Assembly: GCA_029289095.1 (NCBI GenBank)
Contig: JARFUG010000002.1
Location: forward strand, 50,880 to 114,879
Direction: 5' to 3'
DNA from: Desulfuromonadales bacterium
Lineage (GTDB): Bacteria; Desulfobacterota; Desulfuromonadia; Desulfuromonadales; JACZKF01
DNA length: 64,000 nucleotides
Shown here: positions 1-64,000 of the stretch, one piece after another
Layout of the letters: each line of letters begins with the position of its first letter
Position numbering within the stretch: position 1 is the first letter of the stretch
Position numbers and translations under genes: made by a program
The notes under the pieces: generated by a model
Databases searched by the model: none
What the model saw: the letters and a program-made list of their open reading frames with translations, nothing else
What the model was told of the DNA's origin: nothing

Positions 1-173
1 CCCCCCTCGTCATCGTTGATGAAGACAGAAGCGGTGATGTGCATGGCGTTGCATAGCAGCAGCCCCTCGCGAATGCCGCTATCGACGAGACAATCAAGAA
101 TCTGCGGGGTGATGTTGAGAAAGCCCCGGCGCGCGGGGACGTGGAACCAGAGTTCCTTCCGATACGATTTCAT
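1..173 (-). CDS. YjbQ/UPF0047 family protein (secondary thiamine-phosphate synthase-like). Only the N-terminal 57 codons are present; the gene runs off the left edge.
   Basis: My own minus-strand translation from ATG 171-173 gives [57 protein letters not shown], with no stop before position 1. The [15 protein letters not shown] block is the family signature as I recall it. Confidence 0.6.
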
Positions 174-215
174 CCGAGCCTCCTGGAAGTCCCGAGGGCA
201 AAGGCGAAGAGCGGC

Positions 216-620
216 TCAACCCACCTGGATCAGCTCGATCTTGTAGCCGTCCGGGTCTTCGACGAAAGCGATCTGGGTCGTCCCGTGCTTCATCGGACCG
301 GGCTCGCGCACCACCTTCCCGCCGGCCTTCTTCAGTTCATCACACAAGGAGTAAATGTCGCTCGCGCCAATAGCGATATGGCCGAAACCGTCGCCGATCG
401 CATACGGCTCTGTGCGACTCCAGTTATGGGTCAGCTCGATCACCGCCTGGGATTTTTCATCGCCGTAGCCGACGAACGCCAGCGTGAACTCACCGGCGGG
501 ATAGTCGTTTTTGCGAAGCAGCTTCATCCCCAGGATACGGGTGTAGAAATCGAGGCTGCGCTCCAGATCGAGCACCCTGATCATCGTGTGCAGAACGCGA
601 AAGACTCTCTCCTCGGCCAT
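216..620 (-). CDS. gloA: Lactoylglutathione lyase (glyoxalase I)
   Basis: ORF 216..749 trimmed to ATG 618-620. The product MAEERVFRVLHTMIRVLDLERSLDFY...GFGHIAIG...VEDPDGYKIELIQ is a typical GloA of about 134 aa. Confidence 0.9.
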   Translation of the reverse strand: MAEERVFRVLHTMIRVLDLERSLDFYTRILGMKLLRKNDYPAGEFTLAFVGYGDEKSQAVIELTHNWSRTEPYAIGDGFGHIAIGASDIYSLCDELKKAGGKVVREPGPMKHGTTQIAFVEDPDGYKIELIQVG

Positions 621-803
621 TTGCGGGCTCCTTTCTATATGACGGCTACATTGTAGAAACATAAGAATACCATGGAAGATTCCCCGAGCGAGGCGCCCTG
701 CTGCAATCGAACGCTCCCTCCCACACCCTCTTTGGCCGCCATTTTGCATACTTCAGCGCGCAGCGGTATTGTCATCCCACTGAAATCTCATCAGGAGCAG
801 AAG

Positions 804-1475
804 ATGGAAAAGCATTCCCATTCAATCGGCGCGCATCCTGCCACAGTGTTGTTGCACCTTTTCATCACAGGGTTGGCCGCGCTGCTCTTTTCGGGCTGCG
901 GAAAGACCGTCACCGAAACCGTCCCCCCAAGAGTCGACCTGAAGGTCTACCCCGTCATCGGTGTGGTGGAGTTCGTCGGGACTCCTGCCGAGTTGGGACC
1001 GGACAGCACGCAGAAGTTCATGAGTCGCTTGCAGTCGGCACAAAGAGGGGTTCGGCTGCTGGAACTGGGTCCCCTGGACCAGGTCTTGCGCGCCGTCGGA
1101 CACAGCGAACTCGATTTTCAGGCGATTCGAGCCATCGGCCGCGAGTATGGCGTTGATGCGGTATTGAGCGGTACGGTCTCCTTTTCGGAGGTGCGGCCCG
1201 ACATCAAGGTATCGCCCACACTGACCTCCATTTCCGCCCAGGCCAAGATCGACGCGAAGATGAGCGCCCGATTGTGGGATGCCGCCAGCGGTGCGACCGA
1301 CTGGACCAACTCCTCCTGGGGGAACTGGCCGGTGGGCGGAATCACCCTCAGCGATAATGGGCCGACCAGGGCGGTTCTGAGCACCCCGGCGGAACAGCGA
1401 GACAAGATCCTGATGGCGCTGATCAATGCTCTGGATCGCGACTTCAGGCCGACCTACGTCAAAAGGAAGCTGTAG
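804..1475 (+). CDS. Hypothetical lipoprotein
   Basis: ORF 672..1475 trimmed to ATG 804, with AGGAG at 793-797. The N-terminus ends in the lipobox LFSGC. I recognise no family. Confidence 0.6.
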   Translation: MEKHSHSIGAHPATVLLHLFITGLAALLFSGCGKTVTETVPPRVDLKVYPVIGVVEFVGTPAELGPDSTQKFMSRLQSAQRGVRLLELGPLDQVLRAVGHSELDFQAIRAIGREYGVDAVLSGTVSFSEVRPDIKVSPTLTSISAQAKIDAKMSARLWDAASGATDWTNSSWGNWPVGGITLSDNGPTRAVLSTPAEQRDKILMALINALDRDFRPTYVKRKL

Positions 1476-1507
1476 CAGACAAAATCCCGCACCGAACGGG
1501 ACACTGT

Positions 1508-2191
1508 CTAGGACACCTTGCGCAGAACGATATCGAACTGTCCGAAGAGTGCGGAGAGATCGGCATCGGACGGTCCGACGCCGAAGGAAACCGTAACCCG
1601 CTCCCGCTCGGCCGGGCTAAGGGATCGGCGGATGTAATCGGCATCGTTGAGAGCCTCTCCGGCGAAGTACATCTGAGTAATCAGCTCGTGATAGCCTCGC
1701 CGGGCGACGCGGAAATGGATGTGCGGCGGCCTGATCCACCCTTGCGCATCTGCCGGGTAGGGACCGGGCTTGATCGTTTTGAACCCATAGAAACCTTGCG
1801 GATCGCTGAGCACCCTTCCCCACCCCTGAAAGTTGGGGTCCAAGGGACGCGGATTGTTGGCATCGCGCTCATGTTCGTAGCGCCCCATGGCATTGGCCTG
1901 CCAGATTTCCACCATGGCATCCTCGATGGGGCGACACTCTTCATCCATCACCTGACCACGCACAAGGATCACCTCTCCCGCCGCCCGCTCCGCTCTCCCC
2001 TCGACCCGCGTCAGATCGAAATCCTCGTCGCTGCGCCGACGCGTCGGATAAAACGGGCCGGCCACCTGCCTGGGGGTGGGGTCCGGACACGACGCAACGG
2101 CCGGACGCGCCCCGGCGCACAGCAGAGTCGCAGCACCCACAAAACCGGCCGCCAGCACAGAGCGCCGGGAGACTATCGCATCATTGGACAT
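1508..2191 (-). CDS. Intradiol ring-cleavage dioxygenase family protein (protocatechuate 3,4-dioxygenase beta-like) with a twin-arginine signal
   Basis: ORF 1508..2416 trimmed to ATG 2189-2191, with GGAGGAG just upstream. It has the TAT-like signal SRRSVLAAGFVGAATLL. The core motifs are GPFYP, IWQANAMGRYEHE and PHIHFRV. Confidence 0.8.
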   Translation of the reverse strand: MSNDAIVSRRSVLAAGFVGAATLLCAGARPAVASCPDPTPRQVAGPFYPTRRRSDEDFDLTRVEGRAERAAGEVILVRGQVMDEECRPIEDAMVEIWQANAMGRYEHERDANNPRPLDPNFQGWGRVLSDPQGFYGFKTIKPGPYPADAQGWIRPPHIHFRVARRGYHELITQMYFAGEALNDADYIRRSLSPAERERVTVSFGVGPSDADLSALFGQFDIVLRKVS

Positions 2192-2214
2192 GACTCCTCC
2201 TTTCCTTGGCGTAT

Positions 2215-2973
2215 TCACACCTTTCCCACGGGGGCGAGATAGATGGCGAACTCCTCCGTCCCGTCCACACCCAGAAGACCGTCCGTGAGATCCTGATCGT
2301 AGGCGGCGATGGCGCAGGCGCCGGCGCCGATCGCCTCGCAGGCCAGGTAGAGATTCTGGCAAAGATGACCGGCGTCCAGGGCGATCACCTTGTAGGATGC
2401 CTCCGCGTAGCGCCATTCGGTGCGGGCAGGAAGCGCCGTCCAGATGAAGGTGACGGCCCCCTGTGCGGCAAAGCGCTGGCCGAGGGTGGCGGCGGCGAGC
2501 CGCGATGGCAGCTCGGGAACTTCCCTCTCCAGGACGAGAGCGTGGTCGAGGGGGAGGTAGCGATAGAGCGCGGGTGAGAGTCCATTGACGTCGAGCACGG
2601 CCAGATACGTCTCAAAAGGGTGACGGCACCCGGCCGAGGGAACGGTGCGCAGCACGGCCGCCTCATGCAGCCGAGCCCGCACCCCCTGCACCGACCAAAG
2701 GAGGAAGGAGAGCTCTTCGAGCGAGAGCGATGCGGCACGGAAACGGCGGCGGCTTTCGCGGCGGCCCAGGGCGGAGGTGAGATCGCAAGGGGGGATCCGC
2801 CATGACTCCGGGGGAGGGAGGGAGATGAGCGTCGCCCCTTCCGGTGCAGGCTTCTGGACAGGAGGCGGCGCCAAACCGCGCGCCTGGGCTGTGGCGCGCC
2901 AGTCGATCTCCCGCCTGATGCGGTCGGTCAGAAAATGGCGGCCCGATTCCCTGGTGATTGACGGACGTTTCAT
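2215..2973 (-). CDS. SagB/ThcOx-type nitroreductase-fold dehydrogenase
   Basis: 252 aa with LEELSFLLWSVQG, PSAGCRHPFETYL and DAGHLCQNLYLACEAIG. Its stop lies 23 nt upstream of the dioxygenase start, so the two are probably co-transcribed. Confidence 0.75.
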   Translation of the reverse strand: MKRPSITRESGRHFLTDRIRREIDWRATAQARGLAPPPVQKPAPEGATLISLPPPESWRIPPCDLTSALGRRESRRRFRAASLSLEELSFLLWSVQGVRARLHEAAVLRTVPSAGCRHPFETYLAVLDVNGLSPALYRYLPLDHALVLEREVPELPSRLAAATLGQRFAAQGAVTFIWTALPARTEWRYAEASYKVIALDAGHLCQNLYLACEAIGAGACAIAAYDQDLTDGLLGVDGTEEFAIYLAPVGKV

Positions 2974-3496
2974 AGGGCGCCTGTCTGGAGTGCAAGGAGG
3001 TGATTTTCGGGGGCTGTCAGATCAATCCTACTCGATTTGAAGTGGTCCACCCAGTCCCAGGCCAGTGGACAGAGGAATTTTTCACATCTACAACGGTTTC
3101 AAACCGAGGTAGTCTGGGCCACTTGAAAATCTGACCGCGCTTGATGAGCCCGCTTGAGCCCATGAGGATCGGAGTGAGAGCCAGAAATCGACAAGGTTTA
3201 CAAATAGTCGACTTTTGATTTTTCAGAAAAATAATACTGCTCTCAGGGTGGTACTTTCAAAGTTGGAGCAAATCGTTTGCCGTGAAAGAAAGGGGTGCCA
3301 GCAGTGGCGGGTGAGGTCGCCTTGCTATCTGGCCCAGTGGAGGTCTATTTCAATGTGCCGTGCCGTCGATGTTGTCCGAAAATCGAGATTCCGGCCCCGC
3401 TACAGTCCAGGGAACAATTGATTAGTTTGTAACCTTCAACGCGCCTAGCCAACCCTCCGGGGTGGGCATTGCAAGGTTCGCGGCACGCGGTGGTGA

Positions 3497-3925
3497 TCAG
3501 ATCAGGATTTCTTCCAACGCTTTCCTGATGGTTGATGGGATCGGAACGGATTTGTTTGCACCCCGATCTACGAACACATGCACGAAGTGCCCATGTGCCG
3601 ACGCAGTCTGCTCTCCTTGCTTGAATATGCCAATGCCGTACTGCACCGAACTGTTGCCGAGTCGATCGACCCTGAGCCCTGCCTCCAACTGATCGGGGTA
3701 TCCCACCGGGGACAGGTAATTGCATCCCGAATTGACCACAAATCCGACGACCTTTCCGTTTTGAATGTCCAGACCTCCTTTTTCAATCAGGTAGCGATTG
3801 ACTGTGGTATCGAAATACGAGTAATAGACAACGTTGTTGACGTGGCCATACATATCGTTGTCCATCCATCGAGTAGCGACCGGATAAAACACTCTGTAGT
3901 CGCCGCGTTCAGATCGCTTGTCCAT
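3497..3925 (-). CDS. Acyl-CoA thioesterase, hotdog fold (4HBT/YbgC-like)
   Basis: 142 aa. The motif RWMDNDMYGHVNNVVYYSYFD is typical of the family. Confidence 0.8.
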   Translation of the reverse strand: MDKRSERGDYRVFYPVATRWMDNDMYGHVNNVVYYSYFDTTVNRYLIEKGGLDIQNGKVVGFVVNSGCNYLSPVGYPDQLEAGLRVDRLGNSSVQYGIGIFKQGEQTASAHGHFVHVFVDRGANKSVPIPSTIRKALEEILI

Positions 3926-3976
3926 GGCACCTCTTTTATGTGTAATCTGAACGCCGCTCCACCCGCGGCTTGTAGC

Positions 3977-4180
3977 TTACCTCCCCCTTGAACGCCTCAC
4001 GGTGATTGTCTCACCACCTACCCCCCAGTTGTCCGTTTCAACCTCATCGATGACAACAACTGTTGTTGCTGGATTTTTCCCAAGGATGTCGACAAGCAAT
4101 TGAGTTACACCTTTGATCAGTTCGGCCTTCTGCTCGGATGTCGCACCCTCTCGGGTTATCTTGATATTCACGAACGGCAT
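3977..4180 (-). CDS. 4-oxalocrotonate tautomerase family protein
   Basis: 67 aa beginning MPFVNIKITREG (Pro directly after Met). Size and pattern match tautomerase-family enzymes. Confidence 0.8.
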   Translation of the reverse strand: MPFVNIKITREGATSEQKAELIKGVTQLLVDILGKNPATTVVVIDEVETDNWGVGGETITVRRSRGR

Positions 4181-4290
4181 CGTTTCCTCCTAGAGAAATT
4201 AAATCATAGCCAAATTCTCCTGAGCCTGCTGCAAAAAATCTCGCATTCGCAGAATTGCAGGAGACTCCCTTCGCCAACACTCACGAGGGA

Positions 4291-6129
4291 CTATTTCAGA
4301 AATTCTTCCAACTCCGGCGCGAAGGCCTCCCAAACTCGTTTGGAGAGTTCCCCGAAGAATTCAGGCGTGGCAATGCGGGGCAGCTTTATGTGCGGATTCG
4401 GAGATTCGAACACTTCGGCAGGCAGGGTATATTCTGCCTTGGTATAGCCTTGCCGGAGTTCCAGGGCGAGACCGCGCAGAAAAGCCCTGCGTACGGCGGC
4501 AGCCAGAGCTTCGGCGGTGACCTCCAAGCCCAAGTCGGCCTTCAGGCAGTCCACTACCATCTGGGTGCCGATCCCCTTTGTGATGTCGAAAAACTTGCAC
4601 AGGCCGATCATATCGAAACCGACAATGTTCAGCTTCTCCTGGGTAATCGCCTTGACCCAGGACTCGACGTCTGACTTCCCTTCCCGGATCAGAGTCCCAT
4701 AAGTTCCCATTGACATGTGGCCGCCGGCGATGGCCCAAGCGTACCCAGGGTTGGTTTCCGGCAGATAAGCCGCAAGCTCCAATCCCTTCACATGGTAGGC
4801 ATAGGCGGTCTCACCGGTGCTCTCCGAAAGGCGCCTGGATCCTCGGCCGATCGCCGGCAACCGGCCTTCGCCGGTCTGGACGATCAGTTCACGGATTTTT
4901 TCGTAGTCGCCGAAGGTGGCGCCGTTGAGGATCGGCTGCTCCGGGTGGCGCTCGTTGAAGGCAAGAGCATAGGAGATCGTCACACCCAGGGAAATGGCGT
5001 CCATTCCGAAGTTGTCACCCAGGTGAATCAGGCTGGCAGCTTGGCCGGCATCGTGGATGCCGAGATTGGTGCTGAGCAGATTGAGTGGCTCGTAGTCGAA
5101 TTTTGCCAGGTATTTTCCGGCACTGCCGTCGGAATTCTTCTCGTAGATGTTGTTGTGACAGGTGATGCCGCAGCGAAAACAGGCCTCAGACTTGATGTGG
5201 TACTGTTTCTCCACATTTTCTCGGAACAGTCGATCGGGCAGATCGTTGCCCTGCGGGCGAAAATTGTTGATCGGAACCGCATGGAACCCCTGCATTACAT
5301 CGTAGGCGGCCCAGGTGCCCCCTCCGCCTCCGCGGCTGATCGGCTGCAGGCGGGCAGAGCCGCCCCCCCTGACGACGTTGATATTGACCTTCTTCACCGC
5401 ATCGGTGAAAGGGGGCAGTCTGTCGCGGCTCTGTGCCACCAGGGCGACAACGTTCTTGTAGCCCATCAGGCTCCCCATCCCGCCGCGGCCGGCGAAGCGG
5501 CACTTGTCGTCGCCGGAGCGCAGTTGGTTTTCGGTGGAGAGGGCCACTGCACCCATGTAGACATTTTCCCAGTTCTCGCCGGCCGGGCCGATGACGGCGA
5601 AGTGGGCGTTCTCGTACTGTTTCTGCAGGGCCATTATTTTTTCGTGAGTAGTGAGGCCGAGCAGATGCCCGGCCGTGCGCAGTTCGACGTGCGGGCCTTG
5701 CTCGCCATCGCGGATGAGGGCATAAACAGGTCCTTTCGAGCGGTTTTCAAAGACCAATTCGTCGAGTCCGGTCCACTTGAATTTGGCGCCGAATTTGCCG
5801 CTTCCGGCTGACCACATGGCTGCCGGAAGCCCCTTGCTGGAGGCTTTGAGCGGGCTGTAACCGGAGAAATAGGTGCGCATGCCAGTCATGGCATTGCTGC
5901 CGGTGAGTAGGCCGGTATTGACAATCAGCGGGTTCTCGTCGCAATAGGCGGTGGTGATCCATCGCTTGGCCAATTGCTGAAAAGAGCGACCGAAACCGCC
6001 GAGAACCTCTTCCAGGTTGCGGCAGGGGACTTCCTCCATGGTGATTTTTCCACTGCTCAGATCGACGGTGCAACGCCGGTAGAAAATCTTCGAGGGCTCC
6101 CCTACAGGATCGGTGGTCAGAATCTTCAT
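4291..6129 (-). CDS. Aldehyde:ferredoxin oxidoreductase (AOR) family, tungsten/molybdopterin enzyme
   Basis: 612 aa that reads as AOR family over its full length. GGAGA lies 7 nt upstream of the ATG. Confidence 0.85.
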   Translation of the reverse strand: MKILTTDPVGEPSKIFYRRCTVDLSSGKITMEEVPCRNLEEVLGGFGRSFQQLAKRWITTAYCDENPLIVNTGLLTGSNAMTGMRTYFSGYSPLKASSKGLPAAMWSAGSGKFGAKFKWTGLDELVFENRSKGPVYALIRDGEQGPHVELRTAGHLLGLTTHEKIMALQKQYENAHFAVIGPAGENWENVYMGAVALSTENQLRSGDDKCRFAGRGGMGSLMGYKNVVALVAQSRDRLPPFTDAVKKVNINVVRGGGSARLQPISRGGGGGTWAAYDVMQGFHAVPINNFRPQGNDLPDRLFRENVEKQYHIKSEACFRCGITCHNNIYEKNSDGSAGKYLAKFDYEPLNLLSTNLGIHDAGQAASLIHLGDNFGMDAISLGVTISYALAFNERHPEQPILNGATFGDYEKIRELIVQTGEGRLPAIGRGSRRLSESTGETAYAYHVKGLELAAYLPETNPGYAWAIAGGHMSMGTYGTLIREGKSDVESWVKAITQEKLNIVGFDMIGLCKFFDITKGIGTQMVVDCLKADLGLEVTAEALAAAVRRAFLRGLALELRQGYTKAEYTLPAEVFESPNPHIKLPRIATPEFFGELSKRVWEAFAPELEEFLK

Positions 6130-6162
6130 GCTTTCATCTCCTTGCAGGTGCGCCAGTCGGAT

Positions 6163-6328
6163 CTAGTGCCCCGTGCGGCTAATCGTGTCCTCTAGGTCTG
6201 GTCTTTTCGGCGCTGTTTGCGTTGCGCCAACTTGACTTAGCGCATGGCTAGGCCTGCGTTGGCGACGCCTTGACAGCACCAAAAATACCTCAGAACTATT
6301 TGACGCGACTAACCGCACGGGACACTAG
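6163..6328 (-). repeat. 23-bp inverted repeat enclosing about 120 nt between the MoaD-like gene and AOR. It is a predicted minus-strand RNA stem or MITE-like insert.
   Basis: The arms are 6163-6185 (CTAGTGCCCCGTGCGGCTAATCG) and 6306-6328 (CGACTAACCGCACGGGACACTAG). 20 of 23 positions are complementary. The 3 differences are G-U wobbles on the minus-strand RNA and C-A mismatches on the plus strand. The right arm contains the MoaD-like stop codon. Confidence 0.6.
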
Positions 6329-6573
6329 CCGCCATCCAGAAGGGGGAATAGCGCCAGAGTATCGCCATCCCCCAGGACAAAATCCGTTCCAACATGCACA
6401 TCATTGACGACGACGATGCCCAGCAGGTGCTCGGGCAGTTGCAGGTCCGCAACCAACTCCCGAACGGTTACGTTTGTGGGATAGAGAATCAAGTTTTCCC
6501 TGAACCGGTCGATGCGGAAGATTCCGGCCAGCTTGACCCGGATGCTGATGCCATCTGAATATGAGGAATTCAA
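6325..6573 (-). CDS. MoaD/ThiS-family sulfur-carrier-like protein (C-terminal GG)
   Basis: ORF 6325..6639 ends ...GDGDTLALFPLLDGG. The start is uncertain. ATG 6639 would overlap the upstream ADH gene by 32 nt, and an in-frame TTG at 6573 is my preferred alternative. Confidence 0.6.
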   Translation of the reverse strand: MNSSYSDGISIRVKLAGIFRIDRFRENLILYPTNVTVRELVADLQLPEHLLGIVVVNDVHVGTDFVLGDGDTLALFPLLDGG

Positions 6574-6607
6574 GTCCCTGTCCCTTTTCCGGCCCCCCCC
6601 GAGACCG

Positions 6608-7762
6608 CTAAAGTGCACCCCGATAAATCTGCAAAGCATCCTCGTACCGGAGATCTCTTGGGTTGTTTACCAGGAGACGAGTTTGCAGCATGGCCGCCTC
6701 GGCGAGACCCGGAAGTGCCTGTTGGTCGATGCCCACCTGCTGTAAATGCGTTTCCAGGTGGATATCGATCATCAGTTCTTCCAATGCAGCAATGAGCATC
6801 TCTCCGGCCTCCAAATCACTGAGAAAGTCGGCCTCCCTGAACAGCTCTCGCGCCAATTCGGCATATTCGCGACTGGCAGCCGGAAGGTTGAACCGCATGA
6901 CATGAGGCAGAAGCAGTGCATTGCTCAGCCCGTGCGGCACATGGTATTGCCCTCCGATCGGATAAGCCAGAGCATGGACCGCCCCCACCGGCGCATTGGC
7001 AAAAGCCTGGCCGGCCAGCATGGCTCCCAACAGCATTTGGGAGCGCGCTTCGAGATCGGCGCCGTTTTTCACGGCTGCGCGAATGTTTTCGAAGAGCATT
7101 TTCAAGCCCGCCCGCGCAAGCACGTCGGAAATGGGGTTCTTCTTCAATTTTGTTGTATAGGCTTCGATAGCATGCACCATCGCATCTATCCCTGTCATGG
7201 CCGTAACCCTTGGAGGCAGTCCCGTGGTCAGGTTGGCATCGAGAAGGGCGATATCAGGCAGCAACTGGGGGGCGACCACCCCTTTTTTTTCATGTTCTCC
7301 GGTCGTGACGATGGCGATCGGTGTGACTTCTGAGCCTGTCCCGGCCGTGGTGGTTACCAGAATTAGAGGCAGGCGCTCCCCCTTGGCCATACCGACGCCG
7401 TAAATTTCCGGCAGAGCCTGTTTCGAACAACTCAGGAAGGAAACCAGTTTGGCCACGTCCATCGAGCTGCCGCCGCCGAAACCGATCACGCCATCAGCAC
7501 CGAATTCATGCGCCAACTCCATCGCATCCAGAATATTTTTCTCTGGAGGATCGGCCAATACATCGATGAAAACGGCGACTTCCACGCCGCCTGAGTGAAG
7601 CCCCTGCATTGCCTTATCCAACAACCCAGCCTTGGCAATACCTTGATCACTCACTAACAGCACCTTGCTCATCCCGAGACTAGCGGCAATCTCTCCAAGT
7701 CGGGAGGTGGCCCCAGTCTCATTGATAATGCAACGAGCTGTCTGAAATACGAAATTATTCAT
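6608..7762 (-). CDS. Iron-containing (group III) alcohol dehydrogenase
   Basis: 384 aa with GADGVIGFGGGSSMDVAKLV, a His-rich metal site (GIDAMVHAIEAY) and HALAYPIGGQYHVPHG. Confidence 0.9.
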   Translation of the reverse strand: MNNFVFQTARCIINETGATSRLGEIAASLGMSKVLLVSDQGIAKAGLLDKAMQGLHSGGVEVAVFIDVLADPPEKNILDAMELAHEFGADGVIGFGGGSSMDVAKLVSFLSCSKQALPEIYGVGMAKGERLPLILVTTTAGTGSEVTPIAIVTTGEHEKKGVVAPQLLPDIALLDANLTTGLPPRVTAMTGIDAMVHAIEAYTTKLKKNPISDVLARAGLKMLFENIRAAVKNGADLEARSQMLLGAMLAGQAFANAPVGAVHALAYPIGGQYHVPHGLSNALLLPHVMRFNLPAASREYAELARELFREADFLSDLEAGEMLIAALEELMIDIHLETHLQQVGIDQQALPGLAEAAMLQTRLLVNNPRDLRYEDALQIYRGAL

Positions 7763-7812
7763 TATGTGTTCTCCTCACCCACAAACAAGCTCCTGCTGTC
7801 AGGCAGTACGGA

Positions 7813-8466
7813 TCATAGAAAAGACTTTTCAGTGACATGGCCCCGTTCAATGACGAACACCTTGTCTACGAGCCCAACGGAGTGGGTGTAGTCCGACTCG
7901 GAAAGCAGGACCGACATCCCTTCAGCCTTGAGTGTGCCGAGGACCTCGACCAAACGCCGAGAGAGGGCAGGCGCAATCCCCTCGAATGGTTCGTCAAGGA
8001 GAAGCAGACGCGTTCCGCACATCAACGCCCGGGCGAGGGCGACAAGCTTTTGCTGTCCGCCGCTCAACTGCAGCGCCCGTCGAGAACGAAAGGCTCCCAC
8101 TTCCGGCATCAGTTCGTAAATCCAGGCCAGCCGAGCCCTGCTGTCTGGTATTTTGCTCGACCAAGCCGGGATCATGATGTTCTCCTCCACCGTCAACTCC
8201 GGGATCAATCGCCTGTCTTCGGGCATATATCCGAAGTGTTGCCGGACGCGTGCATGAGCTGGAACTGAGACCATGTTCTGATCCAGGCAGTGAATCGTCC
8301 CTGATACCGGCTGCATCAATCCCATGACGGTCCGCAACAGCGTTGTTTTGCCGGCGCCGTTACGGCCGATGAGACCTGCTATCTTTCCATCGGGAAGATG
8401 TAATGTGATGTCGCGAAGAATGGACGTTTTCTGAATATTGACGTGAAGATTTTTAATTCGCAGCAT
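7813..8466 (-). CDS. livF: Branched-chain/hydrophobic amino acid (HAAT family) ABC transporter, ATP-binding protein
   Basis: ORF 7813..8628 trimmed to MLRIKNLHV... at 8466. It has Walker A GRNGAGKTT and the signature LSGGQQ. It overlaps the upstream ATPase gene by 14 nt. Confidence 0.85.
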   Translation of the reverse strand: MLRIKNLHVNIQKTSILRDITLHLPDGKIAGLIGRNGAGKTTLLRTVMGLMQPVSGTIHCLDQNMVSVPAHARVRQHFGYMPEDRRLIPELTVEENIMIPAWSSKIPDSRARLAWIYELMPEVGAFRSRRALQLSGGQQKLVALARALMCGTRLLLLDEPFEGIAPALSRRLVEVLGTLKAEGMSVLLSESDYTHSVGLVDKVFVIERGHVTEKSFL

Positions 8467-9241
8467 AGCGCACACCTTCCGCTTGCTCCCGATGAAGTTC
8501 GGAACCGATGATGTACTCCCGAACCTGAGGATGGTTAAGAGCTTCCGTTGTATGGGCGTCGGCAATGATATGCCCGTCGTAAAAGGCGATGACCCGCGTG
8601 GCATAACGACTGACGATCTCCATGTCATGCTCGACGAACAGGCTGGCTGCGCCGGAGTTGATTACCGCTTTGATGACGGTATCCATCAGTCCGAATTTTT
8701 CTTCGATGGCCACTCCGCTGGTCGGCTCATCCAACAGAAGGAGGGAAGGGCGACCGACCATTGCCATGGCGATATCCAACAATTTGCGCACCCCCTGAGG
8801 AAGAGTCGATACCGGGGCATGGGCATATTCACCAATAAGGTAGTCATCGAGAGCAGCCTGTGCCGCCTGCAGATTGGCTTTTGTTTTCAGGGGGGAAAAG
8901 GGGTTGAAGAGGTTACCGCCCAGCATGCTGCAGGCAATGAGCATGTTCTCCAGTACGCTGAGTTCAGGAAAGAGTTGCGCCACCTGAAAAGAGCGACAGA
9001 TGCCTTCACGGGTGACCTGCCGAGGCGACAGACCCACCATTTCCTTTCCCCGGAACAGAATGCTCCCCTGGCTCGGCTTGAGATACCCCGTGACCATATT
9101 GATGAAGGTAGTTTTCCCGGCTCCATTCGAGCCAATGACCCCGACGATTTCGCCTTCGTGGATGGTGACATTGATATTCGCTGCCGCCGTTACTGCACCA
9201 AAGCTCTTGGCAAGGTCTCGGGTTTCGAGAATGATCGACAT
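8453..9241 (-). CDS. livG: HAAT-family ABC transporter, ATP-binding protein
   Basis: 262 aa with GSNGAGKTT and an LPQGVRKLLDIA...LLLLDEP layout. Confidence 0.85.
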   Translation of the reverse strand: MSIILETRDLAKSFGAVTAAANINVTIHEGEIVGVIGSNGAGKTTFINMVTGYLKPSQGSILFRGKEMVGLSPRQVTREGICRSFQVAQLFPELSVLENMLIACSMLGGNLFNPFSPLKTKANLQAAQAALDDYLIGEYAHAPVSTLPQGVRKLLDIAMAMVGRPSLLLLDEPTSGVAIEEKFGLMDTVIKAVINSGAASLFVEHDMEIVSRYATRVIAFYDGHIIADAHTTEALNHPQVREYIIGSELHREQAEGVRYAAN

Positions 9242-10192
9242 TTATAGACCCTCCTCCTCACGACGTTTCGGCAACAGGGACCAGAGGCCCTTCGGCAAAA
9301 AGAAAATGATCAGCAGTAGCGAACCGCCAAGGATCATCTGCCAGGTGTATGGAGCCAGATCTAAAGCAATGGTGCGGATAATTTCAATCAGGAAGGCCCC
9401 GACCAAAGGCGCGGCGACGTGAAGGGTGCCGCCAAGCAGGGCGATAAAAACAAATTCCCCAGAGGTGGCCCAGAAGGCCATTTCCGGATCGACATGCCCG
9501 GCGGCAACTGCGGTAATGGCGCCTCCGAATGCAGCAAGTACGGCCGCCACGACGTACTTGATATAGATCAGACGTCTAGGCGAAACGCCCAGATATTCGA
9601 CACGGATTTCGTTCTCACGGATGGCTTCGCCGCCAAACCCCATGGGCGAGCGGAAATAGAGGTGCATGACAAGAAGGGCCACCAGAGTAATGATAACCGC
9701 CAAGGCGAATATCCAAGTACCGCTGGCCTCAACCTCCGGTTGCCAGCCAAAAAGAGTGGCCTGCGCAATGATGAAACCGTCGGTGCTCCCCAACTTCTCG
9801 CTTTTGACCAGGATTCCGTAAAGGATCATGGAGAAGGCCATGGTCAACATAGCGAAGAAGATTTCCCGATATCGACATAGCAGCAGACCGAGAATGGAGC
9901 TGAGGAGAGTTGCAGCCAGTACCACGAGGAGAAAAACCAGGGCGACATCCGTGATGCCCCAGTGTTGTCCTGAGATGCCCACGATGTAGCCGCCCAGACA
10001 GTAATAGAGGCCCTGGCCGAAGGAAACCAGTCCCGTGCGCATCAGCAAAATAAGCCCGAGCACCACCAAACCCTTGGCCATTGAAATGGTAAATAGAAAG
10101 ACGAGCCAATTGGGGATAAACAGGCCAACAACCAGCAGGAGAAGAAGCGCGGCGCATAAAAAAATCGGGGTTCTATCTGATCCCATCGTCAT
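9242..10192 (-). CDS. livM: HAAT-family ABC transporter permease
   Basis: 316 aa and polytopic. It abuts livG and overlaps livH by 4 nt. Confidence 0.8.
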   Translation of the reverse strand: MTMGSDRTPIFLCAALLLLLVVGLFIPNWLVFLFTISMAKGLVVLGLILLMRTGLVSFGQGLYYCLGGYIVGISGQHWGITDVALVFLLVVLAATLLSSILGLLLCRYREIFFAMLTMAFSMILYGILVKSEKLGSTDGFIIAQATLFGWQPEVEASGTWIFALAVIITLVALLVMHLYFRSPMGFGGEAIRENEIRVEYLGVSPRRLIYIKYVVAAVLAAFGGAITAVAAGHVDPEMAFWATSGEFVFIALLGGTLHVAAPLVGAFLIEIIRTIALDLAPYTWQMILGGSLLLIIFFLPKGLWSLLPKRREEEGL

Positions 10193-11085
10193 ATTTTCCT
10201 CGCCCTGGCAATAACGAACAGGCCCTGAGGACGGACTGCCAGTACCGCCGCCATGACGCCATAGATGATGAACAGTTCAAACTGGGGATAGGTGTGAACC
10301 GCCAAAGCTCGGCAGATCCCGACCAGAAGCGCGCCGATGGCCGCGCCCCCTACACTTCCAAGCCCGCCGATGACCACTACAGCGAAGGCGAGAATGATGA
10401 TTTCGATGCCGATTCCAGGGGCAACCGAAAGGGCGGGCGCGGTCAGCCCGCCGGCCAGTGCGCCCAAAGCGCTGCCGATAATGAAGGTGACAATAAAGAT
10501 CCTGGTGACATTGATCCCCATCGCCAGAGAGATTTCCCGGTCGTGGATGACCGCTCGAAGCAATTTTCCCTGCCTGGTGCGATTGAGTGCATACCAGAGC
10601 GCAAATCCAACCAGACCTGCTACTGCGATCAACGTCAGGTCATAGCCGGCAAAGGTAAGATCGCTGAATCGAACACGACCGATCATACCGTAAGGCTGAT
10701 AAGCGAAATACGCATCCACCCCCCAGAGCAGCTTAGTAACATCTTCCAGGATCAGCAGAACCCCGTAGGTCACCAGTATCATCACAACTTCGTCACGCCC
10801 ATACATCCGACGCAGGACGCCTCGCTCGATGATCAGACCGGTCACCATTCCGGCGATTACAGCCCCGCCAATAAACAGAGCAAAACTCCCCCAGGGAGGA
10901 TGGCCACTGCCGAAGTACCATCCAACCAGAGATGCGGCAGAGTAGGCGCCGATCGCATAAAGGCTGCCGTGGGCCATGTTGAGAATTTTCATGACCCCAT
11001 ACACAAGGGTCAGGCCAGCGGCAACAATGAACAGCCAGGAGGCGTAAACCAGACCGTCGATCAGGATGGCCAGTAATGTTTCCAT
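10189..11085 (-). CDS. livH: HAAT-family ABC transporter permease
   Basis: 298 aa, polytopic, with a LivH-like pattern (NMAHGSLYAIGAY). Confidence 0.8.
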   Translation of the reverse strand: METLLAILIDGLVYASWLFIVAAGLTLVYGVMKILNMAHGSLYAIGAYSAASLVGWYFGSGHPPWGSFALFIGGAVIAGMVTGLIIERGVLRRMYGRDEVVMILVTYGVLLILEDVTKLLWGVDAYFAYQPYGMIGRVRFSDLTFAGYDLTLIAVAGLVGFALWYALNRTRQGKLLRAVIHDREISLAMGINVTRIFIVTFIIGSALGALAGGLTAPALSVAPGIGIEIIILAFAVVVIGGLGSVGGAAIGALLVGICRALAVHTYPQFELFIIYGVMAAVLAVRPQGLFVIARARKI

Positions 11086-11114
11086 TTGTCATTCTCGTGT
11101 GAATGGGGTGGTGG

Positions 11115-11141
11115 CCGGAGGCGGGATGTTCCCGCCTCCGG
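11115..11141 (-). other. Intercistronic stem-loop between the binding-protein gene and the permease genes
   Basis: CCGGAGGCGGGA-tgt-TCCCGCCTCCGG forms a 12-bp perfect stem with no U-tract. It lies between the stop at 11152 and the start at 11085. Confidence 0.55.
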
Positions 11142-11151
11142 AGATGGAAAC

Positions 11152-12480
11152 TTAGTTACAGGAGGTCTGCTTCAGGGAGTTTTTTATCCAGTCTTCACTC
11201 TTGACGCCGTCGGGAGGATTAACGCATTCGGCTGGGTAGCGTCTGACATTGTAGATTTCAGGCTTTCCATTTTTCTTAGTAAACTGGCCGTAAACCATTT
11301 CCTGCACGGCCTGGTGGCCCTTCCCAAGACTCATGCGGACAACGCCGCTGGGGGCCTGGAATTCGAGCCCTTTAAGAGCGGCAGCAATTTCCTCTTTATT
11401 TGGTTTGCCATTTTTTGCAGCAGCGGCTTTATCGACGGCCGCCTTCAGTCCGAGGATGGCTTGTGCCATTTTGTAAGAAGGATAGGTAGGTGGCGTACCG
11501 AATCTGTCCATGTAGCTCTTGCGGAACCAGTCGTTAAGCGGGCTGGCGGGAGCGAAAACACCGAAGGGTCCGCGGCCGCCGATGATGGTGCCTTCTGGAA
11601 TCTGGTCCGAGAGGCGGAACATGGCCGTTTCACCGCAGGTAAAAATTCCTTGTGAGTTATCGAACAGACCACGGGCCGCACCCTGAAGCACCAATCCCTC
11701 CATATCACCACCCCAGAAGCTGGAATGAATAACTTCAGCCCGGCTGACCATGACCGCGGAAATCTCGGATCCGTACTGCCCAGCTCCAAGCTTTGGGAAC
11801 TGCTCGGTTTTGATGTCAACATCGGGCTTAAGCACTCCCATAGCCCATTTGAAGTCATTCCAGGAATCGAATCCCCAGGCGTAGTTCTGGTTCATCCCCG
11901 AAACCGACTTGAGATTCGGCTTTAATTCGAGGATGTAGCGAGCAGCGGCAACATTGTCCATGGTGGATGTAGGCCCGGTACGGAACACGTATTTGTAGTC
12001 GTTGTCTTCAAAGATTCTCGGTGTACCGCAATCGAAGAAGATTGTGAGTGCTCTCAACTCTTCAGCAACCGGAGCAATGGCCAGGCAGTCTCCACTGGAG
12101 ATGTACCCGATAACAGCATCGACATTTCGGCGCTGAACAAGATTGCGGAACTCGCCGACCTGCTTGGTTCCACCCCCGGCCTCATCGATGATCGTCGACT
12201 CGATAGTCATACCAGCCAATCCCTTGCTATCGTAAGGGGACGGCAAGGTGCCGGCATTGATCGCTTCGATAATGAGCTCCGCGGCGTTACGTGCTGGGAC
12301 GCCGAACGGGCCGGCGGCTGCTCCGGAAAGAAAAGTTACCAAGCCGAGCTTGTAGGTGCCCTCGTCAGCACGAACGGAGGGAGGGTGCCCGAGACAGAGC
12401 GCAGCTGTAAGCAGACAAACGATTGAAGCTGTTGCCAGTTGAACAGGGGAATAGTTCCTAACGTTTTTTCTTCCTGCCAT
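11152..12480 (-). CDS. ABC transporter periplasmic substrate-binding protein (type I, Liv/amide-binding-like)
   Basis: ORF 11152..12636 trimmed to ATG 12478-12480, with GGAGGG upstream. A signal peptide ends ...VRADEG. It is the first gene of the ABC set. Confidence 0.8.
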   Translation of the reverse strand: MAGRKNVRNYSPVQLATASIVCLLTAALCLGHPPSVRADEGTYKLGLVTFLSGAAAGPFGVPARNAAELIIEAINAGTLPSPYDSKGLAGMTIESTIIDEAGGGTKQVGEFRNLVQRRNVDAVIGYISSGDCLAIAPVAEELRALTIFFDCGTPRIFEDNDYKYVFRTGPTSTMDNVAAARYILELKPNLKSVSGMNQNYAWGFDSWNDFKWAMGVLKPDVDIKTEQFPKLGAGQYGSEISAVMVSRAEVIHSSFWGGDMEGLVLQGAARGLFDNSQGIFTCGETAMFRLSDQIPEGTIIGGRGPFGVFAPASPLNDWFRKSYMDRFGTPPTYPSYKMAQAILGLKAAVDKAAAAKNGKPNKEEIAAALKGLEFQAPSGVVRMSLGKGHQAVQEMVYGQFTKKNGKPEIYNVRRYPAECVNPPDGVKSEDWIKNSLKQTSCN

Positions 12481-12576
12481 GTTGCCCTCCGTCGGGTTGG
12501 GGCCGGGAGCCCGTTGTCCAGATTGCGAACTTTGTTGGTCCGATGGCCGAAGAAGCCATCTATAAATCATTGTTTT

Positions 12577-12592
12577 AGCAATGTGTATACCA
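12577..12592 (-). promoter_or_regulatory. Sigma-54 (-24/-12) promoter
   Basis: The minus strand reads TGGTATACACATTGCT, which has GG-N10-GC spacing and fits TGGYAYR-N4-TTGCW. It lies about 97 nt upstream of the binding-protein ATG, and a sigma-54 activator gene sits immediately upstream. Confidence 0.7.
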
Positions 12593-12668
12593 AGGTGCCT
12601 GCAATTCATAACACCCTGAAAATATGGGAATAACAACTTTTGATTATTTTTGGAACCCGGGACGAGGA

Positions 12669-12682
12669 TTGCAGAGCTGCAA
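12669..12682. promoter_or_regulatory. Perfect palindrome TTGCAGAGCTGCAA (candidate regulator site)
   Basis: A 6-2-6 palindrome about 80 nt upstream of the -24 element. Confidence 0.3.
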
Positions 12683-12750
12683 TAGGAGGTGCCGACTGAG
12701 GAGGGTGTTTTTGAGGTATTCTTTTAAAATTTCAAAGCTCTATCTGGCTA

Positions 12751-12784
12751 ATTGCATGATTGCACTATTGATTGCATCAATGCA
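12751..12784. promoter_or_regulatory. Cluster of ATTGCA repeats and an ATTGAT-TGC-ATCAAT palindrome (candidate enhancer/UAS for the sigma-54 activator)
   Basis: ATTGCA occurs at 12751, 12759 and 12771, with AATGCA at 12779. The palindrome is at 12767-12781. The cluster is 160-190 nt upstream of the -24/-12 promoter. Confidence 0.35.
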
Positions 12785-12786
12785 GT

Positions 12787-14538
12787 CTACTTGATGCCGT
12801 ATTTGCTCGCCTTTCGCCACAAGGTTGTCGGATGGATACCGAGAGACCGGGCTGCCAGAGCCTCGGTTGGCTGGCAGGCGAGCGCCTCCTCGATCAGCTT
12901 TTTCTCCAAGGCTTCCAAGGCATCCTTGAGGACTTGTGAGTTGATCGATGCACAAGGGTCGGTTGGTGAATCACTTCGGATTTCCAAGGGCAAATCGTCC
13001 AGATCAACGGTTTCATGCCATGACATGACAACCATCTGCTCCAGGATATTGAATAGTTGCCGAACATTCCCGGGATAGGAATATTCCTGCAGCCGGTTCA
13101 GCACAGAAGGCGAAAAGCGTTTGGAGGTATGGTGCTTACGATTGTACGCTTCGAGAAACTTATGGATAAGGGCCGGGATATCCTCCCGATGATCACGTAG
13201 TGGAGGTATGTCGATCGGCACGACACTGAGCCGATAGAACAGGTCCTCTCGGAATTGGTGGCGCCTCATCATCTCTCGCAGGTCCCGGTTGGTTGCGGCG
13301 ATAATCCGAACATCGACCGGTACGCTTCTGGTACCGCCCACCCTGGTAAATGTCTTTTCCTCTATTACCTCGAGCAGTTTAACCTGCAGGTCCAGCTTCA
13401 ACTCGCCGATCTCATCGAGGAACAAAGTGCCGCCATGTGCGGCCTCGATCATCCCGGCTTTGCCGTCGCTGCGCGCGCCGGTAAAAGCCCCCTTTTCGTA
13501 CCCAAAGAGTTCACTTTCAATCAGGGATTCAGGAATCGTTCCGCAGTTTATTTTGACGAAAGGGCGATCCTTGCGAACACCCATCTGATGAATGGCACGT
13601 GCCAGCATGCTTTTACCGGTACCTGACTCGCCGCTGAGCAGGACAGAAACATCCGACCCTGCGACCTTGACTGCCCGGTGAACCACCTGGAGCATGGCAT
13701 GGCTCTTTACGACCATGTCCTTGAGCATCTGCTCCATCTCTTCCTGCTCCCTGATCGACTGGTAAAACCGACTATTCAAAAGTCGACTCTCCTCCAGTTC
13801 GGCTCGCAAGTGATTGAGCTCTGTAATATCCCGTACATTGGTCACGATCAGGTCGATCAATCCATTTTCATTGTAAGTCGGAGTACCGGTAACCATGACC
13901 TGCTTGCCACCCCTGACATGCTGAAGCATTGACGCTTGTCCCCGCTCTTTAAGAACCTGGAGAGTAACTGAATAATCAAATACTCCTTCTTCCACCAAGT
14001 CATTCATGTTCCTACCCACTAGATTTTCTCTGGACAATCCAGTAATTCGCTCGTAAGCACTGTTGACTCGGATCGTATTGGCCTCGCCGTCGGCAATGTA
14101 AAGGCCATCTTGGGAAGATTCGAATATGGCCTCCAATTCACGATGGAGTGCCTGGTAGCCTTGAAGCTTGGACATTATTGATTCGTATTCAGAAATATCC
14201 TGAAAAACCGAAATGGCGCCGATAATGTCCCCTTCAAAAAGAATAGGGCTCCTATTGACGATGATGGAGACCTGAGCGAGTGAAATTTTTCTCCCAATCT
14301 GGGATTTCCCAGTTTCGAGAACTTCCTGCAGATCAGGCCAGGCCTCCGGGCGCAGGATCGAAAAATGCTGGCCGACGACTTTTGTCGGGTCTTCATTGAA
14401 GATCCGCGAAGCAGCGGTATTGTAAAAAACTACGATTCCATTTAGGTCCAGAATCATGATTCCATTGTGGCTGCCATTGATAATGGCAGCTATCGGCCCC
14501 TTGAACACTTCCCCGAGATTAAAATTCCTTCCAGCCAT
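12787..14538 (-). CDS. Sigma-54-dependent transcriptional activator with N-terminal PAS domains and a C-terminal Fis-type HTH
   Basis: 583 aa with GESGTGKSMLARAIH, ESELFGYEKGAFTGA and a C-terminal HTH region. Confidence 0.9.
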   Translation of the reverse strand: MAGRNFNLGEVFKGPIAAIINGSHNGIMILDLNGIVVFYNTAASRIFNEDPTKVVGQHFSILRPEAWPDLQEVLETGKSQIGRKISLAQVSIIVNRSPILFEGDIIGAISVFQDISEYESIMSKLQGYQALHRELEAIFESSQDGLYIADGEANTIRVNSAYERITGLSRENLVGRNMNDLVEEGVFDYSVTLQVLKERGQASMLQHVRGGKQVMVTGTPTYNENGLIDLIVTNVRDITELNHLRAELEESRLLNSRFYQSIREQEEMEQMLKDMVVKSHAMLQVVHRAVKVAGSDVSVLLSGESGTGKSMLARAIHQMGVRKDRPFVKINCGTIPESLIESELFGYEKGAFTGARSDGKAGMIEAAHGGTLFLDEIGELKLDLQVKLLEVIEEKTFTRVGGTRSVPVDVRIIAATNRDLREMMRRHQFREDLFYRLSVVPIDIPPLRDHREDIPALIHKFLEAYNRKHHTSKRFSPSVLNRLQEYSYPGNVRQLFNILEQMVVMSWHETVDLDDLPLEIRSDSPTDPCASINSQVLKDALEALEKKLIEEALACQPTEALAARSLGIHPTTLWRKASKYGIK

Positions 14539-14684
14539 TGAACCTCCGAAGCTCCGCTCTCCCTTGAATCAAAAAGCACTAATGGATTCTTGATGTGCTG
14601 TGCGATCTCCGATTATAGCTTGATTGATTATTTTCGGGAACAGGTCAATCTGCTCTCAAGGTCCTGGTTCAGCGTTTGAAGATC

Positions 14685-14741
14685 AAAAAAAGTCCCCAAG
14701 GCCAGGCCCCACGTCAAAAATGGGACCCTGGCCCTGGGGAC
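14685..14741 (-). terminator. Rho-independent terminator downstream of sucD
   Basis: The minus strand reads GTCCCCAGGGCCAGG...CCTGGCCTTGGGGAC followed by TTTTTTT. Confidence 0.75.
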
Positions 14742-14779
14742 CTCGGATTGCTTTTTCTTCCTTGGATTTTAGACAAAAG

Positions 14780-15652
14780 CTAAGGCTTGTAAACCTTGAG
14801 CAGCGCCTGCGCCATTTCGGCCGGAGTGGCGGCGACGCTGATCTTGCAGGACTCGAGGACGGCGATCTTTTCCGCAGCCGTTCCCTTGCCGCCGGAGATA
14901 ATGGCGCCGGCGTGTCCCATGCGCTTTCCGGGGGGAGCGGTTGCGCCGGCGATGAAGGCGGCGACGGGCTTGGTCATCTTCTCGCAGACGAAGCGGGCGG
15001 CCTCCTCCTCGGCGTTGCCGCCGATCTCGCCGATCATGATCACCGCCTCGGTGGCGGGATCGTCCTGAAACATGGCGAGCACGTCGACGAAGTTGGTGCC
15101 GTTGACCGGGTCGCCGCCGATCCCGACGCAGGTCGACTGACCGATCCCCTGAGTGGTGAGCTGCCAGACCGCCTCGTAGGTGAGGGTGCCGGAGCGCGAG
15201 ACGATGCCGACGGGGCCGGGCTTGTGGATGTAGCCTGGCATGATGCCGATCTTGCACTGGCCGGGGGTGATGACGCCGGGGCAGTTGGGGCCGACCAGGC
15301 GCGTCTTTTTCCCCTGCAGGTAGTGCTTCACCTTGACCATGTCGAGAACCGGCACCCCTTCGGTGATGCAGCAGATGAGGTCGAGCTCCGCATCGATCGC
15401 CTCCATGATGGCGTCGGCGCATTGGGTGGGGGGCACGTAGATCACCGAGGCGTTGGCCCCCGTCTCGCGCACCGCCTCCGAGACGGTGTTGAAGACCGGA
15501 AAGTCCTCGATCTGCGTTCCGCCCTTGCCCGGCGTGACCCCGCCGACCATCTGGGTGCCGTACTCCCGGGCCGCCTTGGCATGAAAGAGACCGGTGGCGC
15601 CGGTGATCCCCTGGGTGATGACTTTTGTATTCTTGTCGACCAGTATGCTCAT
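14780..15652 (-). CDS. sucD: Succinyl-CoA synthetase, alpha subunit
   Basis: 290 aa beginning [18 protein letters not shown], with ...MGHAGAII (the phosphohistidine region). Confidence 0.95.
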
Positions 15653-15745
15653 GGATAGCTCCCTCGAAAATCAGGTAAAAAGCCAAAGGCAAAAGGTTGA
15701 ATGCGATACCTCGGGCCTGGGGCCTTTGGCCTCGCGCCTGATTGA

Positions 15746-16909
15746 TTATCCCTTGACCGCCTTGACGATCTTCTCCGCGGCGTCGGCCATTCCGTCGGCG
15801 GTCACGATGTTGAGACCGCTCTCGGCGAGCAGCCGCTTACCCTTCTCGACGTTGGTCCCCTCGAGGCGCACCACAAGCGGCACTGTGATCCCGACCTGTT
15901 TGGCCGCCTCGATGATCCCGGTGGCGATGAAGTCGCAGCGCATGATCCCGCCGAAGATGTTGACCAGGATTCCTTTCACCTTCTCGTCGGAGAGGATGAG
16001 CTTGAAAGCCTCGGTGACGCGCTCGATGGTTGCTCCGCCCCCGACGTCGAGAAAGTTGGCCGGCTCGCCGCCGTAATGCTTGATGATGTCCATCGTCGCC
16101 ATGGCGAGGCCCGCCCCATTGACAAGGCAGCCGATGTTGCCGTCAAGAGCGATGTAGGAGAGGTCGTACTGGGTCGCCTCGATCTCGAAGGGGTCTTCCT
16201 CATCGTAGTCGCGCATGTCGCGGATGAGGCGATGGCGGAACAGGGCGTTATCGTCGAAATTGAGCTTGGCATCAAGGGCGATGAGATCCCCCTCGGCGGT
16301 GACGACCAGGGGATTGACCTCGAGCAGGGAGCAGTCCGATTCGATGAAGGCTTTGTAGAGACCGCCCAGGAGCTGAACCGCCTGGTTCACCTGTTTGCCT
16401 TCGAGCCCGAGGGCGAAGGCGATCTTGCGGCACTGGAAAGGGGCCAGGCCGATCAGCGGGTCGATCGGCTCCTTGAGGATCTTCTCGGGGGTCTTCTCGG
16501 CGACCTCCTCGATGTCCATTCCCCCTTCGGTGGAGGCCATCAGCGTCACCTTGGAAGTGCCGCGGTCGACCAGAAGGCTGACGTAGAGTTCCCGGGCGAT
16601 GCGGGATCCCTTCTCAACCAGGATACGCTTGACGATTTTACCCTCGGGGCCGGTCTGCGGAGTGACGAGGGTCATGCCGATCATCTCTCGGGCGATCCGC
16701 TTCACCTCGTCGGGGGTGTGGGCCAGCTTGACGCCCCCCCCCTTGCCGCGGCCGCCGGCATGGATCTGGGCCTTGAGGACCCAGGGGCCGTCGCCGAGGC
16801 GCTTGGCCCAGTCGCGGGCGCTGGCGCTGTTGTAGGTGACATGACCGTCGGGAACGGCCACGCCGTACTTGCGCAGAATCTCCTTCGCCTGGTACTCATG
16901 AATGTTCAT
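15746..16909 (-). CDS. sucC: Succinyl-CoA synthetase, beta subunit
   Basis: 387 aa beginning [17 protein letters not shown]. It is canonical SucC. Confidence 0.95.
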
Positions 16910-17003
16910 TGGGTCCTCTCAGCTCTAGGAAGGAAAAACGAAATCGTGCGCCGGAAGTTCCTCCGACGCGGTCTCGGGAGCAGTCGCGACGACGTATACG
17001 GTC

Positions 17004-17019
17004 AGCAAGGGAAATGCCA
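17004..17019 (-). promoter_or_regulatory. Sigma-54 (-24/-12) promoter candidate upstream of sucC
   Basis: The minus strand reads TGGCATTTCCCTTGCT, a near-consensus TGGCAY-N5-TTGCW with exact spacing. It lies about 95 nt upstream of the sucC ATG. Confidence 0.6.
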
Positions 17020-17235
17020 GATTCCCGCCGGGAACACAGTGACGATAATCTGCACTCTTACCATCGGGGAATGAAATCTTTAGCCTAAAGAAGAGGCGAA
17101 GAGCCGCCAATAAGGCGAAAAATCGACAATTGGTCAGGCCATTTCAAGAAATATATACCAGCGAATTCATTTTCGCTACAGAAAAACTTCACTATGGCTA
17201 AATCAGTTTCGCCGCCCGGGGAATCGAACCCTCCA

Positions 17236-17288
17236 AAAGAAAAACGGCCGCTTTCCCCTGCCGAAGTATAGCAGAGGGAAGCGGCCGC
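17236..17288 (-). terminator. Rho-independent terminator downstream of tal
   Basis: The minus strand reads CGGCCGCTTCCCTCTGC-tatacttc-GGCAGGGGAAAGCGGCCG followed by TTTTTCTTTT. Confidence 0.8.
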
Positions 17289-17306
17289 AAGGCGAGGGAG
17301 AAGGGG

Positions 17307-17954
17307 TTATTTCTGCCCTTTTTTCCAGTCGGCGAGAAACTTCTCGATGCCGACGTCGGTCAGCGGGTGTTTGGCGAGTTGGGTCATGACCGAGTACGGC
17401 AGGGTGCAGATGTCGGCGCCGGTGAGCGCCGCCCGCAGCACATGCACGGGGTTGCGCACGGAGGCGACGATGATCTCGGTGTTGTAGCCATAGTTGTCGA
17501 AAATGGTTCGGATCTGGTCGATCCCTTCCATGCCGTCGTGGCCGACGTCATCGAGGCGTCCGACGAAGGGGGAGACGTAGGTCGCCCCGGCCTTGGCCGC
17601 CAGAAGAGCCTGTAAAGGGGAGAAGACGAGAGTGACGTTGGTCTTGATCCCTTCGGAATTGAAGACGTGGACCGCCTTGAGCCCCTCCTCGGTCATCGGG
17701 ACCTTGATGACGATGTTTTTCGGGTTGATCTTGGCGAGTTCCTGCCCTTCGCGAACCATCCCCTCAGCGTCGAGGGCGATGACTTCGGCCGAGATGGGGC
17801 CGTCGACGATGGAGGTGATCTCGGCGATAACGTCCTCGAACCTGCGCCCGCTTTTGGCAATGAGGGATGGGTTGGTGGTGACGCCGTCGACGAGACCGAG
17901 GTCGTGGGCCTTGCGGATTTCGGAAACTTCGGCGGTATCGATGAAGAATTTCAT
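17307..17954 (-). CDS. tal: Transaldolase / fructose-6-phosphate aldolase (short type 3B)
   Basis: ORF trimmed to [10 protein letters not shown]... at 17954. It has GVTTNPSL and IKVPMT motifs and is 215 aa. Confidence 0.9.
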
Positions 17955-18004
17955 GGGTGTTACTCCTGTTCGAAAGTTTTTTAGGAAGGATCCAAAACCG
18001 GTTT

Positions 18005-18104
18005 CACGCAACGCCGCAACGACGCGACGTAAAACCGAAGGTTAAACCTTTGAATTCAGTGGGGATTCTGAAGTGCCTTTCGTTGCGCCGTCGCGTCGTC
18101 GCGT
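18005..18104. repeat. Intergenic element with inverted arms made of tandem octamers
   Basis: The left arm is CACGCAAC GCCGCAAC GACGCGAC (18005-18028). The right arm is CGTTGCGCCGTCGCGTCGTCGCGT (18081-18104), which is the inverted octamers. The 52-nt centre contains the AAGGTT-T-AACCTT palindrome. Confidence 0.55.
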
Positions 18105-18211
18105 AAGGCGCATTTTCCTGGGCTCCGCAGACAAATGCCTCAAGGCGGCTGTTCTGATCGTTTACCCTTCCGGAAATTGCGGCGAAAATGTCCCCTGTCG
18201 TGGTATGCTTT

Positions 18212-18472
18212 TCATTGTTGGTTTTCATCGCCGTTAAATCTGTTTTTGCACTCTTCGGAACAAAAGTAGTAGCGATTCCCCCCGATGCTCTTCTCGATGG
18301 CGTCGCCGCGGGGGAGAAAGATGCCGCAGCTCGGATCCTTGACCATGTCCTCCCCCCTCAGAGTCTTCTCCGGCCGTACCGTGTCGGATTTCTTCGACAG
18401 CAGGCGCACAACTGCCGTGAAGACGGTGTACGCCAGGAAGAAGAGGAGAATGAGCAGGAGAAGTCGCGTCAT
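18212..18472 (-). CDS. Small membrane-anchored YHS/TRASH-type metal-binding domain protein
   Basis: These are the last 86 codons of ORF 18212..19111, from ATG 18470-18472. There is an N-terminal TM helix followed by DPSCGIFLPRGDAI...YYFCSEECKNRF. Confidence 0.65.
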   Translation of the reverse strand: MTRLLLLILLFFLAYTVFTAVVRLLSKKSDTVRPEKTLRGEDMVKDPSCGIFLPRGDAIEKSIGGNRYYFCSEECKNRFNGDENQQ

Positions 18473-18476
18473 CGGT

Positions 18477-18974
18477 TCACCATTCGAAGGAAGTGCGGCG
18501 GACCCCTGCGGTGCAGCAGAGGGTTGCCGAAAGGGGGCCAGGCGCCACTGCCTGCGCCAGACGCGCCGGGTCCGCCTCCACATCGAGCAGAGGGACAAGA
18601 ACGAAGGGGCGCTCGTGCAGCCGGGGATGGGGGAGGACGAGATCGGGCGCCTGCACGACGACGTCGCCGTAGACAAGGATATCGACGTCGAGGGTGCGCG
18701 CCCCCCATCGCGTATCGCGCTGCCGGCCGAAGCGCTCCTCCACCTGTTGGCAAAGGGCGAGGAGCTGTCGGGGCGACAGACTCGTCTCCACCCGCAGAAC
18801 GGCGTTGAGATAAGGCCCCTGCCCTGCCGGCCCCCCGACGGGCTCGGTTTCGTAGATGGCCGAGGCCGCCTCGACCCGTACTCCGTCGGCGTCGTGGAGA
18901 GCGCTGCGCCCCCCGCGCAGGATATGGAGACGGTCGCCGAGATTGGAGCCGAGGGCGAGGTAGGCGGTCTGCAC
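18477..18974 (-). CDS. folK: 2-amino-4-hydroxy-6-hydroxymethyldihydropteridine diphosphokinase
   Basis: 165 aa with MQTAYLALGSNLGDR, RTLDVDIL and HPRLHERPFVLVPL. Confidence 0.9.
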   Translation of the reverse strand: MQTAYLALGSNLGDRLHILRGGRSALHDADGVRVEAASAIYETEPVGGPAGQGPYLNAVLRVETSLSPRQLLALCQQVEERFGRQRDTRWGARTLDVDILVYGDVVVQAPDLVLPHPRLHERPFVLVPLLDVEADPARLAQAVAPGPLSATLCCTAGVRRTSFEW

Positions 18975-19067
18975 GGTGCACCTGTCCGGAGAAAGTCGAA
19001 GGTCCGATTAAACCACAGCGCCTTCCGGTAGTCAACGCGCCCTCGCGCCGGCGGAAAGGAACCTCGA

Positions 19068-19472
19068 ATGAGCCTCAGTCTCACCCTGGCGGTGGACGAT
19101 CTCGATCGCACCGAGCGCTTCTACCGCGACGTGCTGCATTTCGCGGTGCAGCGCCTCGTCCCCGCCCAGGGGCGTCCGCCGGTGCTCCTGCTGCGCGAGG
19201 GGGACGCCACGATCCTCTTCAGGGAGAAGGAGGTCCTCGAGGCCCTGCACCCAGCCGCCTTTCAGCACCTCGACCGCCACCAGAGAGGGACGGGGATGAC
19301 CATCGAATTCACGGTGGGCGACCTGCGCCCCGTCAGCCGTTCCCTCTTCCGGCGCGAGTGGCCCGTCCTCTACGAACTGGAAGACGACGAGCACAACCGC
19401 CGCGAACTCTGGCTGCACGACCCAGACGGGTATGTGCTGGTGCTGATGGAGGAGGGGGGGGCAAAAGGATGA
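19068..19472 (+). CDS. VOC (glyoxalase/bleomycin-resistance/dioxygenase) family protein
   Basis: 134 aa with DLDRTERFYRDVLHF and WLHDPDGYVLVL. Confidence 0.75.
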   Translation: MSLSLTLAVDDLDRTERFYRDVLHFAVQRLVPAQGRPPVLLLREGDATILFREKEVLEALHPAAFQHLDRHQRGTGMTIEFTVGDLRPVSRSLFRREWPVLYELEDDEHNRRELWLHDPDGYVLVLMEEGGAKG

Positions 19473-19498
19473 AGACAGAAGACGGAAGACAGATGACA
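19471..19498 (+). repeat. Tandem heptamer array GAAGACA GAAGACG GAAGACA GATGACA
   Basis: Four 7-nt units. They start at the last base of the VOC gene's TGA stop codon (19470-19472). Confidence 0.8.
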
Positions 19499-19504
19499 GA
19501 TTCT

Positions 19505-19598
19505 CTCCCCCTCCTGGATCAGGAGGGGGTTGGGGGGTGGTAGAGATTGGCAAGGACCTTACCACCCCCAGCCCCTCCTAAAACAGGAGGGGAGAAAA
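19505..19598 (+). repeat. REP-like three-hairpin element, copy A
   Basis: H1 is CCCCCTCCTG-GAT-CAGGAGGGGG. H2 is GGGGGTGGTA-17nt-TACCACCCCC. H3 is CCCCTCCT-AAAAC-AGGAGGGG. The element is near-identical to copies at 23421 and 49877. Confidence 0.9.
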
Positions 19599-19637
19599 TC
19601 AAATGACGCCGCGAAGCGGCAGCTTAAAGGAGTCTGA

Positions 19638-20630
19638 ATGAGTGTATTGAAAGGACGGGGCGTTCCCGACCGCAGTGAGAACGACGGGACCGGGCTGGCG
19701 TGCAGGGGGGAAGTCCTGCACGTCCTCCATCTGCTGTCGCGCAGATATCTTCATGGGAAAGAGGAGGCGGTGCGCCTCTCGCTCATCGCCCTGCTCGCCG
19801 AAGGGCACCTGTTGCTCGAGGACATCCCCGGGGTCGGCAAGACGACGCTCGCCCTGGCCCTCTCCCACGCGCTGGGACTTTCCTTCGGGCGCATCCAGTG
19901 CACCAGCGACATCCTCCCCTCGGACATCACGGGGCTATCGATTTTCGACCGGGACGAGAGCCGCTTCCGCTTCGTTCACGGGCCAATCTTCCACAACCTC
20001 GTCCTCACCGACGAGATCAACCGCGCCATGCCCAAGACTCAGAGCGCCCTTCTCGAGGCGATGGAGGAGAGGCGCGTGACGGTGGAGGGAAAGACGTACC
20101 GTCTGCCCGACCCGTTCCTGGTGGTGGCCACCCAGAACCCCTCGGAGCAGGTGGGAACCTTTCCCCTGCCCGAATCGCAGCTCGACCGTTTTTTGATCAG
20201 CGCGGGTCTCGGCTATCCCCCTGCCGAGATCGAGAAGGCGATCATCCGCGGCGGGAGCATCCGCGAAGAGATCGAGAAAATTCCCCCGATCCTCGGCGCC
20301 GAGCAGATCGCCGCCGCGCGCCGCGCGGTGCGCGAGCAGATCCATCTGTCGGAGAAGGTCATCGACTACATCCACGCCCTGGTCTGCGCCACTCGCGAAC
20401 ACCGCTTCATCGCCTCGGGGATCTCTCCCCGCGGCGCCATCAGCCTTGCCGATGCGTCGAAGGCCGCAGCCTTTCTTGAGGGGCGCGACTACGTCGTTCC
20501 CGAGGATGTAAAGGCGCTGGCCGTCCCCGTCGGCGCACATCGCCTCATCCTGCGCGCCGAGCATGAACCGCTGAAGAAGAAGGAGGTGCTGAGATCGATC
20601 GTCGCCGATCTGCCGGTTCCCCGGGGGTGA
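19638..20630 (+). CDS. MoxR-family AAA+ ATPase
   Basis: 330 aa with Walker A EDIPGVGKTTLA, LVLTDEINRAMPKTQSALLEAMEE and ATQNPSEQ. AAGGAG lies upstream. Confidence 0.9.
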   Translation: MSVLKGRGVPDRSENDGTGLACRGEVLHVLHLLSRRYLHGKEEAVRLSLIALLAEGHLLLEDIPGVGKTTLALALSHALGLSFGRIQCTSDILPSDITGLSIFDRDESRFRFVHGPIFHNLVLTDEINRAMPKTQSALLEAMEERRVTVEGKTYRLPDPFLVVATQNPSEQVGTFPLPESQLDRFLISAGLGYPPAEIEKAIIRGGSIREEIEKIPPILGAEQIAAARRAVREQIHLSEKVIDYIHALVCATREHRFIASGISPRGAISLADASKAAAFLEGRDYVVPEDVKALAVPVGAHRLILRAEHEPLKKKEVLRSIVADLPVPRG

Positions 20631-21493
20631 AGCTCACCCGGGCGGGCATTCTCTATATCGTTTTGCTGCTCCTTCTCGGTTTCGGGGCGGTCAACACCGG
20701 AAACAACCTCCTCTACCTCATGGTGTCGGCCCTGCTCGGGCTCATGAGCGTCTCGGGCTTTCTAGGGCGCGCCAACCTGCGCTCGCTGGAAGTCGCCCTC
20801 GATCTCCCTGAAGAGATCTATGATGGCGTCGAAACCCTCGTCACCGTGCGCATAAAGAACCGCAGGCGAAAGCTTCCGGCCTTCCTGCTGCAGGTCGACC
20901 TGCAGGGCAGGAGCGCCCTCGTGCGCACCCTCGGCGCAGGGGATGAGGCGCGCGTCCCGGTCGCGACCGCCTTTCACGGCCGCGGCGCGCAGCGTCTCGC
21001 CGAGTTGCGCATCGCCTCCATCTTCCCGGTGAACTTCTTTGTGCGCTCCTTCGCCTTCCCCCTGGAGCGCGACTTCCTCGTCTTTCCCGCTCCGCACCCC
21101 TGCCGCTTCGCCTTCGGGTCGGAGCAGGCGCGAGAGGTGGGCGGGCCGACGCCGAAGGGACGGGGGGGAGACGGCGACCTGTGCCAGATCGACGATTACA
21201 CCGGAGCCGAGCCCCTCAAGCGCATTCACTGGAAGCTCTCCGCCCGCCAGGGGGAGCTGAAGGTCAAGCATACGGGGGCCACCGCCCGCGAGCCGGTCGT
21301 TCTCGATCCGGCGCTTCTTCCCGGCCGCGACCTGGAAGAGAAACTGCGCGGCGCGACCTGGCTCGTCAACCGGCTGATGCGCGAAGAGCGTCCGGTGGGG
21401 CTCAGGCTCGCCGATCGTCTCATCGCTCCGGCCGTATCGAGGGGGCACCGGATGCACCTCCTGCGGGAACTCGCATTGTATGGTCAGACTTAA
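20627..21493 (+). CDS. DUF58 domain protein (MoxR partner)
   Basis: The GTG start overlaps the MoxR stop (GTGA). There are two N-terminal TM helices and the motif DDYTGAEPLKRIHWKLSAR. Confidence 0.8.
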   Translation: MKLTRAGILYIVLLLLLGFGAVNTGNNLLYLMVSALLGLMSVSGFLGRANLRSLEVALDLPEEIYDGVETLVTVRIKNRRRKLPAFLLQVDLQGRSALVRTLGAGDEARVPVATAFHGRGAQRLAELRIASIFPVNFFVRSFAFPLERDFLVFPAPHPCRFAFGSEQAREVGGPTPKGRGGDGDLCQIDDYTGAEPLKRIHWKLSARQGELKVKHTGATAREPVVLDPALLPGRDLEEKLRGATWLVNRLMREERPVGLRLADRLIAPAVSRGHRMHLLRELALYGQT

Positions 21494-23390
21494 GACGCTC
21501 CTCAATCTGCTCGCCTACGGCGTTTCGTTGCTCGGCTTTCTCCCTCTGGCCGCGCACCTCGATGCTCCGGCGCTTGTTGCCTTTCCGCTGGCGCTCGTTG
21601 TCGGCGCCGTCTGGGACCGCCGGGAGGAATTCCCCCTCAAGCCCGGTTTCGCCACCCTCTTCACCGTGGCGGCCTTCGTCTTCTACGCCGCGCAGGTCAG
21701 CCGCGACCACCTCATCGAGCCGGCGGTCAATCTTCTCGTCCTGCTGCTGGCGGTGCGCCTTCTGAGCGCCAAGGGGGGGCGGGAATATCCCCAGATCTTC
21801 ACCCTCTCTCTCTTCGCCCTGGCCGCATCGTCGCTGCTGAGCCTGGGGATCGCCTACCTCTTCTACCTGGCGCCGATGATCGTGGGGATCACCGCCGGTC
21901 TTGTTCTTCTTTCCTTCTACAAGGTCGATCCGGAGGCGGTTCTGGAGCGCCGGGAGCTGCGCCGGCTCTCGGGGGTCTTTTTCGCCCTCCCCGCGACATC
22001 TCTTCTTCTGATGCTCGCCTTTTTCTTCATTCTACCCCGGACGCAGCAGCCGCTGTGGAATTTTCTTCAGCCCACGGCGGCGGCGAGCGGACTGAGCGAC
22101 CGGGTCATCCCCGGTTCTCTGGCCGGCGCCCTGGAGGAGAGACGTCCGGCGTTCCGCGTCCAGAGTCCTCCCCTCCCCCCGCAGGAGCTCTACTGGCGCG
22201 GCGTCGTCCTCAATCACCTGGACGATCGCGCCTGGGAGCGCAGAACGCCCCCCCGGGAAAGGACGCGCGTTGAAGGGGGGGAGGAGGTCCGGCAGACTTT
22301 CTTCCCCGAACCGGGTCCTTCCCAGTACCTGCCGCTCCTCGACCTCCCCCTCGAGCTGACGGGGGTGCGTCACCAGCGGGATGGGGACCTCGTCTTCAGC
22401 GGACGGCCGAGGGAGCGCCGCCTGAGCTACGAAGGGGTCTCGCTCTTCGGCGGCCGCCTGGTGGCGGAGGACGGGGTCGATCGCGAATTCTACCTGCAAC
22501 TGCCGCAGCAGATATCACCGCGGGTGGAGGCGGCCATCTCCCGGATCGTCTCAGCGGCAGCGGGGGATCGGGAGACGATCGCCGCGCTGGAAGATTTCTT
22601 CATTGAGCGCCGCCTTACCTATTCCCTCGACGCGGGGCTCCACGCCGAGGACCCGGTCGATCACTTCCTCTTCGAGAGCAGGCGGGGATACTGCGAGCAC
22701 TTCGCCACATCCTTCGTGCTGATGCTGCGCCGGGCCGGGATCCCCGCCCGGCTGGTCGGCGGCTACTACGGCGGGCACTACAACGCGATGGGCGGATACT
22801 ACCTGGTGAACGAGAGCCATGCCCACCTGTGGGTCGAGGCGCTGGTCGACGGACGGGAATGGGTGCGCCTCGACCCGACGACCCTCTCCCACAACGCCGC
22901 GCAGGCCTTCGGGGGGTCGGGACTGAACTGGCGACGGGGCCTTCTCGATGCCGTCGACCACTTCTGGAACCGCATCGTCATCACCTACGACCTGCAGCAG
23001 CAGATCGAGCTCTTTCGCAAAGCCGGGGAACGGGCCGCCCCCGAACGATGGAGCGCCCCAAGCCTTCCATCGGCGGCCGCCCTGGCCGGAGTCGCACTCA
23101 TCGTCGCGCTCCCTTTCATGCTGCGCGGCGCAGGGAACCTAAGAGGGCGCGAGCAGCGCCTTCTGCGGCGCTACCTGAACCTGGTGCGCCGGCGTCACAA
23201 ACTGGCGGAGATCCCCCCCTCGATGGGGCTGCAGGAGCTCGCCGAGCAGGTCGACGACCCTGCCTGCCGGCGCTTCGCCGCCATCTTCGGAGGGGCGATC
23301 TACCACGACAGACCGCTGTCGGAGGAGGAGTTCAGGGAGTGCAGGGAGGTGATGAAAAGGGTGGGGAGGAGGGGCAAGGATGAGGGATGA
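21480..23390 (+). CDS. Membrane transglutaminase-like protein (TgpA/DUF3488-type), with an intact catalytic Cys-His-Asp
   Basis: 636 aa. It has multiple N-terminal TM helices, then RRGYCEHFATSF, SHAHLWVE and VRLDPT. Confidence 0.85.
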   Translation: MVRLKTLLNLLAYGVSLLGFLPLAAHLDAPALVAFPLALVVGAVWDRREEFPLKPGFATLFTVAAFVFYAAQVSRDHLIEPAVNLLVLLLAVRLLSAKGGREYPQIFTLSLFALAASSLLSLGIAYLFYLAPMIVGITAGLVLLSFYKVDPEAVLERRELRRLSGVFFALPATSLLLMLAFFFILPRTQQPLWNFLQPTAAASGLSDRVIPGSLAGALEERRPAFRVQSPPLPPQELYWRGVVLNHLDDRAWERRTPPRERTRVEGGEEVRQTFFPEPGPSQYLPLLDLPLELTGVRHQRDGDLVFSGRPRERRLSYEGVSLFGGRLVAEDGVDREFYLQLPQQISPRVEAAISRIVSAAAGDRETIAALEDFFIERRLTYSLDAGLHAEDPVDHFLFESRRGYCEHFATSFVLMLRRAGIPARLVGGYYGGHYNAMGGYYLVNESHAHLWVEALVDGREWVRLDPTTLSHNAAQAFGGSGLNWRRGLLDAVDHFWNRIVITYDLQQQIELFRKAGERAAPERWSAPSLPSAAALAGVALIVALPFMLRGAGNLRGREQRLLRRYLNLVRRRHKLAEIPPSMGLQELAEQVDDPACRRFAAIFGGAIYHDRPLSEEEFRECREVMKRVGRRGKDEG

Positions 23391-23412
23391 GGGATGCAGA
23401 GGACGGAGGACT
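23378..23412 (+). repeat. Tandem heptamer array GGATGAG GGATGAG GGATGCA GAGGACG GAGGACT
   Basis: Five 7-nt units. The transglutaminase stop codon TGA (23388-23390) lies inside unit 2. Confidence 0.8.
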
Positions 23413-23420
23413 GCCTTTGT

Positions 23421-23512
23421 CTCCCCCTCCTGGATCAGGAGGGGGTCGGGGGGTGGTAGAGGTTGGCAAGGACCTTACCACCCCCAGCCCCTCCTAAAAT
23501 AGGAGGGGAGAA
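23421..23512 (+). repeat. REP-like three-hairpin element, copy B
   Basis: It has the same three hairpins as copy A. The differences are confined to the linker and the H2/H3 loops. Confidence 0.9.
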
Positions 23513-23534
23513 AAACCAGAAAACCAAAGGACAA

Positions 23535-23623
23535 ATGACGGCCGCGCCAGCGGCCTGACGCCGCCGAAGGCGGCTGACCAATGACACCGCGCAGCGGTTG
23601 ACGCGCGGCAGCGGCGGCTGCGC
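23535..23623. repeat. Array of short GC hairpins, each preceded by TGAC
   Basis: The sequence reads ATGAC-GGCCGCgccaGCGGCC, TGAC-GCCGCCgaaGGCGGC, TGACcaATGAC-ACCGCgcaGCGGT, TGAC-GCGCGGCAGCGGCGGCTGCGC. It lies between convergent genes. A single unit (ATGACGCCGCGAAGCGGC) also follows copy A at 19603. Confidence 0.65.
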
Positions 23624-23632
23624 AAAGCGCCC

Positions 23633-24904
23633 TCAGTCCTCTGCCTTCCTGGGCGGCCTGCGCCGTCTGCGCCGTCGGCGCTTCTGGGCCGCGGGGGGCT
23701 CGGTCTCTTCTGCCGAAGACGCTCTTCCCTTGAGCTTTTGATGCCAGGCCGCGAGGAGTTTTCCGTCCTCTCCCGTCGCTTCGCTCCAGAGAGTGAGAAG
23801 TTGCAGGGCGTTGGGTGTCTGAGGGTGCTGCAGGAAGCGGCGTTCGCCGCGCTGGCCAGGGCCGCGCCGCAGGCGGAAGATGCCGATGAGGAATTCTCTG
23901 GCCTGGTGACGGATGCCGGCGGCGACGTGGAAGTAGCGGCAATGGGGCGAGAGGACGAGTCCGGCGATGCGTACAACGTCGGTGACGGTCGCCTGGGGGG
24001 GGCATGCGCGCAGAAAGCGGGAGAGATAGAGGGCAGCGAGGGCGAAGGGCTCTTCGATGGGAGTCCCGCCGGCGGTTCGCTCGTCGAGCTTTTCAAGCAG
24101 GGCGAAGGTCGCCTCGTCCCCCTCGTGGCCGGCCAGCAGATGGGGAAGAAGCCCCATGGAGGCGGCGCTTCGCAGGACCTCTCCGGCCACTTTGTGGCGG
24201 AAGAGCTCCATGATCTCTTCGCGGATGCGGGCGGGGGCCGCCTCGGCGATGAGGGGAGCGCGGGCGTAGATCCCCTCGCGGGTCTGCTCGTCGAGAGAGA
24301 AGCCGAGACGGGCAGCGAACTCGAGAGCCCGCAGCATTCGCACGGGATCTTCGGTGAATCGCACCAGCGGATCGCCGATGATGCGCAGACGCCGGGCCGC
24401 CAGATCTTCCAGCCCCCCAACATAGTCGATGACGGAGAAGTCGCCGATGTCGTAGAAGAGGGCGTTGATGGTGAAATCCCGACGAAAGGCATCCTCCTGC
24501 GGAGTGCCGAAAACATTCTCGACGAAGTGGCCGTGATCCTCTGGGCTCTCCGGAAGATCGTCCGCCGTCGCCATGCGGCGGAATGTGGCGACCTCGACCA
24601 CCTCTTTGCCGAAGCGCACGTGGGCCAGACGAAAGCGCCGCCCAATCAGGAAACAGTTGCGGAAGAGCTTCTTCACCTGCTCGGGGGTGGCGTCGGTGCC
24701 GACGTCGAAGTCTTTCGGCGTGCGCCCCAGAAGAAGGTCGCGCACACTCCCTCCGACCAGGTAGGCCTTGAAGCCGCTGCGGTGCAGGCGGTAGAGGACC
24801 TTGAGCGTTTCCGGGTCGATGCTCTGGCGGGAAATCGGGTGTTCGGCGCGGGGGAGGATGACGGCCGGGGGATAGCTGGGAGTGATGGCGTGCTCTGGTG
24901 TCAT
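23633..24904 (-). CDS. pcnB: Poly(A) polymerase I
   Basis: 423 aa with LKVLYRLHRSGFKAYLVGGSVRDLLLGRTPKDFDVGTDATPEQV and RRFRLAHVRFG, plus a basic tail KRRRRRRRRPPRK. Confidence 0.85.
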   Translation of the reverse strand: MTPEHAITPSYPPAVILPRAEHPISRQSIDPETLKVLYRLHRSGFKAYLVGGSVRDLLLGRTPKDFDVGTDATPEQVKKLFRNCFLIGRRFRLAHVRFGKEVVEVATFRRMATADDLPESPEDHGHFVENVFGTPQEDAFRRDFTINALFYDIGDFSVIDYVGGLEDLAARRLRIIGDPLVRFTEDPVRMLRALEFAARLGFSLDEQTREGIYARAPLIAEAAPARIREEIMELFRHKVAGEVLRSAASMGLLPHLLAGHEGDEATFALLEKLDERTAGGTPIEEPFALAALYLSRFLRACPPQATVTDVVRIAGLVLSPHCRYFHVAAGIRHQAREFLIGIFRLRRGPGQRGERRFLQHPQTPNALQLLTLWSEATGEDGKLLAAWHQKLKGRASSAEETEPPAAQKRRRRRRRRPPRKAED

Positions 24905-25050
24905 GAACCTGACGCTTCGGTGGATTCAGGAACATCTCGATAGTTCGCAGATCGCCTGATCTCCACAAGGTAGCAGATCAGCGTTCCAAAGAAAAGACCT
25001 AAGAATGCAAGTGATTGATTTACACCGCGTGAAACGCTAGAGTGCCGGTC

Positions 25051-26016
25051 ATGAACAGCGCGAAAACTTTTGATCTTCTCGTCGTCCTCGGCCCGACCGC
25101 CTCCGGAAAGACCCGCCTCGCCGTCGAGCTCGCCCGGCGCCTCGGCGGCGAAATCGTCTCTGCAGATTCCCGCCAGGTCTTCCGGGGGATGGACATCGGA
25201 ACCGGGAAGGATCTCGCCGAGTACGGCGAGATCCCCCACCACCTCCTCGATATCGCCGATCCGGGAACGGAATTCAGCGTTTTCGACTTCCAGCGCCTTT
25301 TTTTCCGGGTGTTCGAAGAGATCCGTGACCGCGGGGCGCTGCCGATCCTCGCCGGCGGGACCGGGCTCTACCTCGATGCGGTGCTGCGGGGCTACCGCCT
25401 CGTGGAGGTCCCCCGCAACGAGGCGCTGCGCGCCGAACTCGCCCCGCTCTCGCTGGAGGCCCTCGGCGAGCGCCTTCGCCTGACAGGCAAGAACCTCCAC
25501 AACACCACCGATCTGCTCCACAGGGAGCGCCTGGTGAGGGCCATCGAGATCGCCGCGGGGGAAGAGGCCTCACAGGCTGAGCTTCCTCCACTGCCGCAGA
25601 TCCGCCCCCTCGTCCTGGGGATCGCCTGGGAGCGCGAGGAACTGCGCCGGCGCATCGCGGCGCGGCTGCGTGCGCGCATGACCGAGGGGATGGTGGAGGA
25701 AGCTGAGCGCCTGCACGCCGGCGGTCTGCCGTGGGAAACGATGGAGTACTACGGCCTCGAGTACCGCTTTCTGGCCCGGCTCCTCAAGGGGGAGATCAAC
25801 CGCAACGACATGATTCAGAAGCTCACCAGCGCCATCTGCGAGTTCGCCAAGAAGCAGCAGACGTGGTTCCGGCGCATGGAGCGGCAGGGGACGGTGATTC
25901 ACTGGGTGAACGGAGAAACCGATCCGCTGCGCGAAGCGATGGATGTGCTCAGAAGGATGCAGCATTCAGGCGAGAGAACCCCTTTGGATTTGACATCTCG
26001 GCGAAGTGATGGGTAG
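25051..26016 (+). CDS. miaA: tRNA dimethylallyltransferase
   Basis: It has GPTASGKTRLAVELARRLGGEIVSADSRQVFRGMDIGTGK and PHHLLD. The start is either ATG 25051 or GTG 25042, and neither has a clear RBS. Confidence 0.85.
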   Translation: MNSAKTFDLLVVLGPTASGKTRLAVELARRLGGEIVSADSRQVFRGMDIGTGKDLAEYGEIPHHLLDIADPGTEFSVFDFQRLFFRVFEEIRDRGALPILAGGTGLYLDAVLRGYRLVEVPRNEALRAELAPLSLEALGERLRLTGKNLHNTTDLLHRERLVRAIEIAAGEEASQAELPPLPQIRPLVLGIAWEREELRRRIAARLRARMTEGMVEEAERLHAGGLPWETMEYYGLEYRFLARLLKGEINRNDMIQKLTSAICEFAKKQQTWFRRMERQGTVIHWVNGETDPLREAMDVLRRMQHSGERTPLDLTSRRSDG

Positions 26017-26074
26017 AGTGATCGGCGCGACGGTCGCCACCGGCGGATCGTCCTGGAAAACAAGGAGAAATTGC

Positions 26075-27196
26075 ATGCATCGCCGTATCGCTCCGCGCCC
26101 CTGGATCATCGCGGTTCTTTGCGCCTTGACGGCGCTCCTTTCGGCCTGCGACAACACCGCGCAGCAGGAGACGAGACGCGAGCCGCCGCCGGTCCCCGTG
26201 ATCCTGGGCGAGGCGCAGAGCCGCCGGGTCGAGCGCACTCTCGAGCAGGTCGGCACCCTCGCCGCCCCCCAGGATGTCACGCTGCGGGCCGAAATGGACG
26301 GGCGCGTGGTGGAGATCGCTTTTGCCGAGGGGCGCGAGGTGCGCCGCGGCGAGGTTCTGGTGCGTCTCGATGCCGAGCGCAACCGGGCAGGGATCTTCGC
26401 CCTGGAAGCGCAGATCCAGGAGCTCAACGCCCGCCTGCAGAACAAGGTGCGCACCCTGGAGCGAAACCGTCCGTTGCTCGAACAGAAGCTGATTTCTCGG
26501 CTGCACTTCGACAATCTCGAGACCGAGATCGCCGAGGTCGAAGCCCAGATCGAGCAGGCGCGAGCCAATATCGCACGGGAAAAAGTCCTTCTCGGATACG
26601 CCTCCATCCGAGCCCCCTTCACCGGGGTCGCCGGTGCGCGCATCGTCTCCCCCGGCGCCTTTCTCAGGGCTGGAGACCCCGTGGCGACGGTGGTCGCTCT
26701 CGACCCCCTCGAGATATCCTTCCAGGTCCCCGAGCGGCTAAAGCCCAAGATCACCTTCGACCAGCCGGTGATCCTGCGGGTCGACCCGTACCCTGAAGCT
26801 CAGTTCACCGGCTACATCACTTTCATCTCCCCGAGCATCGATGTCGGCACGCGCACCTTCCAGGTCAAGGCGCAGGTCGACAATGCAGCCTCTTTGCTGA
26901 GCCCGGGGATGTTCGCGCGGGTGAGCGTCGTCACCGACGTCTTCGAGGAGGCGATCACCGTTCCCTGGGAGAGCGTCATCCAGACCGAGAGCGAGACTTA
27001 TCTCTACACGGTGGACAACGACACCGCCCGCAAGATTCCGGTGCGCCTGGGGGTCGTCACGCCACAGTGGGCGCAGTTGCTGGACACCGGACTGCGCCCG
27101 GGAGACCCGGTGATCGTGGAGGGGAAATTCGCCGCCCGCGATGGCGCGAAGATCGCCCCCCGGAGACCGGCCACAGCCGGGGGGACGGGAGAGTAG
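26075..27196 (+). CDS. RND efflux periplasmic adaptor (membrane fusion protein), lipoprotein
   Basis: ORF 26006..27196 trimmed to ATG 26075, with AAGGAG upstream. It has the lipobox LLSAC and coiled-coil plus beta-barrel MFP features. Confidence 0.85.
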   Translation: MHRRIAPRPWIIAVLCALTALLSACDNTAQQETRREPPPVPVILGEAQSRRVERTLEQVGTLAAPQDVTLRAEMDGRVVEIAFAEGREVRRGEVLVRLDAERNRAGIFALEAQIQELNARLQNKVRTLERNRPLLEQKLISRLHFDNLETEIAEVEAQIEQARANIAREKVLLGYASIRAPFTGVAGARIVSPGAFLRAGDPVATVVALDPLEISFQVPERLKPKITFDQPVILRVDPYPEAQFTGYITFISPSIDVGTRTFQVKAQVDNAASLLSPGMFARVSVVTDVFEEAITVPWESVIQTESETYLYTVDNDTARKIPVRLGVVTPQWAQLLDTGLRPGDPVIVEGKFAARDGAKIAPRRPATAGGTGE

Positions 27197-27199
27197 GCG

Positions 27200-30100
27200 A
27201 TGTTTCTCCCCGAGATCTCCATCAAGCGTCCTGTCACCGCCACGATGCTGGTGATGGCCCTCGTCATCTTCGGCCTTATCGGCCTGTCGCGTCTCGGCGT
27301 CTCTCTGTACCCCGACATCGACGATCCGGTGGTGACGGTGACGACCGTCTGGCAGAACGCCCGCCCCGAGGAGGTTGACAACGAAATCACCGACATCCTC
27401 GAGGACGCCGTGAGCGGGGTGAGCGGGATCAAGCACATCGCCTCCCAGAGCATGGAGGGGCGCTCGCGCATCGCCGTCACCTTCGAGTTGACCAAGGACA
27501 TCGACGTGGCGGCGCAGGAGGTGCGCGACAAGGTCTCGGCGCGCCTGCGCCGTCTCCCCGGCAATGCCGATGTGCCGGTGGTCGACAAGCTCGACATCAA
27601 CGCCCAGCCGATCATGTGGCTCGCCGTGACGGGGCAGAGGGCCATCGAGGATCTGACCTATATCGCCGATGTGCAGATCCGCCCCCTGCTGCAGAAGATC
27701 GAGGGGGTCGGCGAGGTGAGCGTCGGCGGAGGACGCGAAAAGCAGATCCATATCCGCCTGATGCGCGAGCGTCTGGCCGCCTACGGCATCGGCGTCGACG
27801 AGGTGATTCGCGCCATCCGCAGCCAGCACATGGAGATCCCCGGCGGAAAAATCGATTCGGGGGAAAAGGAATTCTTGATCCGCACCGTCGGCGAATTCGA
27901 GACGGCCGAGGCTTTCGCCGACCTGATCGTCACGCATCGCGACGGCGTCCCCATTCGCCTGGGGCTTCTGGGCGCCGTGGAGTCGGGACGCTCCGAAGAG
28001 CGACCCGCCGGACGCTTCACCCGCCAGGACGACGTCTTTCGCACCGCCGCCCTGCGCATCACGCCGCGCTCGGGGGCCAACGAGGTCGCCATCGCCCGCG
28101 CCGTCAAGAGGGACCTCCCCGAGATCCGCAGGCTCCTGCCCGACGGGGTGAACCTGCACATCGCCACCGACACGACCCGCTTCATCGAGCAGTCGATCCG
28201 CGAGATCCGATGGCAGCTCGTCTTCGGCGGCATCGCGGCCGCCCTGGTGATCCTTCTTTTTCTGCAGAACATCCGCACCACCGTCATCAGCGCCGTGGCG
28301 ATCCCGACTTCCATCATCGCCACCTTCGCCTGCCTCTATACCCTCGGCTTCACCATGAACAACATGACGATGCTCGGGCTCGTCATGGCCGTCGGCCTCG
28401 TCATCGACGACGCCATCGTAATGGTGGAGAACATCTATCGGCACCGAACTCTCGGCAAGGGGCCGATGCAGGCGGCCTTCGAGGGCTCGAGCGAGATCGC
28501 CTTCGCCATCATCGCCACGAGCCTCGTTCTGGCCGGGGTCTTTCTCCCCGTCGCCTTCATGGGCGGGGTGGTGGGGCGCTTCTTTTTCGAGTTCGCCGTG
28601 ACGGTCGCCTTCGCCGTGGCCTGCTCCACCTTCGTGGCGCTGACCGTCGTGCCGATGCTCAGCTCGCGCTTTCTCAAGCCCGGCTCGCCGAACCTTCAGG
28701 TCTTTCGCATCTTCGACCGGGGGATGGAGCACGCATCGAACTTCTACCGCAGCAGCATGCGCCTGATCCTTCGCCGCAAGGGGGTGATGGTTCTGCTGGC
28801 GGGGGCTGCCCTGGGGGGAGGGGTCTGGCTCTACTCCCTCCTCGGGCAGGAGCTCGTGACGCAGGAGGATCAGAGCCGCTTCGTCGTGCGCATCCAGACC
28901 CCCCTGGCCTATTCCATCGACAAGACCGACGAGGTGCTGCAGAGGGTGGAGGCGCGCCTGCGCGAGATCCCGGAGGTGAGCCACTTCTTCTCCTTCGCCG
29001 GCTGGGGAGGGGCGCACCGGGCCAGCGCCTTCGTCACCCTCGTTCCCAAAGAGGAGCGGCGGCGCAGCCAGCAGGAGATCCAGAGCGAGATTCGCGCCTT
29101 TTTACGCCAGCTCCCCGACGTGCGCGGCAACGCCACGGCGATCTCCCCCCTGGGTGGCGGGCAGCGCAGCGAGGATATCCAGTTCGTCATCCAGGGGCCG
29201 GACATCGCCGTTCTCGACAACGTCTCCAACCGGCTCATGACGCGCCTGGAGGAGACGGCGGGCTATTCGGGCGTCTCGCGCGACCTGGAGATCGGCAAAC
29301 CGGAGGTGCGCGTGCACATCGATCGCGAGAAGGCGGCCGAAGCCGGGGTGAGCGTCGAGGACATCGCCTCCACCGTCGGGGCGCTTCTGGGGGGGATCGA
29401 CGTCGCCACCTTCCGCGAAGGGGGAAAGAGCTACGACGTGCGGTTGCGCCTGTTGGCCGAACAGCGCTCCCTGCCCGGCGACGTGCAGCGAATCTTTGTG
29501 CGCGGCGCCAGGGGCGAACTCCTCGACATCAGCAGCTTCATCTCACTTGAAGAAGGGGTCGGACCGAGCGTCGTCAATCGCCTCGATCGCCAGCGCTCGG
29601 CCACCGTCTACGCGACTCTCGAGGGGGGAAAACTCCTCGGCGCGGCGATGCCCGAGGTGCGCCGCCTCGCCGCCGACATCCTCCCCGAGGGGTATTCCTC
29701 CCGGTTCTCCGGCAGCGCCGAGACGCTGGGAGAGACCGGAAAATACGTCGCCTTCGCCTTTCTGCTCGCCGTCGTTCTCACCTACATGGTGCTGGCGGCG
29801 CAGTTCGAAAGCTTCACTCACCCGATGGCGATCATGATGGGGCTCCCCCTTTCCTTCATCGGCGCCTTCGGCCTGCTTCTGCTCCTCGGCAACACCCTCA
29901 ATCTCTATTCGATGATCGGACTGGTGCTATTGATCGGATTGGCGACAAAGAACGGCATCCTCCTCATCGACTACACCAACCAGCTTCGACGCCGCGGGTT
30001 GAGCGTCGAGGAGGCCCTCATCGAAGCAGGGGCCACGCGTCTGCGCCCCATCCTGATGACCGCGATCTCCACCATCGCCGGGGTTCTCCCGGTCGCCCTC

Positions 30101-30307
30101 GGCTTCGGCGAGGGGAGCGAGAGCCGCCAGCCGATGGCCGTGGCAATCTCCGGCGGGCTTTTTTCGTCGACCCTTCTCACGCTGGCGGTGGTGCCGGTGA
30201 TTTACGCCTACCTCGACCAATTCAGCCAATGGCATGTCTTCGAGAAGATTAAAGGATGGGCCTTGGCGAGGGAAGAGGCCCCCGAGGCGGGCAAGGGTGA
30301 AGTATGA
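27200..30307 (+). CDS. RND family efflux transporter permease (AcrB/HAE-like)
   Basis: 1035 aa and recognisable as AcrB-like throughout. It starts 4 nt after the adaptor gene. Confidence 0.95.
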   Translation: MFLPEISIKRPVTATMLVMALVIFGLIGLSRLGVSLYPDIDDPVVTVTTVWQNARPEEVDNEITDILEDAVSGVSGIKHIASQSMEGRSRIAVTFELTKDIDVAAQEVRDKVSARLRRLPGNADVPVVDKLDINAQPIMWLAVTGQRAIEDLTYIADVQIRPLLQKIEGVGEVSVGGGREKQIHIRLMRERLAAYGIGVDEVIRAIRSQHMEIPGGKIDSGEKEFLIRTVGEFETAEAFADLIVTHRDGVPIRLGLLGAVESGRSEERPAGRFTRQDDVFRTAALRITPRSGANEVAIARAVKRDLPEIRRLLPDGVNLHIATDTTRFIEQSIREIRWQLVFGGIAAALVILLFLQNIRTTVISAVAIPTSIIATFACLYTLGFTMNNMTMLGLVMAVGLVIDDAIVMVENIYRHRTLGKGPMQAAFEGSSEIAFAIIATSLVLAGVFLPVAFMGGVVGRFFFEFAVTVAFAVACSTFVALTVVPMLSSRFLKPGSPNLQVFRIFDRGMEHASNFYRSSMRLILRRKGVMVLLAGAALGGGVWLYSLLGQELVTQEDQSRFVVRIQTPLAYSIDKTDEVLQRVEARLREIPEVSHFFSFAGWGGAHRASAFVTLVPKEERRRSQQEIQSEIRAFLRQLPDVRGNATAISPLGGGQRSEDIQFVIQGPDIAVLDNVSNRLMTRLEETAGYSGVSRDLEIGKPEVRVHIDREKAAEAGVSVEDIASTVGALLGGIDVATFREGGKSYDVRLRLLAEQRSLPGDVQRIFVRGARGELLDISSFISLEEGVGPSVVNRLDRQRSATVYATLEGGKLLGAAMPEVRRLAADILPEGYSSRFSGSAETLGETGKYVAFAFLLAVVLTYMVLAAQFESFTHPMAIMMGLPLSFIGAFGLLLLLGNTLNLYSMIGLVLLIGLATKNGILLIDYTNQLRRRGLSVEEALIEAGATRLRPILMTAISTIAGVLPVALGFGEGSESRQPMAVAISGGLFSSTLLTLAVVPVIYAYLDQFSQWHVFEKIKGWALAREEAPEAGKGEV

Positions 30308-30363
30308 ATGCGTTTCTGCGCCACTTTTCTTCGTGTCCGACCCCTGAAAAGACGTCGTGCTTC

Positions 30364-30393
30364 TTGACAAAGAGGCGGTGAGTCCCATAAAGT
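30364..30393 (+). promoter_or_regulatory. Sigma-70-like promoter candidate for the three-gene ATP-grasp module
   Basis: TTGACA (30364-30369), an 18-nt spacer, then TAAAGT (30388-30393). It lies about 30 nt upstream of ATG 30424. Confidence 0.4.
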
Positions 30394-30423
30394 GCACACT
30401 GCCCTCGCTCACAAACTAATTAA

Positions 30424-31263
30424 ATGATACTAAATATCACGTTGAAATCGATCCCGCTGCTGCTGGTGATTCTTCTCTCCTCAGCCTGCGCTCCAGGTCA
30501 TTTTCTCGTCAGGGAAGCCGATCTTCACCGACTCGAACTGCGCCTGCAGGAGCAGGAGGAGAGTCTTCTGCGCCTGTCGGAGCAACAGATAGCTCATCAA
30601 GACGCACTGCTCGATTCTCACTATTCAGCACTGGAAACCCGGTTCGAGACGCTTTTTCATCTGCAGAGCATTGCCGCGCAGCAGAGTGAACTGGCGGAGC
30701 ATCACAAGAGACTGGAGCAATTCGTCCGCACCCGCCTCCCCTCCCGAAATTCGGAACCGGAACAAAGCAACACCAGAAAGCCCTCGTTTGTTGCGGCGCC
30801 GGACGATAAACAGGTGATCGGCGCCGTGGAAAAGGTCTTTCTCTCACCGCCGGGAGCCCTTTTGCCGGCCCGTGTCGATACCGGCGCCACCACTTCATCG
30901 CTTGACGCCCGAGATATCGAGCACTTCGAACGCAACGGCGAACGCTGGGTGCGATTTTCCATGTTCAATCCCGAGGACAACTCGGAACTCGTTCTGGAAT
31001 GCCGTCTGGTTCGCAAGGTGCGCATCGTTCAGGCGGCGGCCGAAGAGGCCGAGCGGCGCCCAGTGGTGGAACTGGGGATCACGGTGGGAAGGTCGACCCA
31101 GACGGCCCAATTCACCCTCTCCGACCGTCGTCACCTCGAATATCCGGTGCTGATCGGCCGCAATGTCCTGATGGACATCATGGTGGTCGATGTGAGCCGC
31201 TCCCACATCGCGCCTCCCCTCCTTCCCTCCGACCCCGATCTCGACCTGCCGCAGACCCCATGA
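30424..31263 (+). CDS. Lipoprotein with a coiled-coil N-region and a C-terminal retropepsin-like (RimB/'ATP-dependent zinc protease' family) aspartic peptidase domain
   Basis: 279 aa. The signal ends LLSSAC and is followed by a heptad-rich QEQEESLLRLSEQQ region. The C-terminal domain carries ARVDTGATTSSLDA, WVRF and YPVLIGRNVL. Confidence 0.75.
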   Translation: MILNITLKSIPLLLVILLSSACAPGHFLVREADLHRLELRLQEQEESLLRLSEQQIAHQDALLDSHYSALETRFETLFHLQSIAAQQSELAEHHKRLEQFVRTRLPSRNSEPEQSNTRKPSFVAAPDDKQVIGAVEKVFLSPPGALLPARVDTGATTSSLDARDIEHFERNGERWVRFSMFNPEDNSELVLECRLVRKVRIVQAAAEEAERRPVVELGITVGRSTQTAQFTLSDRRHLEYPVLIGRNVLMDIMVVDVSRSHIAPPLLPSDPDLDLPQTP

Positions 31264-32780
31264 CGTCCAGGATCTTCTTTTACGCCATCGTCTGTACGCT
31301 CATCGTGACCGGAATCAGCATCGCCTGGCTCCGGCACACGCATGCGCACATCCCCTTCCTCCCCGGGTTGCAGTCGCAGGTCTGGCTGGTGGAGGCGCGC
31401 ATCGACTTCACGGCGCTGGGTGCGCCGGTGACTGTCAGCCTCGACATCCCCGACGATCCGCCCGGATTCCAGATCTTCGCCGAGCAGACGGCATCGCCCG
31501 GCTACGGCTTTTCCATCCTGGACGCCAATGACAATCGCCGCGGCGAGTGGTCGATCCGCAGCGCGAGCGGACCCCAGACGCTGTATTACAAGGCCCAGAT
31601 CGTCCCCCAGCGCACCCCGTTGACGGCGCCCGGGGACGCAGCCCGACCGGGGGCGGCGGTGGTTCACTGGGATGCGTCCGAAGCGCTGGCGGCCCGCCAG
31701 ATCCTCGCTGCGGCCCGAGCCACTTCCAGCAATCACGCGAGCATGACCCGGGAGGTCATTAAACTCGTGGCGACTCCCGCTCCTGGGCAGAATGCCGCGC
31801 TGCTCCTGACCGAAACGCCTCTTGTCCCCCTGCTCGAGAAGCTTCTCAACTACGCGGGCATACCGACGCGCATCGTGCTGGGGCTTCACCTGGAGGACGG
31901 CCGGCGCAACCAGCAGCTCGTGCCGTTGCTTGAAGTCTTCGCCGGCGACCGCTGGGTCCATTTCGACCCCCGGACCGGCCGGCAGGGGATCCCCGACGAT
32001 TTTCTCCTGTGGAATCAGGACGGGCGCTCGCTCCTCGACGTAAGCGGCGGTCGAAACTCCCAGGTGCGCTTTGCCATGATGAACCAGAGCATCCCTGCGG
32101 TGCAGCTCGCCAAGACCACCATGGAGGAGTCGAGTTTCGCCTTCTTCGGCGTTCACAGGCTCCCCGTCGAGGAGCAGAACATGCTCAGGATGGTGCTGCT
32201 GCTGCCGCTGGGAGCGCTGGTCGTCGTCTTCATGCGGATCATGATCGGAGTGCAGACCTCGGGGACCTTCATGCCGATCCTGATCGCCCTCTCCTTTCTG
32301 CAGACGGCCCTCTTTCCGGGACTGGTGAGCTTCATCTCCATCGTCGCCTTCGGCCTGCTCCTTCGCGGGTATCTTTCGCGCCTGAATCTCCTTCTGGTGG
32401 CGCGCATCGCCACCATCGTCATCATCGTCATCTCCGTGATCCTCTTCTCCAGCCTGCTGGGATACCAACTCGGCTTCAACACGGGGATGACGGTCACCTT
32501 CTTCCCCATCATCATCATCGCCTGGACCATCGAACGCATGTCGATCCTCTGGGAAGACGAGGGGCCGCGGGAAGTCCTCGTCCAGGGAGGAGGCAGCCTT
32601 CTGGTCGCGGTTATGGCCTACCTGCTGATGGCGTGGCCGGTGACGGCGCACCTGAGCTTTCACTTCCCCGAGACCAACCTCATCATCCTGGCGCTGATCC
32701 TGATCATGGGCAACTACACCGGCTACAAGCTCTCGGAGCTGCGCCGTTTTCGCGCCATGCGCCTGAAGTGGCTGCCATGA
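31260..32780 (+). CDS. Inactive-transglutaminase domain fused to a 7-TM domain (UUP1/7TM_transglut-type membrane protein)
   Basis: Its ATG at 31260 overlaps the upstream stop (ATGA). There is one N-terminal TM helix and a periplasmic domain with no Cys-His-Asp triad evident to me. Seven hydrophobic segments follow (GVQTSGTFMPILIALSF...). Confidence 0.7.
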   Translation: MTSRIFFYAIVCTLIVTGISIAWLRHTHAHIPFLPGLQSQVWLVEARIDFTALGAPVTVSLDIPDDPPGFQIFAEQTASPGYGFSILDANDNRRGEWSIRSASGPQTLYYKAQIVPQRTPLTAPGDAARPGAAVVHWDASEALAARQILAAARATSSNHASMTREVIKLVATPAPGQNAALLLTETPLVPLLEKLLNYAGIPTRIVLGLHLEDGRRNQQLVPLLEVFAGDRWVHFDPRTGRQGIPDDFLLWNQDGRSLLDVSGGRNSQVRFAMMNQSIPAVQLAKTTMEESSFAFFGVHRLPVEEQNMLRMVLLLPLGALVVVFMRIMIGVQTSGTFMPILIALSFLQTALFPGLVSFISIVAFGLLLRGYLSRLNLLLVARIATIVIIVISVILFSSLLGYQLGFNTGMTVTFFPIIIIAWTIERMSILWEDEGPREVLVQGGGSLLVAVMAYLLMAWPVTAHLSFHFPETNLIILALILIMGNYTGYKLSELRRFRAMRLKWLP

Positions 32781-33787
32781 AGCGGTTCATCGGCGCATTC
32801 CGGCTGAAAAAGCTCGGCCTCCTGGGAATGAACTGCCGAAACATCGACTTCATCGGCCGCTACAACCAGCGCAGCCTCTATCCTCTCGTTGACGACAAGC
32901 TCAAAACGAAGCGCCTTGCCAGGCGGCACGGCATCCCCGTTCCCCGCCTTCGCTTCGTGGTGCGCGAACAACACCAGATCAGAGATATCGAACGCCGCCT
33001 GAGCGCTGCGGGGGGATTTGCCGTCAAGCCGGCCAAAGGGTCTGGAGGAAGGGGGATTCTGGTAATTGTGGAGCGCTCTGGAGAGCACTTCGTCAAGGCG
33101 TCCGGGGCCAGGCTGACCCTGGGCGATCTCAAGCGCCACATGTCCAACATCCTGGCTGGGCTCTATTCGCTGGCCGGAACGCCCGACGTCGCCATCGTCG
33201 AGGAGCTAATCCAGTTCGACGCGCGTTTCCAGGGGTTTTCCCACGAAGGCGTTCCCGACATCCGCATCATCGTCTTTCAAGGGTATCCGGTCATGGCGAT
33301 GCTGCGCCTGGCGACCCACGCATCGGACGGCAAGGCCAACCTCCACCAGGGGGCGGTGGGCGTTGGACTCGACATCTCCACCGGCAGGTGCCTGAACGCG
33401 GTGCAGTTCTCACGCACATTGAGCATCCATCCGGACACCGGCCAGGCCTTCGACCAGATCCGTCTCCCCGACTGGCCCGGAATCCTTCATCTGGCCTCTC
33501 GTTGCTATGAGATGACGGGGCTCGGGTATCTCGGAACGGACATCGTTCTGGACAGGGAGCAAGGTCCTTTGCTGCTGGAACTCAACGCGCGGCCCGGCCT
33601 CTCCATCCAGATCGCCAACGATCAGGGATTGCTGCCGCGCCTTCGCCACATCGAAAAGGTGGCAAAAGCAAAGAGGCACGCTTCGCCCGAAGATCGGGTG
33701 CGATACGCCATGGAGACGTTCGGGGAGCCCGGATCGATCGATACCCGCCCCGAGCTCCCTTTTCGGACAGCCGAAGTCCGCGGCTGA
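32777..33787 (+). CDS. Alpha-L-glutamate-ligase-like (RimK-related) ATP-grasp enzyme
   Basis: Its ATG at 32777 overlaps the upstream stop (ATGA). It has LGMNCRNIDFIGRYNQRSLYPLVDDKLKTKRLA, KPAKGSGGRGI and LLELNARPGLSIQ. Confidence 0.8.
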   Translation: MKRFIGAFRLKKLGLLGMNCRNIDFIGRYNQRSLYPLVDDKLKTKRLARRHGIPVPRLRFVVREQHQIRDIERRLSAAGGFAVKPAKGSGGRGILVIVERSGEHFVKASGARLTLGDLKRHMSNILAGLYSLAGTPDVAIVEELIQFDARFQGFSHEGVPDIRIIVFQGYPVMAMLRLATHASDGKANLHQGAVGVGLDISTGRCLNAVQFSRTLSIHPDTGQAFDQIRLPDWPGILHLASRCYEMTGLGYLGTDIVLDREQGPLLLELNARPGLSIQIANDQGLLPRLRHIEKVAKAKRHASPEDRVRYAMETFGEPGSIDTRPELPFRTAEVRG

Positions 33788-33885
33788 GCCGCTCATAAAA
33801 AGGTGACGTGATCAGGTAAAAGAATGTGTTGACATCTCCGGCGAAATCATTTAGTCTCTCTTTCGTGGTGACGAGTTCACCACTT

Positions 33886-33929
33886 GGGCCATATCCTCCC
33901 CCCCCCTCCGGATATGGCCCTTTTTATTT
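33886..33929 (+). terminator. Rho-independent terminator
   Basis: GGGCCATATCC, a 13-nt C-rich loop, GGATATGGCCC, then TTTTTATTT. It is preceded by a second hairpin GTGGTGA-cgagt-TCACCAC at 33865-33883. Confidence 0.8.
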
Positions 33930-33968
33930 GTCCTGCATTCGGGATAACGCCGCCGCCCCTCTTCGAAC

Positions 33969-34175
33969 GTGCAAGCCATGGACGAACAAGCGATTATTGA
34001 TGGCCTGAAGACGATCTGCTACTGCAAGGGGATTCCGAAGAAGGTCTTCCTGAGGCACATTGCCGCCGGCGCATCGACAGTGGAAGACCTTAAAGCGCTC
34101 ACGGGAGCGGGGAGCGGCGCCTGCCTCGGACGGCGCTGCACCTCCCGCATCGAAGATCTGCTCAAGAAAAGCTGA
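33969..34175 (+). CDS. Small BFD-like [2Fe-2S]-binding domain protein
   Basis: 68 aa with the Cys pattern CYC...(31)...C-x4-C and the layout TVEDLKALTGAGSGAC. The start could instead be ATG 33978. Confidence 0.55.
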   Translation: MQAMDEQAIIDGLKTICYCKGIPKKVFLRHIAAGASTVEDLKALTGAGSGACLGRRCTSRIEDLLKKS

Positions 34176-34211
34176 AGACCTCGGGTCAAGAATCGGTCAT
34201 TCAAGGAGAAA

Positions 34212-34245
34212 GGGCGCAGCGCCGTTCGGTGCTGCGCCCTTTTTC
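34212..34245. terminator. Bidirectional terminator between convergent genes
   Basis: GGGCGCAGC-gccgttcggt-GCTGCGCCC flanked by A-rich sequence on the left and TTTTT on the right. Confidence 0.75.
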
Positions 34246-34265
34246 TATCCGTCGCACCCTTTGCA

Positions 34266-35153
34266 TTACGAGAGGGAGATGGGGCGAAGCGCTGCCGGCA
34301 CCTGCGCCTCGCAAGGGATCCTGACCTGGCACAGGCCGCAGGGGGTGGCGCCGGTGCCGTATCGTTTTGTTGCCCACGGGGCGGTTACCTCGCGAATGTA
34401 GCGGCGGCATGCAACCTTGTCGTGACCGGCGGCGGTGCTGATAGCGCCGACGGGGCAACGCAGGGCGCAGGCGCCGCACACCCCCTTTGCATACCACAGG
34501 CACCAGGCATGGTGGTCATCGCCGTAGGAACGTGCGCTGACGGGCAGCGCAATGCGGGAGACGACCGATCCGAAGCGCACCGCCTTGCCCCATGGGGTGA
34601 TCAGTCCGTCCGACAGCCCGAAGGTTCCTAGCCCCGCTACGAAGGCCGCATGGCGCTCGGACCAGTTCGAAGCGATGCCGAAACGTTCGGAGTGCCGGTA
34701 ATCGAACCCGGGCAGACGCTCGGGAGCCACGGAAGGATGCCCCATGGCGGTGAGGGCCGCTGCAAGGTGCAGGCGAAGCTCGCAGTTGAACTGCTCGCCG
34801 TAGAAGCGCGAGCGCGCCCACCGTTCTGCGGGCATTTGCTTCTCCTGCCGCTGCTCGGCGCGGGTTGCAGGCGTCTGGGGCAAAACGTAGCTGATGACCC
34901 GCAGTTCGGAAGAGGACGCAGGATCGTCGGGAAACGCCAAGGCGAAGGCCTCCTCCGGCGTCCAGAAGAAAGGACCGATCATCTCCTTGAAGCGAGAAAA
35001 GAAAGGATCATCCGCCGCGGCGACGCCGACATGAGGCTCAGCCCAGGCTTTCTCGTCGCCACCGGGGTAAAGCCTGTTGCGCGGGTCGGCGGCCCAGAAG
35101 TCTTCGATGATCTTCTTCACGTCCCCGACGCTCGGAACAGCGACCGATTGCAT
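34266..35153 (-). CDS. QueG/reductive-dehalogenase-superfamily 4Fe-4S protein (epoxyqueuosine-reductase-like)
   Basis: 295 aa. Its C-terminal Cys clusters are CGACALRCPVGAI and CGLCQVRIPC. I assign it at family level only. Confidence 0.55.
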   Translation of the reverse strand: MQSVAVPSVGDVKKIIEDFWAADPRNRLYPGGDEKAWAEPHVGVAAADDPFFSRFKEMIGPFFWTPEEAFALAFPDDPASSSELRVISYVLPQTPATRAEQRQEKQMPAERWARSRFYGEQFNCELRLHLAAALTAMGHPSVAPERLPGFDYRHSERFGIASNWSERHAAFVAGLGTFGLSDGLITPWGKAVRFGSVVSRIALPVSARSYGDDHHAWCLWYAKGVCGACALRCPVGAISTAAGHDKVACRRYIREVTAPWATKRYGTGATPCGLCQVRIPCEAQVPAALRPISLS

Positions 35154-35252
35154 CTTGTTATCCTTTCAACCGCGCCTTCCTGCAGCGGCTCTGTTTTGCC
35201 TTGAAGTATAACGCGAAGAGGTGGAAAATGCCCGGGAAAGGATGCCCGGACA

Positions 35253-36689
35253 ATGATACGATGGTTCACCAAAGGATACGAGCGTTTGCTTCTGGGTCTG
35301 TTCGCCTTTGTTCCATTGTGGGGCATCGTTTACCTGCAGCGTTTCCAGGATCCGACCTTACGGCATGAAAGTCATTCCTTCCATGAGATCGCCGTCGGCA
35401 TCGCGATCCTCCTGGGCGGACTTGTCGCCGTCGTCACCTGGCGCTGTTATCAAGCATCGGGCGAGACGTTTTTGTACTGGCTGGCTCTGGGATTTCTCGG
35501 CTTCACCCTGATTTATCTCCCGCACGGCCTCTTCACCCGATTCACCCACCACAACATCTGGTTTTTCCTCCTCTACGGCCCGGCGTCGCGGCTCGTCATG
35601 AGCGGGCTGCTGTTCAAGGGGCTCCTCACCTACGGCCGTCCCCCCGAGCCCCCCGAGAGGCGAAAAGGTTGGCGATCCCTGCTCGCCTGGGTGATGTTTT
35701 TCGTGCTGGCCGATCTGGCCGTCGGCCTCGTTGCCTGGTCGCCAATCGCCGCAAACCCTCTGGTGCGAATGAGCATGGAAGGCGGAGCCCTTCTGCTGGC
35801 GATGGCCGGAGTCGCCGTGCTGCTGGCGCGCAGGATCGGGGCGCCTCTGATGACGATCTACGCCATCTCTCTGTTGATTTTTTCCCAGGCTTCCATTGCA
35901 TTTCTTCTTGGGCACCCATGGAATCACCAGTGGTGGCTTGCCCACCTCGTGTTCGCCTGGGGATTTCTCCTTCTGAGTTTCGGTGTCGTCAGGGCCTTCC
36001 ATTCTACGCGCTCCTTCTCCGCGGTTTACAGCCAGGAGGAAATGATGGCGCAGCTCACCCAGGCGAAGGAGCAGACGGATATCGCCCTGGCACAGCTTCA
36101 ACACGCCAACCGGGAACTGCAGAGACTGGCCGCCACAGATCCTCTGACCGGGGCCGCCAACCGGCGTCACTTTCGCGATCAGGCCCAGGTAGAGATCAGC
36201 CGGGCGAAAAGACACCATCTGCCGCTCTCTGTGCTGGCCATGGACCTGGACCACTTCAAATCGATCAATGATCGTTACGGACACCCCGCCGGGGACGAAA
36301 TACTGAAGACCTTTGTAACAGAGGTCAAAGATGTCTTGCGGCCGGGGGACCTCGTCGGGCGATTCGGCGGCGAAGAATTCATGGTCCTGCTCCCCGGTTC
36401 GACGGAGGAAGCGGCCGCCGGCGTCGCAGAGCGGTTGCGACGAGTGGTTGAGCAGATGCGGGTTGCGGTCGACGGGGATCTTCTCCAGGTCACGGTCTCC
36501 ATCGGGGTGGCCCGTCATGGTCTGGACGGCGACGCTCCCGAGGATTTGTTCAAGGTCGCAGACGAGCGGCTCTACCAGGCCAAGATGAGAGGCCGCAACC
36601 AGGTGGTCGGATTGGTTGACGCCGGTAGATCCGCAACATGGCATTCCGAAATCCTCCGTTCGATGGAGGTTTCAAGTCCGGCGGATTGA
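35253..36689 (+). CDS. Membrane-bound diguanylate cyclase (GGDEF) with an I-site
   Basis: 478 aa with about 8 N-terminal TM segments and a coiled coil. It then has RPGD-LVGRF-GGEEF, which is an RxxD I-site 5 residues before an intact GGEEF. Confidence 0.9.
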   Translation: MIRWFTKGYERLLLGLFAFVPLWGIVYLQRFQDPTLRHESHSFHEIAVGIAILLGGLVAVVTWRCYQASGETFLYWLALGFLGFTLIYLPHGLFTRFTHHNIWFFLLYGPASRLVMSGLLFKGLLTYGRPPEPPERRKGWRSLLAWVMFFVLADLAVGLVAWSPIAANPLVRMSMEGGALLLAMAGVAVLLARRIGAPLMTIYAISLLIFSQASIAFLLGHPWNHQWWLAHLVFAWGFLLLSFGVVRAFHSTRSFSAVYSQEEMMAQLTQAKEQTDIALAQLQHANRELQRLAATDPLTGAANRRHFRDQAQVEISRAKRHHLPLSVLAMDLDHFKSINDRYGHPAGDEILKTFVTEVKDVLRPGDLVGRFGGEEFMVLLPGSTEEAAAGVAERLRRVVEQMRVAVDGDLLQVTVSIGVARHGLDGDAPEDLFKVADERLYQAKMRGRNQVVGLVDAGRSATWHSEILRSMEVSSPAD

Positions 36690-36901
36690 GATTCAGGAAC
36701 ACCCTCTTCTCCCCCCCTTCCAACCGATTTCTTCCCCAAATTCACCTTTCTAGTAGGGAAATCCCTGCTTTTGAACCCCGCTCCCAGCAAGACGATTGAC
36801 AAAGTCATAATTCGGCTCTTAATTGAAGCAGGAACCCGACTCCAGGAGGGACGGGGTCTTGACCCATCCATTGGACGAGGGCAGAAAATGGGAGGAACCT
36901 C

Positions 36902-38317
36902 ATGCAAACGAAAGGGATAACAAAGATCGGAAGGCTCTTCGTGCTTATTCTTTCCGCCGCGGCTCTGGCGGCCTGCGGCGGCAGCGGGGCGGGCGGAGGC
37001 TCTGAGGTCCGCAGCCTCGGCGAGATCGAAGCTCTTGGGAGCATCATCGTCAACGGAGTCAAGTTCGAAATCGAAGGAGGCCAGATCATCGGCCTCGACA
37101 ATACGGCCGAGGACCTCAAGCCCGGGCGGGTTGTCCTCGTGGAGGGCCGGGTGAATGACGACGGCGCCACCGGTCGTGCCGCCCGCATCAAGTTCGAGGA
37201 CAGCGTCAAGGGGCCCCTCACAGCGCTCGATGAAGACGGAACGATCGCCATCGGCGCCGTCATGGGTCAAACGGTCATCTTCGAGGACAACATCACCAGG
37301 TTCGATCCCGCTACCGGCCTTCCTCTCGGCGATGACGTGAACAAGGTTTTCGTCATCAGCGGCTTCGAGCGCGACGACGGGAAGATCCAGGCCACCTATG
37401 CCGGCAGGCTCTCGGACGATCTGGCCAATTTTCTGGCCAACGGCGGAGTCCTGGAGGTCAAGGGGACGGTAAGCGGCCTGAACGCATCGGCCCAGACCTT
37501 CATGATCAGCGGACTGACCGTCGACTACAGCAACGCCCTGTTGCGCGATCTCCCCGGCGGTCTCCAGAACGGCCTCTTGGTCGAGGTGAAGGGGAGCGCT
37601 TTCAACGTCGACACCAATACCCTTACTGCCAACGACATTGAGGGGAAAGCCCGAAGAATGGGCGATGACATCGCCAGAGCCCAGGTGGAGGGGTTCGTCG
37701 CCGACCTGAACACCGGCGCCCGCACCTTCACCGTCAACGGCCAGACGGTAGACTATTCCAGCGCCGCCTTCCGCGCAGGAATCGAAGCCGACCTGGCGAA
37801 CGGCGTCAAAGTCGAGGCGCAGGGTCCCCTGGCAAACGACCTCCTGCAGGCGAGCCGCGTCACCTTCAAGGAGAGCGTGCGCATCGAAGCCGACGTGCTG
37901 GCGATCGACACGCTCGCCCGCACCATCACCCTGCAGGGCCTCACCGGCCTCACCATCATCGTCCATCCCGAACTCACTCGCGGCGCCGGCGATCTCGCCC
38001 TTCTGGCAGAGGGCAACGAAGTGAAGATCCGTGCCCGCGAAGCGGCTTCGGGTCTGATCGCCACCCGTCTTGAGAAGATCGACGATCGCCCCGGTGGCGT
38101 CACGATCATCCAGGGTCCTGTAACGGCTGTGAACAATCCGACCGTGACGATCCTCGGGACGATCGACGTCAACACCACCACCATCAACAATGAAGACTTC
38201 AAGGACCACGACAGGGTCATCGGTCGCACCGTCTTCTTCCAGACTCTGCAGCTCGACGACATCGTCAAGGCCCGGTTCCGCAACGGCAGGTGGGACCAGA
38301 TCGAGTTCCAGGATTGA
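36902..38317 (+). CDS. Lipoprotein with repeated DUF5666-like beta domains
   Basis: 471 aa with the lipobox LAAC followed by a Gly-rich linker. The repeated pattern is G.I..NGV.F....: it occurs as VNGVKFEI, FTVNGQTVDY and MISGLTVDY. GC3 is high in this frame. The 545-aa antisense ORF is rejected. Confidence 0.7.
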   Translation: MQTKGITKIGRLFVLILSAAALAACGGSGAGGGSEVRSLGEIEALGSIIVNGVKFEIEGGQIIGLDNTAEDLKPGRVVLVEGRVNDDGATGRAARIKFEDSVKGPLTALDEDGTIAIGAVMGQTVIFEDNITRFDPATGLPLGDDVNKVFVISGFERDDGKIQATYAGRLSDDLANFLANGGVLEVKGTVSGLNASAQTFMISGLTVDYSNALLRDLPGGLQNGLLVEVKGSAFNVDTNTLTANDIEGKARRMGDDIARAQVEGFVADLNTGARTFTVNGQTVDYSSAAFRAGIEADLANGVKVEAQGPLANDLLQASRVTFKESVRIEADVLAIDTLARTITLQGLTGLTIIVHPELTRGAGDLALLAEGNEVKIRAREAASGLIATRLEKIDDRPGGVTIIQGPVTAVNNPTVTILGTIDVNTTTINNEDFKDHDRVIGRTVFFQTLQLDDIVKARFRNGRWDQIEFQD

Positions 38318-38348
38318 TCGCTTCGCCTCCCGCCATCCCCATGGAAAA

Positions 38349-38382
38349 GGGCGCAGGAGATCATGTCTGATCTCCTGCGCCC
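38349..38382. terminator. Bidirectional terminator between convergent genes
   Basis: GGGCGCAGGAGATC-atgtct-GATCTCCTGCGCCC forms a 14-bp perfect stem. AAAA lies on the left, which gives a U-tract for minus-strand glmS. Confidence 0.8.
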
Positions 38383-38510
38383 TTCCATTTAATAAAGCTG
38401 TAACAGGACAGCCGACGCTCTCACTTTGACGATACTTTGATCCAAATACCTTAGAAATTTAGTTATTCCCCACCATCGAGACCGCGAGCGAGAAAAATGT
38501 CGCGACGCCA

Positions 38511-40337
<1,827 letters not shown>

Positions 40338-40346
40338 AATAACTCC

Positions 40347-40490
40347 GTGAGGGGTGAGGAGTGAGGAGTGAGGAGAAAAGCTCTGTCCTCAATCCGATGT
40401 CCTCACGATATATAGAAAATCAGGCACAGGGAGTTTCAGGCTCGGAGCAAAGAGGTTTTGACGCCTCACTCCTCACGCCTCACTCCTCAC
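40347..40490. repeat. Intergenic element with inverted heptamer-array arms, between glmU and glmS
   Basis: The left arm is GTGAGGG GTGAGGA GTGAGGA GTGAGGA (40347-40374). The right arm is GCCTCAC TCCTCAC GCCTCAC TCCTCAC (40463-40490). The unique centre is 88 nt. The glmU stop codon lies inside the right arm. Confidence 0.85.
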
Positions 40491-41860
40491 TTTTTCTTCA
40501 GCTTCCACCCTTCCTTGTTGACCTGGGGGGTCCTGGACAGCGCGAGGGAGTCGGGGGGGACGTCCTTGGTGATGGTCGAGCCTGCGGCGATGAGGCTGCC
40601 GCGGCCGATGCGCACCGGAGCGACGAATTGGGTGTCGCTGCCGACAAAGACGTCGTCCTCGATGGTCGTCTTGTGTTTGTTGACGCCGTCGTAGTTGCAG
40701 GTGATGGTGCCGCAGCCGATGTTGACGTTGCGGCCGATCTCGGTGTCGCCGAGGTAGGTGAGGTGGCTCGCCTGGGACTTTTCGCCGAGAACCGCCTTTT
40801 TGGTCTCGACGAAGTTGCCGAGCTTGTTGTTTCCGGCAAGGACCGTCCCGGGCCGCAGGTGGGCCATGGGGCCGATGGCGCACTTGTCGCCAATACGGGA
40901 CTCGGCCATGACCGAACCGGCTTTGAGATGGACGCTGTCGCCGATGGCGCAGTCGGTGACGATCACGCCGGGCTCGACGATGCAGCCGCGCCCCAGACGT
41001 GTGGCGCCGCGCAGGTGAACACCGGGATGAATGATGGTATCAGGACCGATCTCCACTGCCGGATCGATGTAGGCCGCGGCCGGGTCGATGAAGGTGACGC
41101 CGCCGCGCATGAGCTCTTCGTTGATGCGCCGGCGCATGAGGGCGCCGGCCTCGGCGAGCTGCACCCTGTCGTTGATCCCCATCGTTTCGGCAGGCTCGGC
41201 GACCGCCAGGGCGCAGACCTTCTTTCCGGCGGCGCGGGCGACGGCCACAACGTCGGTGAGATAGTATTCGCCCTGTGCATTGTCGCGGCCCACCCCGCGA
41301 AGAGCCTCGAAAACGAAGGGGGTTTCGAAGGCGTAGATGCCTGTATTGATCTCGCGAATCGTCTTTTCCCGCGCCGTGGCGTCCTTCTCCTCGACGATGC
41401 GAAGAACCTCCTCTCCCTCGCGTACGATGCGCCCGTAACCGTGGGGATCGCTCATTTCGGCGGTCAGGATGGTGACGGCGGCCCCCTGGGTATGGTGATA
41501 GTTCAGAAGACGCTCGAGGCTCTGGAGGCGCAGCAGTGGAACATCGCCACACAGAAGAAGAAGGGCGCCGGCAAAGCCCTCGAGTGCAGGCCGTGCGCAC
41601 AGCAGGGCGTGTCCGGTGCCGAGCTGCTCCTCCTGCCGGACAAACCGCATTCCGCTGTCTCCGAGAGCCTTTTCCACGTCGTCGGCGCCGTGGCCGATCA
41701 CCATGACCGCCGGTTCGCAGCCGAGTTCACGCGTCAGGCGGGCAGGCCAGGCGGCCATCGGAAGACCGGCCACATGGTGGAGCACCTTGGGCAGTTCCGA
41801 TTTCATCCGGGTTCCCTTGCCTGCGGCAAGAATGACGGCGGCCCGCTGTTTCGTGTCCAT
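40487..41860 (-). CDS. glmU: Bifunctional UDP-N-acetylglucosamine pyrophosphorylase / glucosamine-1-phosphate N-acetyltransferase
   Basis: ORF trimmed to MDTKQRAAVILAAGKGTRM at 41860, with GGAGGGG upstream. The C-terminus has left-handed beta-helix hexapeptide repeats. Confidence 0.95.
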   Translation of the reverse strand: MDTKQRAAVILAAGKGTRMKSELPKVLHHVAGLPMAAWPARLTRELGCEPAVMVIGHGADDVEKALGDSGMRFVRQEEQLGTGHALLCARPALEGFAGALLLLCGDVPLLRLQSLERLLNYHHTQGAAVTILTAEMSDPHGYGRIVREGEEVLRIVEEKDATAREKTIREINTGIYAFETPFVFEALRGVGRDNAQGEYYLTDVVAVARAAGKKVCALAVAEPAETMGINDRVQLAEAGALMRRRINEELMRGGVTFIDPAAAYIDPAVEIGPDTIIHPGVHLRGATRLGRGCIVEPGVIVTDCAIGDSVHLKAGSVMAESRIGDKCAIGPMAHLRPGTVLAGNNKLGNFVETKKAVLGEKSQASHLTYLGDTEIGRNVNIGCGTITCNYDGVNKHKTTIEDDVFVGSDTQFVAPVRIGRGSLIAAGSTITKDVPPDSLALSRTPQVNKEGWKLKKK

Positions 41861-41956
41861 GAACCCCTCCTGTATCAAGAGTTTCCAAAGCTTGTCCCCG
41901 GCAGCGCCTGTCGGTTGTAACTGCTGATGGAATCATCATTAAGCTGGCGTAGTGGC

Positions 41957-41984
41957 ATTATACGGAAGGGCTTGTGGGAGTCAA
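41957..41984 (-). promoter_or_regulatory. Sigma-70 promoter candidate for glmU-glmS
   Basis: The minus strand reads TTGACT-N16-TATAAT. The rc positions are 41979-41984 and 41957-41962. Confidence 0.6.
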
Positions 41985-42026
41985 GAATCCATCGGTGAGA
42001 AGATCTCCATTGAAATAATTATCTTT

Positions 42027-42055
42027 TTGCAAAGCCTTTTTTTCTCAAGTATATT
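42027..42055 (+). promoter_or_regulatory. Sigma-70 promoter candidate
   Basis: TTGCAA-N17-TATATT, 21 nt upstream of ATG 42077. GGAG lies in between. Confidence 0.5.
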
Positions 42056-42076
42056 TGGTATCCAGGAGAAATATGC

Positions 42077-42631
42077 ATGAACGAACGGCAATCGATCGAG
42101 ATCGAACTTGGAACCATCGAGACCGCCCTAAAGGAGCTGGAGACGCGATTCGAGCAGTACCTGGCGGGGGTGGAAAAGCGCGCCCCGATACTGCAGCGCG
42201 ACAGGCTCGCCCAGCGTCTGCGAAAATTCGCCACCCGTCACATCACCCAGACCGATCTTCGCTTCCGCTTCCAGAACGTCGCCACCCGCTTTCACACCTA
42301 CATGGGGCACTGGGACCGCATCATGCGGCAGGTGGAGGAGGGTCGCCGAGTGCGCCCCGTCGCCACGGCTTCGCCCCGGCAGGCGAGCCCTCCTCCGACC
42401 CGTTCGCGCAGCTCGGCGAACGATGAGGTCGAGTCGATCTACCGGCAGCTCGTCGCCGCGCGAGATGCCGTCCCTTCAGGGGGGGGAACGGTGCCGGACC
42501 GTGAGCAACTGCGCACTTTTCTGGAGAAGCAAAGAGCTCAGATCAGAGAGAAATTCGGCGACCGTGAAGTTGAATTCATCGTGGAGGTCGACAAGGCTCG
42601 CCCCCGCATCAAGGTCCGGCCCAAGCGCTGA
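42077..42631 (+). CDS. Conserved hypothetical protein (MXAN_5187-like, from recollection)
   Basis: 184 aa. It has an N-terminal helical region (LKELETRFEQYLAGVEKRAP), a low-complexity linker, and a C-terminal module ending RAQIREKFGDREVEFIVEVDKARPRIKVRPK. Confidence 0.5.
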   Translation: MNERQSIEIELGTIETALKELETRFEQYLAGVEKRAPILQRDRLAQRLRKFATRHITQTDLRFRFQNVATRFHTYMGHWDRIMRQVEEGRRVRPVATASPRQASPPPTRSRSSANDEVESIYRQLVAARDAVPSGGGTVPDREQLRTFLEKQRAQIREKFGDREVEFIVEVDKARPRIKVRPKR

Positions 42632-42643
42632 GGTCCGGGGGAT

Positions 42644-43837
42644 ATGTCCCTTTCCGGCGTTTCAGCCGCCGGATGGCAGGTGCGCATGACGACCAGACAG
42701 GACAAGACGGCCCTGATCACCGCCGGCGGCGGCATCATGGGCGCCGCCTACGAGATCGGCTGTCTGACCGCCCTCGACCGACTCTTCAGACCGGGGTTCA
42801 ACAGCCGGCGCTTCGACATGTTCATCGGCGTGAGCGCCGGTTCGGTCATCGCCGCCCTCATGGCGAACCGCATCGCGCCGGCGCTTCTGTACCGATCGAT
42901 CATGCGCAACGAACGCCGGGTTTTCAACTGGCGCCGCTCCGACATCTATCGCCTCGACGCCCGCGAGGTTTTCGCCTCGTTCCGGGACGTAGGGCGCAAT
43001 CTCTTCAAGATCTACCGACACTACCGCAAGAGTCGCTGGACCTTCGCCCGCACCGACATCTTCCACATCCTTCAGGAGCAGTTCCCCGCCGGCTTCTACT
43101 CTCTCGAGCCGCTGGAGAGATATCTTTGTGACGCCTTCCGCAGCGAGGGGATCATCGACGATTTCGAGCGCCTCGACTCGCCTCTTTACATCCCCGCCTA
43201 CGACCTCGACCAGGGAGAGCGGGTCGTCTTCGGCAGCGAAGGATTCCGGGATGTGCACATCTGTCAGGCGATCACCGCCAGCAGCGCCATTCCTACTTTT
43301 TTTCGCCCCCACAAGGTGGGCGGCCGCTACTTCATCGACGGGTCCACCGGGGATGTCAGCCACATCGACATCGCCATCGAACGCGGCGCCCGGCTCGTCG
43401 TCGTCATCAACCCGCGAGTTCCGGTGCGAAACGACCCGGAACACTCGTGTCTGCCGTCTCTCTCCTTCGGCCGCTGCTCGGCGATCGCCGAACTTGGGAC
43501 AACCTTCGCATGGGAGCAGGCGCAGCGTATCGAGAGCCGAGAGAAGTTCAATCTCGCCCTTCAGAATCACAGGCGCGCCCACCCCGAAGTCGACATCGTG
43601 GTGATCGAACCGGGACCGGAAGAGTCCCTCCTTTTCTTCCAGAACCCGATGAGCAACGAGGCGCGCAACCATATCATGCGTTACGGCTACCAGCTCACCC
43701 TGGTGCAGTTGCGCAAACGGTTCGAGGAACTGAGTCCCGTTTTCGCCCGGCACGGCATCTGCCTGAGCCGCCGGCATCTGAAGCGCGATCCCCCCGCGGA
43801 AGACTCTCCTCACCTGCCGTCCTTCGGGAGCGTCTGA
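42644..43837 (+). CDS. Patatin-like phospholipase
   Basis: It has the oxyanion box GGGIMGAAYEIG, the nucleophile elbow GVSAG, and a catalytic Asp in IDGSTGD. An alternative start is ATG 42686. Confidence 0.85.
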   Translation: MSLSGVSAAGWQVRMTTRQDKTALITAGGGIMGAAYEIGCLTALDRLFRPGFNSRRFDMFIGVSAGSVIAALMANRIAPALLYRSIMRNERRVFNWRRSDIYRLDAREVFASFRDVGRNLFKIYRHYRKSRWTFARTDIFHILQEQFPAGFYSLEPLERYLCDAFRSEGIIDDFERLDSPLYIPAYDLDQGERVVFGSEGFRDVHICQAITASSAIPTFFRPHKVGGRYFIDGSTGDVSHIDIAIERGARLVVVINPRVPVRNDPEHSCLPSLSFGRCSAIAELGTTFAWEQAQRIESREKFNLALQNHRRAHPEVDIVVIEPGPEESLLFFQNPMSNEARNHIMRYGYQLTLVQLRKRFEELSPVFARHGICLSRRHLKRDPPAEDSPHLPSFGSV

Positions 43838-45720
43838 TGAAACAATCCTTTTCCGTCGTCTTCGCCACGCTGCACGCCCACCGATCCCCCCAGGCCGTTT
43901 CGCTGGCTTCGGGATGTCTTGCGGCCGCACTGCCGCCGCGGCTGCAGTCCGGCGTCCGCATCCTCGATTTCTTCCCGGAGGACGCACCGCAGGAGATCGC
44001 ACAGCAGATCCTGAGCGAGAAACCACGGGTGGCGGCTTTCCCCCTTTACACCTGGAACCGGGCGGCCGTGCTCGACCTGAGCCGCAGGATCAAGGAAGCG
44101 AGCCCCTCCGTCTACCTCGTCACCGGGGGTCCCGAAGCCAACGCCGACCCTGCGTCGATCCTGGCCGAGGGAGGCTTCGATGCCGTGGTGCGCGCAGAAG
44201 GGGAAAGCGCGTTTCGGGACGTGGTGGAGCATTTGGAGAGGGGCGCGGATCCGGCGGGAATCGCCGGGGTGACGGTGAAAAGCGCCGAGGGCGTCGTGAC
44301 GGGTCCGGAGCGGCTCGAAACGGAGGATCTTACCCTCTCACCCTGGCTGAGCGGGCTTCTCAGACCGTCTGCGGGAGTCCTTTGGGAGACGTCGCGGGGG
44401 TGTCCCTTCACCTGCGATTACTGCTATGACGGGCGCGGCACCCGGGGAGTGCGCAGCGTCTCCCCCCGGCGTCTGGAAGCCGAACTCGACCTCTTCACCC
44501 GCTCGGGCGTGGAGCAGATCTGGGTCCTCGATTCGACCTTCAACTACCCGCCCGAGAGAGGAAAGGAGATCCTGCGACTGATCCTCCGTACGGCCCCCCA
44601 GATTCACTATCACATCGAAGCGAAGGCCGAGTTCCTCGACCGGGAGACCGTTCACTTCCTCTCGCAGTTGCGCTGCTCGATTCAGATCGGCCTGCAATCG
44701 GCCCGCCCCGAGGTGCTGCGCAACATCCACAGGGCGTTCGATCCCGAAATTTTCAAACGAAAGATCCACCTGCTGCAGAGCGAGGGGATCGTCTTCGGCT
44801 TCGACCTCATTTACGGTCTTCCCGGGGACGATTACAACGGCTTTCGGGCGAGTCTCGAAACCGCTCTGGAACTCTCCCCCAACCACATCGAGATCTTTCC
44901 CCTGGCGGTCCTGCCCGGCACGGCCCTCTACCGCCGCCGCGATGAATTCGGCATCCGCTCAGAGAGCGCCCCGCCGTACCGTATCCTGGAGCATGCCACC
45001 TGCAGCGCCGCCGAACTCGACCGCTGCCGCCACCTGGCCGCCGCCGCCGACATCTTCTACAACATCGGGCGGGCGGTCGCCTTCTTTCCCGCCTTGCTTC
45101 GCTCCACGGAATTGACGGCCTCCGAGTTCCTCGAAGCGTTCTCCGCCTGGGCCTGCGGCCCCGGAGGGGTCGGACAGGAGCGCTGCGCCACCTCCGCGGG
45201 GTGGACCCCCGCCGTGGTCTACGAACAACAGGAGAAATTCGTCACGACACTGTTCAGAGAGAGGGGAAAAGAGAGCCTTCTGCCCGCGGCTCTCGATCTG
45301 ATGCGCTTTCACTTTCATTACGCCGAGACGCTGATGGGGGAAGAGACACCGCCGCGCCCGGATGGGAGTGCTCCGCGCACCGCCTGGGACAGACGCTGGC
45401 GCCTGGCGCCCGGCGTGCGCCTCGTCTCCTTTTCCTACGAACTGCTGGAGCTGCAGGAGATGGGGGAAGAAGCCGACCTGCAGGAATTCGTCGCCCTCTT
45501 TCGCCCCGTCGGCTCCACAGCGCTGTTCCTGCGCCGGGGCGATCAGGTGATCTGCGAATCTCTCGAGGAGGACTTTCTGAAGCTGCTGAAGGGAGCCGAC
45601 GGGGAGCACACCCCCGCGCAGATTTTCGGCGGGAGCATCGGCCGGCGCGAAGGGGAGGAAATCGTCGGGTTCGCCGTGGCGGAAGGAGTCCTCGTCCCGG
45701 CGGAAAAAATCAGGCGCTAG
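43837..45720 (+). CDS. B12-binding-domain radical SAM protein with a C-terminal DUF4080-like extension
   Basis: Its ATG at 43837 overlaps the patatin stop by 1 nt. The N-terminal domain is Rossmann-like and cobalamin-type. The radical SAM motif is CPFTCDYC. The C-terminal domain of about 200 aa is helical. Confidence 0.8.
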   Translation: MKQSFSVVFATLHAHRSPQAVSLASGCLAAALPPRLQSGVRILDFFPEDAPQEIAQQILSEKPRVAAFPLYTWNRAAVLDLSRRIKEASPSVYLVTGGPEANADPASILAEGGFDAVVRAEGESAFRDVVEHLERGADPAGIAGVTVKSAEGVVTGPERLETEDLTLSPWLSGLLRPSAGVLWETSRGCPFTCDYCYDGRGTRGVRSVSPRRLEAELDLFTRSGVEQIWVLDSTFNYPPERGKEILRLILRTAPQIHYHIEAKAEFLDRETVHFLSQLRCSIQIGLQSARPEVLRNIHRAFDPEIFKRKIHLLQSEGIVFGFDLIYGLPGDDYNGFRASLETALELSPNHIEIFPLAVLPGTALYRRRDEFGIRSESAPPYRILEHATCSAAELDRCRHLAAAADIFYNIGRAVAFFPALLRSTELTASEFLEAFSAWACGPGGVGQERCATSAGWTPAVVYEQQEKFVTTLFRERGKESLLPAALDLMRFHFHYAETLMGEETPPRPDGSAPRTAWDRRWRLAPGVRLVSFSYELLELQEMGEEADLQEFVALFRPVGSTALFLRRGDQVICESLEEDFLKLLKGADGEHTPAQIFGGSIGRREGEEIVGFAVAEGVLVPAEKIRR

Positions 45721-45728
45721 GCCAGAGG

Positions 45729-45813
45729 TTCAAGATTCAAGATTATAAGGCAGGCTCTGCCTTTGTCTTCAGTCCTCTGTCTTCCGTCCTCTGTCCTCTG
45801 GCTCCTGGCTCCT
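45729..45813 (-). repeat. Tandem heptamer arrays abutting the stop codon of the REC-PilZ-GAF gene
   Basis: On the plus strand, TTCAAGA TTCAAGA TTATAAG occupies 45729-45749 and is followed by the hairpin GGCAGgctCTGCC. Then comes GTCTTCA GTCCTCT GTCTTCC GTCCTCT GTCCTCT GGCTCCT GGCTCCT (45765-45813). On the minus strand this array (AGGAGCC x2, AGAGGAC...) begins 1 nt after the TAG stop at 45815-45817. Confidence 0.85.
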
Positions 45814-45814
45814 G

Positions 45815-47158
45815 CTACTTAAGAAGCAGATCCATGAACCCTCGATACGTCTTCTGCTTGCGCTCGGACTCCTCGTAGATTCTGGAGGAGAAGAGGGCTC
45901 CGGCGGCGTGCTCGGCGAGCATGGAGAAGAGCTGGTAGTCGAGGGGGTTGAAGCTCTCCTTGTGGACGAAGAGACGGTAGATGGCCAGGACGCCGATCGG
46001 CTGCTCGTGAATGCGCAAAGGGATGGCGGCAATCGGCTTCAGGGGGTCGTCCGATCCTTCGGCGACCGCGTCCTCGCTGAAAGAGCTCCGCCCCTCCTCC
46101 ACGACCTCCCTCCAAATCCCTTCGGATGCCGAAATCCTTGGAAACTCCCCGTCTCCAAACCCTTCTCCCGTCTCGAAGCGCAACTCTCCCGACTCCTGAT
46201 CGAGGGTCAGAAGGGCGAATTTCTCGGCGCCGATGAAATTGATCACGACCTCGTTGATGATGGTGGCGACCCTGCTGCGGTCAAGGACCGCATGCAGGCG
46301 GGAGGAGGCGACATAGAGGTTGGACAATACGTTGTTCACCTCTTCGATATTGATGATCTGCTCGGCAAACTCCCGGTTCTCCGATTCGAGATCGGCGATG
46401 CGACGCTTCAGGCGGGCGATTTCCTCAGAACTCTCCCGGGCATCGTTTGTGGCGGCCGGCGCCGCGGCGGGCTCCACAGCCCCTTCTTCGCGTTTCTGGC
46501 CGATGAGCCTGGCGATGATCTTCTGCCCTCGGGGATCGTGGCGAATGAAATAGACCCCCATTCCGGACTCGGCGCCTTCCTGGATCCGTTTGACGATCCC
46601 CAGCAGAGGAAGAGCCTTTCCTCCGGGGATTTCGAGCTTCATCTCCAGCACGGTTCCGATGGGGAAGATGTTCTGGGTGCCGATGAAGATGCCGGTGGTG
46701 GAGAGGTCGCGGGCATGAGCCAGGAAGCGTTTTTCCCCCGACTGAATCATGACGCGAAGCGAAAGAGCGATTCGCTCGGAGGTGCGCCTGCGCACCTTGC
46801 CGAGAACCCGTTGCACCTTTTCGATCAGTTCCCTTCTGGAGATCGGCTTGGTGATGTAATCGTCGCAACCTGCTTCGAGACACTGGCGCACCTCTTCGTC
46901 GCGCCCCGAGGACGTCACGACGATGACCGGCAGAGATTTCCAGCGCTCGCTGCTGCGCAGGCGCCGGCAGACCTCGTCCCCTCCGATTCCGCTCAGATTG
47001 AAATCGATGAGCAGAATGTCGGGTTGGACCGTCTCGAGTTGCGCGAAAACCTCTTCGCCCGACCGGGCGGTATCTACTCGATGACCGTTTCCTTCGAGGA
47101 AGAACTTCTCAAGTTCCACAAAGGAATCGGTGTTATCGGCCAGTAAAACATTTGCCAT
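45815..47158 (-). CDS. Response-regulator receiver + PilZ + coiled coil + GAF domain protein
   Basis: The start is probably MANVLLAD at 47158, with GGAG 6 nt upstream. REC has the phospho-acceptor context ILLIDFNL. The PilZ motifs are RRTSER and DLSTTG. The C-terminal domain is GAF-like. Confidence 0.8.
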   Translation of the reverse strand: MANVLLADNTDSFVELEKFFLEGNGHRVDTARSGEEVFAQLETVQPDILLIDFNLSGIGGDEVCRRLRSSERWKSLPVIVVTSSGRDEEVRQCLEAGCDDYITKPISRRELIEKVQRVLGKVRRRTSERIALSLRVMIQSGEKRFLAHARDLSTTGIFIGTQNIFPIGTVLEMKLEIPGGKALPLLGIVKRIQEGAESGMGVYFIRHDPRGQKIIARLIGQKREEGAVEPAAAPAATNDARESSEEIARLKRRIADLESENREFAEQIINIEEVNNVLSNLYVASSRLHAVLDRSRVATIINEVVINFIGAEKFALLTLDQESGELRFETGEGFGDGEFPRISASEGIWREVVEEGRSSFSEDAVAEGSDDPLKPIAAIPLRIHEQPIGVLAIYRLFVHKESFNPLDYQLFSMLAEHAAGALFSSRIYEESERKQKTYRGFMDLLLK

Positions 47159-47227
47159 TATCATCTCCATCGGCGCTTCCCCATCACTGGCCCAGGGTTT
47201 TCCCCCGGAAACCCGGTATGATGCTTT

Positions 47228-47255
47228 ATTATCGGACAGAAAAAAACTAGCCCAA
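47228..47255 (-). promoter_or_regulatory. Sigma-70 promoter candidate for the REC-PilZ-GAF gene
   Basis: The minus strand reads TTGGGC-N16-GATAAT. Confidence 0.4.
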
Positions 47256-47269
47256 CCCCGCCAAAATGT

Positions 47270-47300
47270 AAAGCCCTCCTTTCAACGAAAGGAGGGCTTT
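47270..47300. terminator. Bidirectional terminator
   Basis: AAAGCCCTCCTTTC-aac-GAAAGGAGGGCTTT forms a 14-bp perfect stem with A and T runs on either side. Confidence 0.8.
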
Positions 47301-47324
47301 ATATGCGCAGACGAGCCGCCGGAC

Positions 47325-47597
47325 TCAGGCGACGTTCATTCGATTGAGATAACGGGGGCGCTCGGCCAGCAGGCTCTTGATTTCCCGCACTTCAGGAATG
47401 CGTCCGGCCACCCGCACCTGATCGTCGATGAGAACGGCGGGAGAGACATAGACCCGGTAGTCGATCATCTTGCGCCGATCCCGGAACATATGCACCTCGG
47501 CCTCTACGCCCATCTCCTGCAGCGCTTCGCGCACGTTTTCGAGCGTCTTTTCACAGCGCCGGCTGCTTTCAGGTTTGCAGAGAATGTCGATCCGCAT
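47325..47597 (-). CDS. Small thioredoxin-fold protein (Thioredoxin_3-like) lacking a CxxC motif
   Basis: ORF trimmed to MRIDILCKPESSRRCEKTLENV... at 47597, with GAGAGG upstream. The layout matches small archaeal/bacterial Trx-like proteins, but the usual CxxC is replaced by C-x7-C. Confidence 0.55.
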   Translation of the reverse strand: MRIDILCKPESSRRCEKTLENVREALQEMGVEAEVHMFRDRRKMIDYRVYVSPAVLIDDQVRVAGRIPEVREIKSLLAERPRYLNRMNVA

Positions 47598-47728
47598 GAT
47601 AACCTCTCTTTCAACGGGAAAGGTTTTCGTTAAGATCCGAAAAAGGATCACTTTTATCCCATTATATAGAATTCTCCCTGCCTGACAATCTTTTTCGAGA
47701 ACCGCCCTGGGCCTCGAATAAGAAGAAC

Positions 47729-47757
47729 TTGTCAGCAGATGGGGAGGGTATTAGAAT
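47729..47757 (+). promoter_or_regulatory. Sigma-70 promoter candidate for the Zn-ADH pair
   Basis: TTGTCA-N17-TAGAAT, about 34 nt upstream of GTG 47791. Confidence 0.5.
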
Positions 47758-47790
47758 GGCTGCCATTTCATTTTGTGAGGTATTGTTGAC

Positions 47791-48825
47791 GTGAAAGGCC
47801 ACCTTCTGACGGCGCCCGGCCGCACCGAATTCCGAGAGATTCTCTCCCCATCGCCAGCTCCGGGTGAAATCGTCGTCGATATCGCCGCCGCCCTGACCTG
47901 CGGAACGGACTTGAAGGCATGGCGCAGGGGACACCCCAAGATCCCCTTCCCCTCTCCCTTCGGCCACGAGTTTTCAGGCATCGTCTTCGCGGCGGGCGAG
48001 GGCGCCCCTTTCGCCCCGGGAGAGGCGGTCATGGCGGTCCATTCCGCCCCCTGCGGAGAGTGCTTCTACTGCGTCGCCGGCCAGGAGAATCTCTGCGAAT
48101 CGATCATGGATACCAAAGTCCTCGGGGCCTTCGCCGAGCAGATCCTCCTTCCGGCCCACATCGTCGCCCGCAACGTCTTCTCCAAGCCCGATCACCTCAG
48201 CTTCGAGGAGGCGGCTTTTCTGGAGCCTCTCTCCTGCGTCGTCTACGGCCACCGCCTCCAGCCGATCCGCCCGGGCGAAACGGTGCTGATCATCGGTTGC
48301 GGTCCCATCGGCCTTCTCTTTCTCCTTCTGGCGCGAGCCAAAGGGGCCGGCCGGATCATCGTCACCGGACGCCGTCCGGTTCGCCTCGAACTCGCCCGCG
48401 CCCTCGGCGCCGACGTGGTGGTCGACGTTTCGCACGACGATGCGCTCCCCCTGATCCGCGAGCTGACCGGGGGACGCGGCGCCGATCAGGTGATCGAATG
48501 CACGGGGCTGCCGGAGGTCTGGGAGGCGACGCCGGGCATGGTCCGCAAGGGGGGACGCATCCTCCTTTTCGGAGGGTGCCCGGCGGGGACGCAGGTTGCC
48601 TTTGACACCTACCGTCTCCACTACGACGAGATCACGCTTCAGGGGGCCTTTCACTTCACCCCGGCAGCGGTCGCCGAGGCGCGCCGGCTCCTCGTCGACG
48701 GCGCCATCGACGTCTCTCCCCTCATTTCCGGCCGATTCCCCCTGCCGGATGTCGAGAAAGCGCTTCGCTGTTTGCAGCGCGGAGAAGGGATCAAGTACGC
48801 CATCGTCCCGGGGGAGATGGAATGA
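47791..48825 (+). CDS. Zinc-dependent alcohol/polyol dehydrogenase (MDR family)
   Basis: It has a GTG start. The motifs are GHEFSGIV, the structural-Zn Cys cluster CGECFYCVAGQENLC and the Rossmann motif GCGPIG. Confidence 0.85.
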   Translation: MKGHLLTAPGRTEFREILSPSPAPGEIVVDIAAALTCGTDLKAWRRGHPKIPFPSPFGHEFSGIVFAAGEGAPFAPGEAVMAVHSAPCGECFYCVAGQENLCESIMDTKVLGAFAEQILLPAHIVARNVFSKPDHLSFEEAAFLEPLSCVVYGHRLQPIRPGETVLIIGCGPIGLLFLLLARAKGAGRIIVTGRRPVRLELARALGADVVVDVSHDDALPLIRELTGGRGADQVIECTGLPEVWEATPGMVRKGGRILLFGGCPAGTQVAFDTYRLHYDEITLQGAFHFTPAAVAEARRLLVDGAIDVSPLISGRFPLPDVEKALRCLQRGEGIKYAIVPGEME

Positions 48826-49874
48826 AGGTAATTCCCAAAACGATGAGGGCCGCGGTCGTTCACGACTTCGGCGACGTGCGCATCGAAGAGCGCCCCGTCC
48901 CGTCCATCGGTCCGAGGGAGATCCTTGTCAAAACGGCGGCGTGCGGCGTCTGCTCCGGCGACGTCATGGACTGGTACATCCGCGCCAAGGCCCCCCTGGT
49001 GCTGGGACACGAGCCGGCCGGCGTCGTGGCGGCGGTCGGAAGCGAGGTGAACGCCTTCGCTCCCGGCGACCGGGTCTTCATGCACCATCACGCCCCCTGC
49101 TTCGTCTGCGAGCGATGCCGCCGCGGGCTCTACTCCCTTTGCCCCGTCTGGAAGAAGAGTCGCCTCGATCCCGGCGGGATGGCCGAGTACGTGCGGGTTC
49201 CCGAGGAGAACCTCGCTGACACCCTGAAGATCCCCCAGGGGGTCGATTTCGAGGCCGGCTCCCTGGTTGAGCCGGCCGCCTGCGCCGTCAAGGGGGTCCG
49301 CAAGTGCAGCCTGCAGCCAGGGGAGACGGTCCTCGTGACAGGGCTGGGGGTCATGGGGATGCTCAACATCATGACGGCCCGCGCCTTCGGCGCCGCCCGG
49401 GTGATCGGCGCCGACCTCAACGCCTGGCGCCTGGCGAAGGCGCTCGAGTTCGGAGCCGAGGCCGTTATCGACGTCTCGAAGCAAGACCTGGCGGCGCGCA
49501 CCCGCGAACTGACCGGAGGCGAAGGGGCGCACCGCGTCATCATCGGCCCAGGCACCCCCCAGGCGATGCTCGACGGCATCCGCGCCTGCGCCCCTGGCGG
49601 GACGGTCCTCTTCTTCACCCCCGCCCCCCCGGGGCGCCTTCTCGAGGTGGAGCAGCATTACCTCTATTTCAACGAGATCACTCTGGCCAGCTCCTACTCG
49701 TGCGGCCCGTATGACACCCGCGACGCTCTCGATCTGATTTCCCGCGGAGTGATCCGGGCCAAGGATCTGGTGACCCACCGCTTCCCTCTCGAGGGCGCCG
49801 GTGAAGCCTTCCGAATCACCGCCGAAGGAGGTGAGTCGCTCAAAGCGCTGGTGGTGCTGGATGAAGAAGAATGA
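48822..49874 (+). CDS. Zinc-dependent alcohol/polyol dehydrogenase (MDR family), second paralogue
   Basis: It overlaps the upstream gene with ATGA. The motifs are GHEPAGVV, CFVCERCRRGLYSLC and GLGVMG. Confidence 0.85.
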   Translation: MKVIPKTMRAAVVHDFGDVRIEERPVPSIGPREILVKTAACGVCSGDVMDWYIRAKAPLVLGHEPAGVVAAVGSEVNAFAPGDRVFMHHHAPCFVCERCRRGLYSLCPVWKKSRLDPGGMAEYVRVPEENLADTLKIPQGVDFEAGSLVEPAACAVKGVRKCSLQPGETVLVTGLGVMGMLNIMTARAFGAARVIGADLNAWRLAKALEFGAEAVIDVSKQDLAARTRELTGGEGAHRVIIGPGTPQAMLDGIRACAPGGTVLFFTPAPPGRLLEVEQHYLYFNEITLASSYSCGPYDTRDALDLISRGVIRAKDLVTHRFPLEGAGEAFRITAEGGESLKALVVLDEEE

Positions 49875-49876
49875 AA

Positions 49877-49969
49877 CTCCCCCTCCTGGATCAGGAGGGG
49901 GTTGGGGGGTGGTAGAGATCGGGAGCAGACCTTACCACCCCCAGCCCCTTCTAAAATAGGAGGGGAAAA
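49877..49969 (+). repeat. REP-like three-hairpin element, copy C
   Basis: It starts 3 nt after the ADH stop and has the same H1, H2 and H3. The H2 loop differs from the other copies. The H3 left arm is CCCCTTCT, which gives a U-G wobble on the plus-strand RNA only. Confidence 0.9.
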
Positions 49970-50010
49970 TCGCCGTTGATCTCAAACCTTCAACTACAGG
50001 GATCAGGTCC

Positions 50011-50568
50011 ATGAAAGAGAAAACCCTACCCCCCCTTTCCTGCGACTGGATCCCCGGCGACGGGCGTGAACAGACGAGCGGCGTGAGCTGCGACTGGGCG
50101 CAGGCCGGTCCCGCGGCGGCGCAGGAGAACACGAGCCGCCTTCACCGTTTCGCCGAGTCCGGCTGGGAGGGGATCGAGGCCGAGCGCTACAAGGCCGAAG
50201 ACGGCGGCTGGGCCGCCATCGCCCGCCATGTCCTGGTCGGCGGGCGGGGCGAGAGCGCCCGCTTCGACCTGCGCTATTTCGAAATCGCTCCCGGAGGCCA
50301 TTCCTCCCTGGAGAAACATGTCCACGAACACGTCGTCGTCTGCATCCGCGGGAAGGGTGAAATTCTCCTGGCAGGCGAAGTTCGCGAGATGAACTTTCTC
50401 GACACCGCCTACATCGCTCCCGACGACCCCCATCAGCTCATCAACCCTTTTGAGGAGCCCTTCGGCTTTTTCTGCATCGTCGACCACGACCGTGATCGTC
50501 CGCGTGGACTCGATGAAGACGACCTGCGTTCATTCTCGGCAGAGGCAGCCGCAAAAATACGCCGCTAA
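50011..50568 (+). CDS. Cupin domain protein
   Basis: 185 aa with a cupin motif region, GGHSSLEKHVHEHVVVCIRGKG...DPHQLIN. The RBS is weak, so the start is uncertain. Confidence 0.65.
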   Translation: MKEKTLPPLSCDWIPGDGREQTSGVSCDWAQAGPAAAQENTSRLHRFAESGWEGIEAERYKAEDGGWAAIARHVLVGGRGESARFDLRYFEIAPGGHSSLEKHVHEHVVVCIRGKGEILLAGEVREMNFLDTAYIAPDDPHQLINPFEEPFGFFCIVDHDRDRPRGLDEDDLRSFSAEAAAKIRR

Positions 50569-50602
50569 TCGCTGCTCCCATCAGGAAATAATGCATTAGG
50601 GG

Positions 50603-50631
50603 TTGACCTAAGTTTAAAATTAACTTATCTT
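50603..50631 (+). promoter_or_regulatory. Sigma-70 promoter candidate driving the riboswitch leader
   Basis: TTGACC-N17-TATCTT in an AT-rich patch. The implied transcription start is near 50638. Confidence 0.5.
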
Positions 50632-50650
50632 TAGTTTCAAATTAATTCTG

Positions 50651-50736
50651 CTTCTCCGATAAGAGCAAAACCGGAGCAATCCGGTGACGCAGAACCACGG
50701 GTCCCACGCGGACAGCCGAGTCGCCGAAGAGAGGAT
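50651..50736 (+). ncRNA. GEMM-I-like cyclic-dinucleotide riboswitch aptamer (c-di-GMP-I family; c-di-GMP versus 3',3'-cGAMP selectivity unresolved)
   Basis: The sequence GAGCAAAACC-GGAGCAAUCCGG-UGACGCAGAACC-ACGGGUCCCACGCGGACAGCCGAGUCGCC matches the remembered GEMM-I pattern: GCAAACC, then hairpin 1, then GACGCAAAGCC, then hairpin 2, then CAGCCGGGUUACC. An intrinsic terminator follows. Confidence 0.7.
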
Positions 50737-50765
50737 CCAGCTTTCACCACAAGAAAAGCTGAAGG

Positions 50766-50795
50766 CCCATCTTCGCCCTTGAAGATGGGTTTTTT
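50766..50795 (+). terminator. Intrinsic terminator (riboswitch expression platform)
   Basis: CCCATCTTC-gccct(t)-GAAGATGGG followed by TTTTTT, about 78 nt before the LuxR-family gene ATG. Confidence 0.85.
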
Positions 50796-50872
50796 CGTTT
50801 CTTCATGAACGGCGCACGTGAAACAGACCTCTTGCTACGATTTCACCAGCCGTGTTCTCTGGAGGGGAAACG

Positions 50873-51511
50873 ATGAAGATCACTCTGGTACTTGCGGACG
50901 GACACCCGCTCTTTCTCGACGGGCTCGAACGCTTCTGCGCGCAGCAGGAGGATTTCGAAGCGGTGGCGCGCTGCCTCACCGGCGAAGAAACGCTTCAGGC
51001 CATTCTTCGCCACGGCCCCGACATTCTCGTCCTCGACAACGCCTTGGGGGGTATGAAGGGATTTGAGCTTCTCAAAAGGCTTCGTCACTCAGAGGTGCCG
51101 ACGCGGGCGATTCTTCTCACAGACGTTCTCGACGATGAAACGGCGATGGAGGCGATCCGCCTGGGCGTGCGCGGAGCGGTGCTGAAAAATATGCCTCCAG
51201 AGCGCCTCGCCCAGTGCATCCGTAAGGTGCATTCGGGGGGAAAATGGCTGGAGCTTGACTCACTCAGCCGCGCTGTCGAGAAGCTGCTGCACCGCGAAGC
51301 CGGAGTCCGTCGCATCTCCACCATCCTCACTCCCCGGGAGATCGAGATCGTGCGCCTCGTCGCCAGGGGGATGAGCAACCGCGAGATCGGCGCCAATCTT
51401 CTGATCACCGAGGGGACGGTGAAGATCCACCTGCACAACATCTACAAAAAGCTCGGCATCGACAACCGGGTCGACCTGACGCTGTACGCCCAGAAGAAGG
51501 GGGTCGCCTAA
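50873..51511 (+). CDS. LuxR/NarL-family two-component response regulator
   Basis: ORF trimmed to MKITLVLADGHPLF at 50873, with GGAGGGG upstream. It has a REC domain and a C-terminal HTH, LTPREIEIVRLVARGMSNREIGANLLITEGTVKIHLHNIYKKLG. Confidence 0.9.
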   Translation: MKITLVLADGHPLFLDGLERFCAQQEDFEAVARCLTGEETLQAILRHGPDILVLDNALGGMKGFELLKRLRHSEVPTRAILLTDVLDDETAMEAIRLGVRGAVLKNMPPERLAQCIRKVHSGGKWLELDSLSRAVEKLLHREAGVRRISTILTPREIEIVRLVARGMSNREIGANLLITEGTVKIHLHNIYKKLGIDNRVDLTLYAQKKGVA

Positions 51512-51519
51512 AATCGCCT

Positions 51520-51586
51520 GAGAGACGAAGAGGCCCTCGCGGGCCCCTTCGTCTCTCAGTAAGCAGTCCCCCTTTTATAAAGGGGG
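51520..51586. terminator. Two stem-loops between convergent transcription units
   Basis: The first is GAGAGACGAAGAGGCCC-tcgc-GGGCCCCTTCGTCTCTC, a 17-bp stem with 1 mismatch. The second is CCCCCTTT-tat-AAAGGGGG. Confidence 0.65.
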
Positions 51587-51613
51587 CCAGGGGGGATTTC
51601 CTTAGTCAGCGAA

Positions 51614-51790
51614 TCAGTACGATTCGCTCCAGATCCCCACCTTCATTTCGCCGTGGTTCACATACAGGGTGTCGCGGACATGCTCCAGCTCGGTCCGGGT
51701 CACCCGCCCATAGGCGCCTTCGTACCCCTGGCACGGATCGCCGACGGAGGGGATGCTCCCCTCGACTCTCTCCTCTCCCTTGAACCCCAT
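51614..51790 (-). CDS. Possible small protein (58 aa), unknown function
   Basis: This is the C-terminal part of ORF 51614..51925 from the internal ATG 51790: MGFKGEERVEGSIPSVGDPCQGYEGAYGRVTRTELEHVRDTLYVNHGEMKVGIWSESY. It has GC3-rich codons, unlike the Arg-rich upstream part. I see no clear RBS. Confidence 0.3.
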   Translation of the reverse strand: MGFKGEERVEGSIPSVGDPCQGYEGAYGRVTRTELEHVRDTLYVNHGEMKVGIWSESY

Positions 51791-51867
51791 GAGATCATAT
51801 GCGTAGATCTGTCTTCGCCTCTCGCGCCCCTCTTCGAACTTGGTACGCTGACGACACCGAGGGTGAC

Positions 51868-51910
51868 AGAGGGGGAGACCGTGGACGTCAACTCCACGGT
51901 CTCCCCCTCT
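51868..51910. other. 18-bp perfect stem-loop directly 3' of the lipoprotein gene
   Basis: AGAGGGGGAGACCGTGGA-cgtcaac-TCCACGGTCTCCCCCTCT, 11 nt after the stop at 51922. There is no U-tract. Confidence 0.7.
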
Positions 51911-51921
51911 TCGGTACTCCC

Positions 51922-52845
51922 TCAAGGAATCACTGGGTCGGCCGGGGTCCCGCTGAGCGGACAGCCGAGTTCGTTGGCTTCTTCGAACTCATCTTTGGTT
52001 GCTTCTATAGTGCCGTTCGCAACGGCACCCTGCACCATCTGAATAACCTCATCCACCGTATAGGGATAGTTGACAAATTGTCCGTTAGACCCGTCCAGCT
52101 TTGCGTAGGCGTTCAAGAGTGCGGCCGTGGCATGGCGAGCAAGTGCGTCGACGCCGCCCCCCCCGAGCCAAATAGCCTGTCCCAAAGTGATATTCGGATT
52201 GAAAAGGTCTACGTCAAAAGTTGCATCGAAGTCATCGCCGGGATCCACACCGACCCAGCGGTCGGCATGATTTCTCCAGTACCCCGGCGTGCAGCCCTGG
52301 TCACCTTCGGGGACATCGGGCATGTAACAGACGTTGTAATGGCTGATCGTGGGAATATTTCCCCCTTTGTTCGTAGGGGAGAAAAGGGCCTTGTCCCAAT
52401 CAAAACCGGTTCCGACATAGTCGAAGACATAGAAATTAGGGCCACCCTTCACGATGACGGCAAGTACTGTAGAATTGGCGCTTTCCCAATCCAGATACTT
52501 ACCATCGCTGGAGAGAGTAAATGAAACATAGGCATTGCTGAAGTTTGCTGGAGGATCGATTTTGAAGCCGCGCATCTCTTCGGTGACTTCTCCGATGATC
52601 TCCAGCGCCTCCATGTCGTAACAGACCTGGTCGTCATCGGAGGAGACGAAATTGCCCGAATAAGCTGTCGGTAAAATGCCCCGCTCTGTCGCCATAGTCG
52701 AGACCCCCGATGGTCCCTTTGCAGACTGCACCGAGATCTCGGCAGTCGGCTCACTGCCCGATCCGCCCCCACAGCCGGCGATGAAGGATGACACCCCCAG
52801 AGCGAGGATGGCTGACAGTGCGATGAACGTCTTCTGTCGTGTCAT
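51922..52845 (-). CDS. Secreted lipoprotein of unknown function
   Basis: 307 aa with the lipobox FIAGC followed by GGGSGS. The Cys-containing motif is CTPGYWRNHADRW. The C-terminal part is helical and ends ELGCPL. GGGAG lies 7 nt upstream of the ATG. The gene sits in lower-GC surroundings. Confidence 0.7.
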   Translation of the reverse strand: MTRQKTFIALSAILALGVSSFIAGCGGGSGSEPTAEISVQSAKGPSGVSTMATERGILPTAYSGNFVSSDDDQVCYDMEALEIIGEVTEEMRGFKIDPPANFSNAYVSFTLSSDGKYLDWESANSTVLAVIVKGGPNFYVFDYVGTGFDWDKALFSPTNKGGNIPTISHYNVCYMPDVPEGDQGCTPGYWRNHADRWVGVDPGDDFDATFDVDLFNPNITLGQAIWLGGGGVDALARHATAALLNAYAKLDGSNGQFVNYPYTVDEVIQMVQGAVANGTIEATKDEFEEANELGCPLSGTPADPVIP

Positions 52846-53184
52846 GGCATATCTCCCGTGTGTGTTGTCTCTTACGTTCGACGATCTGCCGCTCTCGAGA
52901 AACTACAATGTCCATTCGCACCTCCTTCTCCGGCCTTGCGCCGGCGATTTGAATACCCCTTTTTGGTAGGCAGGGGTGGAGCCCTAGAGGTACACCTGAC
53001 ATCATCCCCAAATCATCACAAGAACCATACCTCTGTAAGATTCAATTACATCCTTTATTTCGGAAGGCAAGGTTTGATTAAGATATAGAATTATATATCC
53101 ATGGAGATATACGGGGATAAGCCTGGATGGTGCTCCTTTTCGGAGCTTGAAGCGGAGAAGACCGGGAGGGATGAAGAATTGTAT

Positions 53185-53226
53185 TTAAGAAGAGCAGAAG
53201 GCCGCCCCTGCGGGAGCGGCCTTCTG
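53185..53226 (-). terminator. Terminator downstream of the FN3/Ig-like protein gene
   Basis: CAGAAGGCCGC-10nt-GCGGCCTTCTG, followed on the minus strand by CUCUUCUUAAAU. Confidence 0.6.
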
Positions 53227-53240
53227 CAGGGCATTGGTTA

Positions 53241-54017
53241 TTATTTTTTTCGTTGGTCGTGTGGGACGATTACCGGAACAGTAGCCACTCCACCGTCTTG
53301 GGTTTCGATCTTGATCGTATACAGCCGGCCATCCAAGTCATCGCCACGGCGCGACGCCTCCAGATAGACTTGGAAATTGAAAGTTCCCGACGTCAGGCCG
53401 ATCTCGATCGGATCATTGGTTGAGAGTTCACCGTACTCGTCCACGATAGAGTAACTGGTTCCAGGCAACGTGCAGTTGTCCTGCAGAATGATGCTGCCCG
53501 AAACTGTGATTTCCGCCATCTTTCCATTGGGGGGCCAGAGGGAAGATGGTGACGCAGACACCTCTACGGTCGGAGCTCCAGCACAAGCAGCAGCCCAAAT
53601 TACTTCAGCTATGGCAATATCTGAAAACTCACTCAGATTGTTGTTGATCGGCGGTGCGTTGCACCTTGCCTGAAGTTTATAGGTATAGACATCATTCGCG
53701 AGAGCTTCATCAAAATACTCAATGGAGCCCGCTGTTACCGAGCTGATCTGATCGTATGCATCGCCGCCGCTGGCCTTGCGGTAAATACGAATTTCCCTGC
53801 CGTGTGTGCAATTTGCCGGGAAATTCGAGGCCGGATATGCATCCCAGACAAGTAGAACATCCGAGCCGAAATCGGTCGCTTCAAGGCCGGTTGGCGCCGC
53901 ATAGCCACTGAGAGAGCCATGATCCGGTTGGGCGGCATGGGCTGGCATTCCAAAACTCGTTGCAAAGAAAACTGCAAAGAACGATAGTGCAACAAAAACT
54001 TTGTACCTTTTCATCAC
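53241..54017 (-). CDS. Secreted two-domain beta-sandwich protein (FN3-like N-domain, Ig-like C-domain)
   Basis: 258 aa with a signal peptide ending PAHA-AQ. The N-domain has LLVWDAYP...YTYKLQARC. The C-domain has SLWPPNGKMAEITVSG...GRLYTIKIETQDGGV, a motif I recall from bacterial surface Ig-like domains. Confidence 0.65.
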   Translation of the reverse strand: MMKRYKVFVALSFFAVFFATSFGMPAHAAQPDHGSLSGYAAPTGLEATDFGSDVLLVWDAYPASNFPANCTHGREIRIYRKASGGDAYDQISSVTAGSIEYFDEALANDVYTYKLQARCNAPPINNNLSEFSDIAIAEVIWAAACAGAPTVEVSASPSSLWPPNGKMAEITVSGSIILQDNCTLPGTSYSIVDEYGELSTNDPIEIGLTSGTFNFQVYLEASRRGDDLDGRLYTIKIETQDGGVATVPVIVPHDQRKK

Positions 54018-54197
54018 TTACCTCCTTATGCCGCGATTCAAGTGATTGGACAATTTACCCAAGACACCTATTCTTAGCCGGGCCCCAAAGCAAAATTAAG
54101 TTTCAGTCCACTTCAGACCAGAGTATGCAAAATTGTACCAACCATAAATGCAAATTAGAATGTTTTTAAGGATATATATTCCTACTCCTTTAGATAT

Positions 54198-54230
54198 AAA
54201 AAAAGGCCGCCCGATTGCCCGGACGGCCCC
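54198..54230 (-). terminator. Terminator downstream of the MshEN-REC gene
   Basis: The minus strand has an imperfect stem GGCCGTCCGGGCAATCGGGCGGCC followed by TTTTTTT. Confidence 0.6.
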
Positions 54231-54257
54231 TTAGGGTTTGAAATGTAAGAGCGTCGA

Positions 54258-55136
54258 TCAGTAATACACCTTCTGGTTCCCCTTCTTCTCGTAGACGAAC
54301 CGCAGCGTCCGCTTCACCCGCGCCACAAGTCTCACCTGGTTGATCGGCTTGGGAATGAAATCGAAATAGCCCATATCGAGGGCCCTGGCTTCGTCTTCGG
54401 GAGTCGATTTGGCGGAAAAGGCGATGACCGGAATGTCGCACGTCGCCGGATTACCCCTGAGATTGCGCAACATCTGGTGCCCGTCCATCTGGGGCATGAG
54501 GATGTCGGCGACGATGAGGTGGGGAAGCGTCTTCAGGGCGACCTTCAGCCCCTCGGTCCCGTTGATCGCTTCGGTCACATCGCAGTCTTCACGGCGCAGA
54601 GCCGCGGCGACGGCGGCCCGCACCAATTCGTGATCGTCGACGACCAGCACCGACCATCGACCCCCTCCGAGGAGTTTCTCCTGCAGATGCTCTTCGCCCA
54701 GATAGTGCTGCCTGACCGCCTCCTGAATCTCGAAAGAGGTGGTGACGCAGGGCACGATGCGCAAACCCGTCCGAAAGGAGATGCTGTCGAGGGCGCCGAT
54801 GTCGAGCGGATTCACCATGGCGAGGTAAAGGGTCTTTTCCTCCATCTTGAGGGGAAAAATGGACTTCTTGAGCGCTTCGGTCTCGGGGATGAGTTTGAGA
54901 AGATCCTTCGAGAAGGAATGGCGCGCGATACCGCTGACGGTCCGGTAGCCGAACTGCCGCGAGAGGGCGACCGCGATATCCTTCTGTGAGACGATCCCCA
55001 TCTCTTCAAGGACTTCGCCGAGCGCCTTTCCCGGCTCCTCCTTCTGGGTCAGCAGAGCTTTGTTCAACGACTCTTCGTCGATCACTCCGGCATCGATCAG
55101 AATTTCACCGAATCTCTTGCGCCTGGTCATATTCAT
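54258..55136 (-). CDS. MshEN (GspE/T2SSE N-terminal, c-di-GMP-binding type) domain fused to a response-regulator receiver
   Basis: 292 aa. The N-terminus has RFGEILIDAGVIDEESLNKALLTQ and ALGEVLEEMGIVSQKDIAVALSRQ. Both fit the tandem 24-residue MshEN motif RLGxx(LVI)(LVI)xxG(LVI)(LVI)xxxxLxxxLxxQ. The C-terminal REC has VLVVDDHE, ADILMPQMDG and IAFSAK. Confidence 0.8.
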   Translation of the reverse strand: MNMTRRKRFGEILIDAGVIDEESLNKALLTQKEEPGKALGEVLEEMGIVSQKDIAVALSRQFGYRTVSGIARHSFSKDLLKLIPETEALKKSIFPLKMEEKTLYLAMVNPLDIGALDSISFRTGLRIVPCVTTSFEIQEAVRQHYLGEEHLQEKLLGGGRWSVLVVDDHELVRAAVAAALRREDCDVTEAINGTEGLKVALKTLPHLIVADILMPQMDGHQMLRNLRGNPATCDIPVIAFSAKSTPEDEARALDMGYFDFIPKPINQVRLVARVKRTLRFVYEKKGNQKVYY

Positions 55137-55274
55137 TCATCCATTCAAGTGAATTGAGACCCTCCATCGGCGCTCTCCGCTCTATCAGCCGAAGCCCTGC
55201 GCCTTATCTTCATCGTCTTATTATTCGGGAAATGGCGCGGAAAAGCGAGAAAAAACCTTCGTCTCGTCTTCGTC

Positions 55275-57899
55275 CTACGACACCGTTTCGGCTTCCACGG
55301 CATGGGAGACCGTGAGCTCCCCGGCCTCGACCCCGATGGTGATGACAGCCCCTTCCCGGATCTCTCCGCCGATCAGAGCTCGGCCGATGCGGGTCTCCAG
55401 GTTGCGCTGGATATAGCGCTTCAGAGGACGGGCGCCGTAGACGGGGTCGTAGGCGTTCTCGGCGATGAAACGCCTTGCCTCGTCGGCGACCTCGAGGCGG
55501 ATGCGCCGGTCGGCGAGTCGCCGGCGAAGCTCCTCGGTGAGCAGATCGACGATGCGCTCGATCTCGGCGAGGGTGAGCGGCTTGAACAGGACGATATCGT
55601 CGACGCGGTTGAGGAACTCGGGACGGAAGTTGGCCCGAAGCTCGCGCATGACGAGATCGCGCGCCCCTTCCTTGATCTGGCCGTCGGAGGTGACGCCGTC
55701 GAGGAGGAACTGAGAGCCGATGTTGCTCGTCATGATGATGACCGTGTTCTTGAAGTCGACGGTGCGCCCCTGCGAGTCGGTCACCCGGCCGTCGTCGAGG
55801 ATCTGCAGCAACACGTTGAAGACGTCGTGGTGCGCCTTCTCGATCTCGTCGAAGAGGATGACGCTGTAGGGCTTGCGCCTGACCGCCTCGGTGAGCTGCC
55901 CCCCTTCCTCGTACCCGACGTAGCCGGGAGGGGCGCCGATCAAGCGGCTTACCGTGTGCTTCTCCATGTACTCGGACATGTCGATGCGCACGATGTTCTC
56001 CTCCGAGTCGAAGAGGGTCGCAGCCAGGGTGCGGGCGAGCTCGGTCTTGCCGACCCCCGTGGGGCCGAGGAAGATGAAGGAGCCGATGGGGCGGCGCGGG
56101 TCCTTTATGCCGGCCCGGGCGCGGATGACCGCATCGGCTACGAGCTGCACCGCCTCGTCCTGCCCGATGACCCTCTGGTGCAGGATCTCGTCGAGCTTGA
56201 GGAGCTTCTCGCGCTCCCCTTCGACCAGGCGCGTCACGGGGATGCCGGTCCAGCGCGAGATGATCTCGGCGATCTCCTCTTCGGTGACCTCCTCGCGCAG
56301 CAGGCGCGGCCCCTCCTTCCCTCTCCCGGCCTCCTCGGCCTTTCGCAGATCGGCTTCGAGCTGGGGGAGGCGTCCGTGCTTGAGCTCGGCGGCCCTGTTC
56401 AGGTCGTAATTGCGCTCGGCGACTTCGATCTCCTGGCGCACCTTCTCGATCTCCTCGCGCAGCACCTGCACCTTCTTGATCCCCTCCTTCTCCGCCTCCC
56501 ACTGGGCTCGCAGAGTATCCCCCTCGTGGCGCAGGTCGGCCAGCTCGCGCCGCAGCGTCTCGAGACGCTCCTTGCTGGCGGAGTCCTTCTCCTTCTTGAG
56601 GGCCGCCTCCTCGATCTCGAGCTGCATCACGCGCCGGGTGACCTCGTCCAGCTCCTGGGGGAGGGAGTCGATCTCGGTGCGGATCGTCGCGCACGCTTCG
56701 TCCACGAGGTCGATCGCCTTGTCGGGGAGGAATCGGTCGGAGATATAGCGGTTCGACAGCGTCGCCGCCGCGACCAGGGCGCCGTCCTGGATACGCACGC
56801 CGTGGTGCACCTCGAAGCGTTCCTTGAGGCCGCGCAGGATGCTCACGGTGTCCTCCACCGATGGCTGATCGACGACGACCGGCTGGAAGCGCCGCTCCAG
56901 GGCGGCATCCTTCTCGATGTACTTGCGGTACTCGTCAAGCGTGGTGGCGCCGATGCAGTGCAGCTCGCCGCGGGCGAGCATCGGCTTGAGCATGTTGCCG
57001 GCGTCGATGGCCCCTTCGGCCTTCCCCGCCCCGACGATGGTGTGCAGCTCGTCGATGAAAAGGAGGATGCGCCCCTCGCTCTCGCGGATCTCGTTCAGCA
57101 CCGCCTTCAGGCGCTCCTCGAACTCGCCGCGGTACTTGGCGCCGGCGACAAGCGCCCCCATGTCGAGGGCGAAGACGGTCTTGTCCTTCAAGCCCTCGGG
57201 GACGTCGCCGCGCACGATGCGGTGCGCCAGCCCCTCGACGATGGCGGTCTTTCCGACCCCCGGCTCGCCGATAAGGACCGGGTTGTTCTTCGTCTTTCGC
57301 GAAAGGATTCGGATCACCCGCCGGATTTCGGCATCGCGGCCGATGACGGGATCGAGCTTCCCTTTCTGCACCTCCTTGACGAGGTCTCGCCCGTATTTCT
57401 CCAGCGCCTCGTACGTCCCCTCGGGATCCTGGCTCGTGACCCTCTGATGTCCTCGGACGGCGGTCAGGGCCTGCAGGACCCGGTCGCGGGTGACGCCAAA
57501 CTCCTTGAAGAGACGTCCGGCCGCAGTCGCCGTCCCCTCCTCGACGAGGGCCATCAGAACGTGCTCGACGCTCACGTACTCGTCGCGCAGGCGCCTGGCT
57601 TCCTCCTCGGCCTTGATGAGCAGGCGGTTGAAACGCTGGGTGACGTAGATCTTGCCGCTTTCGACGCCGGGACCCGACACGCTCGGCCGCTTCTCCAACT
57701 CGCGTTTCAGGGCGGCGGCAAAGCTCTCTGCCGACACGTCCATCTTCTCCAGCAGGCGCGGGACGAGCCCCCCCTTCTGCTGCAGCAGCGCCGAGAGGAG
57801 GTGCTCGCCGTCGACTTCGATGTGTCCGAATCGAAGCGCGAGATTCTGGGCTTCCTGCAGCGCTTCCTGTGTCTTCTGGGTGAGTTTGTTGATATCCAT
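55275..57899 (-). CDS. clpB: ATP-dependent chaperone ClpB
   Basis: 874 aa with two AAA+ modules ([13 protein letters not shown] and [14 protein letters not shown]) and a middle coiled coil. The 901-aa antisense ORF is rejected. Confidence 0.97.
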
Positions 57900-58385
57900 C
57901 GATTCCGTCCTTTCGGGAAATCAAATCGTTACAAGTATATCAATTTTGTCTGCACCTCGAATGAATCGATCTTTCAGGGATTCATCGGTACAGGCGCCGA
58001 TACCTAGGACACTTCAATTGCCGTGCCCGAAAAGGCCGACCCGGAAAGCATGCCTTTTCAAGAACTTACACCTTTTGGGAAAAGCGGCAGGGCCGCGCCG
58101 CAGAAACTGGCGACGTCGCACCGGAACGGTTGCGACGTCGCTTGGCCGCGTGCCGCAGAGGCTATGGGCTTCGGGTTTTTTCATCCGCAGATTTCGCCGA
58201 TTGACGCAGATGAAGACTTTTAGACCTGGACAAGGGCTCGCCCTTACCTTAGTCTTCAAACTCAGGCGGGGGTGTGAAACTGAGGGGCGCGCGTCGAAGA
58301 GATCGCCTGGATACGTTTGTCCGCCTTGCGTCAAAAAGGGTGTGTCCGAGGCCAACGTACGAAGTTGCATCCAAAGGAGGAGACG

Positions 58386-58919
58386 ATGGAAACCCGCTTC
58401 ATCATGACCGCCTTCGGCGAGGACCGCCCCGGGATCGTCGCCGACGTGACCCGAATGCTCTACGAAAACGGCTGCAACCTCGAGGACAGCACCATGACGC
58501 TGCTGGCCGACGAGTTCTCTCTTATCCTTCTGTTCTCCTGCAAGGGGGATTTGGAGGAGGCTCTGTCGCGGGAGTGCCGGCGGCTCGAGCGGGAGAAGGG
58601 GATCTCGGCCTTCCTGCGGCCCCTCAAGGGTCCCCGCATGGAGCGACGCGACGAGTCAGATCTCTGGACGGTACACGTCGAAGGGGTCGACCAGGCGGGG
58701 ATCGTCTACAAGATCAGTCGATTCCTCGCTGACCGCGCAGTGAACATCATCGACCTGAAATCCCAGGTCCAACCCTCCCCCGAAAGCGGCACGGCCATGT
58801 ATCTGATGGACATCCACGTCCGGGCGCCCGCTGAAGCTTCGATGCAGAGTGTGGAAAGGGGTCTGGCCAAGGTCGCTGACGAGTTGCATGTGGATATTAC
58901 AGTCTCCAAAGGGAGATAG
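58386..58919 (+). CDS. Tandem ACT-domain protein (GcvR-like)
   Basis: ORF trimmed to METRFIMTAFGEDRPGIVADVT at 58386, with AAGGAGG upstream. A second ACT domain begins LWTVHVEGVDQAGIVYKISRFL. Confidence 0.75.
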   Translation: METRFIMTAFGEDRPGIVADVTRMLYENGCNLEDSTMTLLADEFSLILLFSCKGDLEEALSRECRRLEREKGISAFLRPLKGPRMERRDESDLWTVHVEGVDQAGIVYKISRFLADRAVNIIDLKSQVQPSPESGTAMYLMDIHVRAPAEASMQSVERGLAKVADELHVDITVSKGR

Positions 58920-58978
58920 ATCCGCAGATTAGCCAGATCAACCTGGGATCCATCTGAAAATCTTTGTAATCTGCGGAT
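58920..58978. repeat. 12-bp perfect inverted repeat ATCCGCAGATTA / TAATCTGCGGAT immediately after the ACT gene stop
   Basis: The arms are 58920-58931 and 58967-58978, with a 35-nt spacer. The same 11-mer, ATCCGCAGATT, also occurs upstream of the gene at 58183-58193. Confidence 0.7.
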
Positions 58979-59095
58979 AAAAACATTCTTGGATCGGGTT
59001 TATTGGTCTCTCACCAGAAGCCTCGCACAGTTGCAAGGACGCGACCTTTAACCTCAATAAAAAAACAGAGCAAGGCCTTGCAACGGATCCCAAGC

Positions 59096-59129
59096 AAACG
59101 GCCGACTCCCACATGGGGGTCGGCCGTTT
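59096..59129. terminator. Stem-loop (possible terminator for the convergent units)
   Basis: AAACGGCCGAC-tCCCAcaTGGGg-GTCGGCCGTTT. The flanks are not strongly U-rich. Confidence 0.45.
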
Positions 59130-59249
59130 GCCTGTTCTCGACAAGCTTTTTACCTTTTCTGATGGATCCGGTCCGCCGCAAACTGCTGCGTCGCCAGGTG
59201 CAAAACCCGATTCGTCACACCAGGCCACACTCTGACCAGCCCAAGACAA

Positions 59250-60053
59250 CTACAAGGCCGCGCCAGCGGATTTAGAACTTTCAGATCCGCTTTCCGCTCC
59301 GTCTCCGGAGAGCGTTTCGATGATCTGTTTCTTGGCCTCCTCGAGCGCAATGAAGAAGCTGTTCGTCAGGGCGGGGAACGCCGGCGGCTCGTCCCATTCT
59401 CCGTCGGGAGAGGCGTATTTGCTGATCGAGGCATTCCAGAGCAGGCGATTGTTTCTCAGGTCTACCAGTTCGCCATGAAGATCGAATACAGCCCTCGGAG
59501 GCTCCTGAGGGAGTAATCCGCTGTAGGGCCTGGCAAAACCTGCTCGACGGATCTCGAGTATCAGGAGAAAGTCCACGTCAAGGTCTCGGTGCAGGAACCT
59601 CATGTCTTTCGCGGCAAAGTAGGCCTCATCGTCGGGGTTCGGGTCACTGAAATTCTGCAAATTGTCCTGGCTGGGAACTTCGGAAATGAGACGGACCGAG
59701 AACCCTTTCCGGCGCAGGACCTCGGATATCCCCTGTTCAACATCTTTGAACCCCGAGAGATCGAGAGTTTTGACGTGCTCGTTCAAAGAGACGTTGGACG
59801 CGGCGATAACAACTCGGTCCAGCAGGCTATAATTTCCTTCGGGGATAAAGGCCGGGGCTTCGGGTTTTCGGGTCACCACGCCGACCCGTGCGTCGGGACT
59901 CTGGAAAAATTCCCCGGAGTGAAAAAATTCCTTGCCTTGGTGAAATTCCCTGGGCTGGAAAAACTCGGGCAGGGAGACGAGAGGTTGTGAAGCGGCGCAG
60001 CCAGAGAGATAAAGACCGAAAAAGACGAAAAGGGACAGCTTTGCCAATCGCAT
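59250..60053 (-). CDS. Hypothetical lipoprotein
   Basis: ORF trimmed to MRLAKLSLFVFFGLYLSGC at 60053, with AAGGAG upstream. I recognise no family. Confidence 0.65.
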   Translation of the reverse strand: MRLAKLSLFVFFGLYLSGCAASQPLVSLPEFFQPREFHQGKEFFHSGEFFQSPDARVGVVTRKPEAPAFIPEGNYSLLDRVVIAASNVSLNEHVKTLDLSGFKDVEQGISEVLRRKGFSVRLISEVPSQDNLQNFSDPNPDDEAYFAAKDMRFLHRDLDVDFLLILEIRRAGFARPYSGLLPQEPPRAVFDLHGELVDLRNNRLLWNASISKYASPDGEWDEPPAFPALTNSFFIALEEAKKQIIETLSGDGAESGSESSKSAGAAL

Positions 60054-60240
60054 GGAATTCTCCTTCTGAGCCGGCATTTCGGAGCACACTCATCCTCTTT
60101 AATAAGCCCTTTGGTTTCACAGTGTCAACTTAAAGGTTTACAAGACGTTTTTGCATCCTGCAAACTCGGGTGGGCGACCTCGTCGTCTGAGAAAAGACGG
60201 AGCCCGCCGTAGGCTCCCCTCGACAAGGAGGCGACAGGAG

Positions 60241-60789
60241 ATGCCCCGTATTCCCTACCTCTCCAGTGATCTTCACGAACCGCCCGAGCTTGTGGCCGCG
60301 ATACGCGCCCGGCGCGGCGGCCGCCTGCTGCACCTGGACCGGATACTGCTGCACAGTCCAGCTTTCGCCCGTGGCTGGAACGCTTTGCTGGGGGCCGTGC
60401 GCAGCGATCTGGATCTTTCTCCCCGGCTTCGTGAGCTGGCCATTTGCGCCGTCGCGGTGCTGAACGGAGCGGACTACGAGTTCGCCCATCACGCTCCGGA
60501 GTTTCTGGAGGCGGGGGGGACGCAGGCACAATTGGAGGGGGTGCGACGGATGGCGCAGGAAGATCCCGCCCCTCCGCTCTTCGACGCGGCGGAGGTGGCG
60601 GTGTTGCGCCTGACGGCCGAGATGACGCGCCGGATCGAGGTGAGCGATGCGACTTTCGCCGACGTGCGGGCCGCGCTGGCCGACGAACAGCAGGTGGTGG
60701 AACTGATCGGGACCGTGGCCGCCTACAACATGGTCTCCCGCTTTCTGGTGGCGCTGAACATCGCCCCTGAAGAGGGCCTGGAAAAGTAG
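60241..60789 (+). CDS. Carboxymuconolactone decarboxylase (AhpD-like) family protein
   Basis: ORF trimmed to MPRIPYLS at 60241, with AAGGAGG...GGAG upstream. The motif is LRELAICAVAVLNGADYEFAHH. Confidence 0.75.
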   Translation: MPRIPYLSSDLHEPPELVAAIRARRGGRLLHLDRILLHSPAFARGWNALLGAVRSDLDLSPRLRELAICAVAVLNGADYEFAHHAPEFLEAGGTQAQLEGVRRMAQEDPAPPLFDAAEVAVLRLTAEMTRRIEVSDATFADVRAALADEQQVVELIGTVAAYNMVSRFLVALNIAPEEGLEK

Positions 60790-60793
60790 TCCC

Positions 60794-62611
60794 TCACTTC
60801 CAGGCGCACAGGATGTTCTCTTCGAGCCAGGGATATTCCCCCGCCAGCGTGTCCTGCGCCAGGGCGAAGGCGCGCCGGTCGTCGTTGCGCCAGAGCGCGC
60901 GGCGCCGGTCGGCGATGCGTCTTCTCGCCTGTCGGCAGAAAAGATCGGCGAGCTTCTCCGCTCCGGCCGGAGCGCCGGGAGCGGCGACCCTTGAGAGCAC
61001 CGCCCCCATGGCGAAGAGCTCCACCCCCACGTCGACCACACGCCCCAGAATCATCTGCCGCTTCTGCAGCCCCGTCCCGTGACGCACCATCATGTGGAAG
61101 AGGTCCCGCGCCAGACGGCGGGCGGCGTTCTCGATGAAGCGCAGATGCCTCCTGAGGGGACGGGGGAGGATCACCCCCTCGGGGAGCTTCAGGCGGGGGA
61201 GGAGAAGGTGCGAATACCAGGGGGGATAGAAGCGCAGAGATCTGCGCAGGTCCGGCCTGCCGGCAACGGCGGTGATCCCGGTCGCCTTGAGATGGGGGTC
61301 CAAAGCCTCGCGGGCGATGAAGAGGCGCAGGATCTCGCTCGTCCCCTCGCCGATCAGATAGAGGCGGGCGTCTCGCAGCATTCGCTCGACGGGCATCGGC
61401 GCCTCCCTCCGGGCGCGCAGGCTCTCGGCCGTCTCGTACCCCCGGCCGCCGCGCACCTGCAGCGTCTCGTCAAGGGCGCGCCACGCCGCCTCGGTGCAGA
61501 AGAGCTTGTCGGCCGCCGCCTCCAGGCGCAGATCGGTCTCTCCACGGTCGGCCATGGCGGCGCAGAGCCACGCCAGGCTGTCGACGGCAAAGGTGTCGGC
61601 GGCGATGCGGGCGATCTTGTCCGCAACAGCCTCGTGTCGCCCGATTGGCGCCCCCCACTGGCGGCGCTCGTTCCCCCAGGTGCGGCAGATCGCCAGGGCG
61701 TGCTTCATCACCGCGCTGCAGAAGGCCGGGATTGAAAGGCGTCCGACATTGAGGGTGCGAAGGGCCAGGCGCAGCCCCTCGCCGAGGCCGACAAGGACGT
61801 CCTCCTTCGCAACCCGGACGTTGTTGAAAGAGAGGAGCCCGTTCTGGATCCCCTTGAGCCCCATGAAGTCGCAGCGGTGCTCCACCTTGAGCCCAGGGTC
61901 GGACCCCTCGACGATGAAGGCGGTGATCTCGGGGCGCTTCGCCTGCGGGTCGTTGGTGCGCGCCGTGACCACCAGCAGCTCGGCGATGGGGCCGTTGGTC
62001 GTCCAGAGCTTCTGTCCGTTGAGGAGGTAGGCTGAACCGTCCTCCGTCGGAACCGCCGTCGTCGTCATCTGGGAAGGATCGGAGCCGACCCCCGGTTCGG
62101 TGAGGGCGAAGGCGCTGATCGCCCCCGCCGCCAGACGCGGCAGATAACGGCTTTTCTGCTCGGGGGTGCCGAACATCATCACCGGCTGCGACACCCCAAT
62201 GCTCTGGTGCACCGACAGGAGCAGGGCCGTGGAGCCGCAGTGACTGGCGACGAGGTGAAGGATGCGGTTGTAGTTGAGCTGGCTGAAGCCGAGCCCCCCG
62301 TACTCCCTGGGGATCTTGACCCCGAAAAGGCCGAGATCCCTGAGTCCTTCGATCACCTCGCGGGGGACCTCCCTTTCGCGCTCGATCCGCTCGGCGTCGA
62401 CGTGTTCGCGCAGAAACGCCTCCAGCTTCTCGAGGACGGCGTCCCCCTCTTTCTTTTCTGCGGGATCCTGCTCCGGCCAGGGGAAGATCAGATCCGGGCG
62501 CACCCTCCCCATGAAGAGCTCCCCCAGAAAGCTCGGCTTGCGCCACTCGGCCTCCCTGGCCGCCTCGGCGACCTCCAGGGAACTCTTTCCCACTGCACCC
62601 TCTTCGCGCAT
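60794..62611 (-). CDS. Long-form acyl-CoA dehydrogenase (FadE-like, with C-terminal extension)
   Basis: ORF trimmed to MREEGAV at 62611, with GGGAGGG upstream. The ACAD core includes TEPGVGSDPS, and it carries about 150 aa of extra C-terminal sequence. Confidence 0.85.
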   Translation of the reverse strand: MREEGAVGKSSLEVAEAAREAEWRKPSFLGELFMGRVRPDLIFPWPEQDPAEKKEGDAVLEKLEAFLREHVDAERIEREREVPREVIEGLRDLGLFGVKIPREYGGLGFSQLNYNRILHLVASHCGSTALLLSVHQSIGVSQPVMMFGTPEQKSRYLPRLAAGAISAFALTEPGVGSDPSQMTTTAVPTEDGSAYLLNGQKLWTTNGPIAELLVVTARTNDPQAKRPEITAFIVEGSDPGLKVEHRCDFMGLKGIQNGLLSFNNVRVAKEDVLVGLGEGLRLALRTLNVGRLSIPAFCSAVMKHALAICRTWGNERRQWGAPIGRHEAVADKIARIAADTFAVDSLAWLCAAMADRGETDLRLEAAADKLFCTEAAWRALDETLQVRGGRGYETAESLRARREAPMPVERMLRDARLYLIGEGTSEILRLFIAREALDPHLKATGITAVAGRPDLRRSLRFYPPWYSHLLLPRLKLPEGVILPRPLRRHLRFIENAARRLARDLFHMMVRHGTGLQKRQMILGRVVDVGVELFAMGAVLSRVAAPGAPAGAEKLADLFCRQARRRIADRRRALWRNDDRRAFALAQDTLAGEYPWLEENILCAWK

Positions 62612-62745
62612 GGCGCCCTCCCTTTCTCCGCTGCACTTATTAGAAAATAGCACAACTTCGGCGTCGGGCACTTTCAGGTGCCATTCAATGCTTCCCAGAA
62701 AAAATCAAATTCGTTTCACCACCCGTTCGCTTCGCGCACTAGAGG

Positions 62746-62810
62746 CACAGAGATCACAGAGGAAACCTGCTGTTTTCATTGTATTCCTCTGTGTCCTCAG
62801 TGGCTCTGTG
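62746..62810. repeat. Inverted CACAGAG-repeat element between the activator gene and the acyl-CoA dehydrogenase gene
   Basis: CACAGAG-at-CACAGAGGAA, a 20-nt loop, then TTCCTCTGTG-tcctcagtgg-CTCTGTG. The inner 10 bp are perfectly complementary. Confidence 0.6.
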
Positions 62811-62863
62811 GTGAAGGCTTTTGGATCCTGGAGTCATCAACTCCTGTGAAGGTAGCGATACGT

Positions 62864-64000
62864 TCAGGGATTTCGCATCTCTTCGGCCGCAAGGTCCTCC
62901 CGGCTGACCCCCAGCTTTTCCATGTAGCGATAGAGGGTGGCGCGATGGACGCCGAGGAGGCGGGCGGCGCCGGCGAGGTTTCCTCCGGCGGCCCGGTAGG
63001 CGCGGCGGATCTCTTCGGCATCGAGTTCGGCGGGCCGTGTGGAGGGGCGCGCGAGGGCGCGGATCTCCAGGGGCGCCGGGGGGGAGGAGGCGGAAAGGAG
63101 GCGGTGCTCCGTGGTGAGGGGATAGGGAGGGACCACGGCGGTGGAGGGAAGACGCTCGAGGGACTCGACGCTCCAACCGCCGGGTGTGAAGTCGCGACGC
63201 TCGCGCACCCATTCGGCAAAGGCGCGCACCCCGATCACCTCGGCCTGCGTCTCGACGTAGACGCGCTCCAGGACGTTCCTGAGCTCGCGCACGTTCCCGG
63301 GCCACAGATACGACTGGAGAAGATCGAGGGCTTCGGGGGTGAGGCGCTCGATGCGCCGCCCGTACTTGCGGTTGAACAGGGTGAGAAAATGCGAGACGAG
63401 CAGAGGGATGTCCTCGGTGCGGCGGCGCAGGGGGGGGATGTGGATGCGCAGAATCGAGAGGCGATGATAGAGGTCGGCGCGGAATCGCCCCTGCCCCACC
63501 GCCTGCTCGAGGGTGACGTTGGTTGCGCAGACGATGCGCACGTCGACGCGCTGCTCCTGCTCGGCGCCGACCCGCTCGATGACCCCGCTCTCCAGCACCC
63601 GCAGGAGCTTGGACTGGGTGTGCAGCGGCATATCGCCTATCTCGTCGAGAAAGAGGGTTCCCTTGTGCGCGCGCTCGAAGCGCCCGCGATGGGTGCGCAG
63701 CGCCCCGGTAAAGGCCCCTTTCTCGTGGCCGAAGAGCTCGGACTCGAGAAGCTCCTCGGAGATGGCCGAGCAGTTCACCGCCACGTACGGGCCGCTTCGG
63801 CGGGGGCTCTCTTCGTGCAGGGCGCGGGCGACGAGCTCCTTGCCGGTCCCCGTCTCGCCTGTGATGACGACCGCCGCATCCGAGGCGGCGTAGAGGGTGA
63901 TCTTGCGAAGGACCTCGCGAAGGGCGGCGCTCCCCCCGACCAGGCCGTGCATGGCGACCGCCTCGGGTGGCGTCTCCGCACGGCGGAAAACGAAACTGAC
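62864..64000 (-). CDS. Sigma-54-dependent transcriptional activator. The AAA+ and HTH regions are present; the N-terminal sensory part lies beyond the right edge.
   Basis: It has GETGTGKELVARALH, ESELFGHEKGAFTGA and a C-terminal HTH, AARLLGVHRATLYRYMEKLG. The frame stays open from 63952 to position 64000 (VSFVFRRAETPPEAVA precedes the first Met). Confidence 0.9.
   Translation of the reverse strand, partial: VSFVFRRAETPPEAVAMHGLVGGSAALREVLRKITLYAASDAAVVITGETGTGKELVARALHEESPRRSGPYVAVNCSAISEELLESELFGHEKGAFTGALRTHRGRFERAHKGTLFLDEIGDMPLHTQSKLLRVLESGVIERVGAEQEQRVDVRIVCATNVTLEQAVGQGRFRADLYHRLSILRIHIPPLRRRTEDIPLLVSHFLTLFNRKYGRRIERLTPEALDLLQSYLWPGNVRELRNVLERVYVETQAEVIGVRAFAEWVRERRDFTPGGWSVESLERLPSTAVVPPYPLTTEHRLLSASSPPAPLEIRALARPSTRPAELDAEEIRRAYRAAGGNLAGAARLLGVHRATLYRYMEKLGVSREDLAAEEMRNP

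Follow-up and report, generated by a model that had tools for sequence, protein, structure and literature searches.

Three near-identical elements of ~93 nt, all on the plus strand, recur within the window analysed here, a 64-kb stretch of DNA. What are these elements, and where did they come from? The initial annotation described them as REP-like modules of three consecutive hairpins, always located 3' of a plus-strand gene and under selection as plus-strand RNA structures. Our analysis favors a different reading, to which we assign a probability of roughly 0.7: that the ~93-nt elements are gene-less, MITE-like derivatives of a small selfish element carrying a DUF559 gene, with the encoded nuclease moving or copying them in trans.

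Three near-identical elements lie between genes of the window

The elements, referred to as copies A, B and C, are positioned as follows.

Copy A, 19505-19594, plus strand: complete miniature (left unit, DUF559 remnant and right unit, as detailed below), flanked by a VOC gene (19068-19472) and MoxR (19638-20630).
Copy B, 23421-23510, plus strand: complete miniature, with the TgpA stop (23390) on one side and a convergent PcnB-like gene (23633-24904, minus strand) on the other.
Copy C, 49877-49967, plus strand: complete miniature, flanked by a Zn-ADH gene (48822-49874) and a cupin gene (50011-50568).

The existence of three near-identical elements in a single orientation was confirmed, with patterns describing the first two hairpins (H1 and H2) each matching three times in the 64 kb, as compared to 0.00-0.01 matches expected from shuffled sequences. 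Copies A and B share 96% identity across 98 nt, while copy C diverges mainly in the loop of H2 and carries a single stem change (CCCCTTCT), in line with what had been noted about the location of the differences between copies. The neighboring genes, too, are as initially described. The VOC/glyoxalase gene ends at 19472 and a period-7 array (19471-19500) precedes copy A, whose downstream neighbor is a MoxR-(288 aa)-TgpA operon. TgpA ends 30 nt upstream of copy B, which is located between convergent genes (the next one encoding a poly(A)-polymerase-like protein), and the Zn-ADH gene ends 2 nt upstream of copy C. The statement that the element always lies 3' of a plus-strand gene holds for all three copies, but these are only three cases (P = 0.125), and copy B sits between convergent genes.

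The nearest named homologues of the window's MoxR protein stem from Desulfuromonadales and Geobacteraceae. A public Logan contig of the A-B region (3895 bp) has its two ends within copies A and B, indicating that the repeat breaks assemblies.

The window harbors further short repeats. Tandem arrays of about four heptamers occupy intergenic positions 19471-19500, 23378-23412, 15709-15739, 40347-40375 with 40464-40491, and 45755-45814 (array sequences GAAGACA, GGATGAG/GAGGACK, CCTCGGG and CTCTGTC), and one inverted heptamer pair, (GTGAGGA)4 ... (CCTCACT)4, is found between two minus-strand genes. These arrays resemble heptanucleotide-repeat families of Geobacter metallireducens (PMC2700814). We rejected the heptamer array as a part of the element, since arrays also occur in the window without it. 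Short G+C hairpins preceded by TGAC (e.g. TGAC GCCGC GAA GCGGC) follow copy A (one hairpin, 19604-19620) and copy B (about four in a row, 23536-23597); one of them is conserved at site A in a relative devoid of the element (L199), and some score as weak terminator-like sites on the minus strand. Elsewhere in the window, a c-di-GMP-I riboswitch (50654-50728; 53 bits at a gathering score of 35) is followed by a terminator-like hairpin (50761-50794) and a gene for a LuxR-type response regulator (50852-51511).

The elements consist of two ~42-nt units in inverted orientation

Dissection of the three copies revealed each of them to be an inverted pair of one unit of ~42 nt, composed of a G+C-rich hairpin (CCCCCTCCT, loop, AGGAGGGGG), 2-3 nt and a G-rich tail, GGGGGTGGT. 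A hidden Markov model of this unit returned one match per strand in every window copy. The parts are the following.

Copy A left unit, 19507-19515, plus strand: pyrimidine arm (Y), CCCCCTCCT.
Copy A left unit, 19521-19529, plus strand: purine arm (R), AGGAGGGGG.
Copy A left unit, 19533-19541, plus strand: G-rich tail, GGGGGTGGT, the mirror image of R; 9/9 triads canonical; also the 5' arm of H2.
Copy A right unit, 19561-19592, minus strand: tail 19561-19568, purine arm 19572-19579, pyrimidine arm 19585-19592; 8/8 triads canonical.
Copy B left unit, plus strand: Y 23423-23431, R 23437-23445, tail 23449-23457.
Copy B right unit, 23477-23508.
Copy C left unit, plus strand: Y 49879-49887, R 49893-49901, tail 49905-49913.
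Copy C right unit, 49934-49965: one C-to-T change (CCCCTTCT), leaving 7/8 triads.

Of the H1, H2 and H3 pairings of the initial annotation, H1 and H3 have identical stem sequences, and H2 corresponds to the pairing of the two unit tails. Owing to the identity of H1 and H3, both strands have a single nested hairpin as their minimum-energy fold, predicted at -61.3, -66.0 and -58.5 kcal/mol for copies A, B and C, respectively; the three-hairpin fold comes to -57.0, -64.5 and -56.6 kcal/mol and is thus only 1.5-4.3 kcal/mol worse. Covariation does not distinguish between the two models, as all four arms have one sequence; when ten tail-to-tail doublets were aligned with MAFFT, the H1 region was out of register. 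An AGGAGG sequence that had been highlighted as sequestered in the H3 stem simply represents the purine arm of the hairpin.

We scanned metagenome contigs for the junction between the 3' arm of H1 and the 5' arm of H2 (AGGAGGGGGNNGGGGGGTGGTA). At least 120 contigs matched, with G+C contents ranging from 33% to 70% among the matches listed. A genome scan with the H2 pattern gave 72 matches, most of which were unrelated hairpins, and located the family in a Desulfuromonadaceae MAG, Oryzomonas japonica and a Thioploca MAG only. In public genome, metagenome and viral loci, units occur as singles, as tail-to-tail pairs of the window type, or as pairs of opposite polarity with a 10-100 nt spacer. 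The 32 apparently intragenic units delivered by a crude ORF caller were mostly artefacts of open reading frames in the units themselves. In two different relatives, units are placed directly upstream of the ribosome-binding site of ahcY (L128:2641-2779 and L178:529-611), with differing internal sequences.

The G-rich tail mirrors the purine arm

When read antiparallel, the tail GGGGGTGGT that follows the purine arm AGGAGGGGG yields G.G-C and T.A-T triads at every position, and the six window units reach 9/9, 9/9, 9/9, 8/8, 8/8 and 7/8 canonical triads. For a single window tail, 9/9 triads are attained by 3% of same-composition shuffles, so that the triplex case rests on covariation across arm variants. 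When pyrimidine/purine hairpins were sought in the fetched loci irrespective of the tail, other arm sequences emerged, each accompanied by its own matching mirror tail (AGGAGAGGGG, GGGAGGGG, AAGGGGGGA, AAGGGGAGGG and GGGGGAGG, among others). Over ten arm classes, compatibility with the own tail was 0.969, as compared to 0.81 +/- 0.03 with permuted tails (0/20000 permutations reached the observed value), meaning that the triad compatibility of the third strand is kept when the arm sequence changes.

Judged by its sequence, the unit is a class II intrastrand triplex motif like BoxC of E. coli, a repeat of E. coli and other proteobacteria that is identical with the PIT elements and TM_ECO (Hoyne et al. 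2000; Holder et al. 2015, PMC4666352). The tail could fold antiparallel onto the purine arm of the same DNA strand as a purine-motif third strand, and this triplex fold would presumably matter in vivo. The ITxF criteria (PMC4666352) call for a Y stem, a loop, an R stem, a loop and a reverse-Hoogsteen stem on one strand, with stems of 6-15 nt, at most one mismatch and loops of 1-6 nt. The window units have stems of 8-9 nt and loops of 5 and 3 nt; five of the six are free of mismatches and one has a single mismatch.

In E. coli, repeats of the BoxC/PIT/TM type were already known in the early 1990s; they are present in hundreds of genomes, with no origin, partner protein or function found (PMC4666352). 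Among them, a stable DNA triplex in vitro has been established for TM_ECO alone, by NMR (Holder et al. 2015, PMC4666352). According to the same study, it shows no strand bias, has 5 of its 23 copies in inverted pairs and varies in presence among strains; TM_ECO/PIT has neither promoter nor terminator activity and no function was found, and a triplex was not detected in vivo (PMC4666352). TM_ECO is also reported as missing from Salmonella (PMC4666352). With reference to Semerad & Maher 1994, the paper states that DNA, unlike RNA, forms purine-motif triplexes (PMC4666352). The genome paper on G. bemidjiensis describes a family of 'palindromic sequences' whose consensus has the layout of our unit. 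TM_ECO, rebuilt from PMC4666352, gave matches of 100% identity in E. coli at a median of 18 places per genome, and we inspected one E. coli BoxC pair directly.

What the window repeat has in common with BoxC/PIT/TM_ECO is the order, on one strand, of pyrimidine arm, loop, purine arm, short loop and mirror-image G-rich tail (the class II purine motif), as well as being G+C-rich, intergenic, without strand bias, arranged in singles and inverted pairs, and variably present between relatives. In contrast, the stems of the E. coli repeat are CCCTCNCCC/GGGNGAGGG/GGGNGAGGG and those of the window repeat CCCCCTCCT/AGGAGGGGG/GGGGGTGGT, and the TM_ECO pattern CCCTCNCCC N3-6 GGGNGAGGG N3 GGGNGAGGG does not occur in the window elements. 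Moreover, pairs in the window are joined tail to tail (hairpin-tail...tail-hairpin), whereas the inspected E. coli pair is of opposite polarity, and a link to a nuclease gene, as set out below, is not described in the BoxC/PIT/TM_ECO literature. The window repeat is a new sequence member of the BoxC/PIT kind rather than TM_ECO itself.

A DUF559 nuclease gene is enclosed by units in related loci

In one metagenome locus (L128), a 124-aa DUF559 ORF lies between two doublets. Searching the ORFs of all fetched loci with this protein returned 12 DUF559 ORFs (nine of them non-redundant), each with units no more than 400 nt away and mostly on both sides, as opposed to none in 66 unrelated control loci (0/66). 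Their layout reads hairpin-tail, 0-35 nt, ATG, DUF559 coding sequence, tail-hairpin, and the right unit itself encodes the end of the protein: the last codons, ACC ACC CCC AGC CCC TCC, specify TTPSPS, and the stop codon falls into the linker or the hairpin loop. In a protein-first test, 5/5 independent DUF559 genes were flanked by units, in five unrelated gene neighborhoods, and the C-terminus was TTP, TTPxPS or TTPQPPP in 70 of the best 120 homologues, the sampling behind these counts being biased in that DNA loci were picked by an exact 22-mer and each protein set derives from one subfamily.

As to the identity of the nuclease, it matches Pfam DUF559, NCBIfam PRK09767 (the YcjD equivalog) and PDB 3hrl. 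The gene product of the full-length relatives belongs to the Vsr/DUF559 fold group (YcjD-family, PD-(D/E)xK), which includes the homing endonuclease I-Bth0305I (PMC3424549, PMC3239194). The 64-kb window contains no DUF559 gene. A non-exhaustive survey of the literature identified no paper linking DUF559 or YcjD to these repeats, and searching papers and supplements for the element sequences returned nothing relevant; the association is apparently unreported.

Several further observations concern the gene and its surroundings. Many DUF559 homologues are found on contigs of 500-1300 bp, about one element in size, as expected if flanking units break assemblies. At L099:7730-8959 (minus strand), a DUF559 domain together with its flanking units lies in frame within a queC-like ORF, with a 410-aa frame open throughout; this is either a real in-frame insertion or a disrupted gene. 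In a recurrent variant of the unit (L083, L087, L091, L111, L116 and L122), the pyrimidine arm has G instead of its only T (CCCCCGCCTT), which produces a G.A mismatch in the hairpin, and the commonest TM_ECO type (the 'mm' types) has an analogous change (CCCTCGCCCC). The variant may be relevant to a Vsr-like, mismatch-recognising nuclease.

Among known mobile genes, the closest parallel is with free-standing Vsr-like EDxHD homing endonuclease genes (I-Bth0305I, PMC3239194), which share with the present element a small gene for a nuclease of the Vsr/DUF559 group, selfish insertion and presence/absence polymorphism. Unlike these, the DUF559 element is without intron or intein, is flanked by structured inverted repeats and has many gene-less copies.

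The units also bring to mind REP/REPIN families, spread by RAYT, an HUH Y1 transposase recognising hairpins on single-stranded DNA. Like REPs, they are short, extragenic, imperfect palindromes that come as singles and inverted doublets and break assemblies, and one small gene flanked by the repeats is the presumed partner in either case; as a first label for a dispersed palindromic repeat, 'REP-like' was fair. However, the gene flanked by units encodes a DUF559 nuclease of the PD-(D/E)xK/Vsr fold, not a Y1 transposase, the repeat itself encodes the C-terminus of that gene's product, and a mirror-repeat tail is not a REP feature. Beside the units in 1.39 Mb of fetched loci, no RAYT-like ORF was detected in what is a weak test, with an E. 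coli sequence as the query. Mobilisation by a RAYT is, in our assessment, the least probable of all explanations considered here. The one weak match of the RAYT query was to an unrelated Cognataquiflexum locus.

The window copies are internal-deletion derivatives

While lacking the gene, all three window copies retain a piece of the DUF559 reading frame.

Copy A, 19543-19581, plus strand: DUF559-frame remnant, GAG ATT GGC AAG GAC CTT ACC ACC CCC AGC CCC TCC TAA = E I G K D L T T P S P S stop.
Copy B, 23459-23497, plus strand: DUF559-frame remnant, E V G K D L T T P S P S stop.
Copy C, 49922-49954, plus strand: DUF559-frame remnant, G A D L T T P S P F stop; frame broken upstream by a 1-nt indel.

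In copy A, the remnant takes in the loop of H2, the right tail and, within H3, the Y-type arm. Translated in the ACC ACC frame, this copy reads V-E-I-G-K-D-L-T-T-P-S-P-S-stop, as compared to L-E-E-I-K-G-G-D-L-T-T-P-S-P-S-stop in a real gene (L211/P0173), which ends LEEIKGGDLTTPSPS*. Since the window's 'H2 loop' and right unit still read EIGKDLTTPSPS-stop, the copies are internal-deletion derivatives of a nuclease-bearing element. Oryzomonas rubra has a 99-nt miniature next to a full-length element; the miniature matches 44/46 positions of both the left 46 nt and the right 46 nt of that element. The left junction, at which GGTGGTA meets GAG(A/G)T(T/C)G, is common to A, B, C and the MAG copies, implying one deletion and subsequent spread of the miniature form.

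Sharing terminal inverted repeats with an autonomous element and having lost the interior, the copies resemble MITEs in this respect. As in MITEs, both ends are kept, one junction recurs in several copies, and a miniature resides beside its full-length parent in Oryzomonas rubra; unlike in MITEs, the autonomous partner has no recognisable transposase, and no target-site duplication is evident at the window copies.

Homing endonuclease genes decay by deletion, and the three copies might accordingly be viewed as independent decayed insertions of the nuclease gene at the end of a homing cycle, with the short form being immobile. Other lineages do possess miniatures with different junctions (L118, L132 and L215), as this would predict. 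Yet, the shared left junction of A, B, C and the MAG copies and the 96% identity of A and B at unrelated sites point to one deletion followed by spread, and we regard independent decay as unlikely.

A classical MITE, moved by a DDE transposase via terminal inverted repeats and carrying the DUF559 gene as a passenger, is a further alternative, for which the Desulfuromonadaceae MAG GWC2_58_13 provides a case in point: here, the same doublet is embedded in a ~183-nt MITE with 22-nt inverted ends of its own (CTGATTAACACTAATCTTCCGC) and 7-8 bp target duplications, namely ATTGAGA, AAAAAGA and TTCCTTTT (L009:2722-2904; also L011, L012, L064, L125 and L174). The window copies, however, lack those outer ends and show no target duplication, no transposase gene is associated with units in the fetched loci, and the translational fusion of DUF559 and unit, conserved in two sequence families, is unexpected for a passenger. 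We therefore consider this scenario highly improbable.

Site occupancy and orientation argue against an RNA module

To place the insertions in a comparative frame, we turned to three relatives with MoxR proteins 88%, 85% and 78% identical to that of the window. All keep the gene order VOC-MoxR-DUF58-TgpA-PcnB and lack copies A and B. Site A is represented by an intergenic region of 103, 40 and 0 nt and site B by one of 95, 69 and 17 nt, respectively; no units were found in these syntenic loci (~12 kb). By this comparison, the elements at sites A and B are best seen as recent insertions. No target-site duplication is evident at A, B or C, and the empty sites of the relatives are too diverged to define junctions. 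ATGAC and AGGAC, which flank copies A and B, respectively, were rejected as unproven duplications, not being adjacent to the ends of the element.

At the family level, 45 members lie between co-directional genes, 23 in sense and 22 in antisense orientation, and placement between co-directional, convergent and divergent genes follows baseline proportions (P = 0.54). The closest homologues, in the Desulfuromonadaceae MAG, are oriented antisense, 5' of genes or between divergent genes, and diverged copies contain uncompensated stem mismatches. A terminator scan found no U-tract or terminator-like site on the plus strand at the elements, Rfam searches at gathering and permissive thresholds gave nothing beyond generic matches to long hairpins (miRNA precursors), on both strands, and no tRNA or tmRNA was found.

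These data bear on the reading put forward initially, according to which three hairpins, cotranscribed with the upstream gene, stabilise its 3' end, attenuate read-through or bind a protein and are selected as RNA. The predicted folds are very stable (-57 to -66 kcal/mol; z-scores of -5 to -5.8), each window copy follows a plus-strand gene in the same orientation (copy C starting 2 nt past the stop), and E. coli REP hairpins are known to protect 3' ends. Against this stand a minus strand that folds equally well or better, the lack of a U-tract and of an Rfam family, MAG copies that are antisense or 5' of genes, the absence from syntenic relatives and a conserved mirror tail, of the DNA type, that has no role in an RNA hairpin; PIT elements, for their part, are devoid of terminator and promoter activity (PMC4666352). 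Two of the outcomes that the initial annotation had named as speaking against its claim, random orientation with respect to transcription (23:22 across the 45 family members) and non-compensatory stem changes (in diverged copies), were found. The argument drawn from the stem change in copy C, a U-G wobble on the plus strand and an A-C mismatch otherwise, carries no statistical weight, as one C-to-T change cannot but yield a wobble on the one strand and a mismatch on its complement. Selection for an RNA structure of the plus strand is hence not supported and very unlikely.

A similar gene-repeat fusion in enterobacterial ycjD

In E. coli K-12, the DUF559 gene ycjD adjoins TM_ECO no. 9 and ends ...TCA CCC TCT CCC TGA within a decayed pyrimidine arm; the ycjD-BoxC junction of this strain is degenerate. 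Among the best 120 enterobacterial YcjD homologues, 60 have a C-terminus of exactly xSPxPSP, typically LPSPRPSP*, which back-translates to the tail-GA-arm sequence of BoxC (b-GA-a) with the stop in the loop. In DNA of Enterobacter asburiae, the ycjD homologue continues directly into a canonical BoxC doublet. The fusion of gene and repeat is thus present in two sequence families. At L204:2200-2440 (E. coli K-12), part of the ycjD 3' end is present a second time (GGAGACGGTGCTGGAGAATATTC...), located between ycjD and the TM_ECO copy that precedes fabI, which suggests a past rearrangement at this junction.

A more general proposal would be that YcjD-family DUF559 proteins are dedicated partner enzymes of BoxC/PIT-type repeats from Enterobacteriaceae to Geobacterales, and that they define a hitherto unrecognised, nuclease-driven class of mobile elements with hairpin-plus-third-strand ends, whose miniatures are the repeats catalogued since the 1990s. 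We advance this extension tentatively and at somewhat less than even odds.

Proposed origin of the elements

Under the favored reading, that of gene-less derivatives of a DUF559 element, the full-length form is ~0.5 kb in size, with the DUF559 endonuclease gene between two inverted units of ~42 nt. An internal deletion has removed the sequence from just past the left tail through to the twelfth-last codon, whereupon the two tails pair as H2, and the miniature form itself has multiplied after this one deletion, as suggested by the common junction of A, B and C. A DUF559 nuclease supplied by a full-length copy elsewhere in the genome would then act in trans on the folded ends, copying or moving the element by a process that could be homing-like or nick-primed. 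The association may also run in reverse, with nuclease genes homing into pre-existing repeats and never mobilising them. The RNA hairpin formed upon transcription would be a by-product.

In an annotation of the window, the elements are best labelled repeats or remnants of mobile elements rather than regulatory RNAs. Beyond this locus, the DUF559 link gives the long-unexplained BoxC/PIT-type repeats a candidate partner enzyme and makes their origin testable. Should the link hold, a single small protein (YcjD or a Geobacter homologue) together with a 40-nt oligonucleotide would suffice for a direct test, and a function would be assigned to a protein family that is very widespread but so far without one.

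What the first reader, a model, noticed from the sequence alone, without database searches (positions are those of the whole stretch)
30364..33929. Self-contained three-gene module: retropepsin-like lipoprotein, inactive-transglutaminase/7TM protein and RimK-related ATP-grasp ligase
Three genes are translationally coupled by ATGA overlaps at 31260-31263 and 32777-32780. They are bracketed by their own TTGACA-type promoter candidate and a strong terminator.

- Gene 1 is a lipoprotein with a coiled-coil spacer and a C-terminal aspartic peptidase domain with a DTGA motif (RimB/'zinc protease' family).
- Gene 2 has a periplasmic transglutaminase-like domain in which I cannot find a Cys-His-Asp triad, fused to seven TM helices. 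This contrasts with the intact CEHF...H...D transglutaminase at 21480-23390.
- Gene 3 is an ATP-grasp amidoligase of the alpha-L-glutamate-ligase-like clade.

To my knowledge this trio has only been discussed in comparative-genomics surveys of ATP-grasp amidoligases. It has no known substrate, product or phenotype. The architecture suggests an envelope-associated cycle of peptide (poly-amino-acid) ligation and trimming, with the 7TM protein as scaffold or exporter. The coiled-coil lipoprotein extension on the protease is an unusual addition.
Basis: partly seen in the sequence, partly recalled or inferred. Interest (0 to 1): 0.7.

Follow-up and report, generated by a model that had tools for sequence, protein, structure and literature searches.

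The report
rloABC envelope operon, lipoprotein-tethered protease
The three genes are real and tightly coupled, but they are a copy of the rloABC operon that was characterised in Pseudomonas aeruginosa in 2025; the only new point is that the protease here is tethered to a membrane by a lipid anchor and a long helical stalk, a form that is common in databases but has not been studied.

Summary
Three co-directional genes (30424-31263, 31260-32780, 32777-33787) overlap by ATGA. They sit between a sigma-70-like promoter candidate and a strong terminator.

The trio is no longer uncharacterised. It is the rloABC operon (Lormand et al., mBio 2025). In P. aeruginosa:
- RloA retropepsin-like peptidases cut runs of at least 8 glutamates.
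- The triple rloA mutant dies in hypo-osmotic medium.
- Deleting rloB or rloC rescues it.

The product of RloC is still unknown.

What differs here is RloA. It has a lipobox cysteine, a 74-residue heptad-periodic helix, a disordered linker and then the protease domain. It lacks the disulfide pair of the Pseudomonas enzymes. This form is not unusual: it precedes rloB in at least 77 of 79 complete species loci and makes up most of the nearest 150 protein clusters.

My best reading is that RloC builds a polyanionic (poly-glutamate-like) chain, RloB passes it across the inner membrane, and tethered dimeric RloA trims it.

I rate it a new variant of a known kind, of modest interest.

The parts
30364..30393 (+). 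Sigma-70-like promoter candidate, TTGACA-18 nt-TAAAGT
   Evidence: It matches 10 of 12 positions and is the only hit in 30000-34300, where 0.7 are expected by chance. A comparable TTGACA-17 nt-TACAGT lies upstream of rloA in relative L083. No transcription start is known.
30424..31263 (+). rloA-like gene: lipoprotein-type retropepsin-like aspartic peptidase, 279 aa
   Evidence: PF05618 matches at E 8e-37. The best NCBIfam match is RloA3 at 120 bits, below its cutoff of 210. The model matches the RloA crystal structures 9g58 (38% identity, TM-score normalised to target 0.78) and 9g59.
30424..30489 (+). Signal peptide ending in the lipobox L-S-S-A-C (Cys22)
   Evidence: C22 is invariant in 27 homologues. 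A lipobox was found in at least 77 of 79 complete upstream RloA ORFs; the 80th is cut by the contig end. Residue +2 is Ala, and none of the 77 loci with a detected lipobox has Asp at +2.
30514..30735 (+). Single long alpha-helix (residues 31-104), a probable dimeric coiled-coil stalk
   Evidence: AlphaFold2 models helix 31-104 with block-mean pLDDT 90-97. Hydrophobic periodicity peaks at 3.5 residues, 7.6 against 4.4 at 3.6. Pairwise identity is 19% here against 60% in the protease domain, while length is held within a narrow range.
30736..30810 (+). Disordered linker (residues 105-129)
   Evidence: pLDDT is below 50 for residues 108-126. Pairwise identity is 11%.
30811..31215 (+). Retropepsin-like protease domain with DTGA at 30877-30888
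   Evidence: PF05618 covers residues 131-264. D152, R150, R197, R212 and R235 align with D48, K46, R92, R114 and R137 of Pseudomonas RloA, mapped through the 9g58 alignment and the residue roles given. All five are invariant in alignment A1.
31260..32780 (+). rloB-like gene: N-terminal TM helix, periplasmic inactive transglutaminase-like domain, C-terminal 7TM domain; 506 aa
   Evidence: PF14400 and PF14402 both match. The NCBIfam RloB model aligns end to end (9-500 against 10-505 of 508) at 318 bits, below its cutoff of 900.
31347..32159 (+). Periplasmic beta-sandwich plus transglutaminase-like fold without a catalytic Cys or His (residues 30-300)
   Evidence: Foldseek finds 3isr at E 6e-8 over 277 columns. 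There are no cysteines in this domain. hhalign to the window's active TgpA-like protein places no His at the catalytic His position.
32160..32771 (+). Highly conserved multi-helix membrane domain (PF14402)
   Evidence: 41% of its columns are invariant against 20% in the periplasmic domain. It has many invariant charged residues: E304, E305, R369, R382, E425, R426, E432, E438, H464, E471, E493, R496. No solved relative was found.
32777..33787 (+). rloC-like gene: cytoplasmic ATP-grasp ligase of the alpha-L-glutamate-ligase-like family; 336 aa
   Evidence: TIGR02291 scores 434 bits against a cutoff of 314. PF14397 covers residues 21-294. Read directly from the translation: VKPAKGSGGRG loop, NLHQGA, and ELNARPG (E-x-N). 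The ATP-grasp core starts at about residue 39, so there is no RimK-type N-terminal domain.
33865..33929 (+). Two hairpins; the second is an intrinsic terminator (stem 33886-33896 with 33910-33920, T-tract 33921-33929)
   Evidence: RNA fold of 33785-33935 gives -43.7 kcal/mol, z-score -2.2, with an 11-bp perfect stem followed by UUUUUAUUU.

Best explanation
This is an rloABC operon in a Thermodesulfobacteriota-like metagenome-assembled genome. It is homologous to, and arranged like, the operon characterised in Pseudomonas aeruginosa.

**Proposed working.**
1. RloC is a minimal cytoplasmic ATP-grasp ligase of the alpha-L-glutamate-ligase-like family. It builds a polyanionic chain, most likely poly-alpha-glutamate, either free or as a tail on a carrier.
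2. RloB receives the product at the inner membrane. It passes or presents it to the periplasm through its strongly conserved membrane domain. Its catalytically dead transglutaminase-like domain acts as a periplasmic binding module.
3. RloA trims the product. It is lipid-anchored (probably to the outer membrane), dimerised by a helix of about 11 nm, and joined to the protease domain by a flexible linker.

**Status of each step.**
- Shown here: gene structure, domains, synteny, conservation of the RloA residues that contact poly-glutamate, and loss of the transglutaminase triad.
- Shown elsewhere (PMC12239564): RloA cleaves runs of at least 8 Glu, and loss of rloB or rloC suppresses loss of the RloA proteases.
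- Inferred: the chemical nature of the RloC product, export by RloB, outer-membrane anchoring, and coiled-coil dimerisation.
For: **Identity.** Pfam and NCBIfam assign all three proteins. The RloA model superposes on the RloA crystal structures 9g58 and 9g59. The A-B-C order is kept in 80 of 80 species loci with near-zero or overlapping junctions; two loci are cut by a contig end at or just after rloB. The flanking genes vary.

**Substrate logic.** The catalytic Asp and the four pseudo-symmetric poly-glutamate contact residues of Pseudomonas RloA map to D152, R150, R197, R212 and R235. All are invariant in 27 long-form homologues.

**Genetics from the literature.** The triple rloA mutant is hypo-osmotically lethal and is rescued by deleting rloB or rloC. 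That is the pattern expected if RloB and RloC make something RloA must remove.

**RloB.** It has a transglutaminase fold without Cys or His. Its membrane domain is twice as conserved as the periplasmic one, with invariant charged residues. That argues for an active membrane function rather than a passive anchor.

**RloC.** It passes the TIGR02291 cutoff and has no RimK-type N-terminal acceptor domain. This fits a partner supplying the acceptor site.

**RloA tether.**
- The lipobox Cys is invariant.
- The helix is modelled with high confidence and has heptad periodicity.
- Spacer length is held (83 +/- 6 aa in 78 loci) while its sequence drifts.
- Five tandem two-domain relatives have Pro-rich, non-periodic spacers instead, against 207 single-domain ones. 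This is as expected if the helix serves dimerisation of an obligate-dimer retropepsin.
Against: - No product of RloC has been shown in any organism.
- The Pfam name of its family, 'sugar-transfer associated ATP-grasp', leaves a non-peptide acceptor open.
- The RloB membrane domain resembles no known transporter by sequence profile. The fold search returned significant matches only to a soluble transglutaminase-like protein, and the model of the membrane domain is poor, pLDDT about 45-65.
- Scores against the Pseudomonas-specific NCBIfam models fall well below their cutoffs, so functional equivalence rests on synteny and architecture.
- The long-form RloA lacks the disulfide pair reported for periplasmic RloAs.
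- Outer-membrane sorting is inferred from the E. coli +2 rule, which need not hold in this phylum.
- The tandem-domain comparison rests on n = 5.
- Many of the 80 loci are Marinobacter, so the counts are not phylogenetically independent.
Confidence: 0.6

Rival explanations
1. RloC decorates a non-peptide envelope precursor with amino acids, for example a lipid-linked glycan, periplasmic glucan or peptidoglycan intermediate. RloB flips or presents the decorated molecule, and RloA removes the peptide decoration.
For: The best Pfam family for RloC is PF14397, 'sugar-transfer associated ATP-grasp'. The Pseudomonas phenotypes are in cell shape, beta-lactam sensitivity and osmotic fragility, and the authors themselves raise peptidoglycan homeostasis. 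A Shewanella rloB mutant over-produces membrane vesicles.
Against: No glycosyltransferase or polysaccharide gene travels with the trio in the 80 loci, and the flanks vary. RloC is closest to the alpha-L-glutamate-ligase-like equivalog TIGR02291. RloA needs at least 8 consecutive Glu, a long peptide rather than a short decoration.
Confidence: 0.15
2. The system is a protein-tagging cycle like RimK/RimB. RloC poly-glutamylates a specific protein, a membrane or exported one and possibly RloB itself, and RloA removes the tails.
For: The RimK/RimB precedent: RimK extends the RpsF C-terminus and RimB trims it. RloA cleaves poly-glutamylated RpsF in vitro. RloB has a conserved cytoplasmic C-terminal segment, SELRRFR.
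Against: RloC is cytoplasmic and RloA periplasmic, so a tag added in the cytoplasm must cross the membrane. The RloB C-terminal tails are variable and often basic. RloC lacks the RimK N-terminal domain. No candidate substrate gene is conserved next to the trio.
Confidence: 0.15
3. One reading: an uncharacterised trio known only from comparative genomics, carrying an unusual protease extension.
For: The domain architecture is as described. The product of the ligase really is unknown.
Against: A dedicated genetic, structural and biochemical study exists, and NCBIfam names the proteins. The extension is the majority form: at least 77 of 79 complete operon-linked copies carry it, and 125 of the 150 nearest clusters are long.
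Confidence: 0.04
4. The three genes are neighbours without a shared function, or form an anti-phage or conflict module.
For: None beyond adjacency.
Against: Synteny holds in 80 of 80 loci with overlapping stops and starts. Epistasis has been published. There are no PADLOC matches.
Confidence: 0.02

Closest known systems
rloABC operon of Pseudomonas aeruginosa, PA14_41710/41730 and PAO1 PA1768-PA1766 (Lormand et al., mBio 2025, PMC12239564)
   Same: - The three protein families and the gene order match, and the genes are co-transcribed or coupled.
- The protease is secreted, with DTGA and conserved basic residues lining the channel.
- RloB is an inactive transglutaminase fused to a 7TM domain.
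- RloC is a cytoplasmic ATP-grasp protein.
   Different: - Pseudomonas RloA is short (NCBIfam models of 159-178 positions). It is annotated with a type I export signal and has a disulfide pair.
- The protein here is a 279-aa lipobox protein with a 74-residue helix and a linker, and no Cys pair.
- The host is not a gammaproteobacterium; the closest named relatives are Desulfurivibrio and Desulfuromonas.
- Scores fall below the Pseudomonas-specific NCBIfam cutoffs.
RimK/RimB (RimABK) ribosomal protein S6 poly-glutamylation system
   Same: An ATP-grasp glutamate ligase is paired with a retropepsin-like endopeptidase that cuts poly-glutamate. RloA cleaves RimB substrates in vitro.
   Different: - The Rim proteins are all cytoplasmic and there is no membrane protein.
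- RimK has an N-terminal domain that is absent here.
- RimB has no signal peptide.
- The NCBIfam RimB model scores only 70 bits against a cutoff of 200, and RimK models score 21-43 bits against cutoffs of 143-331.
Poly-gamma-glutamate synthesis and degradation (PgsBCA/CapBCA with PgdS/CapD), as a functional analogy only
   Same: A membrane-associated ATP-dependent ligase complex extrudes an anionic poly-glutamate, which a dedicated extracytoplasmic hydrolase then trims. This rests on general knowledge, and poly-gamma-glutamate is discussed.
   Different: No Pgs or Cap family appeared in the Pfam or NCBIfam scans. PgsB is a Mur-ligase-type enzyme and makes a gamma linkage (general knowledge, not tested here). 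The analogy concerns how it may work, not membership.
Outer-membrane lipoproteins with periplasm-spanning stalks (Lpp, LpoA/LpoB, RcsF), as a structural analogy only
   Same: A lipid anchor plus a long helix or linker places a functional domain at a set distance across the periplasm (general knowledge). Here the spacer length is constrained while its sequence is not.
   Different: There is no sequence relationship. The cargo here is a protease, and the localisation is untested.

Membership tests
rloABC operon (Lormand et al. 2025) | Retropepsin-like PF05618 peptidase with a DTG(A) motif and an N-terminal secretion signal | tested here: met
   PF05618 at E 8e-37. DTGA at residues 152-155. A signal peptide is present, but of the lipoprotein type. 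The model matches the fold of 9g58 and 9g59.
rloABC operon (Lormand et al. 2025) | [quoted passage not shown] | tested here: met
   Both domains match far above their cutoffs. The fold is transglutaminase-like. There is no Cys in the periplasmic domain.
rloABC operon (Lormand et al. 2025) | Cytoplasmic RimK-related ATP-grasp protein encoded last | tested here: met
   TIGR02291 scores 434 bits against a cutoff of 314, and PF14397 matches. No signal peptide or TM segment is seen in the translation.
rloABC operon (Lormand et al. 2025) | Gene order A-B-C on one strand, conserved across genomes | tested here: met
   Kept in 80 of 80 loci, two of them cut by a contig end at or just after rloB. The junctions are mostly overlapping or at most 2 nt apart.
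rloABC operon (Lormand et al. 2025) | Basic residues that coordinate poly-glutamate (K46, R92, R114, R137) and the catalytic D48 | tested here: met
   They map to R150, R197, R212, R235 and D152 through the 9g58 alignment. All are invariant in A1. The mapping uses P. fluorescens chain numbering plus 20 and was not checked against the P. aeruginosa sequence itself.
rloABC operon (Lormand et al. 2025) | Disulfide pair described as conserved in periplasmic RloA orthologues | tested here: not met
   The window's RloA has only C22 (lipobox) and C193. No second conserved Cys appears in A1.
rloABC operon (Lormand et al. 2025) | Hypo-osmotic lethality of protease loss, suppressed by loss of rloB or rloC | not testable with these tools
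   Genetic phenotype; the organism is known only as a metagenome-assembled genome.
NCBIfam RloA1/RloA2/RloA3 and RloB named models | Score at or above the curated cutoff | tested here: not met
   RloA3 scores 120 against 210, RloA2 95 against 250, RloA1 82 against 280, and RloB 318 against 900. These models are narrow (equivalog or exception type), and the RloB alignment is nevertheless end to end.
RimB/RimK system | Cytoplasmic RimB (no signal peptide) plus RimK with its N-terminal domain, and no membrane partner | tested here: not met
   A signal peptide with a lipobox is present. RimB scores 70 bits against 200, and the RimK family 43 against 143. RloB is interposed between the two genes.
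Active transglutaminase-like cysteine peptidase (PF01841, TgpA-like) | Cys-His-Asp catalytic triad | tested here: not met
   PF01841 scores 17 bits, below its cutoff of 23, and only over the C-terminal part. There is no Cys in residues 30-300. There is no His at the aligned position against the window's own TgpA-like protein, although that alignment is weak, probability 21%.
Bacterial lipoprotein | Signal peptide ending in a lipobox with an invariant Cys at +1 | tested here: met
   The N-terminus reads MILNITLKSIPLLLVILLSSAC. The Cys is invariant in 27 homologues and was found in at least 77 of 79 complete operon-linked copies. Acylation itself is not testable here.
Dimeric coiled coil | Long helix with a heptad a/d hydrophobic pattern that forms a dimer | tested here: inconclusive
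   The helix at 31-104 is modelled with high confidence and has 3.5-residue periodicity. However, the heptad register shifts along the helix, and no multimer model or dedicated coiled-coil predictor was available.

The most novel reading that the evidence does not exclude
The long-form RloA acts as a periplasm-spanning ruler. It would be anchored in the outer membrane, dimerised by a stalk of about 11 nm whose length is conserved but whose sequence is free, and joined by a flexible linker. Its protease would then reach the RloB exit site on the inner membrane only when the envelope has a certain width. Trimming of the RloB/RloC polyanion would thus be gated by periplasmic geometry, giving a mechanical link between osmotic state and the amount of fixed periplasmic charge.
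Probability: 0.12. Interest if true: 0.65.

Novelty: new variant of a known kind. Interest (0 to 1): 0.3.

Why it matters
The operon matters because it affects osmotic survival, beta-lactam sensitivity, biofilm formation and cell shape in P. aeruginosa, yet the molecule it makes is still unknown.

This window adds two things. First, the system extends beyond Gammaproteobacteria into Desulfobulbales/Desulfuromonas-like lineages, with RloB about 60% identical across that distance. Second, the Pseudomonas model is architecturally atypical. Around rloB, the common form of the protease is a lipid-anchored, stalked, probably coiled-coil-dimerised enzyme.

That gives experimenters a defined location for the trimming step and a testable handle: stalk length, anchor and dimerisation. 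It does not open a new category of system.

Tried and rejected
- **Iyer et al. 2009 amidoligase survey (PMC3268129).** The paper is not held. It is cited only through the reference lists seen, and my recollection of its content was not used as evidence.
- **Rfam scan of 30200-34300.** Only sub-threshold chance hits came back, so there is no known riboswitch or sRNA in the leader or trailer.
- **PADLOC.** No defence-system match.
- **Profile of the RloB family against all PDB sequences.** Nothing below E 0.88.
- **AlphaFold2 model of RloB.** The membrane domain has low confidence, pLDDT about 45-65, so no inference was drawn from its shape. Foldseek gave significant matches only to one soluble transglutaminase-like protein.
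- **hhalign of RloB against the window's active TgpA-like protein.** Only the C-terminal half of the core aligned, weakly, at probability 21%. It was used only as secondary support for loss of the His.
- **Paralogues in the window.** A search for a second RloA, RloB or RloC found none.
- **Promoter conservation by alignment with relatives.** The sequences are not alignable. Only the independent presence of a consensus -35/-10 pair in L083 was retained.
- **Follow-up literature.** A search for papers on the RloC product found none.

Full report
**1. What is in the sequence**

Three genes lie on the + strand:
- gene 1, 30424-31263, 279 aa;
- gene 2, 31260-32780, 506 aa;
- gene 3, 32777-33787, 336 aa.

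A TTGACA-18 nt-TAAAGT motif lies upstream at 30364-30393. It is the only sigma-70-like match in 4.3 kb, but about 0.7 are expected by chance, so alone it is weak. The closest different-species relative (L083, RloB 80% identical) has its own TTGACA-17 nt-TACAGT in the short spacer before rloA, where 0.0 are expected. The two upstream regions are otherwise not alignable.

Downstream, an 11-bp perfect stem (33886-33896 with 33910-33920) followed by TTTTTATTT forms a strong intrinsic terminator. The simple scan missed it because its loop is 13 nt.

**2. Domain assignments**

- Gene 1: PF05618 at residues 131-264, E 8e-37.
- Gene 2: PF14400 at 25-185 and PF14402 at 257-500.
- Gene 3: PF14397, and TIGR02291 at 434 bits against a cutoff of 314.

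The NCBIfam library now contains models named RloA1, RloA2, RloA3 ('retropepsin-like aspartic peptidase') and RloB ('osmotic stress tolerance membrane protein'). These are the best hits for genes 1 and 2, although both score below their narrow cutoffs: 120 against 210, and 318 against 900, the latter aligned end to end.

**3. The trio is already characterised**

Lormand et al. (mBio 2025, PMC12239564) named the operon rloABC in P. aeruginosa. Their findings are:
- RloA, RloA2 and RloA3 are secreted retropepsin-like dimers, with crystal structures 9G58 and 9G59.
- RloA cleaves runs of at least 8 glutamates. Substitutions of basic channel residues reduce cleavage, R114A and R137A most strongly, and those two mutants also fail to complement.
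- The triple protease mutant cannot grow without salt. It also has defects in biofilm formation, beta-lactam sensitivity and cell shape.
- Deleting rloB or rloC rescues it.

The authors state that the physiological substrate and the activities of RloB and RloC remain unknown.

Earlier screens had hit PA1766-PA1768. A Shewanella rloB mutant over-produces membrane vesicles. A search for follow-up work on the RloC product found nothing.

**4. Is the window's trio a true counterpart?**

*Synteny.* A scan of one genome per species with an RloB-family profile gave 592 confirmed loci, of which the best 80 were kept. All 80 have a PF05618-type gene immediately upstream. A TIGR02291-type gene lies immediately downstream on the same strand in 78; the other two contigs end at or just after rloB. 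Junctions are mostly overlapping or at most 2 nt apart.

*Flanks.* They are not conserved. The RND pump that precedes the trio here recurs in 3 of the 80 loci and the BFD-like gene in none. The two closest relatives carry the trio among different neighbours. The module is therefore self-contained.

*Protease residues.* Through the HMMER alignment to 9g58, D48, K46, R92, R114 and R137 of Pseudomonas RloA correspond to D152, R150, R197, R212 and R235 here. All are invariant in a 27-member alignment. The AlphaFold2 protease domain superposes on 9g58, 9g59 and 2pma (TM-score normalised to target 0.78-0.84). More distant matches are Ddi1 and retroviral proteases.

*RloB periplasmic part.* It models well (pLDDT about 80-90). 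It matches a transglutaminase-like putative cysteine protease with an N-terminal beta-sandwich (3isr, E 6e-8). The domain has no cysteine at all, here and in 15 of 16 relatives. A weak profile alignment to the window's own active TgpA-like protein (21480-23390; PF11992 plus PF01841) puts no histidine at the catalytic position. 'Inactive' is therefore correct.

*RloC.* It carries the ATP-grasp signatures VKPAKGSGGRG, NLHQGA and ELNARPG, read directly from the translation. Its ATP-grasp core begins at about residue 39, so it has no RimK-type N-terminal domain.

**5. What differs: the protease**

The window's RloA has four parts:
- a signal peptide ending in a lipobox, with Cys22 invariant in 27 homologues;
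- a single helix at residues 31-104, modelled at block-mean pLDDT 90-97;
- a disordered linker at 105-129;
- the protease domain.

The helix shows hydrophobic periodicity of 3.5 rather than 3.6 residues (7.6 against 4.4), with register shifts. That fits a coiled coil but does not prove one.

The Pseudomonas enzymes differ. They are short (NCBIfam models of 159-178 positions). PA1768 is annotated with a type I export signal. They carry a disulfide pair that the authors describe as conserved in periplasmic orthologues. The window's protein has no such pair. The mBio paper never mentions lipoproteins or coiled coils.

It is not:
- A lipobox followed by a 72-105-aa spacer was found in at least 77 of the 79 complete operon-linked RloA copies; the 80th is cut by the contig end. 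The hosts include Marinobacter, Cellvibrio, Halieaceae, Photobacterium and Desulfuromonas.
- Among the 150 nearest 50%-identity cluster representatives of the protease domain, 125 are long, 114 have a lipobox and 106 have both.

Spacer length is constrained: 83 +/- 6 aa in 78 loci, and 84-115 aa in the more diverse set. Its sequence is not: 19% pairwise identity against 60% in the protease domain.

A small comparison is suggestive. Five lipobox proteins carry two protease domains in tandem. Their spacers are shorter, Pro-rich and non-periodic, unlike those of 207 single-domain proteins. That is what one would expect if the helix exists to dimerise an obligate-dimer retropepsin. With n = 5 this is only a lead.

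None of the 77 loci with a detected lipobox has Asp at +2. By the E. coli sorting rule this predicts outer-membrane anchoring, but the rule may not apply in this phylum.

**6. How it most likely works**

I combine the published epistasis with the anatomy here.
- RloC builds a polyanionic, most likely poly-alpha-glutamate, chain in the cytoplasm.
- RloB transfers or presents it across the inner membrane. Its membrane domain is twice as conserved as its periplasmic domain (41% against 20% invariant columns) and is studded with invariant charged residues. The dead transglutaminase-like domain serves as a periplasmic binding platform.
- RloA, tethered and dimeric, trims the product.

Without RloA the product accumulates and becomes harmful at low osmolarity. 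Without RloB or RloC there is no product. The nature of the product, export by RloB, and the anchoring and dimerisation of RloA are all inferences.

The rivals are amino-acid decoration of a glycan or peptidoglycan precursor (PF14397 is named 'sugar-transfer associated', and the phenotypes are in the cell wall) and tagging of a specific protein in the manner of RimK. Neither is excluded.

A defence-system reading is not supported. The RloB membrane domain has no detectable solved relative.

**7. Source and taxonomy**

The window matches a metagenome-assembled genome, GCA_030604755.1. The closest named homologues of RloA and RloB are from Desulfurivibrio (Thermodesulfobacteriota) and Desulfuromonas. 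RloB is nevertheless about 60% identical to gammaproteobacterial copies. The published description stresses Gammaproteobacteria.

**8. Verdict**

The locus is a member of the known rloABC kind with a variant, unstudied but common, lipoprotein-stalk form of the protease. Interest is modest. The open question, what RloC makes, is real, but it is already posed in the literature and this window does not make it much more tractable.

Noticed in passing
window 33788-33977: The 190-nt spacer between rloC and the BFD-like [2Fe-2S] gene (33978-34175) holds a TTGACA at 33830-33835, a small hairpin (33865-33883) and the terminator hairpin. The terminator's 13-nt loop is almost pure C with two CCUCC motifs. 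No promoter-like site lies between the terminator and the BFD-like gene. It could be a short sRNA or an attenuator, or simply a double-hairpin terminator. There was no Rfam match and no relative to compare with.
   Followed up: partly
proteins P0058, P0241, P0242, P0246, P0275 (two domains); P0350, P0360 (three to four matched stretches, about 627 aa): Some relatives of RloA carry two or more retropepsin-like domains in one chain, forming single-chain pseudo-dimers that recall how pepsins arose. The two-domain lipoproteins lack the heptad helix and have Pro-rich spacers instead.
   Followed up: partly
window 35253-36689; L083 2895-5039: Cyclic-di-GMP genes lie next to the trio in two related genomes: a membrane GGDEF protein 1.5 kb downstream here, and a PAS-GGDEF-EAL protein immediately upstream of rloA in L083. 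GGDEF homologues also occur in L020 and L021. The related Rim system is regulated by c-di-GMP and RimA. This may be chance, since such genes are common.
   Followed up: no
It is not linked to the trio in other genomes, where the flanks differ.
   Followed up: partly
window 34266-35153 (- strand): A 295-aa ORF has no Pfam family and only a faint 4Fe-4S ferredoxin motif at residues 226-244. It is called as a gene in the source assembly.
   Followed up: partly
window 30400-30426: rloA starts at the first ATG directly after an in-frame TAA. It has no recognisable Shine-Dalgarno sequence in the AT-rich stretch ACTAATTAAATG. rloB and rloC also lack one and appear to rely on ATGA coupling.
   Followed up: no
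RloB homologue annotations: Public names for this one family are inconsistent. They include 'inactive transglutaminase family protein', 'UUP1 family membrane protein' and the evident mis-annotation 'Gonadoliberin III'. RloA homologues are still called 'ATP-dependent zinc protease' although they are aspartic peptidases.
   Followed up: no

Follow-up and report, generated by a model that had tools for sequence, protein, structure and literature searches.

Locus, promoter and regulated gene

The window considered here, i.e. the whole 64-kb stretch of DNA that was analysed, comes from a Desulfuromonadales bacterium; the genome collection contained no identical copy, and the best match in it was a Desulfuromonadales MAG (75 % protein identity). 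Downstream of a cupin gene, whose stop codon lies at 50568, a sigma-70-like promoter was found at 50603-50631 (+), i.e. between this stop codon and the aptamer described below. It consists of a -35 box TTGACC (50603-50608), a 17-nt spacer and a -10 box TATCTT (50626-50631). The hexamers match the consensus at 9 of 12 positions, and two promoter-like sites were found against a mean of 0.2 in shuffled sequences. Both hexamers are kept in the leaders of two orthologues (TTGACC/TATTCT in L001 and TTTACA/TATCTT in L081), the spacer being divergent. Transcription is expected to start near 50638.

The regulated gene (50873-51511, +) is preceded by a Shine-Dalgarno sequence, GGAGGGG (50861-50867), and starts with an ATG at 50873; in this region (50861-50875, +), GGAGGGGAAACGATG is the same in all three orthologues. 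The gene encodes a 212-aa NarL/FixJ-type response regulator with a REC domain (PF00072, E = 2.6e-18, residues 6-116) and a GerE/LuxR HTH domain (PF00196, E = 4.3e-19, residues 151-206). In the family alignment, the phospho-acceptor Asp (DILVLD), the Thr (LLTD) and the Lys (VLK) of the receiver domain are conserved. The gene is monocistronic and is the only one regulated here, and no histidine kinase is encoded adjacent to it. Its transcription unit ends at two hairpins (51517-51586, no strand assigned), including a perfect one of about 19 bp at 51517-51560 that is followed by CCCCCUUUUAUAAAGGGGG; no U-tract terminator was called in this interval.

Among the products of the neighbouring genes are proteins with PilZ and MshEN c-di-GMP receptor domains. 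No cGAMP synthase was found in the 64-kb window. In its only GGDEF protein, the canonical Asp occupies the specificity position (GHPAGD); a Hypr GGDEF identity was accordingly rejected and the protein was considered as a canonical cyclase. Every element that an initial annotation of this leader had described was recovered where it had been placed, i.e. the promoter (conserved in the orthologous leaders), two aptamer hairpins, a clean intrinsic terminator with its U6 tract and the LuxR-family response regulator gene downstream.

Aptamer family and fold

The initial annotation had described the aptamer as GEMM-I-like, and a covariance-model search agreed with this. Rfam family RF01051 (c-di-GMP-I/GEMM-I, clan CL00126) matched positions 50654-50728 (+) over the full-length model (positions 1-87) with 53.0 bits, well above the gathering score, which is 35 (whole-window E = 1.6e-7), and this was the sole Rfam match in the window. 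Five related leaders were compared, i.e. that of the window, those of the two orthologues L001 and L081, and two paralogue-type copies, L091 and L092; the same model gave scores of 50.0 and 51.4 bits for the RNAs of the orthologues, and of 53.9 and 49.6 bits for the two paralogue-type copies. The whole 161-nt leader also folded better than all of 200 dinucleotide shuffles (z = -3.4).

When mapped onto the Gs1761 architecture (PMC6274999), the 5' strand of P1 is UUCUCCG (50652-50658, +), in which G50658 corresponds to Gs1761 G8, i.e. it belongs to the top P1 pair and stacks under the G-beta of the ligand. The J1/2 junction AUAAGA follows (50659-50664, +), placed by the Rfam alignment and the Gs1761 architecture, and its residues A50659, A50661 and A50662 are the equivalents of Gs1761 A9, A11 and A12. 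P2 (50665-50690, +) is closed by the pairs G50665-C50690 and C50666-G50689 and contains the hairpin ACCGGA-GCAA-UCCGGU (50670-50685), whose stem ACCGGA/UCCGGU carries a GNRA tetraloop (GCAA, 50676-50679). J2/3 is the single adenine A50691 (50691, +), equivalent to Vc2 A47 and Gs1761 A41, i.e. to the adenine that intercalates between both ligand bases. P3 (50692-50722, +) is of the compact form, with the pairs G50692-C50722, A50693-U50721 and C50695-G50720 and the hairpin CGGGUCC-CACGC-GGACAGCCG (50698-50718; stems CGG/CCG and GUCC/GGAC, loop CACGC); it is truncated, 6 nt replacing 18 of the RF01051 model, as in the compact Geobacter forms, and the GNRA loop of P2 is present. J1/3 comprises a G and a C (50723-50724, +), and C50724 is the equivalent of Vc2 C92 and Gs1761 C75, the Watson-Crick partner of the ligand G-beta.

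Pairing was assessed in an alignment of seven sequences (window, L001, L081a, L091, L092, Gm0970 and L081b, a canonical copy), hereafter A1. Over the 24 pairs of the three-helix junction, 96.3 % of the cells were paired and both sides changed in 12 pairs; none of 500 shuffles paired as highly, and slid controls reached 32-45 %. P1 was paired at 94.7 %, with U.G to C-G changes, compensatory changes occurred at all six pairs of the P2 stem, and the distal stem of P3 covaries in L091 and L092. At columns 43/87, the G-C of the window RNA is replaced in a compensatory manner by A-U in Gm0970 and L081b, and the column of A50691 and those of J1/3 are invariant. The junction of P1, P2 and P3 is thus supported by covariation across seven related sequences, and the element is a genuine riboswitch RNA of the known GEMM-I family.

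The minimum-free-energy fold gives another P1 register, pairing CGAU with GUCG, which was rejected for the register that matches Gs1761 (G8-C76) and the covariation, because the CGAU/GUCG pairing would destroy the base of P3 and bury C50724. A second register of P1, CUUCUC/GAGAGG, is also possible owing to the repetitive tail; as it uses the same switching strand, the model is unaltered.

Conservation and distribution

The aptamer with its tail is 96.6 % and 94.3 % identical to those of the two orthologues (94-97 % among the three). The corresponding values are 77-78 % for the coding DNA and about 60 % for the unstructured leader. No riboswitch was found upstream of the regulator homologues L002 to L013, which belong to Gemmatimonadota, Rokubacteria and other phyla, nor in the orthologues that share the same neighbourhood at 61-64 % identity. 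At another locus, L087, short fragments may represent a decayed copy of the riboswitch, the alignment being indecisive.

Ligand pocket and selectivity

The initial annotation had singled out the equivalent of Vc2 G20 as the position to be read from an alignment. This nucleotide (Gs1761 A14; RF01051 model position 11; A1 column 15) is A50664, the state found in cGAMP-sensing GEMM-Ib RNAs, instead of the G of c-di-GMP-selective Vc2-type RNAs. Column 15 holds A in the window RNA, L001, L081a, L091, L092 and Gm0970, and G in the canonical copy L081b; A is present in five of five members of the subfamily defined below, across three gene contexts. A substitution of G20 by A is what defines GEMM-Ib (PMC6140456).

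The other pocket residues match Gs1761. The intercalating adenine (A41) and the Watson-Crick cytosine (C75) of GEMM-Ib are represented by A50691 and C50724, and J1/2 (A-x-A-A-x-A), the single-A J2/3 and the G-C J1/3 follow the Gs1761 crystal architecture. The exception is the P2 closing pair, adjacent to the pocket, which is C-G in the validated selective members Gs1761 (C15-G40) and Gm0970 and G50665-C50690 here, in the orientation of c-di-GMP sensors. In L081, J1/2 is ACAAUA, identical to the junction of Gm0970. The Gm0970 sequence was taken from a machine-read supplement holding two copies that differ by one A in J1/2, and the version with a 6-nt J1/2 was chosen because it matches the Gs1761 junction length.

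On the basis of A50664 and of a pocket that matches Gs1761 but for the P2 closing pair, the window aptamer is predicted to bind cGAMP. An A at position 20 does not by itself prove cGAMP selectivity, since two RNAs in which A20 sits in a Vc2-like pocket accept both ligands: the Vc2-G20A mutant binds them about equally (53 nM for c-di-GMP vs 120 nM for cGAMP) and Cbe 1-2 also binds both, Cbe 1-2 and Gs1761 accepting c-di-GMP through a protonated adenine (PMC6140456). From these sequence features we infer 3',3'-cGAMP as the most likely ligand of the window RNA; c-di-GMP may cross-react.

The behaviour of Vc2-G20A, Cbe 1-2 and Gs1761 also feeds a different explanation, possible although rather unlikely in our opinion, in which the RNA and its OFF logic stand but the physiological ligand is c-di-GMP or both molecules, A50664 providing no useful discrimination. 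The Vc2-like G-C closing pair of P2, which departs from the C-G of Gm0970 and Gs1761, is in line with it, as are the PilZ and MshEN domains encoded nearby, the canonical GGDEF cyclase of the window and a G. sulfurreducens riboswitch upstream of omcST that was reported to respond to both ligands. Nevertheless, A is kept at position 20 in all five subfamily members and in each of their three gene contexts, and in L081 an A20 copy shares a 1.8-kb contig with the canonical G20 copy, an argument for two distinct classes being maintained in the lineage. The J1/2 that L081 has in common with Gm0970 points the same way, Gm0970 being roughly 1600-fold cGAMP-selective.

Terminator, antiterminator and direction of the switch

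The intrinsic terminator (50761-50795, +; -19.5 kcal/mol) has a 14-pair stem, a 6-nt loop and U6 at 50790-50795; in its core stem, CCCAUCUUC/GAAGAUGGG, C50766-C50774 pair with G50781-G50789. It starts 36 nt past the aptamer and has no nucleotide in common with it. In the full-length minimum-free-energy fold, the aptamer, a middle hairpin (CAGCUUU...AAAGCUG, 50738-50761, +) and the terminator coexist. A hairpin of another sequence occupies the position of the middle hairpin in L001, L081, L091 and L092.

The initial annotation had pointed out that GCCGAAGA (50723-50730) is complementary to UCUUCGCC (50770-50777) at seven of eight positions; this is the case, the lone mismatch being C50724 against C50776. 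In forced and free folds, the 5' arm of the terminator (50766-50775, +) forms the 3' half of an antiterminator, in which U50770-G50775 pair with C50725-A50730 and C50766/C50767 with G50734/G50733, and the helix encloses the middle hairpin. The switching strand CGAAGAGAGG (50725-50734, +) is predicted to act as the P1 3' strand in the ligand-bound RNA and as the antiterminator 5' half in the ligand-free RNA.

Both competing strands are conserved. The switching strand and the UCUUCG of the terminator 5' arm are invariant in the three orthologues, and the terminator 3' arm varies (GAAGAU, GAAGAC, GAGGAU); as tail and arm are invariant among them, there is no covariation at this place. L091 and L092 have terminators of different sequence, whose 5' arms can nevertheless pair with the conserved tail (duplexes of -12.5 and -13.0 kcal/mol). 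The fraction of shuffles reaching the observed tail-to-arm complementarity was 0.0015-0.11, a weak test for single loci and one of low power, since a tail rich in purines can pair with an arm rich in pyrimidines in many different orders.

In stepwise folding, the antiterminator was the minimum-free-energy fold in four of the five leaders (window, L081, L091 and L092), the switch to it occurring once the terminator 5' arm had emerged and its 3' arm was still absent; in L001 it was not the minimum-free-energy fold at any length. At this decision length, the P1 and antiterminator states are nearly isoenergetic (-4.7 to +1.9 kcal/mol; -3.9 kcal/mol for L081 in a separate fold), so that the energy of ligand binding could decide between them. 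Direct-path barriers from the antiterminator state to the terminator fold were 7.5-19 kcal/mol. At equilibrium without ligand, the balance favours the terminator fold over the antiterminator by about 10 kcal/mol; the switch would thus work only under kinetic control, which, like the direction of switching, we infer from these folding calculations.

The leader has the architecture of an OFF riboswitch: its terminator can form alongside the folded aptamer, and the 3' strand of P1 can pair with the 5' arm of the terminator. According to these folding models, the switch probably turns off transcription of the response regulator when the signal is present. The initial annotation had suggested that ligand binding favours termination, and this is supported by the coexistence of aptamer and terminator, by the transient antiterminator in four of five leaders and by the arm-tail complementarity kept in L091 and L092.

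An ON switch, in which the ligand would promote read-through, as in the characterised Geobacter GEMM-Ib elements, appears unlikely. It has precedent on its side: pilM/Gm0970 and Gs1761 are ON switches, every GEMM-Ib-controlled gene of G. sulfurreducens falls upon deletion of gacA (the cGAMP synthase), and all of these genes behave as ON. However, an ON design requires mutual exclusion of aptamer and terminator, as in the cGAMP ON switch of pilM (PMC9262584), and here both coexist in the minimum-free-energy fold. Moreover, it is the 3' strand of P1 that competes for the 5' arm of the terminator, so that stabilising P1 frees the terminator.

We consider it very improbable that the aptamer has lost its response to a ligand, leaving a merely constitutive attenuator, or that the terminator belongs to the upstream cupin gene. 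The terminator is favoured at equilibrium with or without P1 and more distant orthologues manage without the element, but conservation reaches 94-97 % in the aptamer compared with about 60 % in the leader that flanks it, and all ligand-contact positions are intact. As for the cupin gene, the promoter lies between its stop codon (50568) and the aptamer, which assigns the terminator to the response-regulator transcript. Hardly credible, finally, is membership of the Rfam variant c-di-GMP-I-GGC (RF03167), with an altered pocket suggesting another, still unknown ligand: it is the best clan model under permissive thresholds (55.8 bits vs 53.0 for RF01051), but this score, explained by the compact P3 in common and by the inclusion of P1 in that model, is below the gathering score of that family (59), and its consensus has G at the position-20 equivalent and directly after GACGC, where the window RNA has A at both.

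Proposed mechanism and significance

The explanation that we favour, and hold to be reasonably probable, is that of a GEMM-I-fold cyclic-dinucleotide riboswitch with A at the Vc2-G20 position, acting as a transcriptional OFF switch for an orphan NarL/LuxR-type response regulator. Transcription would begin near 50638 from the promoter at 50603-50631, and the aptamer (50652-50734) would adopt the three-helix junction. The ligand, most likely 3',3'-cGAMP, would be bound through its A-alpha by A50664 and through its G-beta by C50724, with A50691 intercalating. Its binding would lock P1 and make the switching strand unavailable for other pairing, whereupon the terminator would form and transcription would stop ahead of the gene. 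Without ligand, P1 would be weak and the strand 50725-50734 would pair with the terminator 5' arm (50766-50775) once the latter is made; the antiterminator, enclosing the middle hairpin, would then delay the terminator sufficiently for RNA polymerase to pass this site and transcribe the gene.

A wider proposal, tentative and to be regarded with some doubt, is that this RNA and its four relatives form a GEMM-Ib-like subfamily of uncultured Desulfuromonadales that would be cGAMP-selective and OFF-wired, the first of that polarity for cGAMP, and would repress NarL-type and sigma-54-type response regulators and a PgaC-like exopolysaccharide synthase. Such a subfamily would be recognised by its A20, by the G-C closing pair of its P2 and by the motif GACGCAGAACC.

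To our knowledge, nearly all cyclic GMP-AMP riboswitches characterised to date are from Geobacter, in which they activate genes of extracellular electron transfer, pili and the cell envelope. The element of the window is probably a fairly ordinary GEMM-I riboswitch with an unusual "off" wiring. If the favoured explanation is true, the cGAMP regulon would gain the opposite polarity, i.e. a signal repressing a gene, and a second messenger would be placed above a phosphorelay transcription factor, setting the amount of response regulator available for phosphorylation. If the subfamily proposal is true as well, cGAMP would actively shut down part of the two-component and biofilm programme, besides activating electron-transfer genes. 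An A20 in an otherwise Vc2-like pocket also offers a natural test case of what, beyond position 20, gives an aptamer its selectivity. Should the RNA sense c-di-GMP or both ligands, it would be just one more GEMM-I OFF switch.

Comparison with known systems

Gs1761 (pgcA, PDB 4YAZ) and Gm0970 (pilM) share with the window RNA the three-helix junction, the compact P3, the A at the G20 equivalent, the A-x-A-A-x-A J1/2, the single-A J2/3, the G-C J1/3 with its Watson-Crick C, a P1 3' strand starting with CGAA and a Desulfuromonadales host. They differ in the closing pairs of P2 (G-C/C-G in the window RNA, C-G/U.G in theirs) and in the first P3 pair (G-C vs A-U). The expression platform of the window RNA is predicted to be of the OFF type whereas theirs is ON, and its gene encodes a two-component transcription factor rather than a cytochrome, pilus or envelope protein.

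That transcription-factor target had struck the initial annotation as a departure from the usual ones. The gene is indeed confirmed as such; it is not unprecedented, however, since in G. sulfurreducens the GEMM-Ib riboswitch GSUR3013 (upstream of GSU2033 and pilMNOP) also has a transcription regulator as first gene. GSU2033, which encodes a small protein of the XRE family, shares its transcript with pilus genes and is switched on by cGAMP, whereas the riboswitch of the window regulates a REC-LuxR response regulator alone, with a predicted OFF design.

Vc2 of Vibrio cholerae (upstream of VC1722/tfoY) has the GEMM-I fold, the G-C closing pair of P2 and the equivalents A47 and C92 in common with the window RNA, and it too controls a transcription regulator; unlike in the window RNA, its P3 is long and contains a tetraloop receptor, and its control is exerted on translation. 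Its G20A mutant has the same pocket composition as the window RNA at positions 20, 21, 46, 47 and 92, but is an engineered RNA and binds both ligands. RF03167 resembles the window RNA in its compact architecture, with a signature G/G/C against A/A/C.

For the wiring, the parallel is Cd1 (flgB operon of Clostridioides difficile), a c-di-GMP-I transcriptional OFF switch in which aptamer and terminator can coexist. Its antiterminator, which joins the 3' strand of the aptamer to the 5' arm of the terminator, competes with both structures and sequesters the stretch around the ligand-pairing C (PMC9262584). Cd1 is a c-di-GMP sensor with a G at the selectivity position, has no detectable P1 helix where the window RNA has a P1 of 6-7 bp, and differs in host phylum and regulated genes. 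Coexistence of aptamer and terminator and a competing antiterminator nonetheless recur in the predicted folds of the window RNA, whose antiterminator begins one nucleotide after C50724.

Identification of the riboswitch and of the gene it precedes

All the elements listed by the initial annotation at 50603-50795, i.e. a GEMM-I-like aptamer with promoter and terminator, were found in the sequence, and its interpretation as a whole was upheld as a real finding. A covariance search matched RF01051 (c-di-GMP-I) at 50654-50728 (+ strand) with 53.0 bits against a gathering score of 35, the model being covered end to end; in a whole-window Rfam scan, this was the single match above gathering score. 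The window RNA belongs to the GEMM-I fold family and adds a new member to this known class of riboswitches, its host being an uncultured relative of Desulfuromonadales. Consensus scans placed a promoter-like site (TTGACC-17-TATCTT) at 50603-50631 and an intrinsic terminator at 50761-50794, both on the + strand, and the 161-nt leader was more stable than 200 out of 200 dinucleotide shuffles (z = -3.4).

Membership of RF03167 (c-di-GMP-I-GGC) was also considered. This family ranked first in a permissive Rfam search (55.8 bits) yet remained below its threshold of 59, and both signature G positions are A in the window RNA, which was excluded from RF03167 on these two grounds.

A Shine-Dalgarno sequence (50861-50867, + strand) precedes the response regulator gene, which runs on the + strand from an ATG at 50873 to 51511; its 212-residue product combines a receiver domain with a GerE/LuxR helix-turn-helix (domain search). 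Two strong hairpins follow the gene end and the next genes lie on the opposite strand, hence a transcription unit of one gene. The first hairpin (51517-51560), six bases past the stop codon, is perfect over about 19 bp and lacks a U-tract; it matched microRNA-precursor models on both strands, by shape alone. A second palindrome, CCCCCTTTTATAAAGGGGG, comes after it, the pair spanning 51517-51586.

Fold and binding pocket

Seven sequences were aligned, i.e. the five subfamily members (window, two loci with an orthologous regulator, L001 and L081, and two paralogue-type copies, L091 and L092), the validated cGAMP sensor Gm0970 (sequence from the supplement of bioRxiv 10.64898/2026.01.30.702909) and a canonical G20 copy from L081. 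With the P1/P2/P3 structure, 96.3% of cells were paired and 12 of the 24 pairs changed on both sides. Neither value was reached by any shuffle, and sliding the partners reduced pairing to 32-45%.

The crystal architecture of the Geobacter sensor Gs1761 comprises P1 (G1-G8/C76-G84), J1/2 (A9-A14), P2 (C15-G40), J2/3 (A41), P3 (A42-U73) and J1/3 (G74-C75) (PMC6274999). Mapped onto the window, G8 corresponds to G50658, J1/2 to 50659-50664 (AUAAGA) with A14 at A50664, A41 to A50691, G74-C75 to G50723-C50724 and C76 to C50725. The contact residues agree with those of Gs1761 with two exceptions: the P2 closing pair, G-C in the window whereas it is C15-G40 in Gs1761 and C-G in Gm0970, and the first P3 pair, G-C in the window but A-U in Gm0970 and in the canonical L081 copy, a compensatory change. 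A50664 is position 20 in Vc2 numbering, which is A in all five subfamily members and G in the canonical copy.

Predicted ligand

Position 20 recognises the first guanine of c-di-GMP when it is G and the adenine of cGAMP when it is A; adenine there still lets c-di-GMP bind via protonation, and Vc2-G20A and Cbe 1-2 accept either ligand (PMC6140456). GEMM-Ib is conventionally recognised by A at this position. In its J1/2 junction, the window RNA matches the selective Geobacter sensors, and the L081 junction (ACAAUA) is identical to that of Gm0970, for which a selectivity of about 1600-fold for cGAMP has been reported. The P2 closing pair, in contrast, is as in Vc2 and not as in Gm0970. We therefore predict from sequence, with fair confidence, that the window RNA binds cGAMP; it may bind c-di-GMP as well, since A20 RNAs can bind both ligands and the closing pair is that of Vc2.

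The canonical aptamer of L081 (L081:1482-1569, 68.1 bits), a G20 type whose P3 is full-length, immediately follows the orthologous regulator gene and precedes the next one. The coexistence of A20 and G20 types on one 1.8-kb contig argues for a distinct ligand. Rfam scans of the window revealed no counterpart of this second aptamer after the regulator gene.

Switch direction

Two arrangements are documented: in the pilM ON switch, aptamer and terminator are mutually exclusive, whereas the Cd1 OFF switch lets both form together, each in competition with an antiterminator (PMC9262584). In the window, the terminator begins 36 nt past the aptamer and both are present in the minimum-free-energy fold. 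The P1 3' strand, CGAAGAGAGG (50725-50734), finds its complement in the terminator 5' arm; the resulting antiterminator pairs C50725-A50730 with U50770-G50775 and G50733/G50734 with C50767/C50766, its helix enclosing the middle hairpin (50738-50761).

Transcripts of growing length were folded stepwise for the five members. In the window, L081, L091 and L092, the aptamer with P1 formed first, emergence of the 5' arm then made the antiterminator the best fold, and the full-length RNA folded best as aptamer plus terminator; L001 was the exception, keeping P1 throughout. At the decision length, P1 and antiterminator differed by -4.7 to +1.9 kcal/mol in constrained folds (the constraint being without effect in L081, where stepwise folding gave -3.9 kcal/mol), a balance that ligand binding energy could tip. 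Rough estimates of the direct-path barriers from the ligand-free to the terminator fold were 7.5-19 kcal/mol. Equilibrium folding preferred the terminator even without ligand, so that the OFF model requires kinetic control.

The 5' arm core UCUUCG is invariant in the three orthologues while its terminator partner varies (GAAGAU, GAAGAC, GAGGAU), a pattern consistent with two partners constraining the arm. The terminators of L091 and L092 differ in sequence, yet their 5' arms are still complementary to the conserved tail; the shuffle test of this tail-to-arm complementarity had little power.

Conservation and related loci

Close relatives of the response regulator were confined to a narrow group. 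L001, a Desulfuromonadales MAG, encodes a regulator 75% identical in the same cupin-then-regulator order, with the same riboswitch at 50 bits; on the metagenome contig L081, the values are 72% and 51.4 bits. Across the aptamer and 3' tail, the window is 96.6% and 94.3% identical to these two orthologues; among the three, coding DNA is 77-78% and the unstructured leader part about 60% identical, and both promoter hexamers are retained. Within the same gene neighbourhood (alcohol dehydrogenases, cupin, regulator, PilZ, ClpB), orthologues of 61-64% identity gave no GEMM-I match, their intergenic regions being short and unrelated, and the upstream search found no riboswitch for homologues from other phyla.

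For one orthologue of 62% identity, in which the cupin-regulator order is retained, the intergenic region (L087:2849-3003) contains CCGACAAGAG and, about 25 nt further, CCGAGTCG, which match the 5' and 3' aptamer edges. It may represent a riboswitch with its middle deleted, the alignment not being conclusive.

A metagenome pattern scan with the conserved core recovered L091 and L092, on contigs from one sample. The riboswitch at L091:98-177 precedes a sigma-54-type response regulator (REC, AAA+ and HTH, judged from translation), and that at L092:1724-1800 a PgaC-like family-2 glycosyltransferase (judged from motifs in the translation); both share A20, GACGCAGAACC, the tail CGAAGAG and the OFF-type layout with the window subfamily.

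Signalling genes in the neighbourhood

Response regulators with c-di-GMP receptor domains, REC-PilZ-GAF (45815-47170, - strand) and MshEN-REC (54258-55136, - strand), flank the riboswitch unit, and one or two small PilZ genes are kept beside the regulator in orthologous loci (L082-L086). In gene content, the neighbourhood shows a consistent tie to cyclic-dinucleotide signalling. A membrane-bound GGDEF protein (35253-36689, + strand) displays GGEEF, a correctly spaced RxxD I-site and GHPAGD; the last motif has Asp where Hypr enzymes, which make cGAMP, carry Ser or Thr, and the protein is therefore a canonical diguanylate cyclase. Two genes convergent with the regulator (51922-52845 and 53241-54017, - strand) encode proteins of 307 and 258 residues, without Pfam match, that are probably secreted or lipoproteins; an unannotated protein is also found there in orthologous loci, compared by position alone.

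Comparison with known GEMM-Ib systems

By the main sequence criterion of the class, the window RNA qualifies as GEMM-Ib; it differs from validated members in closing pair, predicted polarity and gene class. In G. sulfurreducens, the 13 GEMM-Ib genes encode cytochromes, lipoproteins, pilus proteins and hypothetical proteins, and all fall on deletion of the cGAMP synthase. One of these units starts with the XRE regulator GSU2033, so transcription-factor control is not new in kind. We found no description of an OFF-type cGAMP riboswitch in the literature covered, which did not include the founding papers, so that an earlier report is possible. Two features would repay experimental work, namely the combination of A20 with a Vc2-like pocket and a predicted OFF platform before an orphan response regulator.
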